This document shows, one piece after another, positions 1 to 64,000 of a DNA stretch of 64,000 nucleotides. The DNA is taken from sequence record OM953433; one strand, written 5' to 3'. Each line of letters opens with the position of its first letter. The stretch's first letter is position 1. The stretch comes from Shigella phage Henu11. The notes beneath the pieces are model-generated. The model saw only the letters and a program-made list of their open reading frames with translations, did no database searches and had not been told where the DNA came from. The translations under genes and the position numbers were made by a program.

Positions 1-209
1 ATAATTTTCTATATAGGTAGTATACCCGTCAGGTTACTCATGTCAACAATTTTATACTAAATACATTCTAACTGCTGCATTTACTGCAAATGACAACAGA
101 GTAAGGGCTAAGGCTGCTTTGTATGTTATACTTAAGAGTTTACTTGTGAAGTAAGCCAATGATAAAACAACAAATATAAACAGAACAATTGCACTAAACA
201 TACTGGCCT

Positions 210-1310
210 CTATTCATAGTCTCGAATTACTAGCCCAACAGGGAACTGTAAAGAACCCTTACGAGTCATCTTCTGGAACTGAACCGTTAAAGGCTTCCCG
301 ATAAACTCTTCAGGATGTTCAGCAAGATACTTTTTCTTCTCGTGTGTAGTTTTCCATGAAACATCTACAAAGACGTTAGGAAGAGTCTCTACAACGAACT
401 TGCCATGACCACGCTTATCAGTCTTCACACCCGTTACTGTGAACTCTTTGGTGTGCATCTTCTTATGTTTAATCAAGAAGTATGAACGGTGACCACACTC
501 ATAGAATGAATCTGGGGAGATTGAACGGTACATTGCCCCTTCAAACTTCGCTTCAACCCACTTATCATGAGCAGTGTCAAATTCTTCCCAAGAGTTAACA
601 CGACGAGATTTAACAGGGACAACTCTACAGCCATTTCTCAGGTCATTTAAAGGTGAAGTCTCAATAACTTCACGACGCTCAGGCCAAGATTTAGTCTTGT
701 CACAGATATCATACCAGTAGAACTTAAGAAGGTGACGGTCTGGATTGTCAGCATTCTTAATCATAGATACAATATCTTCCAAGTCCCAACCATGAGCATA
801 AATCTCACCATCGAAATCCTCAACATCTTTGTGCAGTTTCAGCATAAGAAGAACATCAGGAATCAACTCTACAGGAATGTTGTATACCGTGTTCTCACGA
901 GAATATGCCGTAAAACTTTCTGAGTCAGCATCTCTTGAAATCCTGCAACGAACACCATCAAGTTTAGGTTGAGCATCGGCAGGGAATACCAGATACTTCT
1001 TGTGACTTATCTTGGAAGCATCCTGAGCAAGCTGTACACCAACCTTCTCAACATTCTCTGCTTCAGACTTTGTGTAAGCATACCCTTTACGGTCAACCTG
1101 CTTCTTGTACTTAGCAGCAACTTCAAAGAGAGCTTGCTGTTCAGCATTACGCTCATTCTTCTTACCAATGTTCTTTGGTTCTGCTGTGTACTCTTCGAAC
1201 ATCATCTTGCCATTTTCTTTACCGTAGGTTGTAACAACTTTATCACCTACAGCAACACATGACCAAACGTTGAAAGAACCATCTTTGTTTTGTTTGTACA
1301 GAATTGTCAT
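210..1310 (-). CDS. ATP-dependent DNA ligase
   Basis: 366 aa; adenylation motif I KLDGVR, FDGEIY, EGAMYR and lysine-rich LIKHKK motifs typical of small phage ATP ligases. Confidence 0.85.
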   Translation of the reverse strand: MTILYKQNKDGSFNVWSCVAVGDKVVTTYGKENGKMMFEEYTAEPKNIGKKNERNAEQQALFEVAAKYKKQVDRKGYAYTKSEAENVEKVGVQLAQDASKISHKKYLVFPADAQPKLDGVRCRISRDADSESFTAYSRENTVYNIPVELIPDVLLMLKLHKDVEDFDGEIYAHGWDLEDIVSMIKNADNPDRHLLKFYWYDICDKTKSWPERREVIETSPLNDLRNGCRVVPVKSRRVNSWEEFDTAHDKWVEAKFEGAMYRSISPDSFYECGHRSYFLIKHKKMHTKEFTVTGVKTDKRGHGKFVVETLPNVFVDVSWKTTHEKKKYLAEHPEEFIGKPLTVQFQKMTRKGSLQFPVGLVIRDYE

Positions 1311-1513
1311 TTTCTCTTACCACCAATTTCTACGTCGATAACTTGAGTGTCTCCACAAACATCAAACTTGTGAATGACATTTTCTACAGTGTAAGTCCAA
1401 CCATCAATCCTTACCCACTCACCTTCTCGTGGTACGATAGGGTTACGTTGGGCAACTGTAGTAGTTGAGTGTATAACGTCATATAGGTGAATAAAGTTTA
1501 CCAGTACTTGCAT
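1307..1513 (-). CDS. hypothetical protein
   Basis: ORF in minus-strand operon; start trimmed to internal ATG just after upstream stop. Confidence 0.35.
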   Translation of the reverse strand: MQVLVNFIHLYDVIHSTTTVAQRNPIVPREGEWVRIDGWTYTVENVIHKFDVCGDTQVIDVEIGGKRK

Positions 1514-1514
1514 C

Positions 1515-1760
1515 TTAATATCCTTCGTCAATAACGGTGATGTGTTGAGTGCTTGACTTACCATACCTGTAAGAAGTTGTTGTCTGTGAATTTGGGCAAC
1601 GGACTACTATTAAGTCATATTTAAATGTTGACCCATTAAGTTTGTATATTGAACAATCTCTCATCTCTGGAGGTAACTCATAGTTACTGTCTTGGTTGTC
1701 ATAACTTGGGTTACAGCCAGTTAGAAAAAGCACTCCAAGTGCAATGATTGTTTTCCACAT
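1515..1760 (-). CDS. putative lipoprotein
   Basis: 81 aa; N-terminal signal peptide with lipobox LTGC; four further Cys. Confidence 0.45.
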   Translation of the reverse strand: MWKTIIALGVLFLTGCNPSYDNQDSNYELPPEMRDCSIYKLNGSTFKYDLIVVRCPNSQTTTSYRYGKSSTQHITVIDEGY

Positions 1761-1981
1761 AGTTGATTTCCTTTTTCACAGTTTTCTTCGTAACCTTCTT
1801 GGACGGTCTTGTAAAGTTCCTTGAAAGTTTCTTCTTTCACTGGCTCTACAGACTTTGCTTTACACAAGTCCAAGTACCATTGATAGTCTAACCCACGACA
1901 CCATGCTTCAGACACAAAAGAAATCTGAGGGTTTATGTGTCGGATTATTGCTAAACCCGCTTCTTCTTTACTACTCATCAA
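1721..1981 (-). CDS. hypothetical protein
   Basis: 86 aa ORF in operon context. Confidence 0.4.
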   Translation of the reverse strand: MMSSKEEAGLAIIRHINPQISFVSEAWCRGLDYQWYLDLCKAKSVEPVKEETFKELYKTVQEGYEENCEKGNQLCGKQSLHLECFF

Positions 1982-2107
1982 ACTTAACCTCTCTAAAAGT
2001 CTTTAAGTAATATAGCTTGTAGTAAACTATTTCGCAACTACGAACATTTGTTTTTAAAAGGTTCCAATCAAACCCTTCACCCATCCTTCCCCAGATGCTG
2101 TAGAGCT

Positions 2108-2290
2108 TCACTGTAAAATGCTCCATCCAGTTTTCTGCCAATCACACCCACGATACCATGTAGCCATTGGGTAACCCATTTCACAGACAATCTTCCCATC
2201 TTTCATTTCGAAGAACTCATCAGATGTGAAATTTTCATTACGTACTTTGTGACCACTCTTCATGGCTTCAATAGCTTCTTCATAAGTCAT
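2108..2290 (-). CDS. hypothetical protein
   Basis: 60 aa ORF. Confidence 0.3.
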   Translation of the reverse strand: MTYEEAIEAMKSGHKVRNENFTSDEFFEMKDGKIVCEMGYPMATWYRGCDWQKTGWSILQ

Positions 2291-2307
2291 TTTGATTTCT
2301 CCAATAC

Positions 2308-2520
2308 TTAAAAGTTAATGTCGATGCGTTCACCCTTAAGGACTCCAGTGTGGTCTCTTGCAATCTTACCGTCAACAATAAGGATATGTGCAGCCCTTAA
2401 AGAGTCACGATTAAAACCTTTTACGAACTTACTAGGCATCACTACAATAAGCATCTCCTGAATCAACTCTGGAGTATAGCAATTGTCGTGAAGTTGTTGG
2501 ATAACGTCTGAAAGTGTCAT
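2308..2520 (-). CDS. hypothetical protein
   Basis: 70 aa ORF. Confidence 0.35.
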   Translation of the reverse strand: MTLSDVIQQLHDNCYTPELIQEMLIVVMPSKFVKGFNRDSLRAAHILIVDGKIARDHTGVLKGERIDINF

Positions 2521-2571
2521 GTAACCTCCTATACAAGATATAGTATAAGGTACTCTTCCATGAGCACCTTG

Positions 2572-3087
2572 TCAACTTAGTTTTGCAAACTCTCCGTGGA
2601 GTTTAATAGCAGCTTCACAGTAAGCTTTATGGGCTTCTTCTTCTGTTGTGTATGTACCTATATGTATAGTCTTGCCATTATGGTTAATCTGGGCTATCCA
2701 CTTACCAGACTTGCTTCTACTTGTACCTTTTAAGTTTTTTGATGTTCTGGGTTGTCTCCTATTAGACATGTTCTGTTCTTTTGTGGCCTCCCTGAGATTG
2801 TCCCAAGCGTTATTCAAACCATCTCCATCTTTGTGGTCAATGTGTTTATCAGGCCACTTGCCTGTCATCCAGAACCAAGCAATTCGGTGATTGCCTGTCC
2901 TGTATCCTAAAATCTGTGTGTGCATATACACACCAGACCTTGTGCGCTTGATTGCTCCGGCTTGGCTCCCAATAACCACCCTACTACTATGTGGAGGCCT
3001 GCCAATCCACGTTAAGACCCCTGTTTCGGGGTCATAGTTTAACCAAGACTTTAACTGTTCATGTGTGAATCCACAATCTCGCATCAA
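2572..3087 (-). CDS. HNH homing endonuclease with AP2-like DNA-binding domain
   Basis: 171 aa; HIDHKDGDGLNNAWDNLREAT HNH core; N-terminal YDPETGVLTW paralogous to ORF 12631-13167; lies immediately 3' of DNA polymerase. Confidence 0.75.
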   Translation of the reverse strand: MMRDCGFTHEQLKSWLNYDPETGVLTWIGRPPHSSRVVIGSQAGAIKRTRSGVYMHTQILGYRTGNHRIAWFWMTGKWPDKHIDHKDGDGLNNAWDNLREATKEQNMSNRRQPRTSKNLKGTSRSKSGKWIAQINHNGKTIHIGTYTTEEEAHKAYCEAAIKLHGEFAKLS

Positions 3088-5783
3088 TGTACCTCATACC
3101 AGCTCTTACCAACTTTACCAGTACCTGTTACCAAGGTTTCTTTCCTTAGTCCAAGGTTTTTAGAAGCTTGTCCGTACATCCAGTCAGTAATAGCCTTAAC
3201 TTCTTGAGTCATACTTTCTGGACATTCCCAACTATTTTCGTCGTGGTATGCCAGAAGAAGTCTAGCTCCAATAGCTGGCTTACGCCCATTTAGTTTCATC
3301 AACCCTTCATCATATGCTCTACGACATGCAAGGTTAATTGCTTCATTCTGGACTTGACTTTCTGAACCCATCAAAAGGTAATTTAACAGCTTGTGTGGAG
3401 ACTTACACCACAGCCAAGCTCCAGCAACCTTCACAAAACCACCTTTAGCTATCGCAGCAGTTTTACCAAACACCTCTTCAAGTGCTTTCTTAGTTGCTTT
3501 GAAATCAGCTTCCAAGTTGTCTAACAGTTTCTTAATCTTCGGCAAGCGCACAAAGTAAGTCTGCTTAGTCAATGCACCTTCCTGAGTAGTTGCTGCTTTA
3601 ATTGTTTTAGCAAACTTCTCATCACCTGCACCGAACAACAGGGCATAGATACCATTCTTAGCTTTCTTACGTCCCTTGCTAATCTCATGAAGAAGATTCT
3701 CATCCTGAGTAGCACGACAAGTCAAGATATCTTGCTCATCATTAAGGCTGAAGTAGATACTGTTCAGAGTGTGAGCATCAGTCCCTGAGTAAACTACGTA
3801 CAAATCGTTTTCAGAGTCATAACGCAGATACTTGTCAATCTCTGGATTCAGATACTGGTCAAAGTGTTTGCAGTAGTATCTTCCATCCTCTTGACGAACA
3901 AACTCAATCTCTTCTTTACCCTCTGTTACCGCTTTGGTGAAGTCTTTATCACCCATGAAGTTACAGAGTAGTACAAGCTGTGCAGAGTTCATATCAACAG
4001 ATACTACGTTGGTTCCCTCTTCACAAATCCACACTGCCCTCATTGGCTCACCGTAAACAGCAGCACCAGAAGGTACGTTTACAATACCATACTGAGTCAT
4101 ACGTCCAGTAGAAGTACCAAACACCATTGCACCTGCACTCAAACGACCATCTGGACGAATCTGGTTCAGCCAACCTTTCTCATCATCCTTTGAGTTCTCA
4201 ATAGTCCTGCGTCGGTGCATCAAAGTATAGTACTTCGCAATCTTCTGTCCAAGCTCACCTTCGATTGTATCATAAGAAGACTCTGTAAGCTTTGGTGAAG
4301 TCCTAATCAAGCAAGGCTCAAGCACATCTGTGTACTTCTTAACAGACCAGTTATGCTCGATGTAATAGACACCTTCATGCTCAATATAGTTCAACCCACA
4401 ACGCTCAACCATCTCATCCCACTTAGGATGTTTGCGAATCATCTTTTTGTTGTCTTTGAATCTGCAAACCTTAACCGGACGACCATCAGAATCTTTTTTG
4501 TAGTTCCAATCATCAGGAATCCAACCAACAGATTTTAAGTAATCCTTCACCACAGCTACCTGAGTCATTCGTGAAACTTCAAACTCAATTGGTGTGAATG
4601 GTGCATCAATCAAACCAGTGTAGCGACTTGACTCCAACTCGAAGTGATTTACAACATGCACATTATAGTACTTCACAATCTTCACAGTCTTAACTGGTTT
4701 CCAATCTTTACACTTCTTCCCAATCTTCTCATTCAGTTCATTACAAACTGCACGAGCATCTTTCATTGCTACGAAACCTTCAGGGTACTCTTCTTTGGTA
4801 ACCGTATTAGTTGGTGTGTAGCAGTTACGTTTCTCAACGTTAAAAATCTTTGTAGTTGGCTTTCCATATGGCTTGATAGGGTATTGCTTCAACTCACCTT
4901 CACGCATCTGTTCACGATACTTTGTCTTAGGGTACTTGGTAATCCTTTTTAAGCCGTCAACGTGACCAAATGTATCCACATACTCATTCCAAGACTTAGC
5001 AAACTCTTCACCTGTGACCTTACCTTTTGTCTTGATAGTTGGTGGCAGGTGTGGCTCAACCTCAGCAGCTAACTCATTAGTTAACTTGTCAAGTTCTTTA
5101 ACATGGAACTGCATAAGTTCTACATCAGCTTTCCAACCGTTGATAGCTTGCTGGCTCATCCAGAAAGATGTTTCTTTAGCTCGCATATAGGTTTCATAAG
5201 TGTCAACACCACACTTCTTAAGCTTAAGGTACTCATTATCAAGAGCACGTTTAGTTTTGGCGTTAATCTTAATATCTTCTACAACACGAGTAAGAATCTC
5301 TGCATTCCATACACCCCACTCTTCAATCTCTGGTTTACGAACACCAACACGAGCACCCCATGCAGCCAAACCATGAGCACCTTTGTAACCTTTTGGTGTA
5401 GGTCTATCCATCCACTGTACGCGAGATTGGATAAGTGAATCCTGAAAGAAGTCACTCCAAGGCTTACACTTAGGATTCTCAAAGTTCCACAGGTCAGGTG
5501 CAATGTGATTAAACACCCACCAGTCATAACCAAGACCATTGTGGATACAAAGACGTTTAGCTTTCAGTGCAAACTCAACACCTTCACGCAGACCACCTTT
5601 GATGTATTTTGTATACTTGTGACCAAGAATAGGCTCATCAGTGAAAACCCACACAGCAGGTTCATCACTGTCATCTTTATAGTCTGCGAAAGCCATTACG
5701 TGTGCTTTTGTAAACTCAAGGAGCAACCCATCAGTTTCTGTATCACCAACCAAATGTAATTTTTCGAAATCTACATTGTCCAT
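3084..5783 (-). CDS. DNA polymerase, family A (T7 gp5-like) with 3'-5' exonuclease domain
   Basis: 899 aa; exo motifs DTETDGL and HNGLGYDW; pol motifs GAHGLAAWGARVG, LFGAGDEKFA, LLAYHDENSWECP resembling T7 DNA polymerase. Confidence 0.9.
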   Translation of the reverse strand: MDNVDFEKLHLVGDTETDGLLLEFTKAHVMAFADYKDDSDEPAVWVFTDEPILGHKYTKYIKGGLREGVEFALKAKRLCIHNGLGYDWWVFNHIAPDLWNFENPKCKPWSDFFQDSLIQSRVQWMDRPTPKGYKGAHGLAAWGARVGVRKPEIEEWGVWNAEILTRVVEDIKINAKTKRALDNEYLKLKKCGVDTYETYMRAKETSFWMSQQAINGWKADVELMQFHVKELDKLTNELAAEVEPHLPPTIKTKGKVTGEEFAKSWNEYVDTFGHVDGLKRITKYPKTKYREQMREGELKQYPIKPYGKPTTKIFNVEKRNCYTPTNTVTKEEYPEGFVAMKDARAVCNELNEKIGKKCKDWKPVKTVKIVKYYNVHVVNHFELESSRYTGLIDAPFTPIEFEVSRMTQVAVVKDYLKSVGWIPDDWNYKKDSDGRPVKVCRFKDNKKMIRKHPKWDEMVERCGLNYIEHEGVYYIEHNWSVKKYTDVLEPCLIRTSPKLTESSYDTIEGELGQKIAKYYTLMHRRRTIENSKDDEKGWLNQIRPDGRLSAGAMVFGTSTGRMTQYGIVNVPSGAAVYGEPMRAVWICEEGTNVVSVDMNSAQLVLLCNFMGDKDFTKAVTEGKEEIEFVRQEDGRYYCKHFDQYLNPEIDKYLRYDSENDLYVVYSGTDAHTLNSIYFSLNDEQDILTCRATQDENLLHEISKGRKKAKNGIYALLFGAGDEKFAKTIKAATTQEGALTKQTYFVRLPKIKKLLDNLEADFKATKKALEEVFGKTAAIAKGGFVKVAGAWLWCKSPHKLLNYLLMGSESQVQNEAINLACRRAYDEGLMKLNGRKPAIGARLLLAYHDENSWECPESMTQEVKAITDWMYGQASKNLGLRKETLVTGTGKVGKSWYEVH

Positions 5784-6042
5784 TTTTACTCCCTCTCAAA
5801 TCATTCTGGATAATACCCTACAGCAATTTTCTGCAAAAAGCAAGTTGACAAACTACTTGACAAGGTGTTAGTCTTTTCGAAGTGGGTTTTATCTTAATAG
5901 ACTCCCTTTATAGATTAACTATACAGTTTCTTTAAAAGTCTTAAAAGATTTTTAATAGCTTTTAAAAAGCTTTAAAGTTATATGTATAACATACATAAAG
6001 ATAAGAGATTAAAATCTTTATAGATACTTAACAGAGGCAATC

Positions 6043-6483
6043 ATGCAGAGGATGTACGTTCACCCAGATATCAATAACCTTGTCCAAGCTTTAGAAAGAG
6101 TTGAAGCACTTTACATCGAGGCTCAGAAGGAGTATGCTTATCAACATCGTCGAATGGTTGATGTTCAGCATGAGATAGAACTATCAAGTGGATACGACGA
6201 AGGTTTAAAGTGTTCTGTATTTGAGCACATGAAAGAGATATCTTCAGAAAGACGTAAAGCGAAAGACACAATCTTTTTGATAGATACCTTAAAAAATAAG
6301 TTGCAAAATGGAACGGACTTAGATAGTCTATCCCAACTGCTTCAGGATGCAGAGAATACGTGGGACAGAAATTACTTCCCACGGTCTGAAAAAGGACTTG
6401 ACTTCTCTTCACAAGAAAGCTTAAGATTATCACGACTTACTATTAACAAAATGAGAGAGATTAAAGATGAAAACTGTAAATGA
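6043..6483 (+). CDS. hypothetical protein
   Basis: 146 aa; first gene of plus-strand block after AT-rich divergent region. Confidence 0.5.
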   Translation: MQRMYVHPDINNLVQALERVEALYIEAQKEYAYQHRRMVDVQHEIELSSGYDEGLKCSVFEHMKEISSERRKAKDTIFLIDTLKNKLQNGTDLDSLSQLLQDAENTWDRNYFPRSEKGLDFSSQESLRLSRLTINKMREIKDENCK

Positions 6484-7261
6484 GATTCTGGAAGAAAAAG
6501 GTATTGACGAAGCATTCATGCTGAACACTGTTGAGACTCTTGCTATCATTATGCGTAGCAACTCACTGTCAGGAAAATTTATCCCTGAATCTCTGCGTGT
6601 TGTAAAAAACGCTGTAGAGAATGACGAAGATTTCCGTAAAGAGGTTGAATACCTGCTGTCTAATAAGACTGATGCTCTGAAAACCATCCTCATTGGTGTT
6701 GATGCTTTTGCAACATATATCTTTGATGAAATGTATTCAGGTGGATACATCCAGATTACTGAGCAGGGTATTAAAGAGCTTGATAACATGAGTGATGAAG
6801 ACATTCTGAAAGCTATTTGTACGCCAGTTGCTGCTGTAATGGCATCACTAGAGAAGCGTATGAATGATAAGTCACCACGTTATGTAAAACTTGATTGGGG
6901 CTTTGATGAAGTATCTGAAAAGGCAATTCAGTATGCTGATGAGACAATGAATAAGCTGTCAGAGATTACTAATGGTCTCGCATTAGACCCTATTCAGGTG
7001 AAGGTAACTTCACTGTTAAACGCTATCTTTAGTATCATGGGTATCCATGCTTTACTTGAAGTTTCAAAAATGTTAGAGTCTGACCCAAGCTTTGTAGAGA
7101 GCATTTCACAAGGTGCTCATACAGCAGCACTCGGAGAAGTATTTAGTCAAACTGGTGCAGCAGTTCTTAGCACCAAGATTGCAATCAACTTCGGTGAAGA
7201 GTTTGTTCAGCAGCTAGAAGCAATGTCTGAGCGTGAACTCACTGGTTATAAACTACAATAA
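6467..7261 (+). CDS. hypothetical protein
   Basis: 264 aa ORF followed by hairpin terminator. Confidence 0.5.
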   Translation: MKTVNEILEEKGIDEAFMLNTVETLAIIMRSNSLSGKFIPESLRVVKNAVENDEDFRKEVEYLLSNKTDALKTILIGVDAFATYIFDEMYSGGYIQITEQGIKELDNMSDEDILKAICTPVAAVMASLEKRMNDKSPRYVKLDWGFDEVSEKAIQYADETMNKLSEITNGLALDPIQVKVTSLLNAIFSIMGIHALLEVSKMLESDPSFVESISQGAHTAALGEVFSQTGAAVLSTKIAINFGEEFVQQLEAMSERELTGYKLQ

Positions 7262-7276
7262 TTGTGGCATACCCTT

Positions 7277-7304
7277 AAGCCTCCTTAATTGGGGGCTTTT
7301 TATT
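7277..7304 (+). terminator. rho-independent terminator
   Basis: hairpin AGCCTCC...GGGGGCT followed by TTTTTATT. Confidence 0.5.
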
Positions 7305-7318
7305 ATGGAGTGACTTAT

Positions 7319-8059
7319 ATGAAAAGTGTTATTGCATTTACTGGAAAAGCTCGTTCTGGAAAGGATACGTCTTGCAGCATTGTAAAAAATCTATTGAATG
7401 AGGTTGGATACACTGTTAAAGTGTTTGCGTTTGCCGATAACTTAAAAGCAACTGCTGGGTTTATCTTTGACTTAAACTGGCACGACCTATATGGTGATAC
7501 GAAAGAAACGCCTAAAAAGTTTAGCTTAGATTTTGACAACCTTAACTCTCGTGTGGCATGGGCTTTCAATATAAACATGAAAAGCAAGGGTATACAAGAT
7601 GATGCAAAACTTTGTGGGGAAATCACAGACAGACTTATCAAAGAGTTAAAGAAAGTTGGTAAGCCAACATTGCTTACAAAGCTTGGTTTGAAAAATGAAT
7701 ATATGATTTCCTCAAGACAAATACAGCAAGTCTGGGGTAGTGAGGTTATCCGTAAAATTCTTGGAGAGCGTTTCTGGATTACAGACTTAGCAGAACGTAT
7801 TGAAAAATTCTATGGTGATTGTGTTAAGAAAAGTCACATAGGTATTGCACTGATATGTGATTTAAGGTTTGATATTGAAGCTGAGTTCCTTCAAAGCTAT
7901 GATAGCCAGATAATTGAGATTACAAGAAAAGATGCTATTCAGGTGGCTTCCCATAGCTCTGAACGTGGTATCTCCACTAACTTCTCCCGTGATATTATCC
8001 AGAATAACGGAACGATGGAAGAGTTAGAGAGTAAACTTAAAACCATTATCAATCTATAA
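7319..8059 (+). CDS. deoxynucleoside monophosphate kinase (T4 gp1-like)
   Basis: P-loop FTGKARSGKDT near N-terminus and C-terminal GTMEELESKLK resembling T4 dNMP kinase; start placed at ATG with GGAG RBS. Confidence 0.75.
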   Translation: MKSVIAFTGKARSGKDTSCSIVKNLLNEVGYTVKVFAFADNLKATAGFIFDLNWHDLYGDTKETPKKFSLDFDNLNSRVAWAFNINMKSKGIQDDAKLCGEITDRLIKELKKVGKPTLLTKLGLKNEYMISSRQIQQVWGSEVIRKILGERFWITDLAERIEKFYGDCVKKSHIGIALICDLRFDIEAEFLQSYDSQIIEITRKDAIQVASHSSERGISTNFSRDIIQNNGTMEELESKLKTIINL

Positions 8060-8062
8060 AAG

Positions 8063-8263
8063 GTGTTGAAGATGAGAGATAATAACTTTAAAGTAATTGA
8101 CCACCGTACAGTGGAACTCTCATCTCTTTCCAAAGAAGTTATGATGGAGCGACTTGAAAGGGTCGCTTCAAGAAGGAAAGAGATTGCAGAAGAAATCCAT
8201 GAGCTTGATAAGATTGAAAACGGTCTTAAGGCAGAACTACAACGAAGAGGTGTGAATGGCTAA
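8063..8263 (+). CDS. hypothetical coiled-coil protein
   Basis: 66 aa ORF. Confidence 0.4.
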   Translation: MLKMRDNNFKVIDHRTVELSSLSKEVMMERLERVASRRKEIAEEIHELDKIENGLKAELQRRGVNG

Positions 8264-10247
8264 ACAGAGAAAACTGAAAGATGCTGGAACATTTGTAGGC
8301 CACTGTGCATGTCCACGCCCTCAATGTTTATCTTCAGATGCAGGTTCTATATATCGTCATGATGACGGTTCATATTCAATGACATGTTTCAGTTGTGGAA
8401 AAGGTTTTCCAGAGTGGGATTTTGATAAAGGGCAGATTGTGAGTACTCATACTTCAGGTTCAGAGAATAAAAACCGTACATTTCGTGGTATGGATTTGGA
8501 TGATGTGAAAGAAAACCTAGAAGCAATGGATTTAAAAGATAGGAAGATTCCTGCAAAAGTCCTTGAGCGTCTCGGTATTAAAGTTGATATTGATGATAAC
8601 GGTGATATTGATGCACATTTCTATCCAACATACAAAAAGGATGAAGATGGTAAGTTGCAACATGTAGGTTATCGTGTTCGTCACAAATATCCAGATGACT
8701 ATCACAAAGAGCACTTACGTGGGAAGTTGAAAGACTTTTCTGGTGGTGTCGGAGATATTAAAGGTGAACTGGCTATGTTCGGTTCATGGATTGCTCCAGA
8801 AGGTGGTAACCGTCTTTTCATCTGGGAAGGTGAGATGGAATGTGCTACAGCAATCTACATGACTTCTTTAGCAATTAAAGATAAGTCTAGACGTAAGAAT
8901 TACTGCCACGTTTCTGTACCATCTGGTGCTAATGTTAAGTCTATCAAAGAGAACTATCAGTATATTACTTCCTTTGATGAGATTTACCTATGCTTTGATA
9001 ATGATGAAGCAGGGGCTAAAGCAACTAAGGAAGCTGCTGGTATCTTACCTATTGAGAAAGTAAGACTATTCCAGTATCCTGAAGGTATTAAAGACCTTAG
9101 TGAGTGGTGGACTAAGTTCTTCAAAGACAAAGATACAGTCTTAGAAGGATTTAAACAACGAATCTACAATGCACCTCGTTACTGCCCTGCTGGTATCAAG
9201 AACTTTGCAGATGGTTTCGATGCTATGAAGAATCGTGGTCAGATTCCTTTAATTCCTTTCCCAGATTCTTTCGGGGATTTGAATAAGCTGACTTATGGCG
9301 GGTATGGTTTAGGTGAGATTACAACCCTTGCTGCACCTTCATCTGTAGGTAAATCTGCATATACTCGTGAGATGATTTACAAAGCATGGAAAGATACTGA
9401 GTACAACATCGGTGTAATTCCTGTAGAAGATACTTACGAAGAACTTATGGAAATGCTCTGTGCAATCCATCTTAGTAAGCAGATTTCAGAGATTCCTTAC
9501 GATGAGCGTAATTGGGATGAGATTAAGGTTGCACATGCTGAGTTGTCAAAAGGTCGTCGTATTCACATCGTAGACCACCAAGGGGCAATTGACCAAGATA
9601 ACCTGCTGGAGTTTGTTGACTATCTGGTTAACAGTCTCGATTGTAAGATTATCATCCTTGACCCTATTACATTGGCACTGTCACGCTCTGATACAGATGA
9701 AGAAGAAGTTCTGTCTGAGTTACTTCGTCGCTGTAAGCGTTATCAGTATGCTCAGGTAAACGTATGTCACGTTCGTAAGAGTGCAGGTGGTCAAAAGGCC
9801 AACTCTGAAGGTGGTGATATTTCTGAAGAAGATATCAAGGGTTCTGGTGCATACTTCCAGATTTCCATGAACAACATTTTGCTTATGCGTAACAAGGTTG
9901 ACCCAGACCCTGTTAAAAAGAACTTGACAAAAATCAAGCTAACAAAATGTCGCCGTCATGGTAAGTCAACTGGTATTGCTGGTCACACTTGGTATAATCC
10001 AGATACAGGTCGTCTTGTAAAGGCTGCTGGATGTGGTGTTGATATTGATGGTGCAGCAGAGAATATTCGTCAGCAGTTTGGTATTGGTGAGGCTGAAGAC
10101 CATTACGATGACTCTATGCCACACTATGAAGATGTTGATTTTGACCGTGAATCTGGAGAGATTTACACACAAGAACAACGTGAAAGTTCCACCATTCCAC
10201 CTGTGATTAACGAGGATAATGATGACTGTCCGTTCGAAACTGATTGA
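8256..10247 (+). CDS. DNA primase/helicase (T7 gp4-like)
   Basis: 663 aa; N-terminal Cys-rich zinc ribbon, central primase-like region, C-terminal helicase P-loop AAPSSVGKSAY. Confidence 0.85.
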   Translation: MAKQRKLKDAGTFVGHCACPRPQCLSSDAGSIYRHDDGSYSMTCFSCGKGFPEWDFDKGQIVSTHTSGSENKNRTFRGMDLDDVKENLEAMDLKDRKIPAKVLERLGIKVDIDDNGDIDAHFYPTYKKDEDGKLQHVGYRVRHKYPDDYHKEHLRGKLKDFSGGVGDIKGELAMFGSWIAPEGGNRLFIWEGEMECATAIYMTSLAIKDKSRRKNYCHVSVPSGANVKSIKENYQYITSFDEIYLCFDNDEAGAKATKEAAGILPIEKVRLFQYPEGIKDLSEWWTKFFKDKDTVLEGFKQRIYNAPRYCPAGIKNFADGFDAMKNRGQIPLIPFPDSFGDLNKLTYGGYGLGEITTLAAPSSVGKSAYTREMIYKAWKDTEYNIGVIPVEDTYEELMEMLCAIHLSKQISEIPYDERNWDEIKVAHAELSKGRRIHIVDHQGAIDQDNLLEFVDYLVNSLDCKIIILDPITLALSRSDTDEEEVLSELLRRCKRYQYAQVNVCHVRKSAGGQKANSEGGDISEEDIKGSGAYFQISMNNILLMRNKVDPDPVKKNLTKIKLTKCRRHGKSTGIAGHTWYNPDTGRLVKAAGCGVDIDGAAENIRQQFGIGEAEDHYDDSMPHYEDVDFDRESGEIYTQEQRESSTIPPVINEDNDDCPFETD

Positions 10248-10500
10248 TAGTTATCTGAAGGAGGGTTTTGAACCCTTCTATTCAGAAAAAAGCAGAGAAA
10301 AATTTGTAAAAGAGTGCTTGACTAAGATAGAGCAGTTCGGTAAAGTACTCATCAACAAGGGACATGAAGTAAAGTTTGAACACTTATCAAAAGATAATGT
10401 TGAGCAATTTGCATTAGCGATTGATGGGTTATCTACAGTTTACACCTTTACCTTGACTAATAAACATTTTGAATATGAAATATATCGGAGAGATTCATGA
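10219..10500 (+). CDS. hypothetical protein
   Basis: 93 aa ORF. Confidence 0.4.
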   Translation: MMTVRSKLIDSYLKEGFEPFYSEKSREKFVKECLTKIEQFGKVLINKGHEVKFEHLSKDNVEQFALAIDGLSTVYTFTLTNKHFEYEIYRRDS

Positions 10501-10634
10501 AACATTCTAAAGCATTCGAGAAAGTATTTGGCGATTCCATGAAAGCAACTGCTGGTAAATCTGCTGAACACTATGTACAGAAGCGAGTTCGTACAGGTAA
10601 GACGGCTCGTAAAGCAGCTAAGAAATCTGCTTAA
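10497..10634 (+). CDS. hypothetical small basic protein (45 aa)
   Basis: short ORF not in track; ATG overlaps upstream stop; lysine/arginine-rich. Confidence 0.25.
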   Translation: MKHSKAFEKVFGDSMKATAGKSAEHYVQKRVRTGKTARKAAKKSA

Positions 10635-10638
10635 AGTG

Positions 10639-10668
10639 TTTGACAAGGGAGTACGAAGTCTGTAAGAT
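10639..10668 (+). promoter_or_regulatory. sigma70-like promoter
   Basis: TTGACA, 18-bp spacer, TAAGAT. Confidence 0.4.
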
Positions 10669-10719
10669 TGTACTCCTTGATAGTTGAGTTGAAAGTTAAT
10701 TTGAGAAAGAGGTATTAAA

Positions 10720-11580
10720 ATGTCTAAAGTTGTTAAAATGAAAGCTCCGGTAGAGAAGTACAATGGTCAAGAACGTGAGACTCTTCGTTACCTGCTGAAA
10801 GATGTTTGGTTCTATTACCTGAACACTATTCCACGTCCTCAAAAGGGTAAATCTGTGGATAAGCATTTTCCGGGCAAAGATTGTAACTACAGCGTTTCAA
10901 TTCTGGCAAAAGATGGTAACAAGCTCTTTAAAGAGTTCACCAAGTCTAAAAAGAGTCCTGAAGGTTGGGATAAAGTTACTACAGAGGCTGTTGATGCAGA
11001 TGACTTCGAAGAGAAGTTTGGTTGTGAGCCTCCGTTTGAAGCTGACACCTATCACATCCTGAAGGTTAGCCGTTCAGCAGCATATAAAGACGGTGCTGTG
11101 TGGTCAGCAAAACAGAGTTTCCCTGTAATGCTGGTTGAAGAAATCAACGGTAAGCGTGTTGCAGTTAAGCAGCCTATGAAGAAAATCAAGGCAGCAAAAT
11201 CTGATAAGCACGATGATGATAAGACTTACGATGTAATTCATCCAGATATTGCAGTTGGTAACGGTTCATTTGGTAGTGTGATTCTGGCGACTCACTTCTA
11301 CACATTTGAAGGTAACGTTCTGACCAAGCCAATTCAGGAACAATTTATCATTGATACTCTGGTTCCTTACACTGGTGGTACTGGTGGTGCTACTGAGACT
11401 GAACTGGATGAAGATGAACTGGCAATGCTTGGTCTTGCAGGTGTTGAAGACAACGGTGAAATCACTGAAGAAGATGCAAAAGATTCTGGTGATGAAGGTA
11501 AAGGTGGTGATGACGATGACGACGACCTGCCAAACCCAGATGATGACGACGAAGATGATTTCGAAACTGACGACGAGTAA
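10720..11580 (+). CDS. putative ssDNA-binding protein with acidic C-terminal tail
   Basis: 286 aa; C-terminus DDDDDDLPNPDDDDEDDFETDDE; sits between helicase and exonuclease as in T7-type replication modules. Confidence 0.45.
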   Translation: MSKVVKMKAPVEKYNGQERETLRYLLKDVWFYYLNTIPRPQKGKSVDKHFPGKDCNYSVSILAKDGNKLFKEFTKSKKSPEGWDKVTTEAVDADDFEEKFGCEPPFEADTYHILKVSRSAAYKDGAVWSAKQSFPVMLVEEINGKRVAVKQPMKKIKAAKSDKHDDDKTYDVIHPDIAVGNGSFGSVILATHFYTFEGNVLTKPIQEQFIIDTLVPYTGGTGGATETELDEDELAMLGLAGVEDNGEITEEDAKDSGDEGKGGDDDDDDLPNPDDDDEDDFETDDE

Positions 11581-11598
11581 TAGTCAGTAACTACTACA

Positions 11599-11627
11599 AA
11601 GCCCTGTACAGACGTATGGGGCTTTTT
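11599..11627 (+). terminator. rho-independent terminator
   Basis: AGCCC...GGGGCT hairpin followed by TTTTT. Confidence 0.5.
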
Positions 11628-11642
11628 CGTATGGAGAGTACA

Positions 11643-12689
11643 ATGGAACAATACACCTTAACAAAGCTCCCAGAGAGCGTTACACACGTCTTTATTGACT
11701 CTGATAGCATTGCTTACAAAGGTGCTTGTGTAGTTGAAAAAGCAAAGTACAAGTATGTGAATAAAATCACTGCTGAAGAATCCGATGCTTTTGATAGTGC
11801 AAAACTGGCAGCACAATGGTTGTCTGACCAAAGAGTTTTAACTGAAGAGTTAGGACTTGACTTTGATGAAGATGAATGGGAAAGACAGACTTGGAAAGAA
11901 GCTAAAAGTGAAGCTGAAGCAATTATGGCTACACAGCAAGTTCTTCAGGAGTGGTTGAAAGTCGTTGGTAAAGAACGCAAATGGATGGGTTACCTTACTG
12001 AGAAAGGTGTTCACAAACACAAGGATATCAAAGGTCTTGAACACCAATACCAAGGTAACAGAAAAGAAGCTGTAACACCTACACACCTAGTTGCTTGTCG
12101 TGAGTATCTTCTGTCACGACCAGAGTTTAAGCTGATTCTTGATGGGTTTGAAGCTGACTCTATCGTTATTGCAAAAGCTGAAAAGATGGGTAAAAAAGCT
12201 GCCCTCATGAGTATTGACAAAGACCTTCGACAAGCTGAAGGTACTTACTGCATTGATATGACTTATGAGAAAGCCCCATTGATTTTTATCGCTGATAATA
12301 ACGTTGGTGAAATTTGGGATTGCCCAATAAAATCTACACCAAAAGCTAAGAAGACAGTTGGAGTAGGATTTAAATTCCTCTGCTACCAAGCCGTAGCTGG
12401 TGATAACGCAGATAACTACTTCGGTTTAAAGGGTGCTGGTAAAGTTGCAGTAATGAAAGCTCTTGAAGGTAAAACTACTTACAAAGAATGTCTTGATGCA
12501 ATTTATGAACTGTATGCTAAGAAAGACTCTTACACTTATGTTTCATGGGATGGTCAGACAATTACCAGAACACCTTTAGAGTTAATGCAGCAACACTTTT
12601 TCTTAGCTTATCAGGAAAGAAATAAGAAAGATGATTTCACTTTTGATAAGTATGGGTGGACACCAAATGTTAACTCGGCAGATTCTTAA
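11643..12689 (+). CDS. 5'-3' exonuclease / flap endonuclease (T7 gp6-like)
   Basis: resembles T7 gp6 (SIDKDLRQAEGTYCIDMT, AVAGDNADNYFGLKGAGK); start moved to ATG with GGAG RBS outside terminator. Confidence 0.8.
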   Translation: MEQYTLTKLPESVTHVFIDSDSIAYKGACVVEKAKYKYVNKITAEESDAFDSAKLAAQWLSDQRVLTEELGLDFDEDEWERQTWKEAKSEAEAIMATQQVLQEWLKVVGKERKWMGYLTEKGVHKHKDIKGLEHQYQGNRKEAVTPTHLVACREYLLSRPEFKLILDGFEADSIVIAKAEKMGKKAALMSIDKDLRQAEGTYCIDMTYEKAPLIFIADNNVGEIWDCPIKSTPKAKKTVGVGFKFLCYQAVAGDNADNYFGLKGAGKVAVMKALEGKTTYKECLDAIYELYAKKDSYTYVSWDGQTITRTPLELMQQHFFLAYQERNKKDDFTFDKYGWTPNVNSADS

Positions 12690-13167
12690 AGAATATCTAC
12701 ACTATGACCCCGAAACAGGGGTCTTTACTTGGTTAGTAGACAGAACTGGTAAGGCTAAAGCTGGCTCTGTAGCTGGAGTTAAACACCATAGTGGCTATGT
12801 TTATATAAAACTCTTTGGTAAAAGATATGCAGCACACAGGTTAGCATTTTTATACATAAAAGGATACCTACCTAAATTAGTTGACCATAAGAACGGTGTT
12901 AGACATGAAAACTGGTTCAACAATTTAAGAGATTGCAGCAGGTCAGATAACAACTGTAACGCCACCAAGAGGAAAGATAATAAGTCTGGTGTGAAGGGTG
13001 TCTATTACCACAAGCAAAGGTGTAGATGGGCTGCACAGGTTAAACATAATAAAGTTTGCTATCATCTAGGGCTGTTTGATTCTGTAGCTGAGGCTGAAGA
13101 TGTTGTTAGAAAGAAAAGAGAAGAACTCCACAGAGAGTTTGCAAATCACGGAGAAACTTATGAATGA
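12631..13167 (+). CDS. HNH homing endonuclease with AP2-like domain
   Basis: VDHKNGVRHENWFNNLR HNH core; N-terminus YDPETGVFTW paralogous to ORF 2572-3087; true start may be internal. Confidence 0.7.
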   Translation: MISLLISMGGHQMLTRQILKEYLHYDPETGVFTWLVDRTGKAKAGSVAGVKHHSGYVYIKLFGKRYAAHRLAFLYIKGYLPKLVDHKNGVRHENWFNNLRDCSRSDNNCNATKRKDNKSGVKGVYYHKQRCRWAAQVKHNKVCYHLGLFDSVAEAEDVVRKKREELHREFANHGETYE

Positions 13168-13664
13168 AGATTAAAGGTTTTGGCAATTGCCCTACTTATG
13201 GTCACTGGATTTCACTATGCGGTGAAGTTGACCCATCAAAGTATTTTGGTTTTGTATACCTAGTCTACTGTAAAAAGACTGGTCAATATTATTTGGGTAA
13301 AAAGCAGTTTAACAGTATCACTAAGAAGAAGGTTGCTGGAAAGACCAGACGTAAAGTAGTGACAAAAGAAAGTGATTGGATGGTCTACCAAACTTCTTCT
13401 GAGTACATCAAGAAAGATATTGAAGCATTTGGTGAAAAAGAATTTGACTTCTACATTATCCAGACTTACTATACGCGAGGTGGCTTAGTTTACGGCGAAG
13501 CTAACCTACAACATAAGTTTGACGTCATGACAAAAAGGATTGACTCTAAGCTTCGACTCTTCTACAATGCAAACATTGCAGCAATCAAGTTTCTTACAAA
13601 AGAGACTTATGATGAAGCTGAGAAGAGAATCACTAAAATCATGAAACTTAATGAGAGAGTTTAA
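13164..13664 (+). CDS. putative GIY-YIG-type homing endonuclease
   Basis: N-terminal FGFVYLVYCKKTGQYYLGKK resembles GIY...YIG motif; tandem with HNH gene. Confidence 0.45.
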   Translation: MKIKGFGNCPTYGHWISLCGEVDPSKYFGFVYLVYCKKTGQYYLGKKQFNSITKKKVAGKTRRKVVTKESDWMVYQTSSEYIKKDIEAFGEKEFDFYIIQTYYTRGGLVYGEANLQHKFDVMTKRIDSKLRLFYNANIAAIKFLTKETYDEAEKRITKIMKLNERV

Positions 13665-13881
13665 AATGTTTAATAAAATCAAAAATGACCATGTTTCTAA
13701 AATCCAGAGCGGCGTAGCAGCACTGAAGGAGACTATCAATAAAGCTAAGTCAGCTACAGAAGCTGAGATGGATGCTCTGGAATCACAAATTCAACATCTG
13801 TTAAGCAAACGTGTTGAACTCAAAGAACGAATGGACTATATTGAGTCTCAACAAAAGTTGTTTGAAGATAAGGAGGCTTAA
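13651..13881 (+). CDS. hypothetical coiled-coil protein
   Basis: 76 aa. Confidence 0.4.
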   Translation: MREFKMFNKIKNDHVSKIQSGVAALKETINKAKSATEAEMDALESQIQHLLSKRVELKERMDYIESQQKLFEDKEA

Positions 13882-14636
13882 TGTTTAATTCCAGAGAATC
13901 CGTAAGAGATTGGAATCTACGTTGTGGCAATAATCCAAAAGAGCCATACAGCACAGAGTATTGGGAATCACTGAAAAGTCAATCCCTGTGTATGCTTGAA
14001 GAAGCTAGAGAGTTAGTCGCAGCAGTAGAAGCCAAAGACCCTGTTGAGACCCTTGATGCTCAAGCTGATTTGCAGTATGTACTTGACGGTTTAATTTTCC
14101 TGACACAGCATGACCATGATGGTGCTATTAAGGCTGTTTGTGAAAACAACAACCTCAAATACACAGACGACTATCAAGAAGCTGTACAGCGAATGTTTGA
14201 TATTGAAAAACGTACTGGTGATGAATGTTACCTGCGTCAATCAATTATTGAAGGTAAAGAGTGGTTTGCAATTATTCGCAAGTCTGATGGTAAGATTATG
14301 AAACAGTCTAATCTTCCAAAAGTTCAACTTGAAAGTTTTATTGCAGAAGTTGACGCAAAAGAATTATTTGTGGTAACATCTGACACATGCGTTATCTGCC
14401 AAGGACTGATTGGAAGTCTTGGTAGTCTTGGCATTAAAAACTTTTCTAAAGTTGAACCAATCTCTTCAAAAGCAGATAAAGATTTCTGCCGTGAGAATGG
14501 ATTATGGCTTGCGGATATTGTGTACTATGATGGTGAGAAGTTCCATGTAACCTCATATCCGAAATTGAATTATGATGCAATCAACCTCAAGCAGTGGTTG
14601 AAAGGAGTCGGTTATAATGGATTCACAGAACATTAA
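13881..14636 (+). CDS. hypothetical protein, possible MazG-like nucleotide pyrophosphohydrolase domain
   Basis: 251 aa; N-terminal EEARELVAAVEAKDPVETLDAQADLQYVL resembles MazG-type EExxE...D motif (weak). Confidence 0.4.
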   Translation: MFNSRESVRDWNLRCGNNPKEPYSTEYWESLKSQSLCMLEEARELVAAVEAKDPVETLDAQADLQYVLDGLIFLTQHDHDGAIKAVCENNNLKYTDDYQEAVQRMFDIEKRTGDECYLRQSIIEGKEWFAIIRKSDGKIMKQSNLPKVQLESFIAEVDAKELFVVTSDTCVICQGLIGSLGSLGIKNFSKVEPISSKADKDFCRENGLWLADIVYYDGEKFHVTSYPKLNYDAINLKQWLKGVGYNGFTEH

Positions 14637-14943
14637 TAAAGGTGAAGAAGTGGTGGCAAAAAGCCACTTCTCCAACTACAACCTCTCTATGACAGTGTTT
14701 ATGAATGATTCACTGTTAGACAAGTACGGAGAGAAGCCAGAAACGATTCTGGATAATGAACAAGTATTAGCAGCAGTGTTGTATAAGTATGGCTTAAATA
14801 TTGATAAACCGTACTCTTACGAGATTTGCCAGCACAGAAATACTTTTGGTAAAGTTGTTGTAGCCCCCCTGTTCATGGGTGTAGAGCGCACAGATGACCA
14901 GTGGATTTACTTGAAACGAAACTTGGATAGATACCATGTCTAA
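14617..14943 (+). CDS. hypothetical protein
   Basis: 108 aa. Confidence 0.4.
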   Translation: MDSQNINKGEEVVAKSHFSNYNLSMTVFMNDSLLDKYGEKPETILDNEQVLAAVLYKYGLNIDKPYSYEICQHRNTFGKVVVAPLFMGVERTDDQWIYLKRNLDRYHV

Positions 14944-15271
14944 AGCTAAAAAGTTAACTAAAGAAGAAATTAAATCTGGCGAAGAATTAGGCACTGATAA
15001 GTTTGGTGAGACACTCCGTCATGGTGACTTTGTAATGTACACTGAAGATTGCAAAGGTCGCAGTGATATCAAATTTGGTCGTGTTGTCTGCAAAGTACGT
15101 GGCAACTTCTCAATTGCACGACTTGAAGATGATGTTAGTGAAAAACTTGACATGGCATTCGATGAAGGTAAACGTTACTGGTACATGAATGCAATGTCTA
15201 AAGGTTCACTGACAAAAGTATCACAGAAGTTCGTTGAACTCTGGGTAAGTAAAAAGATTTTTAGCATTTAA
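14936..15271 (+). CDS. hypothetical protein
   Basis: 111 aa; followed by strong terminator. Confidence 0.45.
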   Translation: MSKAKKLTKEEIKSGEELGTDKFGETLRHGDFVMYTEDCKGRSDIKFGRVVCKVRGNFSIARLEDDVSEKLDMAFDEGKRYWYMNAMSKGSLTKVSQKFVELWVSKKIFSI

Positions 15272-15278
15272 TCTCTAA

Positions 15279-15302
15279 GGGGTCTCTTCGGAGACCCTTT
15301 TT
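15279..15302 (+). terminator. rho-independent terminator
   Basis: GGGGTCTC-TTCG-GAGACCC hairpin plus T-tract. Confidence 0.7.
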
Positions 15303-15322
15303 CACCTGTAGGATTTAATATA

Positions 15323-17557
15323 ATGATTACTACTATTCGCAAATCAGACGGTACAATCGTACCATTCGAACCAGAACGTTTAAATAAATGGGCTTCATGG
15401 GCTGACAAGAGAGGAATTATCTGGTCAGAGGTTGTAATGGAAGCTATGAAGCGTGTCTATGAAGGTTGCACAACAAAAGAAATGCACCAAGCTATGATTG
15501 ACGTTTGTATTGATAAACAAACTCAAGAGTACTCTGATATGGCTGGGAGACTACTTCTTGGCATTATCTACAAAGAAGCTTTTGGTGGATTTACAAAGGT
15601 TCCTCAGCTACTTCCATTCGTGATGAAGATGGAACAGATGGGACTTTGGGAGCACATGGATTATACACCTGAAGAAATTGACTATTTACAAGGTCACATC
15701 GTTCACTCAAAAGATATCTCATACGGTTATGCAGTACTGAAACAGTTCCGTGATAAATACGGCATTCGTGATATTAAAAGTGGTAAACTGTTTGAGTCTC
15801 CACAGTTTATGTTCATGGGTATGGCTATGAAAGCCTTTGAAAGACAGCCTAAACAGCGTCGTTTAGATGATGTTATTAAGCTCTACACATATCTATCTGA
15901 CCTGAAGATTAATGCTCCTACACCGTACCTGAACGGTCTGAGAGCTACAAAATCTGGCTATGCTTCTTGCTGCCTAATTAAAGCAAATGATACTGCTGAA
16001 TCTCTTGGCATTGCTACAAAAGTAGCTTATGACATGACCACTAAGCAAGCAGGTATTGGTATGCTGATGGAGACCAGAACAATTGGTGATGGAATCCGAC
16101 AAAACACTATTGAGCATATGGGAAAACTCCCTTATTATAAGCTTGTACGTGCTGCTGTAGAGGCTAATAAGCAGAAGAGTCGTGGTGGTTCAGCTAATAA
16201 CTTCTTCACTGCATTAGACCCACAGATTGAGGATTTGCTACGCTTGAAGCACCCTACAACGGTTCCTGCAAAGCGTATTAATGAAATGGATTACTCATTT
16301 GGTGCAAATGATTACTTCTGGCAATGTGTACAGTACGATACAGATTGGTTGCTATTCTCTTACAAAGATGCACCAAGACTGTATGACATGTTCTACACAG
16401 CAAGTGCTGATGAATTTGCTATGGCAGTAGGTCACGCAGTTCATACAGGTGTTAAACATAAACGTGTAAAGGCTCGTGAAGTTGCCAAGTTGTTTATTCA
16501 ACAACGTTATGCTACAGGACGTGTTTACCCGTTCTTTACTAACAACGCAAACTATCATACACCTTTCAAAGAGCCTTTGAAAATGTCAAACCTGTGTATG
16601 GAGATTGTCTTACCAGTTCACGGTTTTGAGGATGAAAGAGACCTGTATAGCTACACAGCCAAGAAAGAAGACGGTGAAGTTGCTCTTTGCTTCCTAGCTA
16701 GTTTGGTTGCAGGGAGAATCTCAGAAGATGAATACGCTGACGTTGCTTATTATGCTCTGGCAATGGTTGACTCCGTTATTGACCTTATGGATTATCCGTA
16801 TCCGTCGATGCGTAACCATGTTCAGAAGCGTCGTTCTGTTGGTATTGGCCTTACTAATGTGGCTCACTACCTTGCGAAGAACTATGTGAACTACTCATCA
16901 AGGGCTGGTAAAACTAAACTTCATGAGTTGGCTGAGATGCACTCTTACTTCTTGCATGAAGCATCTTTAAGACTCGCAAAAGAGCGTGGTGTACCAGAGT
17001 ACATGCAGTTTACTAAGTACCCTGATGGTTGGGTTCCACCTAAGACTGCTAACAAGAAAATTGATGAAAAGCACGATGCAAAACTTCGTTATGATTGGGA
17101 CGACCTGTCACAGCGAATCAAAGAAAATGGAGGAATCCGTAACTCTGTGTTAGAGGCTTACATGCCTAATGAGAGTTCTTCTCTGGCAACTAACACAACA
17201 AACGGTCTGTACCCTATTCGTGACTTCATCTTAACTAAGAAGTCTGCAACTGGTAACGTTCTGTTTATTGTACCTGATTATGAAGAGTTGAAGTATGTAT
17301 ATGAAATTGCTTGGGGTATTGACACATTTGATATGATTGATTGCTATGCAATTGTTCAAAAATTCACTGGTCAAGCTATCTCTTCAGATTTCTATGTTGA
17401 CTACTCGAAGTCTAAGAAGGTATCATTAGAGCAAGCTTTGAAGTACATGATTTATGCAAACCTTGTTGGTTTGAAAACTATGTACTACCTTAACAGTCGT
17501 ATCGGTGTTGGTAAATCAGCACTACAAGATGCCTACTGTGAGGGTTGTGGCGTTTAG
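15323..17557 (+). CDS. nrdA: ribonucleotide reductase class Ia alpha subunit
   Basis: 744 aa; N-terminal ATP-cone-like region, C-terminal CEGCGV tail; followed by nrdB. Confidence 0.9.
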   Translation: MITTIRKSDGTIVPFEPERLNKWASWADKRGIIWSEVVMEAMKRVYEGCTTKEMHQAMIDVCIDKQTQEYSDMAGRLLLGIIYKEAFGGFTKVPQLLPFVMKMEQMGLWEHMDYTPEEIDYLQGHIVHSKDISYGYAVLKQFRDKYGIRDIKSGKLFESPQFMFMGMAMKAFERQPKQRRLDDVIKLYTYLSDLKINAPTPYLNGLRATKSGYASCCLIKANDTAESLGIATKVAYDMTTKQAGIGMLMETRTIGDGIRQNTIEHMGKLPYYKLVRAAVEANKQKSRGGSANNFFTALDPQIEDLLRLKHPTTVPAKRINEMDYSFGANDYFWQCVQYDTDWLLFSYKDAPRLYDMFYTASADEFAMAVGHAVHTGVKHKRVKAREVAKLFIQQRYATGRVYPFFTNNANYHTPFKEPLKMSNLCMEIVLPVHGFEDERDLYSYTAKKEDGEVALCFLASLVAGRISEDEYADVAYYALAMVDSVIDLMDYPYPSMRNHVQKRRSVGIGLTNVAHYLAKNYVNYSSRAGKTKLHELAEMHSYFLHEASLRLAKERGVPEYMQFTKYPDGWVPPKTANKKIDEKHDAKLRYDWDDLSQRIKENGGIRNSVLEAYMPNESSSLATNTTNGLYPIRDFILTKKSATGNVLFIVPDYEELKYVYEIAWGIDTFDMIDCYAIVQKFTGQAISSDFYVDYSKSKKVSLEQALKYMIYANLVGLKTMYYLNSRIGVGKSALQDAYCEGCGV

Positions 17558-17570
17558 TTTGAATAACTAT

Positions 17571-17590
17571 GAGGGTCGTAAAAGACCCTC
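17571..17590 (+). terminator. hairpin, weak terminator or processing site
   Basis: GAGGGTC-GTAAAA-GACCCTC perfect hairpin, no clear T-tract. Confidence 0.3.
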
Positions 17591-17612
17591 TAAAATTAAC
17601 TTGGAGAAAGGT

Positions 17613-17888
17613 ATGCTAGATTTAATTCGCAATGCGAGAATACGTAGCAAAGATAACTCACTATATTTATTTTATATTCCAAGACGGTCTTTGTATTATA
17701 TTGCAGACTTAGACTTAAAAGTTAAGATGCCAGATGGTTCTTGGAAAGAACATATACGATATGTTGATTGTTTTAATCCAAAGCAAACATATGCAAGACC
17801 ACTTGATATGTTCAACAAGGACAAATGGGTTGTTATGACAACAACTGAAGCCAGAAACTTTCTAGATACAGGAATCTTACCAGAATGA
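17613..17888 (+). CDS. hypothetical protein
   Basis: 92 aa after trimming ORF 17505 to ATG with GGAGAAAGG RBS. Confidence 0.4.
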   Translation: MLDLIRNARIRSKDNSLYLFYIPRRSLYYIADLDLKVKMPDGSWKEHIRYVDCFNPKQTYARPLDMFNKDKWVVMTTTEARNFLDTGILPE

Positions 17889-18958
17889 TTAATCCACATC
17901 CAATTTTCTTAGGCGGTGAACGAAAAACTTTCGACTCACTGAATAAACACTATCCAAAAATCTTTGAACTGTATAAGCAGCAGAAAGCACAAGACTGGTC
18001 TGAAGATGAGTTCCCATTTGAACAGTCACGTTTAGACTTTGAGAGTGTCCCTCAATCAATGTCTGGTGTAATGCTTGAGATTCTGAAATGGCAATGGGAA
18101 GCAGATACACAGGTTGCTAAGAGTTTAGCTTTTGCATTTGCACCATTCATCTCTGATGATATCTATGCAACTGCTATCATGAAGCAATCAGAAATTGAGA
18201 ACCTTCATGCACTAACTTATTCAGAGATTGTTCGTCAGTGTATCAAGAACCCTGAAACAATCCTTGATGAGATTAACCAGAACGCTGCTGTTCAGGACAG
18301 ATTGAAGACTGTGAACAGAGCACTGGCAGAACTTCTTGACGAAGGTATTAACTATCGTTTAAGATATGTTCGTCAAGAGCTAATGGAGAAAGACCCTTTA
18401 CACTTCCACAAAGTAATCTTAAAAGGTCTCTTTGCAGTAACAGCACTTGAGGGTATTTCCTTCATGGCATCCTTTGCATGTACCTTTGCACTTGATGCAC
18501 AAGATAAGTTCCAAGGGATTGCACAAGCAGTACAGAAAATTATGCTTGACGAAATCATTCACACAAAGATTGATATCGAAGCATTAAAAGAAACTTTGAA
18601 AGATGAAGAGTGGCAAGAAGCTTTCCGTCAAGTACTCCCAGAAATTAAAGTAATTCTGGATGAGGTAGTTGAAAGTGAAGAGAAATGGTCTTATTATATT
18701 TTCTCTGAAGGACGTGCTGTTGTAGGTTTAAATACAAAACTTCTTCACGAATGGGTTTACTACAACGCTGCTCCATTGTATGATATGTTTGGTATTCCAA
18801 GAGACTTCGTAGCTCCTAAAGAACCACCTTTGAAATATATGATTAAGAAGATGGAAATTGATAAAGAGCAAAACGCTAACCAAGAACAACAAAATGGTGC
18901 GTATCTTTTGAATACTGTTGTTGATGATTTAAATTCAGGATTTTTAGAGGTTCCTTAA
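17885..18958 (+). CDS. nrdB: ribonucleotide reductase class Ia beta subunit
   Basis: 357 aa; ferritin-like di-iron family features; position after nrdA. Confidence 0.85.
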   Translation: MINPHPIFLGGERKTFDSLNKHYPKIFELYKQQKAQDWSEDEFPFEQSRLDFESVPQSMSGVMLEILKWQWEADTQVAKSLAFAFAPFISDDIYATAIMKQSEIENLHALTYSEIVRQCIKNPETILDEINQNAAVQDRLKTVNRALAELLDEGINYRLRYVRQELMEKDPLHFHKVILKGLFAVTALEGISFMASFACTFALDAQDKFQGIAQAVQKIMLDEIIHTKIDIEALKETLKDEEWQEAFRQVLPEIKVILDEVVESEEKWSYYIFSEGRAVVGLNTKLLHEWVYYNAAPLYDMFGIPRDFVAPKEPPLKYMIKKMEIDKEQNANQEQQNGAYLLNTVVDDLNSGFLEVP

Positions 18959-19200
18959 TGACTTATGTAATTTACTCAAAAGATGGATGCCCACAGTGTG
19001 TGACTGCTAAGAACTTTGCTCAGGCTCGTGGCTTAGACCATGTTGTTAGAATGCTTGGGAAAGATTATGAGCTAAGTGACCTGATGGATATTGCAAAGAT
19101 ACCTGTTCGTCAGATGCCTTTCATTATGAAGGTTGAAGATAATGAAATGAAACCTGTTGGAACACTACAAAACTTTATGGCAGAGGTGAATAATGCTTAA
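18958..19200 (+). CDS. glutaredoxin-like protein
   Basis: 80 aa; CPQC active-site motif near N-terminus; adjacent to nrd genes. Confidence 0.6.
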   Translation: MTYVIYSKDGCPQCVTAKNFAQARGLDHVVRMLGKDYELSDLMDIAKIPVRQMPFIMKVEDNEMKPVGTLQNFMAEVNNA

Positions 19201-19393
19201 ACGTTTATGGGATGGTTTTGTTGAAGATGCTCCGATGATTGCTCTGGCATTCATGGTTACTAGCCTATTTACTGATTTAAAACAAGGTGCTCTGTTTGGA
19301 GCTATGTTAGTATGGGTTATCTTTGAGATATTAGATATCAAACATGATTTGAGCGGAAAGCTTAAAAAGCTTATTGAAAAGTTTTCTAAGTAG
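19193..19393 (+). CDS. small membrane protein
   Basis: 66 aa; hydrophobic stretches. Confidence 0.35.
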   Translation: MLKRLWDGFVEDAPMIALAFMVTSLFTDLKQGALFGAMLVWVIFEILDIKHDLSGKLKKLIEKFSK

Positions 19394-19404
19394 AATTAAT
19401 ATAA

Positions 19405-19427
19405 GGGTCTCTTCGGAGACCTTTTTT
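19405..19427 (+). terminator. rho-independent terminator
   Basis: GGGTCTC-TTCG-GAGACC hairpin plus TTTTTT. Confidence 0.7.
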
Positions 19428-19442
19428 GCATTAGGAGTCAGA

Positions 19443-21584
19443 ATGGTTAAAGTACAAATTATTAAGAAAGACGGTTCACTGGAAAAACCAAATGTAAATA
19501 AAATCGTCGAAGCAGTTACCAAGTCAGCTAATAGAGTTGGCTACAAAGAGTTACCACTAGAAGTTATTCACGCTCTTGAATCAGCCTTTATGAGATTGCT
19601 TGTCAGAGCAACTAATCAGAATGCTATGCTCATCTCTGTAGATGATGTTCACAGTATTGTAGAGGGAACTCTGGCAGAGGTAAACCATGAAATCTATGAG
19701 TCATACTCAACCTACAGAAACTATCGTAAAGAGGTTGCACAGAATTGGGATGAACTTTACCAGAAAACTAAAGACACACTCTTCTTAGGTGACCGTGAGA
19801 ATGCTAACTTTGACAGCAGCTTAATCTCTACAAAAGGTTCAATCATTCGTGGGTATCTGACAAAAGAAATCTTTAAGCAGTACCACTTAACACCAGAAGA
19901 AACAAGAGCTATTGAGGATGGATTTATTTATATCCATGACTTAAGAGATTTAATCTTCGGGGGTATTAACTGCTGCTTGTTTGACATTGGAAGTGTCCTG
20001 AAAGGTGGCTTTGAAATGTCCGGCATTGAGTACTGTGAACCTAAGTCTGTACTCTCAGCTTTACAGGTTATCGGTGATGTTGTACTTTCAGCAACTGCAC
20101 AGCAGTTTGGAGGATTCACCATCCCAGAGATTGACAAGGTTCTTGTGCCATATGCTAAGAAGTCTTTTGAGTATCATCTGGAAAAAGCAAAGCAATATAA
20201 TATTCCAAGCAAGGAAGTATACCACTACGCTAAAGAGCAACTCCAGATTGAACTAACTCAAGGATTCCAATCTTTGGAAATGAAACTGAACACTGTTCCT
20301 TGCAGTCGTGGTGACTTTGCATTCACAACATTAACATTTGGTTTACTTGAACCAGACATGGCTAGTGAAGATAACCGTTTGCAATTTATGGTTGCTAAGA
20401 CTATTCTAGATGTTAGGATGAATGGTCAAGGTAAATCTAAGAAGCCTGTTGTGTTCCCTAAACTGGTTTATATCTATGATGAAACAAGACATATGTTAGA
20501 CCCTTGGCAGGGGCAGCTTTATGATAAGGCTATTGAGTGTTGCTCTAAAGCTATGTATCCAGACTTCTTAAGTGTGTCTGGTCATGGTTCTGTTGCAGAA
20601 GCTTTTGAACGTTCAGGTGCAGTTATCTCTCCAATGGGTTGTAGGGCTTTCTTATCTCCTTACTATGATGAGGAAGGTAAAGAGTTCTACACAGGTAGAG
20701 CAAACATTGGTGCAGTATCTCTTAATCTGCCGATGATTTACAAGTACTCTGAAGAGAATGATTTAGACTTCTGGAAAGAGCTTGACAAATACCTTGAAAT
20801 GATTCGAAGCTTCCATAAGAAGCGTTATGAGATGATTGCTAATATGCCAGCAAGTTCTAACCCTTTAGCATTTACACAAGGTGGATTGTATAAAGGTCAT
20901 AAGAAGCCAACTGATAAGATTGGTTGGGACACTGTTAAGTCTTTTACAGCATCTTTTGGTGTGACCGCATTAGATGAATTAACAGTGCTTGCTCAAGGTA
21001 GAAGATTGCATGAGTCTGATGGTGATATTGCAAGCAAGGTTTTAAGCTATCTGAATAGCAAGCTGGAGCAGTTTAAGCAGGAAGACGGCTTCCTGTATGC
21101 ACTTTATGGTACACCTGCTGAGAGTCTTTGTGGTACGCAATTGAAGCAGTTTAGAAATATGTTCGGGGTTGTTAAAGGTGTTTCTGATAAAGAATACTTC
21201 ACAAACAGCTTCCATATGAATGTTGGTGCAGATATTACACCATTTGAAAAGCAAGACCTAGAAGAACCTTTCTTCCACTCTTGTAATGGTGGTCATATCC
21301 AATATGTTCGTATTGCTAACCCAGAGAACCATAAAGCTATCAGAGCTTGTGTGACAAGAGGTATGGGTAAAGGTTTCTACCAAGGTGTTAACTTTGATTT
21401 AGCAATCTGTGAAAATTGTGGTCACCGTCCAAGTGCAGATGTTGAATTATGTCCTAAGTGCAACTCACATGATATCTCTGTGATTAACCGTGTTTGTGGT
21501 TATCTTGGCTGGACTAAGATTAAAGGCACTTCCAGAATGAACGATGCAAAAATTGCTGAGATTCAGGATAGAAAATCTATGTAA
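19443..21584 (+). CDS. nrdD: anaerobic ribonucleoside-triphosphate reductase
   Basis: about 713 aa after trimming to MVKVQII; C-terminal Cys cluster and glycyl-radical-type RVCGYLG motif. Confidence 0.85.
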   Translation: MVKVQIIKKDGSLEKPNVNKIVEAVTKSANRVGYKELPLEVIHALESAFMRLLVRATNQNAMLISVDDVHSIVEGTLAEVNHEIYESYSTYRNYRKEVAQNWDELYQKTKDTLFLGDRENANFDSSLISTKGSIIRGYLTKEIFKQYHLTPEETRAIEDGFIYIHDLRDLIFGGINCCLFDIGSVLKGGFEMSGIEYCEPKSVLSALQVIGDVVLSATAQQFGGFTIPEIDKVLVPYAKKSFEYHLEKAKQYNIPSKEVYHYAKEQLQIELTQGFQSLEMKLNTVPCSRGDFAFTTLTFGLLEPDMASEDNRLQFMVAKTILDVRMNGQGKSKKPVVFPKLVYIYDETRHMLDPWQGQLYDKAIECCSKAMYPDFLSVSGHGSVAEAFERSGAVISPMGCRAFLSPYYDEEGKEFYTGRANIGAVSLNLPMIYKYSEENDLDFWKELDKYLEMIRSFHKKRYEMIANMPASSNPLAFTQGGLYKGHKKPTDKIGWDTVKSFTASFGVTALDELTVLAQGRRLHESDGDIASKVLSYLNSKLEQFKQEDGFLYALYGTPAESLCGTQLKQFRNMFGVVKGVSDKEYFTNSFHMNVGADITPFEKQDLEEPFFHSCNGGHIQYVRIANPENHKAIRACVTRGMGKGFYQGVNFDLAICENCGHRPSADVELCPKCNSHDISVINRVCGYLGWTKIKGTSRMNDAKIAEIQDRKSM

Positions 21585-21593
21585 GTAGTTGAC

Positions 21594-21633
21594 AAGGTGG
21601 TGTAGGTCTTGATAGGCTTGCATCACCTTTTTT
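21594..21633 (+). terminator. rho-independent terminator
   Basis: AGGTGGTG...CATCACC hairpin plus TTTTTT. Confidence 0.5.
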
Positions 21634-21653
21634 ATTGAGTATGGAATTAACGT

Positions 21654-21911
21654 ATGAGCTATGATTTTTGGCCTAAATTTTGGTTATGGTTTCTTGGGAT
21701 TGCATTAGTAATTCTGATAGGTTTTGCTGTGTATGACAGTTACCACACTAAGCTTTGGATGACTGCAAACCATTGTCAGCAAACGTCACAAAGTAGAAAT
21801 TACCTATACTATATGACAGTCATATCAGGCAACACTACAATCATCGTCCCACAAATCGGGACAGAGTACCTGTATGTTTGTGATAACAACCAAACAATAT
21901 GGTGGTATTGA
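21654..21911 (+). CDS. small membrane protein
   Basis: 85 aa; N-terminal TM segment. Confidence 0.35.
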   Translation: MSYDFWPKFWLWFLGIALVILIGFAVYDSYHTKLWMTANHCQQTSQSRNYLYYMTVISGNTTIIVPQIGTEYLYVCDNNQTIWWY

Positions 21912-22007
21912 TGATGATTAAGACATTCTTGTTAGTCACCTTAGTAGGCTCTGTCTTACTAGGTTTCTTGTTAGGGCTTTTATACAACACATTGAAAGGA
22001 AAGAGAA

Positions 22008-22400
22008 ATGACTAAATTAAATAAAAATCAAATGAACTGGCTTAAAGACTATGCTTTAGAGTGTGGCTCTTGTGAGAAAACTCACAGAAAATACTCAGAG
22101 TTTTACATAGCATGTACTCTTTTAATAACTGACTCTGTTATTGATGACGCAAAGGATGATGACATTGAACTCCCTACGGAGTTGAGTGATAAAGTCTTAG
22201 TAGTAACTGGAACATGGTCAGATTCATATGGTACAGAAATTGGTGACATGTCTTTCTACAGTATTCAGCAAACAATAAATCCAAAGTATGTTGCTTTGAT
22301 GACTCGTGCTCAGGAAGATGAACTGCTTCAGGAATTTATTAAAGAGCATTGTGAAGAGTACGTCACAAAACATGTAAGTTTTGAAGTTGAGGTGTGCTAA
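22008..22400 (+). CDS. hypothetical protein
   Basis: 130 aa. Confidence 0.45.
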   Translation: MTKLNKNQMNWLKDYALECGSCEKTHRKYSEFYIACTLLITDSVIDDAKDDDIELPTELSDKVLVVTGTWSDSYGTEIGDMSFYSIQQTINPKYVALMTRAQEDELLQEFIKEHCEEYVTKHVSFEVEVC

Positions 22401-22885
22401 TGAACTACATGGAAATACGAAAATTCGATACAGCGAACGGTGAAGGTGCTCGTGTCAGTCTTTTTGTAGCTGGCTGCAAACATCACTGTGAAGGTTGTTT
22501 TAACAAGGAATCTTGGAAGTTTAATGCTGGTAAAGAGTTTACTTATGCAAACCTTTATGGCATTATGCAGATAATGAATGATGATGGAATCAGTGGTCTA
22601 TCTATCCTTGGTGGAGAGCCACTTGATGATAGGAATGTTCAGACAGTAACAAATATCTGTAAGCGGATTAAAACCGTATACCCAGACAAATCTATATGGT
22701 TATGGACAGGTTACCAGCTACATGAAAAAATCAACTTAGAAGTGATGAAATATGTTGACGTGGTAATAGATGGTAAGTATGATGCTTCTAAACCGACACA
22801 CAAACCGTATCGAGGGTCTGACAATCAAATACTTTGGAGAAAAGAATATGGCTGGCAAGGCGACTGTCAATGGAGAGCAGAATAG
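22394..22885 (+). CDS. nrdG: anaerobic RNR activating protein (radical SAM)
   Basis: 163 aa; CKHHCEGC radical-SAM cysteine cluster; follows nrdD. Confidence 0.8.
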   Translation: MLMNYMEIRKFDTANGEGARVSLFVAGCKHHCEGCFNKESWKFNAGKEFTYANLYGIMQIMNDDGISGLSILGGEPLDDRNVQTVTNICKRIKTVYPDKSIWLWTGYQLHEKINLEVMKYVDVVIDGKYDASKPTHKPYRGSDNQILWRKEYGWQGDCQWRAE

Positions 22886-22910
22886 AGCGGGTTTTCGAAG
22901 AGGTGAGATT

Positions 22911-23168
22911 ATGACCATCTCTTGCAATAGCTCACTGTTTGGAGAGTATAAGGTTAACCCTAACACTCTTGAAGATTGGCAGAAGTACACAAAGAGTCTT
23001 TTTGATACAACTGGATTAGACGCTTTAAAAAAGCTTGCAGAAGTTGAAGTTTTCAGAGTAAAATATAAGTCACACATGTCAAACTTCTACGCAACAAATA
23101 TTGTTGAAGATGACAAAGTGGTTTCCGTAACAGAAGAAGAACTGAAGCAGTTCTGTATTAAACTTTAA
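22911..23168 (+). CDS. hypothetical protein
   Basis: ORF 22770 trimmed to ATG with GAGGTGAG RBS after nrdG. Confidence 0.35.
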   Translation: MTISCNSSLFGEYKVNPNTLEDWQKYTKSLFDTTGLDALKKLAEVEVFRVKYKSHMSNFYATNIVEDDKVVSVTEEELKQFCIKL

Positions 23169-23183
23169 CAGAGAGATATTAAA

Positions 23184-23441
23184 ATGGGAATTTTTTCAAA
23201 CATGAAAGCAGGTTTCTTAGCAGCTCTGGCAAAAGCAGCAGCTATCGTTTCAATGACTGGTAAGCAGGTTGGAGTAGACGCTTCAGCAGTTGCACAGGTT
23301 CTTGCAAGCCAGATTGAACAGCAACCTTACATCCATGTTGGACGTGGTAAAGGTGGTAAGAAGCAAGCTCATCGCCAAACTGGTGCAGCAGCAATTAAAC
23401 GTGCAGCTAAAAAAGCTCGCAACCGTAAACGTAGCAAGTAA
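23184..23441 (+). CDS. small basic protein
   Basis: 85 aa; Ala/Lys/Arg-rich C-terminus. Confidence 0.45.
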   Translation: MGIFSNMKAGFLAALAKAAAIVSMTGKQVGVDASAVAQVLASQIEQQPYIHVGRGKGGKKQAHRQTGAAAIKRAAKKARNRKRSK

Positions 23442-23452
23442 GGATTATTAAA

Positions 23453-23764
23453 ATGGAAAAGGTTTATAACACTCGTAAAATTCAGATTTCTATCCTGTGC
23501 CAGTTTATGGCTGATAAACACAACTCCCACTATTGTGGTACAGGTTTCCTTACTCTAGGTGGTGGCTACATTAGCTTTAAAGAAGCTGTGAAGATGTACA
23601 ATGAGCACCCTGAAGATGACAAAGAGTTGAAACAACTGAAGCTTACTTATGACAAGAAGCGTAAGAAAATTGTATGCTTGAATAACCTTATCAAGCCAAC
23701 TGAAAACGTTTATGATGCAATTGGTGAGGAAGGTTTCTTAAAAGTCTTGAAAATAGCTCAGTAA
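23453..23764 (+). CDS. hypothetical protein
   Basis: 103 aa. Confidence 0.45.
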   Translation: MEKVYNTRKIQISILCQFMADKHNSHYCGTGFLTLGGGYISFKEAVKMYNEHPEDDKELKQLKLTYDKKRKKIVCLNNLIKPTENVYDAIGEEGFLKVLKIAQ

Positions 23765-23777
23765 ACGTATATGATTA

Positions 23778-23806
23778 GGGAACTGTAAAAGGTTCCCTTT
23801 TTATTT
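23778..23806 (+). terminator. rho-independent terminator
   Basis: GGGAAC...GTTCCC hairpin plus T-tract. Confidence 0.6.
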
Positions 23807-23816
23807 TGGAGAAATC

Positions 23817-24332
23817 ATGTACCATTCAAATCTGAAACGTGCTGCTGCAATGTCTGTTCTTCGTCTTGATTTTGATGAGCGTCAAGAGTTCATCGATTCA
23901 CATCAGTATGACCCTTCAAATTCTAACCACATGGTACTTTGGAACCGTGGTAAGTTTCGTGATAGTGCCTTGTTCCAGTACTACCCTCACTATACTATTG
24001 ACAACCTCTATGAATACTGTGTTGTCAAGAACACTATTGCAACTCTTAATAAGCTTTGTAGATATTCTGGAAAGAAAGCTTTCACATTAGGCCACCATAA
24101 GCCCGTGACAAAAGGTGGAGAGCACCATTGCTCGAACTGGTTTATCCAGACTCAAGAAGATAACCAGAAGCAGGGAGAGAAGCTTCCAGAAGCTCCTAAG
24201 ATGACTTGGGAAGAACAGGAAGCATATCTTATAAATAATATGCCACCAATGCTTGACAGGGAATACGCATTTCTGGCAATATCTCTCTTGTTGAAGCTTG
24301 AGACAGTTTATGAGGCAACTTATCATGGCTAG
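23817..24332 (+). CDS. hypothetical protein (His-rich, possible HNH-like)
   Basis: 171 aa; LGHHKPVTKGGEHHCSNWFIQTQEDNQKQG. Confidence 0.4.
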   Translation: MYHSNLKRAAAMSVLRLDFDERQEFIDSHQYDPSNSNHMVLWNRGKFRDSALFQYYPHYTIDNLYEYCVVKNTIATLNKLCRYSGKKAFTLGHHKPVTKGGEHHCSNWFIQTQEDNQKQGEKLPEAPKMTWEEQEAYLINNMPPMLDREYAFLAISLLLKLETVYEATYHG

Positions 24333-24603
24333 AGAACAATGGGATATTATACCACTAGTGAGTGATGGTGGAAATGGTTGTGAGATGTATATGATACGTG
24401 GTCACGTTCCAGATGCACTTGCTATTGAGATGGTAAACCACTATACTGACGGCTCTTACAAAGATTTTGGTGAGCCAAATGTAAAACGCCAATGGGTTAA
24501 ACCTGTACCAGATAGCACAGGAAATTGCAGTGTTCTATACCACACTGTTGACCCAACAAAATGTAAAACAGCTATGGCAGTAACAAACGTAACTTTTGAC
24601 TGA
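24325..24603 (+). CDS. hypothetical protein
   Basis: ORF 24298 trimmed to ATG overlapping upstream stop. Confidence 0.35.
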   Translation: MAREQWDIIPLVSDGGNGCEMYMIRGHVPDALAIEMVNHYTDGSYKDFGEPNVKRQWVKPVPDSTGNCSVLYHTVDPTKCKTAMAVTNVTFD

Positions 24604-24617
24604 GAGAAATATTATGA
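24579..24617 (+). repeat. duplicated leader, copy 1
   Basis: about 39 bp AGTAACAAACGTAACTTTTGACTGAGAGAAATATTATGA identical to 25545-25583. Confidence 0.8.
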
Positions 24618-25063
24618 TTTTTTGTAATTTACAAAAACATGTAATAGAAATTTTGTATAAAGAGTTTGGAACAGAGGAAACATTTGATTCTAATGAGGCT
24701 ATTGACGTACTTCGAAAGAAAAGCCTCTACATTAGAAGCCAGTCAATTAATAATGCTCGTGGTTACTTGACAGCATTACGACAAACTGGTGTTCTAATGA
24801 CTGTAGGTCAGATAAAAAGTAAAGGTAGGCTAAGCATTAACCAGCTAAATAAATCCTTCATGGAAAAGCATATCCAGCTATCACCATTACTGGATGAATC
24901 ACATGAAGAACCTAAAAATAAAGATGAGAACAAAATTGTTGACACAGAACCTGACGTAAGGTACTTTATTGAAAGTGCGATGTTTAATACCTTAGAAGAG
25001 GCTGTTGAGCACTGCAAAAAACACATCATTAAGATTAAACGTGCAAAGATTATTTGGGAATAA
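24614..25063 (+). CDS. hypothetical protein, paralog A
   Basis: 150 aa from ATG in duplicated leader; paralogous to 25093-25542 (shared EFGT..FDSNEA, ARGYLTALR, HIIKIKR.KIIWE). Confidence 0.5.
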   Translation: MIFCNLQKHVIEILYKEFGTEETFDSNEAIDVLRKKSLYIRSQSINNARGYLTALRQTGVLMTVGQIKSKGRLSINQLNKSFMEKHIQLSPLLDESHEEPKNKDENKIVDTEPDVRYFIESAMFNTLEEAVEHCKKHIIKIKRAKIIWE

Positions 25064-25092
25064 TTTTATACACTATCTAAAGAGACAAAGTT

Positions 25093-25542
25093 ATGATTAG
25101 CTCATTTTATGTAACGCTTGTTGAGATACTACACGAAAAATTCGGGACTGATAAGGAATTTGATTCCAATGAAGCGGTGAAAGCTCTAAGAAGCGGTTGT
25201 GATTATCTTAAGAAAATGCCGATAGCAAACTCAAGGTATTATTTATCAGCGTTGCGTAAAGTTGGGGTACTCGTGACTGTCAAGCATGGTAGTAAAAATG
25301 GTGGAGTTCTTTATATCAACCAGTTAAGCAAACCATTTATGGAAAATGAGCCACGACTAGCAAGACTGGTGACTGGTGTACAATACCAAATAAAAACTAC
25401 AGAAATTCCAGAAGTACAAGAGCAAAACCCAAATGTTAAGTACTTTGTTGGTGAAATCATGTTTGATACAATTAATGATGCTGTTGCATACTGTAAAAGC
25501 CATATCATTAAAATCAAAAGAAAGAAGATTATTTGGGAATAA
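25093..25542 (+). CDS. hypothetical protein, paralog B
   Basis: 149 aa; tandem paralog of 24614-25063. Confidence 0.5.
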   Translation: MISSFYVTLVEILHEKFGTDKEFDSNEAVKALRSGCDYLKKMPIANSRYYLSALRKVGVLVTVKHGSKNGGVLYINQLSKPFMENEPRLARLVTGVQYQIKTTEIPEVQEQNPNVKYFVGEIMFDTINDAVAYCKSHIIKIKRKKIIWE

Positions 25543-25544
25543 TA

Positions 25545-25583
25545 AGTAACAAACGTAACTTTTGACTGAGAGAAATATTATGA
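25545..25583 (+). repeat. duplicated leader, copy 2
   Basis: identical to 24579-24617; supplies RBS and ATG of Prs-like gene. Confidence 0.8.
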
Positions 25584-26461
25584 AAACTACTATTCGAGTT
25601 CTACTTAATTCAAATTCCAAAGGTTCTCATCAAGAGACCTTCAACATTATCCAGTTCCCTTCTGGGGAGATTGGTGGTAACTTCTCAGAAGACTTAGTAG
25701 ACTTTGCTGAACATGCTGCTGGTAAGATTGAAAACGTAGTCTTCACAGTACAAGGTTATGACAAAGACACACTCTTTGCATTAGCTATGGCTAAAGAAGC
25801 AATTGACCGTTTGATTCCTCAGAAAGCAACTCTGAAAACTGTTGTCTTTGGATTCTTACCAAATGCTCGCTATGACCGTCACATGTTTAAAGGTGATGCA
25901 GCAGCACTTAAAGTCTTTGCAAATCTTGTAAATGCTATGGAGTTCGATGCAGTATGTGCTCTGGATACTCACAGTAATGTTGCAGAGAATTTGTTTAAGA
26001 GCTTCTACAACCTCCCTCAAAAAGAGGCAGCAGTCCACTTTGCAAGTGACCCACGCATTGATTACTTAGTGGCTCCAGATGCAGGTGCAGCTAAGAAGAC
26101 TGAAGAGGCTGCTAAAGAGGTTGATAAACCTTATATTACAATGGCTAAGGTACGAAACCTGAAAACTGGTGAAATCACTGGTATGCGAATCCTTGATGAT
26201 GTAGACTTGACAGGTAAGACTGTCATGATTCTGGATGATATCTGTGACGGTGGTCGAACCTTTATCGAGGCTGCAAAGTATCTTCGTGAAGCTGGAGCAG
26301 AACGTGTGGAACTGTATGTCACTCATGGGATTTTCTCTAAAGGTGTTGAAAATCTCCTTGACAATGGTATCGACCATATCTACACTACAAACTCACTAGG
26401 GGATGAAAAAGACCGTGGTCTTTCCCACTTCTCACAAGTGACCGTAGCAAATATTGAATAA
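25580..26461 (+). CDS. ribose-phosphate pyrophosphokinase (Prs)-like protein; candidate ADPR-PP synthetase
   Basis: about 293 aa from ATG 25580; Prs-like ALDTHS and PRPP-binding-loop-like VMILDDICDGGRT; TTG-initiated track ORF starts 25562. Confidence 0.8.
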   Translation: MKTTIRVLLNSNSKGSHQETFNIIQFPSGEIGGNFSEDLVDFAEHAAGKIENVVFTVQGYDKDTLFALAMAKEAIDRLIPQKATLKTVVFGFLPNARYDRHMFKGDAAALKVFANLVNAMEFDAVCALDTHSNVAENLFKSFYNLPQKEAAVHFASDPRIDYLVAPDAGAAKKTEEAAKEVDKPYITMAKVRNLKTGEITGMRILDDVDLTGKTVMILDDICDGGRTFIEAAKYLREAGAERVELYVTHGIFSKGVENLLDNGIDHIYTTNSLGDEKDRGLSHFSQVTVANIE

Positions 26462-26469
26462 CAACTTTA

Positions 26470-26485
26470 GGGGCTGAAAAGCCCC
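26470..26485 (+). terminator. hairpin, weak terminator
   Basis: GGGGCT-GAAA-AGCCCC between Prs-like and NAMPT-like genes, poor T-tract. Confidence 0.3.
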
Positions 26486-26505
26486 ACTTTGAGAGAGATA
26501 AAAAG

Positions 26506-28332
26506 ATGACTAAATCACTTTATGCAGTACCAGCAGCACTTAATGCAGATGCCTACAAATCTGGCCATTTCTACCAGTATCCAGATGCTACACAGTATCT
26601 TATGCTGAACTTAACACCTCGTGGAGATAAATGGTTTAACTCTCCGTTAGAGATTGATGGTGTTGTAGCCTTTGGTATTCAGCGTTTTGTAAAAGACTAT
26701 CTGGTAGACCACTGGAATGCAACGTTCTTTGAACGTGATAAGAAAGAAGCCATTGACGAAATCTTGGAAATCATGAATGGTGTCCTTGGTGCAGATGCTA
26801 TTGGTCGTCAACATTGGGAAGAACTTCATGACTTGGGTTACCTACCTGTTGAAGTCTACTCTGTAGAGGAAGGTACAATTGTCCCTATGCGTGTCCCGAT
26901 GATTGTCTTTAAAAACACTGTAGAGGGATTCCATTGGGTAGCTGGTTACCTTGAAGATGCTTTCTCTGCTGAAATCTGGAAGGCTTGTACGATTGCAACT
27001 ATTGCACTGCATTACAAACGTATCTGTAAACAATGGGCTGACAAGACCTGTGACAATGACTTCCATTTACCTTGGCAGTGTCATGATTTTGCAATGCGTG
27101 GTATGTCTGGCTTCACAGATGATGCTTTTAATGCTGTAGGTCACTTGACCAGCTTTAAAGGTACTGACAGCTTCCCTGCTGTGTATACTGCTAAACGTGC
27201 TTATGGTCAGTTTATGACAATCAGTGATATTGGCAACTCTGTACCAGCAACTGAACACTCTGTGATGTGTGCAAACATTTCATGGAATATGAAAGACCTG
27301 ACAGAAGAGGATATTCACTCACAGTACATTATGCAGTCTGAAGGATTACTAGATGCCAAACGTTGGCGTGGTGAGGTAGAAACTTTCCATCGCCTTCTGA
27401 CAGAAGTTTACCCAACTGGTATTGCAAGTGCCGTATCAGATACTTACAACTTCTGGCGTACTGTTACACAGATTCTGCCAGAGCTACGTAATGTAATTCT
27501 GAATCGTGATGGTAAGTTGGTAATTCGTCCAGACTCTGGAGACCCTGTTCACATTGTTACAGGTTACAAAGCCGTTGAATGGGAAACTGCTAAGTCAATG
27601 TTCTACAAGCACATGAAAGGTCTTGCACCAGATAATACCCATCTGCATGACACAATCTTGAATTGTGAAATGTCTGATATTGGTTTTGGGTTCTCTGCTT
27701 GGTTAATCTCTGAAGGTTATGAGATGGTTGTTGAAAATGAAGATTTTGATTATATTGACACAATCAACCTGATTACCGCTCAGAAAACTGGACAGTTTAC
27801 TGTGAAGCGTATGTTAACAGCAGAAATTGATGGAGCTATACACACGCTGTATAACATCTTTGGTGGCACTGTTAACTCCAAAGGGTACAAAGTACTGGAT
27901 GAGCACATTGGGCTAATCTACGGTGATTCTATCACTCTGGAAAGGGCTAATGAGATTCTGTCACGTCTTGCTGATAAAGGTTTTGCAAGTTCTAACGTAG
28001 TGTTTGGTGTAGGCTCATACACCTATCAGTACCTGACTCGTGACACCTTTGCATTTGCTGTTAAAGCAACTCTTGCACAGATGGATGGTCAAGAAATTAT
28101 GCTGGCTAAAGACCCTAAAACTGACAGCGGTCTTAAGAAGTCTGCTTTTGGTGGAGTTGTCCCTATGTGGGATGGTGACAAGCTGGTAGCTGTAGATGGT
28201 TTTGGCTTTGCAGAGTTTGAAGGTGCAATTGACAACTGTCATAGTGCTTTGAAACTGGTATTTAGTAACTCGCAACCTTATGGTTACGTTAACCTGCGTG
28301 ATGTTCGAAATACTATTGACAAGCAACTTTAA
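26506..28332 (+). CDS. nadV: nicotinamide phosphoribosyltransferase (NAMPT)-family protein
   Basis: 608 aa; NADAYKSGHFYQYP, CHDFAMRGMSGF, HLTSFKGTDS, VPATEHSVM, VIRPDSGDP match NAMPT signature regions. Confidence 0.85.
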   Translation: MTKSLYAVPAALNADAYKSGHFYQYPDATQYLMLNLTPRGDKWFNSPLEIDGVVAFGIQRFVKDYLVDHWNATFFERDKKEAIDEILEIMNGVLGADAIGRQHWEELHDLGYLPVEVYSVEEGTIVPMRVPMIVFKNTVEGFHWVAGYLEDAFSAEIWKACTIATIALHYKRICKQWADKTCDNDFHLPWQCHDFAMRGMSGFTDDAFNAVGHLTSFKGTDSFPAVYTAKRAYGQFMTISDIGNSVPATEHSVMCANISWNMKDLTEEDIHSQYIMQSEGLLDAKRWRGEVETFHRLLTEVYPTGIASAVSDTYNFWRTVTQILPELRNVILNRDGKLVIRPDSGDPVHIVTGYKAVEWETAKSMFYKHMKGLAPDNTHLHDTILNCEMSDIGFGFSAWLISEGYEMVVENEDFDYIDTINLITAQKTGQFTVKRMLTAEIDGAIHTLYNIFGGTVNSKGYKVLDEHIGLIYGDSITLERANEILSRLADKGFASSNVVFGVGSYTYQYLTRDTFAFAVKATLAQMDGQEIMLAKDPKTDSGLKKSAFGGVVPMWDGDKLVAVDGFGFAEFEGAIDNCHSALKLVFSNSQPYGYVNLRDVRNTIDKQL

Positions 28333-28346
28333 AACAGTATGATAAG

Positions 28347-28369
28347 AGGCTCCTACGGGAGCCTTTTTA
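28347..28369 (+). terminator. rho-independent terminator
   Basis: AGGCTCC-TACG-GGAGCCT plus TTTTT. Confidence 0.7.
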
Positions 28370-28373
28370 ATTT

Positions 28374-28721
28374 GTGGAGATTACTATGAAAATTAAACAG
28401 ATGAATGTTAATTTAATCATTGAAGAACGTTGGGAAAACATTAAGCGTCCTGAAGATGGTCATAAGTTTATCAATGAACTGTTTCAAGCAGCACAATCAG
28501 AGTTAGCTTCTGAGATTTATACAACGGTTACTTTGAAGGTCTATATCAAAGGTCTTCCACAGAACCATCAAGAAGCTCTTGATTTGTTTCAAGAAGAATT
28601 TTACAATCCAAACAAAAAGATACTTGAGAATAGTTTTGCAGTATCTTCGAGTATTGTTCATGACAGAAGTTTTGTCCTATTCAGAACTATAGGAGATAAG
28701 GTATGCAAGGTTATTGGTTAG
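28374..28721 (+). CDS. hypothetical protein
   Basis: 115 aa with GGAG RBS. Confidence 0.45.
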   Translation: MEITMKIKQMNVNLIIEERWENIKRPEDGHKFINELFQAAQSELASEIYTTVTLKVYIKGLPQNHQEALDLFQEEFYNPNKKILENSFAVSSSIVHDRSFVLFRTIGDKVCKVIG

Positions 28722-28882
28722 AAATTGTTCTTTCACTCGGTTGTATAGTTGCTATTGCAATGTTACTATGCAAGTACTTCTCAGAGACTGAACCTTGTGA
28801 TGAGTGTGAAGGTTCTGGGGTAGTTGGTATAGGTCATTGTTGCCCTTACTGTAATGGAACTGGAAAGAAATTTAAAAAGTAA
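28703..28882 (+). CDS. small membrane-anchored zinc-ribbon protein (59 aa)
   Basis: not in ORF track; N-terminal TM helix then CDECEGSG and CPYCNGTG (CxxCxGxG) pairs. Confidence 0.4.
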   Translation: MQGYWLEIVLSLGCIVAIAMLLCKYFSETEPCDECEGSGVVGIGHCCPYCNGTGKKFKK

Positions 28883-28883
28883 C

Positions 28884-28914
28884 TTGACAGTGGCATCTAT
28901 AAAATTATATAGTT
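28884..28914 (+). promoter_or_regulatory. sigma70-like promoter upstream of rIIA-like gene
   Basis: TTGACA then about 17 bp then TATATA/ATATAG. Confidence 0.4.
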
Positions 28915-28944
28915 TGCCACATCGACAACTAAGGAGATATTCTT

Positions 28945-31317
28945 ATGCGCATGGTAAATGACCACGCAACGGTAATTAAAAGCTCAAGTACACTGGAAAC
29001 CTCTCAGGCTCAGATTAAGATGACACCTGAAATGTTCAGTCTTCTAAGCTCAGGTGTTTACACATATAAAGAACGTGCTGTAATTCGTGAATTGTCATGT
29101 AACGCAGTAGATGCTCACATTGATTCTGGTAACGTTGATAAACCTTTCTTGGTTCACTTACCAACTCGTTTCGAGCCATTCTTTGAAGTTCGTGACTTTG
29201 GTACAGGACTGACTCATGATAAAGTTATGAAACTTTACATGACCTATGGAGAATCTACAAAGAACGATTCAAACGACTACATTGGTGCTATGGGTATCGG
29301 TTCAAAGTCCCCATTTGCAATTGCTCAGTCATTCACTGTATCAAGCTATGTTGATGGTGTAGTTAACAAATACTCAGTTTACCTTGAGAATGGTATCCCT
29401 CAAGTAACTAAGTTGACTACTAACCCAACTACAGAGCCAAATGGTTTAGCTGTTCGAGTAGCGGTATCCGATAACCGTATCAACAAGTTTCATGAAGAAG
29501 CGAGCAATGTATACTCGTACTTTAAAGTTAAGCCAGAGTGTAATGTTGAGTACTATGACATTCTTGAAGCAATGACTTCCATTTCTCGTGAAGATGGTGT
29601 CTATGATGCAATGAAGTACAAAGAGAACTGGCGCTCAAATAGTAACAGCGTCCATTTCAATGTAATCATGGGTAACATTGCTTATCCGGTTGAAATGGGT
29701 GAGTTGCTTGGCTCAGAGTTTACAAACATTCTGCCTCAGTTCTTCCGTAGTGCTGTAGACCTTGTTAACATCTACATGCCAATTGGTTCAGTGGCTATTG
29801 CTGCATCTCGTGAAGCATTGCAGATGAATGAGACCACTAAGACCAAGATTGTTGAAGCTGTGAAGAAAATCACTAAGACAATCGTAGAAGATGTGGTAAA
29901 AGAGATTGCTAACAAGCCAACTCTGATTGATGCTGCTCAAGCCTATGATACCATGAGGAAGGAGGCTCGTGAAATCTTTATTCACGTCCAAGATTCTCTG
30001 GAATGGCAAGGCCAGAACTTGAAAAAGCTTGAACAAAAACTGTTAGGTATCCGTCGTGGTCAGTTAACTGAAGCAGATGGTTCTCCGTCATTCTTGAAAG
30101 ATGATGCAGGTAACTTGAGGCTTGACAAAGATGGTAATCCAGTTCCTAATATTGGTAATCTGTATGAACCTGTAGCATACTACAAGTACAGCAGTCTGGA
30201 GAACCGTATTCGAGCAACTTCAGCAACTTATTCACAAGATGCAGCAATGTTTAGTATCTTTGGTGCAATGAGTAAAGACAAGTTGAGCAACTATTTGTTC
30301 CTTATTAATGACCGTCGAAACAAGAACGGGTCTGAGAAGACAACTGGTAAAAACCAGATTATCCGTGGAGCTTGCCGTGACCGTGAACAGGAAGACTCTA
30401 ACTTCCGTCGCTACAATGGTATTGCTTTCTTGTTCAGCAGTCAGCAGCAATTTGATGAGTTTGTAGCTTTGCATATGCTTGACAAGAGTCTGTTAAGTGT
30501 GCATACAATGTCATCTAAAGAGCACCACTATGAAAAACGTACTATTGTACGTGGTGTTGTAAAACTGTATAAAGCATTTATATGTCCAAATACTTACATG
30601 ATTCGTTATACAGAGGTTAAAGAGAACTTTGATGAGATTGAAGAACCACAACTGTATATCAAAGCACAGAGTGATGAAGTGATTGGTGGAATCTTCTCAT
30701 GTTCACCAGAACGTGCTGCAACGTTGATGACAGAGTTAACTGGACAGTCAGTTTATGTCTTCCGTAAAGCCAACTGGAAAAAGATTCCTGAAGACTGGAC
30801 AGAAGTCAATGAACAAGTGATGAAAGATTTCATTGATGCTACACATTGGATTGAGTATCATCGTTTCTTGACTCACCAATATATGACTAATAATCATGAT
30901 ATTACTGATTGTAATGTGATTTCTCGAAACTTTATGTTTGCTGATAAGCGTAAGTCCAGAGGCCACATTTACAGTAAAGACTTTAAGAAGACTATTTTCT
31001 TAGAGGGGAATGAAGAGGCTATAGAAGCAATGTTTGGACGCTTGGCATACACTGCTGCACCAGTTGCTTACAAAGATATTACCAGCACTCTTGATACCAT
31101 TCGCAGGAATATGAGAGGCTCTTGTAAGCCAAGAAAGGTTCTGGATAACGCTAAGAAGCGTCTTGAAAGTAAGTTCAAAGATTACTTTGAGAAACGCCGT
31201 AAAGAAAACTTCTTGCTTTCTAATCTGGATTGGAATAAAGTATCACCCGTCGAAGTTGGTAAGTTTTTAGGTTTTGACACTAAGAGCATTCCAGAAGATA
31301 CTGTATGCTGGGATTAA
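28945..31317 (+). CDS. rIIA: rIIA-like protein
   Basis: 790 aa; N-terminal GHKL-ATPase-like VIRELSCNAVDA and DFGTGL motifs; followed by rIIB-like gene. Confidence 0.7.
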   Translation: MRMVNDHATVIKSSSTLETSQAQIKMTPEMFSLLSSGVYTYKERAVIRELSCNAVDAHIDSGNVDKPFLVHLPTRFEPFFEVRDFGTGLTHDKVMKLYMTYGESTKNDSNDYIGAMGIGSKSPFAIAQSFTVSSYVDGVVNKYSVYLENGIPQVTKLTTNPTTEPNGLAVRVAVSDNRINKFHEEASNVYSYFKVKPECNVEYYDILEAMTSISREDGVYDAMKYKENWRSNSNSVHFNVIMGNIAYPVEMGELLGSEFTNILPQFFRSAVDLVNIYMPIGSVAIAASREALQMNETTKTKIVEAVKKITKTIVEDVVKEIANKPTLIDAAQAYDTMRKEAREIFIHVQDSLEWQGQNLKKLEQKLLGIRRGQLTEADGSPSFLKDDAGNLRLDKDGNPVPNIGNLYEPVAYYKYSSLENRIRATSATYSQDAAMFSIFGAMSKDKLSNYLFLINDRRNKNGSEKTTGKNQIIRGACRDREQEDSNFRRYNGIAFLFSSQQQFDEFVALHMLDKSLLSVHTMSSKEHHYEKRTIVRGVVKLYKAFICPNTYMIRYTEVKENFDEIEEPQLYIKAQSDEVIGGIFSCSPERAATLMTELTGQSVYVFRKANWKKIPEDWTEVNEQVMKDFIDATHWIEYHRFLTHQYMTNNHDITDCNVISRNFMFADKRKSRGHIYSKDFKKTIFLEGNEEAIEAMFGRLAYTAAPVAYKDITSTLDTIRRNMRGSCKPRKVLDNAKKRLESKFKDYFEKRRKENFLLSNLDWNKVSPVEVGKFLGFDTKSIPEDTVCWD

Positions 31318-31325
31318 AAAATAGT

Positions 31326-31354
31326 TTGACAGGGGCTGAAAAGCCCCTTAGAAT
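31326..31354 (+). promoter_or_regulatory. sigma70-like promoter overlapping hairpin
   Basis: TTGACA, 17 bp containing GGGGCTGAAAAGCCCC hairpin, TAGAAT. Confidence 0.45.
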
Positions 31355-31397
31355 ACGAACCACTAAGTAATTTTAAACAACAAAGAGAGATATTGAA

Positions 31398-32519
31398 ATG
31401 ACTACTAAGACTAAAGCACAAATCGACGCAGAAATCTATGCACTGGTTAAAGAAGGTAAACTGACCAAAACTGCAATCGCTCTGAAGTATAACACTTCAA
31501 CCCGTTCGGTAGGTCGTGCTGTAGAGCGCCATGAAGCAACGCTGCTGTCAGGGAAAACCAAAGCAAAACCTGCAAAGACTCTGAAAGATATTGCAAAGAG
31601 TGCTAAGAAAGTTAAAGCGACCAAGAAGGTATCTAAGCAGAAACCTGTTGCAAAAGCTGTTAAAGAAGCAGTCAAAGCAGAACCTGTAAATGCTCTGCAT
31701 GAAGCAATGCAGAATAACAGCCAGATTGAATACATGATTACTGGTGATTCTGTTATCATGACTTTCGGTGCAGAGTCTGAGATTGTTGAGTCAACTCACC
31801 CTAACTACACTGATATTGTAATGGCTGTTGTTTCAGGTGAGTACAAGAAAGCTTTTGAACTGATGAACATTCGCAAGTCTATTGAGAACTTCACTCAAGG
31901 TGCTGTAACCATCAAAGGTGACAACCTGTATTACGGTGCTGTTCAGATGCGCTCAACTCTGGTAGACCGTATTCTGGATATGATGAAGAAAGGTGATAAT
32001 GGCTTTGTTCGACTGATTGCATTCTTTGAAAAACTGATGGAAAACCCATCAAAAGACTCTGTAGAACAACTTTGGGGCTTCGTATCACACCTCGATGTTG
32101 AAATTGATGAAGAAGGTTATATCATCGGTTGGAAGAAAGTCACAACTCGTGGTGGTAAACTGTTTGACTCTCGTACCTGCAAAGTTCCAAATGATTTGGG
32201 TAACATTGTAGAGATGCCACGTTGGATGGTTGATAATAACCGCCATGTAACCTGCTCTCAGGGTCTGCACGTTGGTGCTTGGGATTATGTAACTAGCTTC
32301 TCTGGTGACACTATCCTGAAAGTTCGTGTTCATCCTCGTGATGTTGTTTCAGTACCAACTGACTACAACGACATGAAAATGCGAGCTTCCCGTTATGAAG
32401 TTGCAGCGATTGTAAATAGTCGCCGTGAAATCATCAAAGAGTGGGATGGTTCAGAAGCACTTCACGTAGTTGTAGGTACTGCTGGTGAACTGATTTCTCA
32501 GCGTAAACGTGAAGTTTAA
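31398..32519 (+). CDS. rIIB: rIIB-like protein
   Basis: 373 aa; called mainly by position after rIIA-like gene and lysine-rich N-terminal region. Confidence 0.5.
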   Translation: MTTKTKAQIDAEIYALVKEGKLTKTAIALKYNTSTRSVGRAVERHEATLLSGKTKAKPAKTLKDIAKSAKKVKATKKVSKQKPVAKAVKEAVKAEPVNALHEAMQNNSQIEYMITGDSVIMTFGAESEIVESTHPNYTDIVMAVVSGEYKKAFELMNIRKSIENFTQGAVTIKGDNLYYGAVQMRSTLVDRILDMMKKGDNGFVRLIAFFEKLMENPSKDSVEQLWGFVSHLDVEIDEEGYIIGWKKVTTRGGKLFDSRTCKVPNDLGNIVEMPRWMVDNNRHVTCSQGLHVGAWDYVTSFSGDTILKVRVHPRDVVSVPTDYNDMKMRASRYEVAAIVNSRREIIKEWDGSEALHVVVGTAGELISQRKREV

Positions 32520-32536
32520 TAAGTAAATTCCTAAAG

Positions 32537-32561
32537 GGGCTGCTTCGGCAGCCTTTTTTAT
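32537..32561 (+). terminator. rho-independent terminator
   Basis: GGGGCTGC-TTCG-GCAGCC plus TTTTTT. Confidence 0.7.
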
Positions 32562-32620
32562 TTGAAAAATGTGCAGGTTAGTGTATAATTATCTGCATGT
32601 TTAACAAAATAGGAGTGCAA

Positions 32621-33169
32621 ATGAAGAAATTTGTTTTAGGTTTGTGCTTATTCTTTACAGCACATTTAGCTACAGCGTCTGACTGTCCAGAGCTTACAAT
32701 CAGCCAGAAAGTTAATATGTTAAAAGCATATAACTATGGCGAAGGACAGATGGGAAAAGGTTGGGGAATCCCTTTAGCAGCTATAGCCTTACAAGAGTCA
32801 CAATTAGGTGTCATGTTAGAAAATAAAAAGACTCATGATTATGGTGTTTTCCAAAATCACTTGAAGACTGTTGTAAAGCGTAACAAGGTATCTCCAAAGG
32901 TTGCTAAGAAGAAGCTAGTAAGTGACTTCCATTACTCAGCGAAAGAGGCTCATAAGGAGCTATTATTCTGGACTAAGGTTCATGGTAACCCAGATGGAAA
33001 GTACTCTATGAAGCGTGTCCTAGCTTCTTATAATGCTGGTTACAAATACAAGATTCCAAAGGCTAGACAATACTCTCAAGATGTGTACAATAACATGAAA
33101 CTGCTTGCTCAATGTGAGTTTGCAACAAACATTAAAAAGGTAAAATATGAGCGAATCAAAACAATTTGA
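32621..33169 (+). CDS. secreted protein with lytic-transglycosylase-like motif
   Basis: signal peptide MKKFVLGLCLFFTAHLATA; AIALQESQLG resembles SLT-domain catalytic motif; start at ATG with AGGAG RBS. Confidence 0.45.
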   Translation: MKKFVLGLCLFFTAHLATASDCPELTISQKVNMLKAYNYGEGQMGKGWGIPLAAIALQESQLGVMLENKKTHDYGVFQNHLKTVVKRNKVSPKVAKKKLVSDFHYSAKEAHKELLFWTKVHGNPDGKYSMKRVLASYNAGYKYKIPKARQYSQDVYNNMKLLAQCEFATNIKKVKYERIKTI

Positions 33170-33842
33170 TATGGTTCTGTGTCATGCTTATGATATTAAG
33201 CCACTTGATTTAGATATCAGTTCTGCAAGTTGGTCAGATATTGCTAAAGCTGACTTTGCAGATACAGCAAGAAATGTTGTGTGTAGATTTGAAGACTTCC
33301 ACTCAACAAAGACACAGATTCCTTGTCAGGATTTGCTAACAGGTAAAACTGTAGATGTTGGTCGTAACAGCCTTATCTTGGTTGCAAAGAACTTGGAAGA
33401 AAAACGTAAAATGGTCTTAGCAGACATTGACGGTGTTCTTACAAGCTTTAATAAGGAGCTTAATGCAACTTTGTTAGATGATGGTACTTACTCACAGTAT
33501 ACTAACTTGGTAGACTCTCGCAGAGCTAAACCAACATATGTTTTTAACATCCTGTGTGGTATATCAAGAAATGCTGATATAGGATTCTTAACTGCTCGTG
33601 GAGAATCACAAAGAGTTGTCACACATCTTTTCCTGAATGAGAATGTAGACAGTGATTTCCTACTGTTTATGCGTGGATTTGGTGACAATGAGATTAGTGC
33701 AGAAAGTTTGAAAGTTCGTATGCTTCAGTCTTGCATTCTACCTTACTATGATGTAGTATGCTTTATAGAAGATACAGTGAAGAACGTGGCAAAGGTTGAA
33801 AGAATCTTACCACACATCAAAACAATGCTTGTTAAAAACTGA
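33147..33842 (+). CDS. putative HAD-superfamily phosphatase
   Basis: 231 aa; LADIDGVLT resembles HAD motif I. Confidence 0.4.
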   Translation: MSESKQFDMVLCHAYDIKPLDLDISSASWSDIAKADFADTARNVVCRFEDFHSTKTQIPCQDLLTGKTVDVGRNSLILVAKNLEEKRKMVLADIDGVLTSFNKELNATLLDDGTYSQYTNLVDSRRAKPTYVFNILCGISRNADIGFLTARGESQRVVTHLFLNENVDSDFLLFMRGFGDNEISAESLKVRMLQSCILPYYDVVCFIEDTVKNVAKVERILPHIKTMLVKN

Positions 33843-33853
33843 GAGAGTAAACC

Positions 33854-34318
33854 ATGCAAAATATTATTACAGTAGCTATCGATGCTTCCGGTAACAAATC
33901 ACAGATAGTTCGTGAGATTATCAAAAGTAATTTCGATGGTAAAATCTTTCGTGCAGTAAACGTGAAAGCTGATGGTAACATTCGTGAGTATCGTGCAATG
34001 TTGAATGTCACAAAACACGTTAAAGGTGTTGGTTCAACTACTGCTCATAAAGAAAATCTGATGACTATCTATGATATGGGTATGGCTTCAGAGTTAGGTG
34101 CAAAAGGGATTGTACAATCCGGTGCTCCTTACCGTTCTTTCAATCTGGAAACTGCTCTTATGCTTTCCTTTACAAGTGGTTCTCAGACTACCACTTACCT
34201 CTTCACAGATACTGCAACGGTTTCTGCGATTAAGGATAATACCATTAAGGCTGGCGTAGCTGCTGCTTCAAAAGCCTCAACAATGGCAGCAAATGTCCTT
34301 GCGAAAGTTCTTGGTTAA
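33854..34318 (+). CDS. hypothetical protein
   Basis: 154 aa; followed by terminator. Confidence 0.45.
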   Translation: MQNIITVAIDASGNKSQIVREIIKSNFDGKIFRAVNVKADGNIREYRAMLNVTKHVKGVGSTTAHKENLMTIYDMGMASELGAKGIVQSGAPYRSFNLETALMLSFTSGSQTTTYLFTDTATVSAIKDNTIKAGVAAASKASTMAANVLAKVLG

Positions 34319-34329
34319 AGTTATTATAG

Positions 34330-34352
34330 AGGCTCCTTCGGGAGCCTTTTTC
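34330..34352 (+). terminator. rho-independent terminator
   Basis: GAGGCTCC-TTCG-GGAGCC plus TTTTT. Confidence 0.7.
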
Positions 34353-34370
34353 ATTTCTAGGAGAAGTTAA

Positions 34371-34718
34371 ATGACGTTTAAAGAATTTTGTCAAGCAGCT
34401 TTTGTAATCATTTTCTTAATAGGTGTTGGTGCTTGGGGAGGTTACACTTACAAGACCAGTCAAGTTAATGAAAAGGAGTTAACTAACCAGAGACTTGTAA
34501 GTGTTGCTAAAGATGCTTATCAAGAAGGTTTATCAAATCTTAGCTCCAATTACAAAAATGATTTGAAAGATGTGCTTGCTAAAAACAAACACACCAAAGA
34601 GGTATTGAACTATGAAAAAACTAAGACAGTCTTTATTAATGATTGTGCTACTGAGCCTTATGTCAGGGTGTTCAACGAACAAAGTGAACAGTACCTTCAA
34701 AAACTCCCAAGTAAGTGA
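34371..34718 (+). CDS. candidate i-spanin (N-terminal TM protein)
   Basis: 115 aa; N-terminal TM AFVIIFLIGVGAWGG then charged region; 3' end overlaps lipoprotein ORF out of frame. Confidence 0.4.
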   Translation: MTFKEFCQAAFVIIFLIGVGAWGGYTYKTSQVNEKELTNQRLVSVAKDAYQEGLSNLSSNYKNDLKDVLAKNKHTKEVLNYEKTKTVFINDCATEPYVRVFNEQSEQYLQKLPSK

Positions 34719-34881
34719 GAGTGACAAGTACACTCAAGAAGAAGCACGATATGAGGTTAAAGGCACTAAAGGTGAAGACCTTGCAAGTGCTCTTGAGTTT
34801 TATCGTGATGGTTACTATGAATGTACTATTAAGGCAAACAATTTAATTGATATGATTTTGTTAGGGAATAGGCAGCAATGA
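34612..34881 (+). CDS. candidate o-spanin (lipoprotein)
   Basis: 89 aa; signal peptide with lipobox LMSGC; begins inside 34371-34718 in another frame. Confidence 0.4.
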   Translation: MKKLRQSLLMIVLLSLMSGCSTNKVNSTFKNSQVSESDKYTQEEARYEVKGTKGEDLASALEFYRDGYYECTIKANNLIDMILLGNRQQ

Positions 34882-35147
34882 CAGAGAAGAATGAAACATT
34901 TTTTGTGGAAGGTTATCTTCTGTTACCAAGACCAAATAACACTTACATGAGATTTGACATTATGCCAACGGTTATGGATGATGTAACTTGTCACATCTTT
35001 ATGCAGGGTGTTTCTGCACAACTTAAACATGTTGGAAGAGATTGCAAAATACGTGTTGACAACCATCCTGAAATCAACGAGAATCACTACACATGGTTCG
35101 GAGAAGAGTCTAAAGAAATCTATGCAGTCCTTAAAACGAGGAAGTGA
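34878..35147 (+). CDS. hypothetical protein
   Basis: 89 aa. Confidence 0.4.
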   Translation: MTEKNETFFVEGYLLLPRPNNTYMRFDIMPTVMDDVTCHIFMQGVSAQLKHVGRDCKIRVDNHPEINENHYTWFGEESKEIYAVLKTRK

Positions 35148-35153
35148 GGTTTA

Positions 35154-35483
35154 GTGATGCAACTAGATGGTAAGAATTATGTAGCCGTCTTTTCAGACGG
35201 TGAGAAAGAAATTGGTACAGCACAAGTCTGTCACAGTGGTAAAGAGTTTCTCTATGGGGTTGTTGCATTCATTGGTACTCGTGGAGATATGAAGTCTTTT
35301 AAAGATTGTGTTGACAAGCTTGAAGAATCCATAGAGAATCATTGGTGTCTGATATGGCTTAATGCAGAGAATGTTAAAGAACGCTATGCAAAAGTTGGTA
35401 TCCATATTGAAAGCATCGAACATGTTGACCTGTTTGAGCTAACTGAAAAGGTGATGTATGAAAGCAATTCTGGTAAGAAGTAA
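35154..35483 (+). CDS. hypothetical protein
   Basis: 109 aa. Confidence 0.4.
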   Translation: MMQLDGKNYVAVFSDGEKEIGTAQVCHSGKEFLYGVVAFIGTRGDMKSFKDCVDKLEESIENHWCLIWLNAENVKERYAKVGIHIESIEHVDLFELTEKVMYESNSGKK

Positions 35484-35694
35484 AGTTACACGTCAAGTGT
35501 TAGTAGGGGCTATATTTGTTGGACGGGATGAGGTAATACCATTCATGAACCCCTTGATTCACTACAACTTCAAGATAGGGGATTTTAAACACTACCTGAA
35601 TCCTCTGCTTACAAGATTAAGCTTAGAAGAGTTTAAGTGTAATTACTCTTATGAAGGTGATACATACTTCCAAGAGGTAATATCAAATGGCTGA
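35458..35694 (+). CDS. hypothetical protein
   Basis: 78 aa. Confidence 0.35.
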   Translation: MKAILVRSKVTRQVLVGAIFVGRDEVIPFMNPLIHYNFKIGDFKHYLNPLLTRLSLEEFKCNYSYEGDTYFQEVISNG

Positions 35695-35887
35695 TTTCTG
35701 CACTAAGTGTTCTGTTGAGATGTTTGGAAAAGATACAGGAGACTTAAAAGGTCTCTTTACAAAGGCAGAATTTAAAGCTGGTTCAGCAATGCCAGTAATC
35801 TGTGAAGGTTGCGGTGCTTTATGGGTAGACCATGAAGGTAACCGAGTTAAACCATCTGAAGATAACGAACGTTGGGAGCATTACTAA
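35687..35887 (+). CDS. small zinc-ribbon protein
   Basis: 66 aa; CTKC...CEGC cysteine pairs. Confidence 0.4.
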   Translation: MADFCTKCSVEMFGKDTGDLKGLFTKAEFKAGSAMPVICEGCGALWVDHEGNRVKPSEDNERWEHY

Positions 35888-35888
35888 T

Positions 35889-36683
35889 ATGGGTATCGTA
35901 AAAATTATTAAAGGTGATATCTTTAAAGATTTTGATGGTAAGAAGTTTGATATCATTGGTCACGGTTGTAACTGCATGAACTTGATGCCAGCAGGTATCG
36001 CAGCAACAATTGCTAAACGCTACCCAAAAGCTTATGAAACTGACGCTGAAGTTTATGCTACAGTAGGTGGTGAAAATCATAACCCTAAGCATCTAATGCT
36101 TGGTAACATCTCTGTAGCACGTTTTAAGCAGGGTCGAATTGCTAACCTTTACACTCAGGTTATCACTGGCAAAGATGCACGATACAACGCCTTAGAAGCA
36201 GCTTTACAGCGTCTTAACAACTACTGTAAAGTTAATCAACTTAAGAAAGTTGGGCTTCCGATGATTGGTGCAGGGATTGGTGGTCTTGATAGCATGGCTG
36301 TACTGTCCATTATCAACCAGACTATGAAGGATGTTGACGTTTATATGTATGTCTATGAAGATAAGATGTACAGTCAGTTGACTAGTCCTGTTACTGGTTG
36401 GGAGAACTTCAGTGAGCCTCAATACTTTGATGGTGTTGCTGTGGTAGGCAAGGATAAAGTTACCCTCAAGGTGAAGCGTAATGGCAAGGTACACACCAGT
36501 TACCCTCCGGTTGAGAAGTACAATCGAAGTAACGCTCAAGTTACCCACCCGTTACAAGGCCACCACCACAGAGCGGTAACGTTTGGCGATGATGCAAGTG
36601 TATATATCAATGCGACTACAGAAGAGTTTGCAGAAGATTATATCACACATGAAAACGTAAACTATGTTGAAGCACGTAACTAA
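35889..36683 (+). CDS. macro-domain (ADP-ribose binding/processing) protein
   Basis: about 264 aa from ATG after upstream stop; IIKGDIF, FDIIGHGCNCMNLMPAGIA and LPMIGAGIGGLD resemble macro-domain glycine-rich motifs; C-terminal extension unknown. Confidence 0.6.
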   Translation: MGIVKIIKGDIFKDFDGKKFDIIGHGCNCMNLMPAGIAATIAKRYPKAYETDAEVYATVGGENHNPKHLMLGNISVARFKQGRIANLYTQVITGKDARYNALEAALQRLNNYCKVNQLKKVGLPMIGAGIGGLDSMAVLSIINQTMKDVDVYMYVYEDKMYSQLTSPVTGWENFSEPQYFDGVAVVGKDKVTLKVKRNGKVHTSYPPVEKYNRSNAQVTHPLQGHHHRAVTFGDDASVYINATTEEFAEDYITHENVNYVEARN

Positions 36684-36710
36684 TAAGTTACCCAGATAAA
36701 CATAGACAAG

Positions 36711-36756
36711 CCCTCCAAAGTTTGAGTTTAAAATCTCAGGTAAGGAGGGCTTTTTC
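36711..36756 (+). terminator. rho-independent terminator
   Basis: CCCTCC...GGAGGG long hairpin plus TTTTT. Confidence 0.55.
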
Positions 36757-36940
36757 ATTTTAAATTTGTGCAGGTATAGTTGCATAGAACTCTGGACAGA
36801 TTTCTTTAGCTGAACTCCAAAGGGAAAATTCATTTCAAATTTGTGCAGGTTTAGACTCCAAAGGGGTTTTTCATTTTCAATCTGTGCAGATGCAGTTGGA
36901 CTCCAAAGGGAAAATTCATTTTCAGTTTGTGCAGGTAGGT
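36749..36940. repeat. four direct ~40-bp repeats (CTCCAAAGGG..TTCATTT..TTTGTGCAGGT)
   Basis: copies near 36749, 36824, 36856, 36900; TGTGCAGGT also at 32566. Confidence 0.7.
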
Positions 36941-36956
36941 AGCTGTAGGAAACCAG

Positions 36957-36988
36957 CCCCACCATCCCCTCTTACTCCCCTTCCTCCC
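36957..36988 (-). other. G-quadruplex / i-motif-forming tract
   Basis: four C-runs (CCCC,CCCC,CCCC,CCC) with 5-7 nt loops on plus strand, unusual in AT-rich genome. Confidence 0.4.
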
Positions 36989-37108
36989 AAAAGTCAAGAT
37001 AAAAATTTGTAGAGAACTCAAAAATAATTCTTGACTAGATTCCTGTTTTAGTGTATCCGCATACGTGCGTTCTATTCACGAAACATCAAAAATATTTTTA
37101 AAAATTTT

Positions 37109-37137
37109 GTTGACTTCATAAATCCAGTCTTATAGTA
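37109..37137 (+). promoter_or_regulatory. sigma70-like promoter with AT-rich upstream element, upstream of small-gene array
   Basis: TTGACT, about 17 bp, TAGTAT; preceded by AAAAATATTTTTAAAAATTTT. Confidence 0.45.
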
Positions 37138-37187
37138 TTTGCATCAACGGGAAACATCCCAACAATCCTAAACTGGAGAATCTGAAA

Positions 37188-37394
37188 ATGTTATATCAAC
37201 GTGAGTTAATGATTGTTGACAACAACAAAACAAATAAACGTCGTTTCTATATGCTAATTTGTGATGTTTGGCAACGTATCTCAGAAAAAGATTTTGATAA
37301 ATATGTTAATACGTCAATCAGGTCAGATTGTTACTTGACAAATCATACAAGACAGTTTACAAGACATACAGCAATTTATTATTACAACGTTTAA
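37188..37394 (+). CDS. small array protein
   Basis: 68 aa; preceded by conserved leader. Confidence 0.45.
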   Translation: MLYQRELMIVDNNKTNKRRFYMLICDVWQRISEKDFDKYVNTSIRSDCYLTNHTRQFTRHTAIYYYNV

Positions 37395-37406
37395 GAAGGC
37401 TTGACA

Positions 37407-37568
37407 ATGATTAAAGAAAACGATGTAATACAATACAAAGATTTAGACGGATACCTAAAAATTGGTAAAGTCTTCTATCTCTATAAATCTGCTATGGGTA
37501 ATAATTGTGTAGCCCTTACAAATGGCGATAAAATAACCATGAAAGATTTTATAAAAATTATTGCATAA
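37407..37568 (+). CDS. small array protein (53 aa)
   Basis: short ORF not in track; followed by type-B hairpin. Confidence 0.3.
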   Translation: MIKENDVIQYKDLDGYLKIGKVFYLYKSAMGNNCVALTNGDKITMKDFIKIIA

Positions 37569-37652
37569 AGTACTTTACATGGGGTTTAAAAGCTAGTATC
37601 TTAAGCCCCAGATAAAGAGCTTTACCAACAATCCTAAACTGGAGAATCTGAA

Positions 37653-38033
37653 ATGAAATATCGTGCGCCTAAATTTATCAACAAAGAAAACTTTCGTAGT
37701 ATCTTAGAGGAAACTATGAAAGAAAACTTCAAAGGAAAAATAATTGTTGTTCACGCTTACAATTTTAAGTATGATGTTAATGGTAACCGTATCAACCACT
37801 ACAAAGCTACTATGCTTGACGGTACATTATCCGGTGAAAAAGCTATCATAAATGCTATTGCAGGACGTGGTAAAACTGTGATACGATGCGAAAAAAGACG
37901 CTATCAAGGCGGAAAATATGGATATGAAGATGCAATGTATCATCTTGATAAAATGGGGTATGATGTAGAGAAAGCTGGAGTATCCCAAACTATTGGTAGT
38001 GACGGCTACGTTACAGTTTTCAAAATTAATTAA
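37653..38033 (+). CDS. small array protein
   Basis: 126 aa; conserved leader. Confidence 0.5.
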   Translation: MKYRAPKFINKENFRSILEETMKENFKGKIIVVHAYNFKYDVNGNRINHYKATMLDGTLSGEKAIINAIAGRGKTVIRCEKRRYQGGKYGYEDAMYHLDKMGYDVEKAGVSQTIGSDGYVTVFKIN

Positions 38034-38123
38034 ATAAAGTCCTTTACATGGGGTTTATAGTTAGATAAGATAAGCCCCAGATAAAGAGCTTTACCAACAA
38101 TCAACCTAAACTGGAGTATCAAA

Positions 38124-38381
38124 ATGGCTACTATCAAAAACATCATTGTATCTGCAAAATCTCGTGATGACGCTCGCGCAACTGCTAAAAAACTAAATGG
38201 TAAAGTGGTTGACAACGGAAAAGAATCTGCTGTAAGATGGGGCGTGAAATGTGATAAGGAAATTACTTTAAAACGTAGTTCCTATGACCTTTTCAAAGGT
38301 GTAAAAGCAATCGGTAGAACTAACGTCTACACGAAGAAAGGTTATAAAATGCACTTATCATTAACTGACAATTTAATCTGA
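38124..38381 (+). CDS. small array protein
   Basis: 85 aa; conserved leader. Confidence 0.5.
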   Translation: MATIKNIIVSAKSRDDARATAKKLNGKVVDNGKESAVRWGVKCDKEITLKRSSYDLFKGVKAIGRTNVYTKKGYKMHLSLTDNLI

Positions 38382-38473
38382 TAAAGTGCTTTACATGGGG
38401 TTTATAAGTTGCTAGTATAAGCCCCAGATAAAGAGCTTTACTAACCAATAGTCCTAAACTGGAGAATCTTAAT

Positions 38474-38986
38474 ATGTCATACGTTGAAGCTACCTTTGAA
38501 GTTCAAAAAGAAAAATTCACTATCATCTATGAAGCTGTTAATATTTGTGAAGCATCCCATTGTGTGGAAAATTGGAAGTTTACCGATGAGCACAAAGGCG
38601 GGGTTACAATCAAACTTAAAAATCCAGAGCGTAACGGGTACAAATATGCAATTCCACAGCATTACAGCCTTTCTCAATTGATGAGTGATTATGCTAAACA
38701 AGGCCGCGAAAATCCATCTATAGAGGCTTACAAGAGCTTACAAGATGAATTACAAAGAGATTTAGAGGCTAACAGCTATGTACTATTTGCAAAGGTAGAA
38801 GATAAAGAAGGTAATACGGTATTAAATAGCTTTTCACTTGCTTATGGTTTCGATTGGTGTTATCTTGACGGGGAAGATTTAGATTCACGATTAGAAGAGG
38901 AAGTGTCGAACTCCGATGGAGAATCTGAAGTAATGGAACGTTTGGAAGACTTGAAAGATTCTGTTATGAATATCTTTAATATCTAA
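38474..38986 (+). CDS. small array protein (acidic C-terminus)
   Basis: 170 aa; conserved leader. Confidence 0.5.
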   Translation: MSYVEATFEVQKEKFTIIYEAVNICEASHCVENWKFTDEHKGGVTIKLKNPERNGYKYAIPQHYSLSQLMSDYAKQGRENPSIEAYKSLQDELQRDLEANSYVLFAKVEDKEGNTVLNSFSLAYGFDWCYLDGEDLDSRLEEEVSNSDGESEVMERLEDLKDSVMNIFNI

Positions 38987-39069
38987 AGTGCTTTACATGG
39001 GGCTATCAAGTTGATAAGATAGCCCCAGATAAAGAGCTTTACCAACAATCCTAAACTGGAGAATCTAAA

Positions 39070-39366
39070 ATGTTTATTGCCGCAAACGTTAGAACTAAAT
39101 TAAGCCAGCTATTAAGCAATATTCAATTCATTGAATCCATGCGCCGTACCTCTGAAGCCGTAGAATGGTATCACGGAAAGATTGACAAAAGGGAAGTTGT
39201 GATTTGTGTATGGAGCTTTTGTAAAGAATACAGAAAGCCGTTGCTTCAGATAGATATCTATGATAATGCTAATAAATCAGCTATTAAATCCACAAAAGAT
39301 ATGGTAGATTCTTATGAAATTAGTCACACTGGTAAACTATTCCACAAAGGTAAAAACAAATGCTAA
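39070..39366 (+). CDS. small array protein
   Basis: 98 aa; conserved leader. Confidence 0.5.
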   Translation: MFIAANVRTKLSQLLSNIQFIESMRRTSEAVEWYHGKIDKREVVICVWSFCKEYRKPLLQIDIYDNANKSAIKSTKDMVDSYEISHTGKLFHKGKNKC

Positions 39367-39707
39367 TCACATACACTGCAATTTTTATCTCTATTGTGGC
39401 GCTCTATAAAGCCTTGCAAGCGCACAGTATAGCTAATAAGGCACTTACAAGGGATTTAAAAATAAATCTTGTACGGGGCTTTTTAGAGCGTTTGAGCTTA
39501 GAACAATTGAAACGTTTAGAGATGAGCTTTCGATTCAAAGCAGAGACATACCGGATTGATAACATCCTAGATGGTGATTTTAAATTAATCAGTGATTATG
39601 ACATACTTCTTGAGTCAATTCAAGATATAAACCTGAAAGATTATTATATTGTAATAGCACAAGAAATTAATAAAAAAGAGCTTGCAATGCAGAATCAAAA
39701 CAAGTAA
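39360..39707 (+). CDS. small array protein (N-terminal TM; C-terminus ..AMQNQNK encoded by cassette)
   Basis: 115 aa. Confidence 0.45.
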   Translation: MLITYTAIFISIVALYKALQAHSIANKALTRDLKINLVRGFLERLSLEQLKRLEMSFRFKAETYRIDNILDGDFKLISDYDILLESIQDINLKDYYIVIAQEINKKELAMQNQNK

Positions 39708-39765
39708 AGTATTCATCAACGGGGCAAGATAGAAGCCCCAACAATCCTAAACTGGAGAATCTAAA

Positions 39766-40038
39766 ATGTATACTACTAATGACGGTCGCACTTTGAACGT
39801 AACTTTAAAACACTATGTAGACGGTGTATTAAACTTTGAAGAGTTAAGAGCAGAACAGCAACTATTAGATTGGCAAGTAGCAGGTTTACAAAAAACCGCT
39901 ACAGGATATGGAAAGAAAATTCCTACATCTTGGAAAGTTCGATACCTTGGAAAGTTACGCAGAATTTATCAAGATGTTTATAGTAATAGCGGTGTAAGTT
40001 ACATTATTGTTAGTGGTAAAAAGTTGTATTTAGTCTAA
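39766..40038 (+). CDS. small array protein
   Basis: 90 aa; conserved leader. Confidence 0.5.
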   Translation: MYTTNDGRTLNVTLKHYVDGVLNFEELRAEQQLLDWQVAGLQKTATGYGKKIPTSWKVRYLGKLRRIYQDVYSNSGVSYIIVSGKKLYLV

Positions 40039-40127
40039 TAAATTGCTTTACATGGGGTTATCAAGTTGATAAGATAGCCCCAGATAAAGAGATTTACCAA
40101 CAATCAACCTAAACTGGAGTATCAAAA

Positions 40128-40535
40128 ATGACTAATGTTAATCACAAAGAAGTTGCAATTTTGAAAGCACGTTTGACCATTAACCGCATCAACATTGTAA
40201 CATCAGCAGCGCCAGACGAAACACTGCATAATATCATCGGCAAAATTCAGGGCGTAGTAGTAGACACAAAACAGCTTAAAGAGTCCTTGCAAGATGTAGC
40301 AGCAGGGGCTATAATTGACGGTGCTCAATATGAGATGAAGGAAATGCTGTCAAAGTCAAAAGTAATGAATAAAGAACTTGACTTGAAAATGTTTAGATTT
40401 GCTGTTAAAGTGTGGCTATGTGTTGATTTTGATGCAAACTTTGCAATTGCTGATTTCTTTGCAACATGGTTACAGCGTAACTTACCGGTCGAAGTTTTCC
40501 GTGAAATCTGCGATGCAATTTATTCAGAGATTTGA
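40128..40535 (+). CDS. small array protein
   Basis: 135 aa; conserved leader. Confidence 0.5.
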   Translation: MTNVNHKEVAILKARLTINRINIVTSAAPDETLHNIIGKIQGVVVDTKQLKESLQDVAAGAIIDGAQYEMKEMLSKSKVMNKELDLKMFRFAVKVWLCVDFDANFAIADFFATWLQRNLPVEVFREICDAIYSEI

Positions 40536-40620
40536 TTGACATTGCAAAAGCATAGTAGTAGAGTACTCATCAACGGGGCAAGTTAGAAGCCCCAACAATC
40601 CTAAACTGGAGAATCTGAAA

Positions 40621-40869
40621 ATGTTTAATATGTTGAATATCCCTGACACTTGCCGACTCTTAACACAATTTGATAACCTTGGTAAGCCGTTTTTATATCA
40701 TATGCCAGATAACACTGCAAAAACTTACAGTTACATTGTAAACCGTTTTACGGCTTATGGTTCAAAGTATGGCTATAATGTCAAGACTCAAAAGGTGACT
40801 TTGTTCACAAGTATTGAAGAGTTACCAACTGTTGCCGTTAAACTAATCTTTACAAAGAAAACTAAATAA
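40621..40869 (+). CDS. small array protein
   Basis: 82 aa; conserved leader. Confidence 0.5.
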   Translation: MFNMLNIPDTCRLLTQFDNLGKPFLYHMPDNTAKTYSYIVNRFTAYGSKYGYNVKTQKVTLFTSIEELPTVAVKLIFTKKTK

Positions 40870-40953
40870 AGTCCTTTACATGGGGTTTAAAAGCTAGTAT
40901 ATTAAGCCCCAGATAAAGAGCTTTACCAACAATCCTAAACTGGAGAATCTAAA

Positions 40954-41511
40954 ATGAAATGCTTCCACGGTACTACACAAGAAAACTTCGTAAATCTTAT
41001 TAATGGCGGTGATAAACCATCAGGAGCTTGGAATTGCTCTGATATGGATGGATGTTTTTATGTCTACCCTGTTAGCAAGTTCTATGATGTAGAAAATCTG
41101 GATGACGAACAAATCATAGATGAAGGTATTAGAAACGCGCTTGATAGCGCAAGCATTACAGCAGCCTATCAAATGAAGTCACAAAAACTTGTCATCTTGG
41201 AACTAGATATTCCAGAAGATGATTTACAAGATGACTGGAGTTGTGAGAACATGAGCGACGTCGCAAGCTTTACAGAATATTTCGATAAAGAATGGATTAA
41301 AAAGGTTTACACAACTGAATTTAATGCTATGTATGCGCCTTTCTTTGTCCCTAACCTGAATAATAGGAACTTGGGTTATATACCGGATGAGTTACACAAC
41401 ATTGCGGCAATAGTTCAACGTAGTGATGAGATGAATAATGTTTATATTGATATCTTCGAGACTATGCAATGTAACGTAGCAGAAACGGCTATAAACGACT
41501 TAACAGCATAA
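40954..41511 (+). CDS. small array protein
   Basis: 185 aa; conserved leader. Confidence 0.5.
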   Translation: MKCFHGTTQENFVNLINGGDKPSGAWNCSDMDGCFYVYPVSKFYDVENLDDEQIIDEGIRNALDSASITAAYQMKSQKLVILELDIPEDDLQDDWSCENMSDVASFTEYFDKEWIKKVYTTEFNAMYAPFFVPNLNNRNLGYIPDELHNIAAIVQRSDEMNNVYIDIFETMQCNVAETAINDLTA

Positions 41512-41574
41512 ACGATAGAATCATACCAGTTCACTAGAAAAGCCCCGCACAGGGGCTTACAAGAGGCTTAAAAG

Positions 41575-41805
41575 ATGCTTACAACAATCTATCTTATCCT
41601 ATCTATCTGCAATGGTTCACAATGTGACTTTAAAGGTCTGGAAGAGTTTACAGGTAGCGAAAATAATGCTATTGTTGCCTGTCAGATAGCAAGGCAAGAC
41701 TACCCAACATCGGATGATATCCAATGTTACTATAAATCAGAAGATGATGAAGGGATTTACTTTGATAGTGTGAATGGTGAATATGAGATTCTTATAGAAA
41801 AGTAG
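41575..41805 (+). CDS. small protein with hydrophobic N-terminus
   Basis: 76 aa; lacks conserved leader. Confidence 0.4.
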   Translation: MLTTIYLILSICNGSQCDFKGLEEFTGSENNAIVACQIARQDYPTSDDIQCYYKSEDDEGIYFDSVNGEYEILIEK

Positions 41806-41895
41806 TTGACACTAAAAACGCAAACAAGTAAAGTATTCATCAACGGGAAGGAAACTTCCCCACTAAACAAAATTCCTAAACTGGAGAATCTGAAA

Positions 41896-42237
41896 ATGGC
41901 CTATGTAACAATTATCACCGATAAAGAAAATTCGTCATGGTCTACCCAAGTTAACGACAAAATGACACCTATGCAGTGTCTCAAATACTTTGAGCAGTGG
42001 AACAGGGGAGAAGATGTAAGCCCCTTTCAAGTGATGCAGATTGTACATGTTGACAATGAAGGGAATAAAACTACCCTTAACACTGAGTACTATACTACAC
42101 GTTTCGAGACTCGCAAATCAGCTATGCAGGGTTTAAGAGAAAAGGGATATAGTCACATTGCCGCGCTCATTTGGTCTGATTTGCTTAAAAAACAGTCATT
42201 AACCTATGTTAAGCCAGAAAAAATCTTTATAAGCTAA
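41896..42237 (+). CDS. small array protein
   Basis: ORF 41806 trimmed to ATG directly after conserved leader. Confidence 0.5.
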   Translation: MAYVTIITDKENSSWSTQVNDKMTPMQCLKYFEQWNRGEDVSPFQVMQIVHVDNEGNKTTLNTEYYTTRFETRKSAMQGLREKGYSHIAALIWSDLLKKQSLTYVKPEKIFIS

Positions 42238-42432
42238 TCAACAACTTATAAAAATCTTTTGAAAAACTATTGACAATGCCCCTTGACAAGTGTAACTTTG
42301 TTCGAGGGGGTTTATCTAAAAGGATTCACTTAAAAGATTCTTTATAGATAAGCGTAAAAAGTACTTGCAAAGGTTTAATCATATCTATATAGTATCTTCA
42401 AAAGGCAACTTCCTAAACTGGAGAATCACAAA

Positions 42433-42573
42433 ATGTTAGATATCATTAAAAACCCTATCCTTTGCGGTATGATTGTTTCTGTTGTGTTGCCATTAGCAAT
42501 GCTCATCATTGGTGAAATCTCAGATAAACTTTTTGATAAAAAACTACTTGCAATACAGAATCAAAACAAGTAA
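42433..42573 (+). CDS. small membrane protein (46 aa; C-terminus ..AIQNQNK)
   Basis: not in track; conserved leader; hydrophobic core. Confidence 0.3.
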   Translation: MLDIIKNPILCGMIVSVVLPLAMLIIGEISDKLFDKKLLAIQNQNK

Positions 42574-42637
42574 AGTATTTATCAACGGGGAGGGAGACTT
42601 CCCCACTAAACAAAATTCCTAAACTGGAGAATCTGAA

Positions 42638-43165
42638 ATGAACAAGTTCCAAGCAATTAATCATATCCGTTCCAATGCAGTAATGAGCAAGCCAGTAAAA
42701 GACACCTTCGAATTCCGCTGTAATGATAAGTTGTTTGCAGTCATTACAAAAGGGGAAGATAAAAAGTATTATGTACATCGCCAAAACGTTAAGTTAGTAA
42801 CAGCAGACAACTTTATGAAAGCTGTTGCAACAATCCTACCGGATTTTATGGAACTGGTAGCAGAACTTTGTGAACACTGCATCAAGTCATCAAAGGCAGA
42901 ATTAAACCGCTTTAAAATGGCTTATGAGCGTTCTATCAAGTCCCATAACATGTATATCATGCCATTGGCTTTTGGTACTCAGGCAATGGGAACAGGTTGT
43001 CATCCTTTCCACCTTTACGATGTAGAAAGCATTTACCTTAGTGAGTCAAAAGATATTGATTTTAGTTTACAGTTAGGACAAGCATTAAATGATATGATTA
43101 AATTACACGAAAAATCCGTAAAAGATATGCAAAAAGAGCTTGACGAAATCATCGTAAATCTATAA
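42638..43165 (+). CDS. small array protein
   Basis: 175 aa; conserved leader. Confidence 0.5.
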   Translation: MNKFQAINHIRSNAVMSKPVKDTFEFRCNDKLFAVITKGEDKKYYVHRQNVKLVTADNFMKAVATILPDFMELVAELCEHCIKSSKAELNRFKMAYERSIKSHNMYIMPLAFGTQAMGTGCHPFHLYDVESIYLSESKDIDFSLQLGQALNDMIKLHEKSVKDMQKELDEIIVNL

Positions 43166-43225
43166 AGTACTTATCAACGGGGAGGGAATGACCTTCCCCA
43201 ACAATCCTAAACTGGAGACTAGAAA

Positions 43226-43489
43226 ATGAATAATCAAGAAATCACTATCCTGTTACAAATCGGTACTGACAAAGAAGATATCCAACTTTGCAAACGTATT
43301 GAAAGTGATTGGTTCAACGGTGAAATCATCGCAGAATCTTATGAAGTAGTCGGATTCATGAATGGTGAAGTTGTAAGCCATTTCGGTTTAACTAAATCTG
43401 AAGCCGTTGCAAAGTATGACGTTTTATCTTGTGAGATTCTTACAAAATACAATGAAAAAAGACTTGCAACTTATGCAGCAATGAATTAA
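43226..43489 (+). CDS. small array protein
   Basis: 87 aa; conserved leader. Confidence 0.5.
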   Translation: MNNQEITILLQIGTDKEDIQLCKRIESDWFNGEIIAESYEVVGFMNGEVVSHFGLTKSEAVAKYDVLSCEILTKYNEKRLATYAAMN

Positions 43490-43555
43490 TATTACTTTCA
43501 ACGGGGAGGGAGACTTCCCCACTAAAACAAAATTCCTAAACTGGAGAATCTGAAA

Positions 43556-43807
43556 ATGGCTACTATCCGCGCAACTGTTAACAATTTTGGCTTCCATGTA
43601 TTAGATGTTAAATTTGATATGGTTGGAACTGGTGATGCTTTCGGTATGATTGAAATGTGTCTGAAGGCAACTATTCAGGACTACAATCCATCGGAAACAT
43701 TCTGGAAAGAAACTAAACAGGAAGTTTTAAAGGATGGTGTATCTTCTTACTATTGGGGTGATTCTCTTATCACGCTTTACTACCAAAAATTTGGTGTGAT
43801 TAACTAA
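43556..43807 (+). CDS. small array protein
   Basis: 83 aa; conserved leader; last gene before convergence region. Confidence 0.5.
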   Translation: MATIRATVNNFGFHVLDVKFDMVGTGDAFGMIEMCLKATIQDYNPSETFWKETKQEVLKDGVSSYYWGDSLITLYYQKFGVIN

Positions 43808-43848
43808 CAAGTCGCCGCAACGGGGCAAATAGCCCCAGATACCTATAC

Positions 43849-43871
43849 AGCCCCTTCAATGGGGCTTTTTT
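43849..43871 (+). terminator. rho-independent terminator
   Basis: AGCCCC-TTCAAT-GGGGCT plus TTTTTT. Confidence 0.65.
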
Positions 43872-44295
43872 ACGTCTTCCTAGAATCTTACCAGACATTT
43901 AGAACAATAACTCTATAGCTTACTCTATATCCTCTTATCAAATCAACTTAAATATAAGCCCATAACCCGAAAGGGAAGGGCAATCCCTAAAACGCTCTAT
44001 AACGCTCTATACGGGCTTATCATCTCATCTTAAGCAATCATATTAACCTACTCTTAAAAGCCCTTTATAGAGCTTTCTAGAGCCTTAAAAGAATCTTATA
44101 AGGGTATAAGCTTTATTATCTCGTTAGTATCTTGTGAATGGTTAAACAGGGGCTTGAAAGTTACTTAATAATGTGTTATGGGGAACTAAAAAGAGCTTAA
44201 AAGTAACGTAAAAGATGCTTAAAAGTAACGTAAAAGTTAGCCCCCTTTACATTCTCTTAACAAAATCTTAACAAATGCAACATAGTTATGCTTAT

Positions 44296-44356
44296 TAGAG
44301 ACTTGTTAGCCCCTTGTTAAATCCTTGTTAGAGGTATGTTAAGAGCTTGTTAGACT
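44296..44356. repeat. five 11-bp phased repeats (cTTGTTAg)
   Basis: TTGTTA cores at about 44304, 44315, 44326, 44337, 44348; 11-bp spacing. Confidence 0.75.
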
Positions 44357-44545
44357 CTTTGAAGTCCCTGTATAAGCCCCTAGAAAGCCCTATAAAGAGC
44401 TATACAGGCAATTGGGCTATAGTTACTATGGAGAACCTTAGAAATGGCTGTATAGAGCTATACAGGGCTTTTAAGAGGGCTTTTAAGAGAATCACTGAGA
44501 GAGGGAAGGGAACTATAGACCAAGAGATAGTGACCATGTTAATAG

Positions 44546-44762
44546 CTTGTTAAAAAGGTTTAGAACTTGTTAGCATCTTGTTAATTATCTTAACAAAATA
44601 ACTCTTAAGATTTAACTATTTAGCAACTTATAAGCAACTTGTTAGACTCTTGTTAGTAATGTTACAGACTTGTTAAGCTCTTGTTAGTTCTGTTAAGAGA
44701 CTGTTAAGGACTTTGAAGAGATGTTAAGAGCTTGAGAGAGTTGTTAAGAGATTGTTAATGAT
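44546..44762. repeat. array of about 15 10/11-bp phased repeats (nnTGTTAAGnn), some inverted
   Basis: densest run 44638-44760 with copies roughly every 11 bp. Confidence 0.75.
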
Positions 44763-45010
44763 ATTTTAAGATTTTGCAAAGGGGATGTTACAGGGCTGTT
44801 AAGGGCTACCAAGCAGATATACACCCTAGACAGATATTTTTCAGTTCCTTCAAAGAACCTAAAAAGTGACCTACCTAGTCTATTTTATAAAAATTTTATA
44901 GAACTGAATAACTATCTATACACTATCTAGTATAAAACAGGTAATAACAGGCTTATAAGATACCTTGTTAGTACCGTGTTAGACCTTGTAGGATAAGCCT
45001 TTACAGGGAA

Positions 45011-45280
45011 TACCTGTTTAGTGTTATATAACAGTCTATATAGAGGCTTAGTTGACCCTAGTGAACCATCTGTAGAGAGTACTCTCTGTGACATAGAGAT
45101 TAAGATGGATATAGGGGCTTCTAAGGGGCTATGAAGAGACTAGGAAGGTGATTATATAGGTTTGGAAGAGGGCTTGTTAGAGAGCTTTGTAGAGGGCTAT
45201 TTAGAAGGGGCTATATAGTTTCACTAGATAGAGACTAAGAGGCTATATAGATACTATATAATACTATATAGAGAGTATGC
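45011..45280. repeat. cluster of palindromic CTATATAG octamers
   Basis: copies near 45011, 45216, 45246, 45259, 45270; related CTATACAG/GTATAGAG copies at 44395-44470. Confidence 0.6.
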
Positions 45281-45360
45281 TTAGATAGGTTGTTTAGAAG
45301 GTCTAGATATTTTATCACATATCATGGTGACCCAAGATGAACGGAGTGAATCCAAATTTT

Positions 45361-45392
45361 ATAAAATAATAAAAGCCCCAAAAGAGGGGCTG
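45361..45392 (-). terminator. rho-independent terminator (minus strand)
   Basis: reverse complement AGCCCCTCTTTTGGGGCT followed by TTTATTATTTT. Confidence 0.6.
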
Positions 45393-45400
45393 TAAAGTTC

Positions 45401-46066
45401 TTAGCAAAGGTTATCTATGATAGCCTGAATAGCTGGAATAGTTGTGTGATAAAAATGAGTGTTTCCGTTATGGGCTTCTCTCACTTGTAACATGATAGAG
45501 TGACCCTTTACAGGGAAGCATTGAATGTGATAACGATTCCCGTTAAATACTACTCCACCACCTGAACAGAACCCTTCCAAGACTGACTTAGTAAGGAACT
45601 CTTCTTTTCCTGTGACCTTTATGAAGACACCTCTGTTAACTTGTGAATGGTAAATGTCTTCCATAAACAGCATCTGTTGTCCACCAAGTGAAACCATAGA
45701 GATACCTTTACGATTCTGCTCTTTAACATATATCTCAAGTTTCTTCAAAGTCTCTTCATAGAACGGATAAGACTTCTTCACAAAGATACCTTCAAGTGGC
45801 TCATCACCAGCATCTTCACGTTCATCTTTAAGTCTACCTACAAGACAATCAAGGCTTCTTCTCTCGCTATCGTCAAGATACTTATTAATATCTTCCAAGC
45901 TAAGTACCAAGTACTTTCTCTCTAAGTTAAATTCTTTGGTCATCTCTATCAAATCCTTAAAAGCTTTTTCAGTAACCTTCTTCCATTCTTCTGAGTTCTT
46001 CTTCTGAGGGAGTACCATATCTCTCAAGAACTTGAAACTCTTCTTCAGACGGGCTTCCATAATCAT
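45401..46066 (-). CDS. hypothetical protein
   Basis: 221 aa; last gene of minus-strand block. Confidence 0.5.
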   Translation of the reverse strand: MIMEARLKKSFKFLRDMVLPQKKNSEEWKKVTEKAFKDLIEMTKEFNLERKYLVLSLEDINKYLDDSERRSLDCLVGRLKDEREDAGDEPLEGIFVKKSYPFYEETLKKLEIYVKEQNRKGISMVSLGGQQMLFMEDIYHSQVNRGVFIKVTGKEEFLTKSVLEGFCSGGGVVFNGNRYHIQCFPVKGHSIMLQVREAHNGNTHFYHTTIPAIQAIIDNLC

Positions 46067-46071
46067 ACTCT

Positions 46072-46533
46072 TCAGAAATCGATTCTGTAGTCTGAACGGC
46101 TATAGTTTGCTGTAATGAATCCATCGTAACCTACCAACCATCTTCCATAGGTGTTAAAAATTGAAGTGTTATCAGCACTCATAATATCACCTTCATAGCC
46201 TAAATCGTCAATCTCTCTAACAAGCTTAATAGAGCCGACTGTTTCACCTGTTGGTGCATGTTTGATGATGTATACACGATTTAATTTACAATCTTCTTCT
46301 TCTTCTTCACGTAAATCATATGGCTTCAGTAAATCTCTATCTGCTTGTAAGTTGGACTCTGAAAAAGCTGCATGAACCATGTAAGCTTCTGAACACTCCC
46401 AGATAAAGCTATGAAGAAGAACCTTTGCAGCATGTCTTGAACAACCAAATTCTGCAACGATATCTTTGTACATATCATCTTTAGTCCCGTTGTTAAGCAA
46501 AGCTTTACGCACTACCTCTTTAACATTCTTCAT
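46072..46533 (-). CDS. hypothetical protein
   Basis: ORF 46072-46584 trimmed to internal ATG to reduce overlap. Confidence 0.45.
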   Translation of the reverse strand: MKNVKEVVRKALLNNGTKDDMYKDIVAEFGCSRHAAKVLLHSFIWECSEAYMVHAAFSESNLQADRDLLKPYDLREEEEEDCKLNRVYIIKHAPTGETVGSIKLVREIDDLGYEGDIMSADNTSIFNTYGRWLVGYDGFITANYSRSDYRIDF

Positions 46534-46816
46534 CTTTCCAATCCTCATCTCTCTCAATTTGAAACTCATCAGGTAACTCTGCAATAGCTTTCAAGTAATA
46601 AGCTTCTTGAATGTTGCAAAGTTCTTCATAACCACCATTCATAAGCCAGTTGTAACCAGCAGGTACACCGTTATCATCACAGAACCCTGTGTAGAGCATC
46701 GCTTTATGAATCATGTTAAGTGGTTTGTAAGCAACTTCAACGATATAGAAAGTGTTATCTTTCCAGCCACCCTTTGGAGGATGGATACCTTTAACGCCTC
46801 TGGATTGTGGAGTCAT
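46520..46816 (-). CDS. hypothetical protein
   Basis: 98 aa. Confidence 0.45.
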   Translation of the reverse strand: MTPQSRGVKGIHPPKGGWKDNTFYIVEVAYKPLNMIHKAMLYTGFCDDNGVPAGYNWLMNGGYEELCNIQEAYYLKAIAELPDEFQIERDEDWKDEEC

Positions 46817-46857
46817 AGCTTTTCCTCTAAACAGGGGCTTTTACACCCCTTGGCAGA

Positions 46858-47067
46858 TTACTCTTCAGCAGATTCTTTATCTTTCTTTGAAGAAGTCTTT
46901 TTATCTTTCTTCTTAGTCTCAGTTGCTGCAATAGCAATGTCAACAAGCTGTGCTAAGTCAGATTTAATCACTGTTACTGGTTGTTCGTTGTAGAAACCTT
47001 TCTCAAGGTACTCTTTGAACTCTTCCAGAGTGTTAAAGCCAAAAGGCTTGACAGGTGTTCTAATCAT
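46858..47067 (-). CDS. hypothetical protein (Lys-rich C-terminus)
   Basis: 69 aa. Confidence 0.4.
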   Translation of the reverse strand: MIRTPVKPFGFNTLEEFKEYLEKGFYNEQPVTVIKSDLAQLVDIAIAATETKKKDKKTSSKKDKESAEE

Positions 47068-47137
47068 TTACCCTCCGAGATATCTTTTAAGATTTTCTGG
47101 TTAATCATTTCCGCAATAGCATAGCGGATACAAACTA

Positions 47138-47644
47138 CTAAAATTTTAGGTTGCATTCTTTACTTACCTCTTCAAACTTACTCTCAAACTCTACAATCTT
47201 CTTCTTGTAAGTTGTCATTCTCAAACATGAGAGGATGATACCAACTATTGGAATCACATACAAGAACCAAATCTCAGAAATTTTCTTCTCAGCTTGGTTA
47301 AACGTTAAATCCTGCATGTACATGCCACCGAATGAGATTACACAAATCATAGCAAGGAATACAGATAACATGATTGCTATTCCTGCCCACCCTCTGGTAT
47401 TATGTTCAGCATTTCTACGCTTATTTTCCAGATTGATAAGTTCGTTGTAGTCTGCTGAGAAGTCTCTGTAGAAAGCTTTCAAGTACTCTCTGCTGTAACC
47501 TTCAAAACATCCTGTACCAAACCAATTTTCACCTCCAAAGTGTGAAATAGTTCCTTCTTCACCGTTTGCTTTCACAATCTTGAAAGATACATGGTGTCTT
47601 GACTTCTCATAAGAAATCTGGTCTCTTGAATCTTCATAAATCAT
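47138..47644 (-). CDS. membrane protein
   Basis: 168 aa; two hydrophobic segments (GWAGIAIMLSVFLAMICVISFGG; IWFLYVIPIVGIILSCL). Confidence 0.5.
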   Translation of the reverse strand: MIYEDSRDQISYEKSRHHVSFKIVKANGEEGTISHFGGENWFGTGCFEGYSREYLKAFYRDFSADYNELINLENKRRNAEHNTRGWAGIAIMLSVFLAMICVISFGGMYMQDLTFNQAEKKISEIWFLYVIPIVGIILSCLRMTTYKKKIVEFESKFEEVSKECNLKF

Positions 47645-62922: not shown

Positions 62923-64000
62923 ATGGCAGATATCACAGAAACACAAGAAAGCCTTCCTCCATTCAGAATGGGTGAGGTTGGGAGTCTTGGCCTTAAAGTT
63001 CGCTCAGGAAGAATCTATGAAGAACCTAGACAGGCTTTAAGATTCCCAGAAAGTATTAAGACTTTCCAACTTATGATGAGAGACCCTTCAGTAGCAGCCT
63101 CTGTAAATATTATTAAGATGTTTGTCAGAAAGGTTAACTGGAGATTCGTACCACCGAAGGGAAAAGAGAAAGATGCCAAGATGATTGAAAGGGCTAATTT
63201 CTTTAACTCACTAATGAATGACATGGAGCACGATTGGGCTGACTTTATTAACTCTGTAATGTCATTCTGTACTTACGGTTTCTGTGTAAACGAGAAAGTT
63301 TATAAGAAACGTCAAGGCAAGAAAGGTAAGTACCCTTCAAAATATAATGATGGTTTAATTGGTTGGGCTAAATTACCAATCCGTAATCAGACTACATTAG
63401 ACAAATGGTACTTTGACTCTGACTATAGAAAAGTCATTGGTGTTAGACAGAACCTGCGTAATGTTTCCCATATTGCAGGAGCAATTAATCTTGGTGAACA
63501 ACCATTGACAAGAAAGCTTCCTAGAAGTAAATTCTTATTGTTCAAGTATGACGATGAATATGGTAACCCAGAGGGACGTTCACCATTACTTAATGCTTAT
63601 GTTCCTTGGAAATACAAAGTTCAAATTGAAGAGTTTGAAGCAGTTGGTGTTTCCAGAGACTTAGTAGGTATGCCAAAGATTGGTCTTCCACCTGATTACT
63701 TAGGTGAAGATGCAGAACCTGAAAAGAAAGCTTTTGTTAAATACTGCCAAGAAGTAGTAAATGATTTAATTGCTAATGACAGAGCAGGTTTAATTTGGCC
63801 TAGATTTATCGACCCAGAAACTAAAGAAGATATCTTTGAGTTCTCATTAGTTTCTCGACAGGGTGCTAAAGCTTATGATACAGGTTCTATCATTGATAGA
63901 TACTCTAAGCAAATTATGATGGCGTTTATGTCTGATGTTCTTGCTATGGGACAGTCAAAGTATGGCTCATTCTCTCTGGCAGATTCTAAGACAAGCTTAC
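62923..64000 (+). CDS. putative portal protein (3' partial, runs off window)
   Basis: open frame from ATG 62923 to window end with no stop; position directly after terminase large subunit. Confidence 0.5.
   Translation, partial: MADITETQESLPPFRMGEVGSLGLKVRSGRIYEEPRQALRFPESIKTFQLMMRDPSVAASVNIIKMFVRKVNWRFVPPKGKEKDAKMIERANFFNSLMNDMEHDWADFINSVMSFCTYGFCVNEKVYKKRQGKKGKYPSKYNDGLIGWAKLPIRNQTTLDKWYFDSDYRKVIGVRQNLRNVSHIAGAINLGEQPLTRKLPRSKFLLFKYDDEYGNPEGRSPLLNAYVPWKYKVQIEEFEAVGVSRDLVGMPKIGLPPDYLGEDAEPEKKAFVKYCQEVVNDLIANDRAGLIWPRFIDPETKEDIFEFSLVSRQGAKAYDTGSIIDRYSKQIMMAFMSDVLAMGQSKYGSFSLADSKTSL

Follow-up and report, generated by a model that had tools for sequence, protein, structure and literature searches.

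The closest described counterparts of the locus analyzed here are the PeSL cassettes of T4-type phages (Arbiol et al. 2010, PMC2839356; Comeau et al. 2014, PMC4122927), which have GGGG...CCCC stems and whose promoter activity and recombination were shown experimentally. We analyzed a stretch of 64,000 nucleotides (hereafter, the window) from Shigella phage Henu11 (sequence record OM953433), a Felix O1-like myovirus of the Ounavirinae, Mooglevirus group. The 2010 Felix O1 paper merely listed the repeats, and our literature search found no paper extending the PeSL concept to Ounavirinae. An earlier note on this DNA had likened a series of small genes to the PeSL-type shuffling modules; since the cassettes match the published concept in promoter register, hairpin position and the location of crossovers, this interpretation is supported at the sequence and comparative level. 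As in PeSL, the cassettes are intergenic composites of ~85-100 nt, with a stop codon in an AT-rich 5' part, a sigma70-like promoter (predicted in 14/14), a stem-loop (present in 13/14), and a Shine-Dalgarno and ATG at the 3' side. The stem-loop has the same GN-loop-CN form, with G-run/C-run hairpins lying between the -35 and -10 or past the -10, and the promoter forms agree with those of T4/PST (TTTACW-N17-TAYWAT) and RB49/phi1 (TTGACA-N17-TATAAT). In both systems the cassettes cluster before small ORFan genes of a variable (hyperplastic) region, and the insertions, deletions and replacements that distinguish relatives cross over within cassettes.

The differences are also clear. Ounavirinae are unrelated to T4-like phages, to which PeSL were restricted in the taxonomic scope of their original description (not in mechanism), and the Henu11 cassette sequences are lineage-specific. 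In contrast to PeSL, one of the two Henu11 hairpin types (type A, 21-22 bp in three tiers) encloses the entire promoter and shows RNA-level covariation, and both cassette types carry an almost invariant leader of ~30 nt. Finally, PeSL are scattered, whereas the Henu11 cassettes form one unbroken tandem array, 14 in 6.7 kb.

Two other systems are comparable in part. Downstream of promoters A1-A3 in the early region of T7, small host-takeover genes alternate with RNase III processing hairpins, which are long and irregular and have internal loops and no U-tract. The type A hairpins resemble these R-sites in geometry; T7 sites have no internal promoter and, unlike those of Henu11, are not reiterated as near-identical cassettes. 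Integron attC arrays share with Henu11 the tandem small ORFs, the imperfect hairpin-forming repeats (~60-nt inverted repeats in Henu11) and the gain and loss of cassettes, an analogy that the PeSL authors also draw. Unlike integron cassettes, the Henu11 units have their own predicted promoter, position-variable crossovers based on homology, and a structural constraint at the RNA level.

Direct reading, ORF listing and junction dissection gave 17 consecutive small genes (46-185 aa) on the + strand, in 37188-43807, bearing out the roughly 17 counted earlier; including the first promoter and the final terminator, the array spans 37110-43872 (Table 1). The promoter expected at its start was recovered by the promoter scan (TTGACT-N17-TAGTAT, 37110-37138). 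A cassette of ~85 nt with the shared leader precedes 14 of the 17 genes, consistent with the claim that nearly all have it. The exceptions are genes 2 and 7, translationally coupled to genes 1 and 6 respectively, and gene 12, which has a different hairpin upstream. Two hairpin types had been described, and we found six copies of type A (before genes 3, 4, 5, 6, 9 and 11) and seven of type B (before genes 1, 8, 10, 13, 15, 16 and 17); the gene 14 cassette consists of promoter and leader, with no hairpin.

Table 1. Features of the Henu11 small-gene array, in window positions (cassette promoters are predictions)
Feature	Position	Strand	Description
Type B cassette, gene 1	37110..37187	+	TTGACT 37110-15, N17, TAGTAT 37133-38, ATCAAC, hairpin 37149-37160, leader
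Genes 1 (68 aa) and 2 (53 aa, coupled)	37188..37568	+	phrog_5293, phrog_14219, unknown function
Type A cassette, gene 3	37566..37652	+	three-tier hairpin 37566-37624 around TTTACA (37574)-N17-TATCTT; then leader
Gene 3 (126 aa)	37653..38033	+	
Type A cassette, gene 4	38035..38123	+	TTTACA 38043-N17-TAAGAT
Gene 4 (85 aa, basic)	38124..38381	+	
Type A cassette, gene 5	38382..38473	+	TTTACA 38390-N17-TAGTAT, TG extended -10
Gene 5 (170 aa, acidic)	38474..38986	+	core gene; also in Felix O1 and phiEa21-4
Type A cassette, gene 6	38984..39069	+	TTTACA 38992-N17-TAAGAT; stem GGGGCTATC/GATAGCCCC
Genes 6 (98 aa) and 7 (115 aa, coupled)	39070..39707	+	gene 7: N-terminal transmembrane segment
Type B cassette, gene 8	39682..39765	+	TTGCAA (39682)-N17-TAAAGT (39705-10), hairpin 39721-39739, leader
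Gene 8 (90 aa)	39766..40038	+	
Type A cassette, gene 9	40039..40127	+	outer-tier G-C to U-A compensatory change
Gene 9 (135 aa)	40128..40535	+	
Type B cassette, gene 10	40536..40620	+	TTGACA-N17-TAGAGT, hairpin, leader
Gene 10 (82 aa)	40621..40869	+	missing in Moogle, pEC-M719 and Felix O1
Type A cassette, gene 11	40867..40953	+	TTTACA 40875-N17-TATATT
Gene 11 (185 aa, pI 4.05)	40954..41511	+	probable divergent ADP-ribosyltransferase fold
Gene 11/12 hairpin	41540..41558	+	AAGCCCC-GCACA-GGGGCUU; no promoter, no shared leader
Gene 12 (76 aa, acidic)	41575..41805	+	
Type B cassette, gene 13	41806..41895	+	TTGACA-N17-TAAAGT, hairpin, leader; Sf13-group homology break
Gene 13 (113 aa)	41896..42237	+	
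Mid-array terminator-like hairpin	42279..42316	+	CCCCUUGACAAG...CGAGGGGG, then UUUAUCU
Hairpin-less cassette, gene 14	42365..42432	+	TTGCAA-N17-TATAGT, leader
Gene 14 (46 aa)	42433..42573	+	single transmembrane segment
Type B cassette, gene 15	42548..42637	+	TTGCAA (42548)-N17-TAAAGT (42571-76), hairpin, leader
Gene 15 (175 aa)	42638..43165	+	core gene; alleles of relatives highly divergent
Type B cassette, gene 16	43140..43225	+	TTGACG-N17-TAAAGT, 8-bp hairpin, leader
Gene 16 (87 aa)	43226..43489	+	
Type B cassette, gene 17	43464..43555	+	TTGCAA (43464)-N17-TAATAT (43487-92), hairpin, leader
Gene 17 (83 aa)	43556..43807	+	
Array end	43822..43872	+	degenerate cassette-like hairpin 43822-43836; intrinsic terminator 43849-43872 (AGCCCC-UUCAAU-GGGGCU + U6), with a terminator annotation in Moogle and Mordin

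The cassette elements are specific to the array. The leader sequence CCTAAACTGGAG occurs 14 times in the window, always on the + strand and always inside 37167-43546, against 0.26 expected, and a count of 14 was reached in 0/100 shuffles; type A cores, TAAAGnnCTTTA arms and the extended leader are likewise confined to the array within the 64 kb. The leader is A/C-rich and has GGAG at its end, with the ATG 7-9 nt further on, rather than the 9-10 nt given in the earlier note. Four upstream genes (7, 14, 15 and 16) share their 3' end with a type B promoter. Cassettes do start inside upstream genes, as had been noted, but the ...QNQNK tail attributed to three proteins is present in only two: the DNA coding for the C-terminus of gene 7 (...ELAMQNQNK) is the promoter of the gene 8 cassette, and that of gene 14 (...LLAIQNQNK) is the promoter of the gene 15 cassette.

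We interpret the locus as a variable early-gene array of promoter-hairpin-leader cassettes, in which recombination between cassettes remodels the gene set, and give this reading a probability of about 75%. On this reading, every cassette-bearing gene would have a promoter to itself while sharing one kind of translation start region with the others. The near identity of the cassettes also makes them substrates of homologous recombination, which deletes, inserts and swaps gene-plus-cassette units and homogenises the cassettes. The two hairpin types would act differently. The transcript of a type A promoter would initiate in the 3' arm of the hairpin, so that the full hairpin would form only in read-through RNA from upstream, where its most likely roles are attenuation, RNA processing or protection of a 3' end. 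In type B, the promoter (TTGaca-N17-TAaaGT) lies over the final codons of the preceding gene and is followed by ATCAAC and a hairpin of 4-8 bp, which would begin ~3 nt after the predicted +1. A hairpin close to the +1 has a geometry known to protect from 5'-end-dependent decay; 5'-terminal stem-loop mRNA stabilisers of the ompA type were reportedly described by Emory, Bouvet and Belasco in 1992. The type B hairpin shares this stabiliser geometry, with the +1 predicted from the -10 only. We infer these specific hairpin roles, and the transcription start sites on which they depend are placed provisionally from the -10 positions.

In type A, the TTTACA-N17-TAnnnT promoter is enclosed by two lower stems of 6 and 5 bp, a 2x2 internal loop and an upper stem of 10 bp, and in most copies the hairpin starts with the TAA stop codon of the gene before it. 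TTTACA is constrained partly by the stem, besides any promoter role. The hairpins fold at -24 to -31 kcal/mol (z -3.5 to -5.5). When 133 distinct copies of type A are compared, pairing is preserved in 96.7% of cells versus 33-56% in slid controls, and the covariation score is 0.164 versus 0.061 in shuffles (0/500), although the copies are often kin by descent and the counts overstate the independent events. Double changes are found in the outer tier (one pair being GC in 114 copies and UA in 13) and in the upper stem, and sense-strand U.G pairs occur in 120/133 and 75/133 copies. In an Rfam covariance model search, only tRNAs passed the gathering threshold, and nothing meaningful was found in the array at E<=5.

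The stability of the type A hairpins, and their conservation as RNA, which implies that RNA arriving from upstream matters, would also fit the orthodox PeSL scheme, in which each cassette hairpin is an efficient terminator and the genes are insulated monocistronic units served by their own promoter only; one PeSL G/C stem-loop did cut downstream lacZ as strongly as rrnB T1, according to the PeSL paper. We consider this unlikely in Henu11. None of the cassette hairpins has a U-tract, the next bases being CCAACAAUCC or ACUAAAC, and only the canonical hairpin with U6 at the end of the array has the form of an intrinsic terminator (GC-rich hairpin with a U-tract directly after it). A true terminator is also found at one junction in the Erwinia phage phiEa21-4, which indicates that these phages have proper terminators where needed. 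Moreover, a type B hairpin acting as a terminator would cut short the very transcript that its cassette starts, since it lies downstream of the cassette promoter.

Still less probable is a single polycistronic early operon read from 37110, with the cassettes acting as RNA processing or stability elements plus leader and the promoter hexamers being incidental. The covariation and G.U pairs of type A are consistent with it, as is the size and shape of the type A hairpins (21-22 bp, two internal loops), similar to T7-type RNase III substrates; type B stems are too short for this. The enrichment of promoters over the whole region is also modest (39 sites versus 27 +/- 5 in shuffles). However, the scan picked up every one of the six type A sites, along with those type B sites that are consensus-like, and the hexamers keep an exact register inside or beside the hairpins. 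TTTACA is invariant in the 133 type A copies, including the unpaired CA, while the loop is variable save for TA (132/133 each) and T, forming TAnnnT exactly 17 nt downstream of TTTACA; a frequent G in the loop agrees with an extended -10. The type A -10 hexamers (TAAGAT, TAGTAT, TATCTT) deviate from consensus. Type B sites have a TTGACA-like -35, A-rich tracts upstream and -10 hexamers within coding sequence, and TTG-N20-TA-N3-T-N5 is in exact register at 185/214 TCAACGGG sites of relatives (86%). The promoter features also survive the divergence of phiEa21-4. The hexamers are best read as putative host sigma70-type promoters.

The earlier note had taken the array for a site of gene shuffling, and the related phages compared do not carry an identical fixed gene set: their content differs by insertion or deletion of whole gene-plus-cassette units. 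Crossovers map to the left arm of type A or, in most cases, to the almost invariant ~30-nt leader common to both cassette types. The gene after a missing one takes over the upstream promoter and hairpin of the missing gene, or else the crossover is in CTTTACATGGGG. Cassette variants sit at non-orthologous positions and are homogenised within genomes, and megablast breakpoints coincide with cassettes; for instance, the Sf13 group shares 96% identity over 37100-41800 and 88.7% over 41896-43870, with the gene 13 cassette in between. Gene order is collinear inside Mooglevirus, Suspvirus and Felixounavirus, and change within genera appears, from the sequences compared, to proceed by insertion, deletion and allele exchange, not free shuffling. 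The architecture is conserved across genera: phiEa21-4 has it even though its sequence has diverged and its genes are ordered differently, and its three-tier fold still forms around a GGUG/CACC core stem. A DNA-level explanation, with the TAAAGnnCTTTA palindromes as repressor operators (each type A arm holds a 12-bp palindrome, and the pair flanks the promoter) or the hairpins as attC-like sites of a site-specific recombinase, is very improbable, given that the compensatory changes between arms destroy the palindromes within them, that the U.G pairs so common on the sense strand would be mismatched in DNA or on the opposite strand, that the variable crossover points fit homology-driven exchange and not one fixed site, and that the annotated stretches examined in relatives showed no integrase.

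Expression data come from Felix O1, where in RT-PCR the ORFs 16, 20, 21 and 22 (homologues of genes 5, 9, 13 and 15) peak at 5 min and ORFs 17, 19 and 23 at 25 min, a mixed picture in which the 5-min class includes structural genes too. We infer that the array genes are expressed early. Our literature search found no transcript 5' or 3' end mapping for any Felix O1-like phage. The array cargo matched no Pfam or NCBIfam family, and the PHROGs matched are of unknown function. The absence of recognisable motifs claimed earlier is thus true for sequence libraries; gene 11 nonetheless models as an ADP-ribosyltransferase fold, and is probably a divergent member of it.

Seventeen small genes (genes 1-17; 46-185 aa) follow one another on the + strand between 37188 and 43807, as the earlier note had described. 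A unit of ~85 nt, composed of a host-type promoter, in 13 of 14 cases a hairpin, and a shared leader, precedes 14 of the 17. The earlier claim that such a cassette stands ahead of nearly all genes thus held except for genes 2 and 7, which are translationally coupled, and gene 12, which is preceded by a hairpin of another kind. The leader is indeed reiterated: its 12-mer CCTAAACTGGAG is present in 14 copies, each on the + strand and none outside 37167-43546, against 0.26 occurrences expected in the 64-kb window, and none of 100 shuffles reached 14. The remaining cassette motifs are likewise confined to the array within the 64-kb window. The feature is genuine and specific, with good support. 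Two details differed from the first description: GGAG lies 7-9 nt from the ATG, not 9-10, and the ...QNQNK tail is common to two proteins (genes 7 and 14), not three. The two proposed hairpin types were both recovered, six of type A, in which the promoter lies inside a three-tier hairpin, and seven of type B, in which a short hairpin follows the promoter.

Features of the array and its surroundings
Feature	Position	Strand	Remarks
Macro-domain gene	35832-36683		directly upstream of array; Pfam Macro, E 8.4e-7
Tandem repeats	36814-36935		~3 repeats of 45 nt (ACTCCAAAGGGAAAATTCATTTTCAATTTGTGCAGG...), between macro-domain gene and first array promoter
Type A cassettes	ahead of genes 3, 4, 5, 6, 9, 11	+	n=6
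Type B cassettes	ahead of genes 1, 8, 10, 13, 15, 16, 17	+	n=7
Gene 7	39360-39707	+	predicted membrane protein; N-terminal transmembrane segment
Gene 11	40954-41511	+	models as ADP-ribosyltransferase fold
Terminator-like hairpin	42279-42316		precedes gene 14 cassette
Gene 14	42433-42573	+	predicted membrane protein; 46 aa, single-pass
Gene 15	42638-43165	+	core gene
Non-coding region	43900-45300		~1.4 kb, between convergent array and minus-strand genes
24 tRNA genes	55464-60860	+	cluster as expected in Felix O1-like phages

Each type A cassette runs from a stop codon through TAAAGTnCTTTACA-TGGGGyTwww, a loop, wwwAGCCCC-AGATAAAGAGCTTTA and CCAACAATCCTAAACTGGAG, then 7-9 nt to the ATG. The promoter, TTTACA-N17-TAnnnT, lies inside this unit and was detected by promoter scan in all six copies. 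The RNA folds in three tiers (6 bp, a 1x1 mismatch, 5 bp, a 2x2 internal loop, 10 bp and a 9-11 nt loop) at -24 to -31 kcal/mol, with z of -3.5 to -5.5. A covariance model seeded with 8 copies retrieved ~200 strong sense-strand copies at 53 loci of GenBank and IMG/VR relatives, and conservation and pairing were computed on 133 distinct copies; these counts, like those for type B, overstate the number of independent events, because many copies are related by descent, and a distant genus serves as an independent check. Across the 133 copies TTTACA is invariant, its unpaired CA included, and most loop positions are variable (0.05-1.2 bits). The exceptions in the loop are a T, an A (132/133 each) and a further T, which form TAnnnT exactly 17 nt past TTTACA; a G at -14 is frequent, compatible with an extended -10.

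Canonical pairs fill 96.7% of cells, against 33-56% after a shift of the partners by 1-3 columns, and the covariation score of 0.164 compares with 0.061 in shuffles, where it was reached in 0 of 500. Both partners have changed together in the outer tier (G-C 114, U-A 13) and at three pairs of the upper stem, with as many as four pair types. U.G wobbles on the sense strand are frequent (120/133 at one pair, 75/133 at another); since these would turn into A.C mismatches in the opposite strand, or be mismatched as DNA, the structure is indicated to form in sense RNA. The TAAAGnnCTTTA palindromes were also considered as operators and rejected: compensatory changes tie the two arms together and break each palindrome, and the sense strand carries G.U pairs. 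No Rfam family matched the array RNA, either at the gathering threshold or at E<=5.

In RNA reading through from upstream, we rank processing site or 3' protection first among the possible roles of the type A hairpin, partial attenuator second and efficient terminator last, because no U-tract lies 3' of any of the six hairpins and because genuine terminators exist where the array ends and at one junction of Erwinia phage phiEa21-4. The array is closed by a degenerate cassette hairpin and a true, canonical terminator with U6, past which the neighbouring genes run in the opposite direction.

Type B cassettes consist of an A-rich tract, TTGACA or TTGCAA, N17, a TAAAGT-like -10, AyTyATCAAC, a G-run/C-run hairpin of 4-8 bp and the same leader as type A. 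They were judged by exact-register pattern counts and per-genome listing, their variable-length hairpins being misaligned by MAFFT: TTG-N20-TA-N3-T-N5 stands in exact register at 185 of 214 TCAACGGG sites in the examined loci of relatives. Transcription is predicted to start ~7 nt past the -10, leaving ~3 unpaired nt ahead of the hairpin, a geometry that gives a 5' stabiliser role roughly even odds. Four type B promoters sit within the last codons of the upstream gene, which is why tails of the K-x-L...QNQNK type are shared. The gene 14 cassette has TTGCAA-N17-TATAGT and the leader, and lacks a hairpin. For the 14 cassettes of both types and of gene 14, starts ~7 nt past the -10 are predicted near 37145, 37609, 38078, 38425, 39027, 39717, 40082, 40571, 40910, 41841, 42400, 42583, 43175 and 43499.

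GGAG as an array-specific Shine-Dalgarno sequence was rejected, as it also serves 26 of the 83 genes that lie beyond the array; the array-specific part is the extended leader only. This leader (AACAAYCCUWA...GGA...AUC) is almost invariant and is kept between genera in which gene 15 is only ~35% identical. Within it, the GG(A) of the Shine-Dalgarno sequence can base-pair with a conserved CC(U) located 6-9 nt upstream (e.g. at 37166-37178, and at 2070-2081 of the phiEa21-4 locus L065), as UCC...GGA in the window, CCU...AGG in Felix O1 type B and CCUU...AAGG in phiEa21-4. The resulting mini-hairpin of 3-4 bp recurs in all folds and is too weak alone to matter; it could be a translational operator stabilised by a protein.

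The distant genus is Kolesnikvirus, represented by phiEa21-4, whose gene 15 product is ~35% identical over about half of the gene. At the equivalent position it carries a 17-gene array, with homologues of genes 5, 8, 6 and 15 in an order that differs from both the window and Felix O1. In its type A cassettes TTTACA-N17-TAnnnT is retained, as is the three-tier fold (-21 to -28 kcal/mol, z -4 to -7), with a core stem of GGUG...CACC instead of GGGG...CCCC. There are also cassettes whose -10 lies within the hairpin loop. Its leader, AACAACCCUUAUAAAGGAAUC, is recognisably homologous to CAACAAUCCUAAACUGGAGAAUC of the window. Ahead of its gene 29 (L065, 6398-6500), a canonical terminator, GGGGGCUUUACAGCCCC followed by U5, is joined with a promoter: a TATACT promoter has its TTTACA -35 in the terminator loop, and a separate 5' hairpin lies downstream. 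This terminator-promoter overlap is distinct from the other cassettes.

By megablast, the window is a Felix O1-like myovirus (Ounavirinae) of the Mooglevirus group; 37000-44000 matches Citrobacter phage BSwM KMM2 at 95% identity along its whole length, and in the rII region the window and Shigella phage Henu12 are 100% identical. The earlier note had proposed comparing array content between related phages. We compared gene order by script in six genomes, sampling more widely by covariance-model searches, and found that gene sets differ, with crossovers in the cassettes. Moogle lacks genes 3, 4, 10 and 14; pEC-M719 lacks 8 and 10; in Mordin gene 2 is missing and two additional genes stand between 12 and 13; Felix O1 contains only 9 of the 17. 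At each difference in gene content among the six, the next gene bears the promoter and hairpin found upstream of the absent gene, and the crossover therefore fell in the shared leader; for the Moogle deletion of genes 3-4 it lies in CTTTACATGGGG, not the leader. Gene order is collinear within Mooglevirus, Suspvirus and Felixounavirus.

Cassette variants were also found at non-orthologous positions. One type A variant stands ahead of gene 4 in the window, of genes 3, 4, 11 and 13 in Mordin and of gene 11 in KMM2, and KMM2 and Moogle each have one and the same hairpin ahead of genes 1 and 13. Megablast breakpoints of relatives at window positions 37565, 38381 and 41849 coincide with cassette starts or hairpins, and further ones lie within ~10 nt of start codons. 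The Sf13 group is 96% identical to the window left of the gene 13 cassette (37100-41800) and 88.7% identical right of it (41896-43870); phage mistaenkt matches the right part at 94.6% and is not among the matches listed for the left part. Gene 15 has very divergent alleles in otherwise close phages, its protein being 99% identical in Escherichia phage mistaenkt, 89% in Moogle and ~59% in the Sf17/3HA14 group, which suggests allele replacement or diversifying selection.

Promoter-early stem-loop cassettes (PeSLs) of T4-type phages are intergenic composites of ~100 bp with a sigma70-like early promoter, of the form TTTACW-N17-TAYWAT in T4/PST, and a GN-loop-CN stem-loop between the -35 and -10, overlapping either box or past the -10; they are bounded by the upstream stop codon 5' and by a Shine-Dalgarno sequence and ATG 3' (Arbiol et al. 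2010, PMC2839356; Comeau et al. 2014, PMC4122927). They concentrate in variable regions upstream of ORFans and mediate insertions and deletions via homologous recombination, and mini-circles have been detected (PMC2839356; PMC4122927). The cassettes of the window share every sequence-level and comparative trait of PeSLs, which bears out, at the level of sequence and comparison, the likeness first proposed; the covarying three-tier hairpin around the promoter and the leader shared across genera are their own. At this level they are PeSL-type cassettes in a phage subfamily with no earlier description of them. In the 2010 genome paper on Felix O1, the type A core appears as a 57-bp direct repeat and a promoter like that of type B as a 39-bp repeat, neither of them interpreted; the paper found no promoters in the array region and stated that temporal regulation was unknown. 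Mordin is annotated with a 14-nt repeat_region ahead of ribosome-binding sites. Our literature search found no paper tying PeSLs to Felix O1-like phages and no transcript mapping for these phages.

We consider it likely, with a probability of about 0.75, that every cassette provides a host-type promoter together with a uniform translation start, and that the cassettes act as recombination linkers. Felix O1 ORFs 16, 20, 21 and 22 peak at 5 min and ORFs 17, 19 and 23 at 25 min, a weak indication of early timing for the array. An unlikely elaboration is that the cassettes control the whole early class coordinately after transcription, in two layers. In the first, the type A hairpin would serve as a processing site, e.g. 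for RNase III, so that cleaved read-through RNA and RNA from the embedded promoter would have nearly equal 5' ends and the same leader, equalising expression whatever the origin of the transcript; in the second, one phage or host factor (a RegB-like nuclease or RegA-like translational repressor) would act on the leader as its common target, switching off all early genes together.

Promoters plus linkers would extend PeSL-type modular gene exchange from T4-type phages to an unrelated, widely used subfamily, Felix O1 and its relatives being diagnostic, biocontrol and therapy phages. Cassette exchange accounts for the differing early gene sets of near-identical phages, and the predicted promoter and RNA-structure map of the early region is a concrete one for a group whose transcription control has been in question since the 2010 genome paper. 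At least 17 cassette-delimited ORFs become candidates for host take-over or anti-defence screening, and engineering of Felix O1-like phages could employ the cassettes as portable expression units.

The cargo had been described as free of recognisable motifs; none of the 17 proteins matched a Pfam or NCBIfam family above cut-off, and each matches its own PHROG of unknown function, but structural modelling set gene 11 apart. Its product is modelled with an ADP-ribosyltransferase fold, in which H-G-T, Y and E residues are conserved, and is a probable ADP-ribosyltransferase. The family is wide (421 representative clusters of standalone proteins of ~180 aa), and its profile gave only a chance-level match against PDB sequences. 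The upstream macro-domain gene encodes an ADP-ribose binding or hydrolysing domain, and the two could form a writer/eraser pair for ADP-ribosylation in early infection. Gene 5 gave no consistent fold match; genes 5, 11 and 12 are strongly acidic. Genes 7 and 14, whose shared ...QNQNK is promoter-encoded, are both predicted membrane proteins.

Over the 36814-36935 repeats, relatives are annotated with a minus-strand ORF that may be spurious. The non-coding region past the array is rich in tandem repeats of 10-12 nt and 20-31 nt and in inverted repeats, and is a possible genome terminus, packaging site or origin; the GenBank records of KMM2, KMM4, EcSzw-2 and Sf15 start or stop in or beside it or in the array itself.

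Follow-up and report, generated by a model that had tools for sequence, protein, structure and literature searches.

The genome of Shigella phage Henu11 (OM953433) raises a question at the point where two convergent blocks of genes meet. In the window (the whole stretch of 64,000 nucleotides analysed here), positions 43810-45400 form a non-coding gap, bordered by the final gene of the plus-strand block (43556-43807) and that of the minus-strand block (45401-46066), and this gap is densely filled with short, regularly spaced repeats. Which function do these repeats serve? The original prediction described the gap as a convergence region without a convincing open reading frame, and named an iteron-type origin of replication, a ParR-type centromere, a packaging recognition site and a regulator-binding hub as candidate functions. 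The description of the locus is borne out. The longest open reading frame of the region (68 aa, TTG start, 44347-44553) is rejected as a gene, since indels of 1 nt and 23 nt break the frame across it in related phages, and both gene blocks are closed by predicted intrinsic terminators: a 6-bp GC-rich stem followed by a T run at 43849-43866 on the plus strand, and a second hairpin at 45374-45391 on the minus strand. An RNA gene was likewise rejected, as a search of the region against Rfam gave no match at E ≤ 1, and so was a cluster of promoters, with 6 promoter-like sites found versus 7.2 expected, that is, no enrichment.

The region matches 254 phage records, all of them Felix O1-like (Ounavirinae) with the exception of one that is deposited as Staphylococcus phage SA1. 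The closest matches are Shigella phage SFPB (93%, the best), Sf17 and Citrobacter phage Michonne. In the SA1 record (GU169904), positions 135835-136983 constitute a Felix O1-like copy, suggesting a mixed or chimeric deposit. For several Felix O1-like phages the genome ends have been described: phage UAB_Phi87 has a direct terminal repeat (DTR) of 608 bp, obtained from Bal31 digestion and run-off sequencing (PMC4837284), phage Pr103Blw has a DTR of 581 bp, obtained with PhageTerm (PMC8303462), and short terminal repeats were inferred for Felix O1 itself (PMC3185647). The record of UAB_69 also carries a DTR annotation. The DTRs of UAB_Phi87, Pr103Blw and UAB_69 align end to end with positions 44237-44812 of the window, and share with it the boundary motifs, the position between convergent genes and the layout of TGTTA sites described below. 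The copy in the window is shorter (571 bp versus 608 and 581 bp), and the differences consist mostly of gains and losses of blocks of 10-12 bp or 22-32 bp.

The ends of deposited sequences point to the same two positions. In pairwise BLAST comparisons, the records of D4 and GE_vB_7A start at window positions 44240-44246, and those of Pr103Blw, CRP22 and EcSzw_1 end at 44809-44810. With 44240-44810 as the query, the first or last base of H12, SeKF_63, ZX4221, NBEco004, NBSal004 and GE_vB_7A corresponds to position 1 or 571. At least 12 independent records or contigs begin or terminate exactly at the two boundaries, including records of Erwinia and Hafnia phages and one IMG/VR genome. The left boundary is marked by the motif TTAGCCCCCTTTACATT (44237-44253, plus strand; consensus (T/C)TAGCC(C/A)C.TT.ACATT, starting at 44237), which is kept in four genera and places the predicted left genome end at 44237-44240. 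D4, H12, SeKF_63, ZX4221, vEam_W_28 and the IMG/VR contig 2974644367 start here, and the annotated DTRs of UAB_69 and Pr103Blw begin here as well. The right boundary is marked by AAGCAGATATACA (44811-44823, plus strand), just outside the repeat, with the predicted right genome end at 44810-44812; Pr103Blw, CRP22, EcSzw_1, GE_vB_7A and SPARTY end at this boundary. The right motif is almost invariant in four genera, being exact in most loci and carrying one mismatch in two Kolesnikvirus loci, and both motifs are present in genomes of the Moogle-, Susp-, Felixouna- and Kolesnikvirus type.

Because the mapped DTRs of relatives and the ends of their records align here, we predict a DTR of 571 bp at 44240-44810, with an uncertainty of approximately 2 nt at each end. 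Judged by this homology, the stretch is almost certainly the direct terminal repeat of the phage genome, which the collapsed assembly represents as a single copy. Whether genome termini fall within the gap, a check proposed with the original prediction, can thus be answered affirmatively by homology, and both repeat arrays come to lie inside the predicted DTR. The phage itself is a mosaic: the flanking 83-aa protein (43556-43807) is 100% identical to its counterpart in phage mistaenkt, but the non-coding regions of the two phages share only about 84% identity, and the repeat 44240-44810 is closest to that of Shigella phage KPS64 (96.5%).

The repeats are built on the pentamer TGTTA. The left array (44291-44353, plus strand) consists of five TGTTA cores at 44304, 44315, 44326, 44337 and 44348, hence at the pitch of exactly 11 bp that had been described for five copies from inspection of the sequence; three of the copies read CTTGTTAG, one CTTGTTAA and one TATGTTAA, and a degenerate sixth copy, CTTATTAG, is found at 44291. 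The right array (44537-44801, plus strand) had been described as about 15 copies at a spacing of 10-11 bp. The number is roughly right for its main part (14 cores from 44537 to 44753). Two additional cores at 44786 and 44797 lengthen the array and bring the total to 16, all in the same orientation; neighbouring cores are 11, 9 or 20 bp apart, except for one gap of 61 bp. Two inverted sites (TAACA on the plus strand, hence TGTTA on the minus strand), at 44258 and 44269 (44258-44273), are 11 bp apart and adjoin the left end of the repeat; most relatives have three. The centre of the repeat (44354-44536) is free of TGTTA and contains an imperfect palindrome of 37 nt (arms 44377-44413 and 44442-44478), sites of the types CTATACAG and CTGTATAG, and two copies of GGGCTTTTAAGA.

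The enrichment is confined to this stretch. The predicted DTR holds 21 plus-strand TGTTA in 571 bp, versus 135 in the whole 64 kb, corresponding to about 20 times the background; every other window of 571 bp has at most 5 (mean 1.0), and first-order Markov simulations yield 1.2 per 571 bp on average and never more than 7. The heptamer CTTGTTA has 11 of its 17 occurrences in the window inside 44240-44810. The octamer clusters of the original prediction are found as well, with 4 of the 6 occurrences of CTATATAG in the window and 3 of the 5 of CTATACAG (plus strand) falling in the region; like CTCTATA and CTTAAAAG, they are concentrated in the flanks and the centre. An analysis of periodicity, proposed at the outset as a check, gives a lag-11 self-identity of 0.427 in 44240-44810 versus a background of 0.266 +/- 0.019 (maximum 0.321), and both flanks are likewise periodic at 10-12 bp. 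The local pitch is 11 bp, and the best-fitting period is 10.3-10.45 bp over the right array (long-range phase 10.3 bp) and even over both arrays taken together. The phase coherence amounts to R = 0.75-0.91 (0.87 for the right array), compared to a 99th percentile of 0.68 under the null model. A period of this length with a coherence above the null model implies that the TGTTA sites share one face of the helix.

To what extent is this arrangement under selection? In an alignment of nine genomes that are 77-97% identical to the window, the columns of the TGTTA cores are conserved to 95.7%, versus 73.4% for the spacers within the arrays (Mann-Whitney P = 1e-13), and the columns of the inverted copies are conserved to 100%. 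Order and spacing of the sites are kept across four genera. The conserved layout begins at the left end with two to three inverted sites at +11, +22 and +33, followed by four to six direct sites at 11 bp, continues with approximately 190 bp that are free of TGTTA and contain the imperfect palindrome, and closes on the right with 13-18 direct sites in the spacing series ...11, 11, 9, 11, 20, 20, 11, 33, 11. Indels occur mostly in units of 10-12, 22-23 or 32 bp. Relative to UAB_69, the non-coding DNA is 76-78% identical, versus 61-69% for the flanking genes. The most conserved block is an 81-nt stretch on the plus strand (TGTTAAGAGCTTGAGAGAGTTGTTAAGAG...TAAGATTTTGCAAAGG, 44702-44782), the sole part that can be aligned by BLAST with the Erwinia and Hafnia phages (Kolesnikvirus). 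Genes adjoining the region in Kolesnikvirus have no detectable homology to those of the window, yet the ends, the arrays and the 81-nt block are kept. Hence, selection acts on the TGTTA cores and on their phase. The contrast between cores and spacers, the preserved layout and the retention in Kolesnikvirus together identify a strongly constrained cis-acting site and link it to core machinery of the subfamily rather than to local genes. A loss of the repeats in related phages had been named as an outcome that would speak against the original prediction; the arrays are kept in relatives of four genera.

We note that the core motif by itself is a poor guide to homologues. Scanned for four TGTTA spaced by 11 bp, IMG/VR yields over 120 loci, of which most are perfect tandem repeats with no relationship to the element, and a search for homologues by means of the flanking 83-aa protein finds close relatives only. 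Four unrelated IMG/VR contigs carry TGTTA or TGTTAAG arrays with 11-bp spacing and variable spacers, some of them at contig ends.

On both sides, the repeat is embedded in conserved non-coding DNA. The left flank (43899-44236, 77% identical to UAB_69) would be the unique DNA beside the right virion end. It contains CTCTATA and CTTAAAAG four times each as well as a 22-bp tandem repeat at 44189-44236, and its indels come in units of 11 or 22 bp. The right flank (44824-45370, 78% identical to UAB_69) would be the unique DNA beside the left virion end, and contains an AT-rich block CTATTTTATAAAAATTT (44880-44896), a pair of TGTTA at 44966 and 44977, and CTATATAG at 45036, 45211, 45243 and 45264. 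In the phages Moogle, SUSP1 and SUSP2, the hexamer TTGACA precedes this conserved AT-rich block, an arrangement suggestive of a rightward promoter; at the corresponding place the window (approximately 44868-44900) reads ACCTAC.

The DTR of Felix O1-like phages is already known; a description of its internal repeat architecture was not found. Accessible publications on this DTR state its length and do not mention internal repeats, and repeats, an origin or a pac site of Felix O1-like phages are undescribed in the literature searched (theses and most subscription journals lie outside its scope).

As for the proteins that could read the element, the large terminase subunit TerL is encoded at 61294-62910 (match to phrog_979, terminase large subunit, E = 5e-234). 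Its open reading frame has a TTG start, and the alignment to phrog_979 sets in only at profile position 82. Directly upstream (61081-61287) lies an open reading frame of 68 aa that belongs to phrog_4397 and is without a match in Pfam or PDB; by its position only, it is a candidate for the recognition subunit. Neither this open reading frame nor the genes flanking the gap have an informative match in PHROG, Pfam or PDB, and profile searches recognise no small terminase subunit or other DNA-binding protein, leaving the TGTTA sites without a link to the terminase. To our knowledge, no small terminase subunit is annotated in Felix O1-like phages. The window also contains 26 tRNA genes clustered at 55464-60863, with an open reading frame for an HNH endonuclease (56868-57353) inside the cluster.

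We propose that, in this Felix O1-like (Ounavirinae) phage, the region would be the concatemer junction, with 44240-44810 as a short exact DTR of which concatemers would contain one copy per junction and the packaged linear DNA one copy at either end. The cutting enzyme would be TerL together with a DNA-recognition partner, the left cut would fall between ...AAAGT and TAGCCCCC, and the right cut between ...GGGCTACC and AAGCAGATATACA. The repeat would then be copied by synthesis, resulting in two copies per virion DNA as in phages of the T7 type; the general model for exact DTRs assumes a single repeat at each junction of the concatemer and synthesis of the other copy (PMC10438801). The 21 TGTTA sites of equal orientation and the two to three inverted copies at the left edge, presented on one helix face, would most likely serve as a platform for cooperative binding, marking the repeat for the packaging machinery and shaping the DNA between both cut sites, with the block 44702-44823 as its putative core. 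TGTTA sites are found 10-25 bp from the right end and 20-35 bp from the left end, which is the proximity expected of a pac- or cosB-like site. The packaging recognition site among the original candidates is thus supported by homology as far as termini and packaging site are concerned; the identity of the TGTTA-binding protein and the packaging role of its binding are what we infer in addition. As a whole, a concatemer junction whose DTR carries the TGTTA arrays as a one-faced packaging platform appears moderately probable to us. A terminal inverted repeat does not form part of this proposal: the comparison of the left 62 nt with the reverse complement of the right 62 nt gives a score of 28, which is reached by 6-61% of segments of the region in four genomes, and as this lies within the region's own background of repeats we make no claim of symmetry.

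The proposed platform has to be weighed against readings in which the same sites act at another stage, or not at all. The arrays fill most of the repeat and do not cluster at the cut sites, a distribution that would also be consistent with a role after injection: the identical ends might be coated by a phage protein that shields them from host exonucleases or pairs the repeats for recombination into circles or concatemers. Since the arrays occupy most of the repeat they would be present at both virion ends, the phasing keeps their sites on one face for about 500 bp, and the terminal repeat is generally known to be the substrate of concatemer formation in DTR phages (see also PMC10438801). A role of this kind is compatible with a role in packaging, the two not being exclusive, but we consider it rather unlikely: a candidate for an end-binding protein was not found, and the most conserved block lies at most 110 bp from the right cut site and adjoins the almost invariant motif, which fits cutting better than coating. 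In its strongest form, to which we likewise assign a small probability, the approximately 21 phased TGTTA would load a sequence-specific protein, which would assemble into a one-sided nucleoprotein filament along the whole terminal repeat and hence along both injected genome ends. Such a filament would make the element a phage 'telomere' for end protection or pairing, or a start of terminal replication, besides or instead of a site for terminase recognition, and, if true, it would be an end-organising complex of a new kind, shared by all Ounavirinae. Even the neutral alternative, in which the repeats are products of replication slippage in a dispensable spacer, can point to the indels in whole repeat units, and these do imply that slippage takes place. 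As an explanation of the arrays it is already disfavoured and has next to no probability, given that the cores are far better conserved than the spacers, the pattern of sites is kept across four genera, and the region is more conserved than the adjacent genes.

The headline of the original prediction, an origin of replication, would have the repeats serve as iterons at or near the DTR, bound by a phage initiator, with the AT-rich block 44880-44896 as unwinding element. The repeats are indeed numerous, directly oriented and helically phased, the non-coding DNA is strongly constrained, and the AT-rich block is present; blocks of the sequence ATTTTATAAAA at 44882 and 45356 both lie in stretches conserved across relatives. 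However, 43810-45400 contains no DnaA boxes and no IHF sites (WATCAANNNNTTR), the flanking genes include no initiator-like family and are themselves unconserved in Kolesnikvirus, and a 5-bp core on an 11-bp pitch is unlike typical iterons, which are 17-22 bp long. Replication also gives no reason why the arrays should stop precisely at the mapped termini. A local maximum of the cumulative GC skew falls at the region (45-46 kb) and the minimum lies near 6000, whereas an origin would be marked by a minimum; as skew in phages follows transcription, this test is weak. Taken together, these points make an origin at this locus distinctly improbable. The minimum of the cumulative GC skew (approximately 5800-6050) coincides with a divergent switch from minus-strand genes (up to 5783) to plus-strand genes (from 6043), and would be a better candidate for the origin than the region, if skew reflects replication at all. 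Still further from the evidence are a regulator-binding hub or silencer for the convergent transcription units and a ParR-type centromere, which we regard as very improbable in spite of the resemblance of the short phased repeats to the 11-bp repeats of R1 parC. No par genes, and in particular neither parM nor parR, are recognisable among the neighbours, the region is bounded on both sides by terminators and not by a promoter, with promoter-like sites as frequent as given above, and the phage is, from what is known of its family, presumably virulent and without a plasmid stage. A hub that serves local genes is also at odds with a sister genus in which the flanking genes have been replaced and the arrays persist.

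The packaging platform may be compared with known systems. The DNA of phage T7 is reported, in work ascribed to Dunn and Studier (1983), to have a terminal repeat of 160 bp flanked by the short-repeat arrays SRL and SRR. Both junctions feature a short exact repeat, specific cuts at its boundaries, arrays of short repeats and a duplication during packaging. Unlike in T7, the main arrays lie inside the repeat and not beside it, and are built on a TGTTA core with a pitch of 10.3-11 bp; moreover, the terminase lineage of the phage, a myovirus, is unrelated, and there is no evidence that transcription plays a role. Packaging sites composed of repeated binding sites are also known from other phages, namely the hexamer repeats of P1 pac, the pacL and pacR boxes of SPP1, and the R sites of lambda cosB. 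The element shares with these several short phased repeats beside a terminase cut and an implied bending or wrapping of DNA, with binding in the present case presumed; it differs by having 21-24 sites over about 500 bp and by an exact DTR in place of headful packaging or cohesive ends. The centromere R1 parC and iteron origins likewise have short direct repeats at about one helical turn, in contrast to which the element has no par or rep genes, promoter or origin signals, and coincides with the genome termini. By this comparison, it differs from the junctions of T7, P1, SPP1 and lambda in three respects: the number of sites (approximately 21), their location inside the repeat, and their phasing over about 500 bp.

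Felix O1-like phages find wide use in the typing of Salmonella and E. coli, in biocontrol and in therapy. With the termini located, the genome map is corrected, in that the apparent gap between two convergent gene blocks is the junction of both genome ends. The element is not a new class but a member of the known Ounavirinae DTRs. The conserved TGTTA code amounts, together with its phase and the pair of almost invariant boundary motifs, to a concrete cis-element that can be tested, with uses in packaging studies, in engineering (the choice of payload sites and of the DNA to be retained) and in fishing out the protein that recognises it. It offers a useful and testable handle on how the terminase of Felix O1-like phages recognises DNA.
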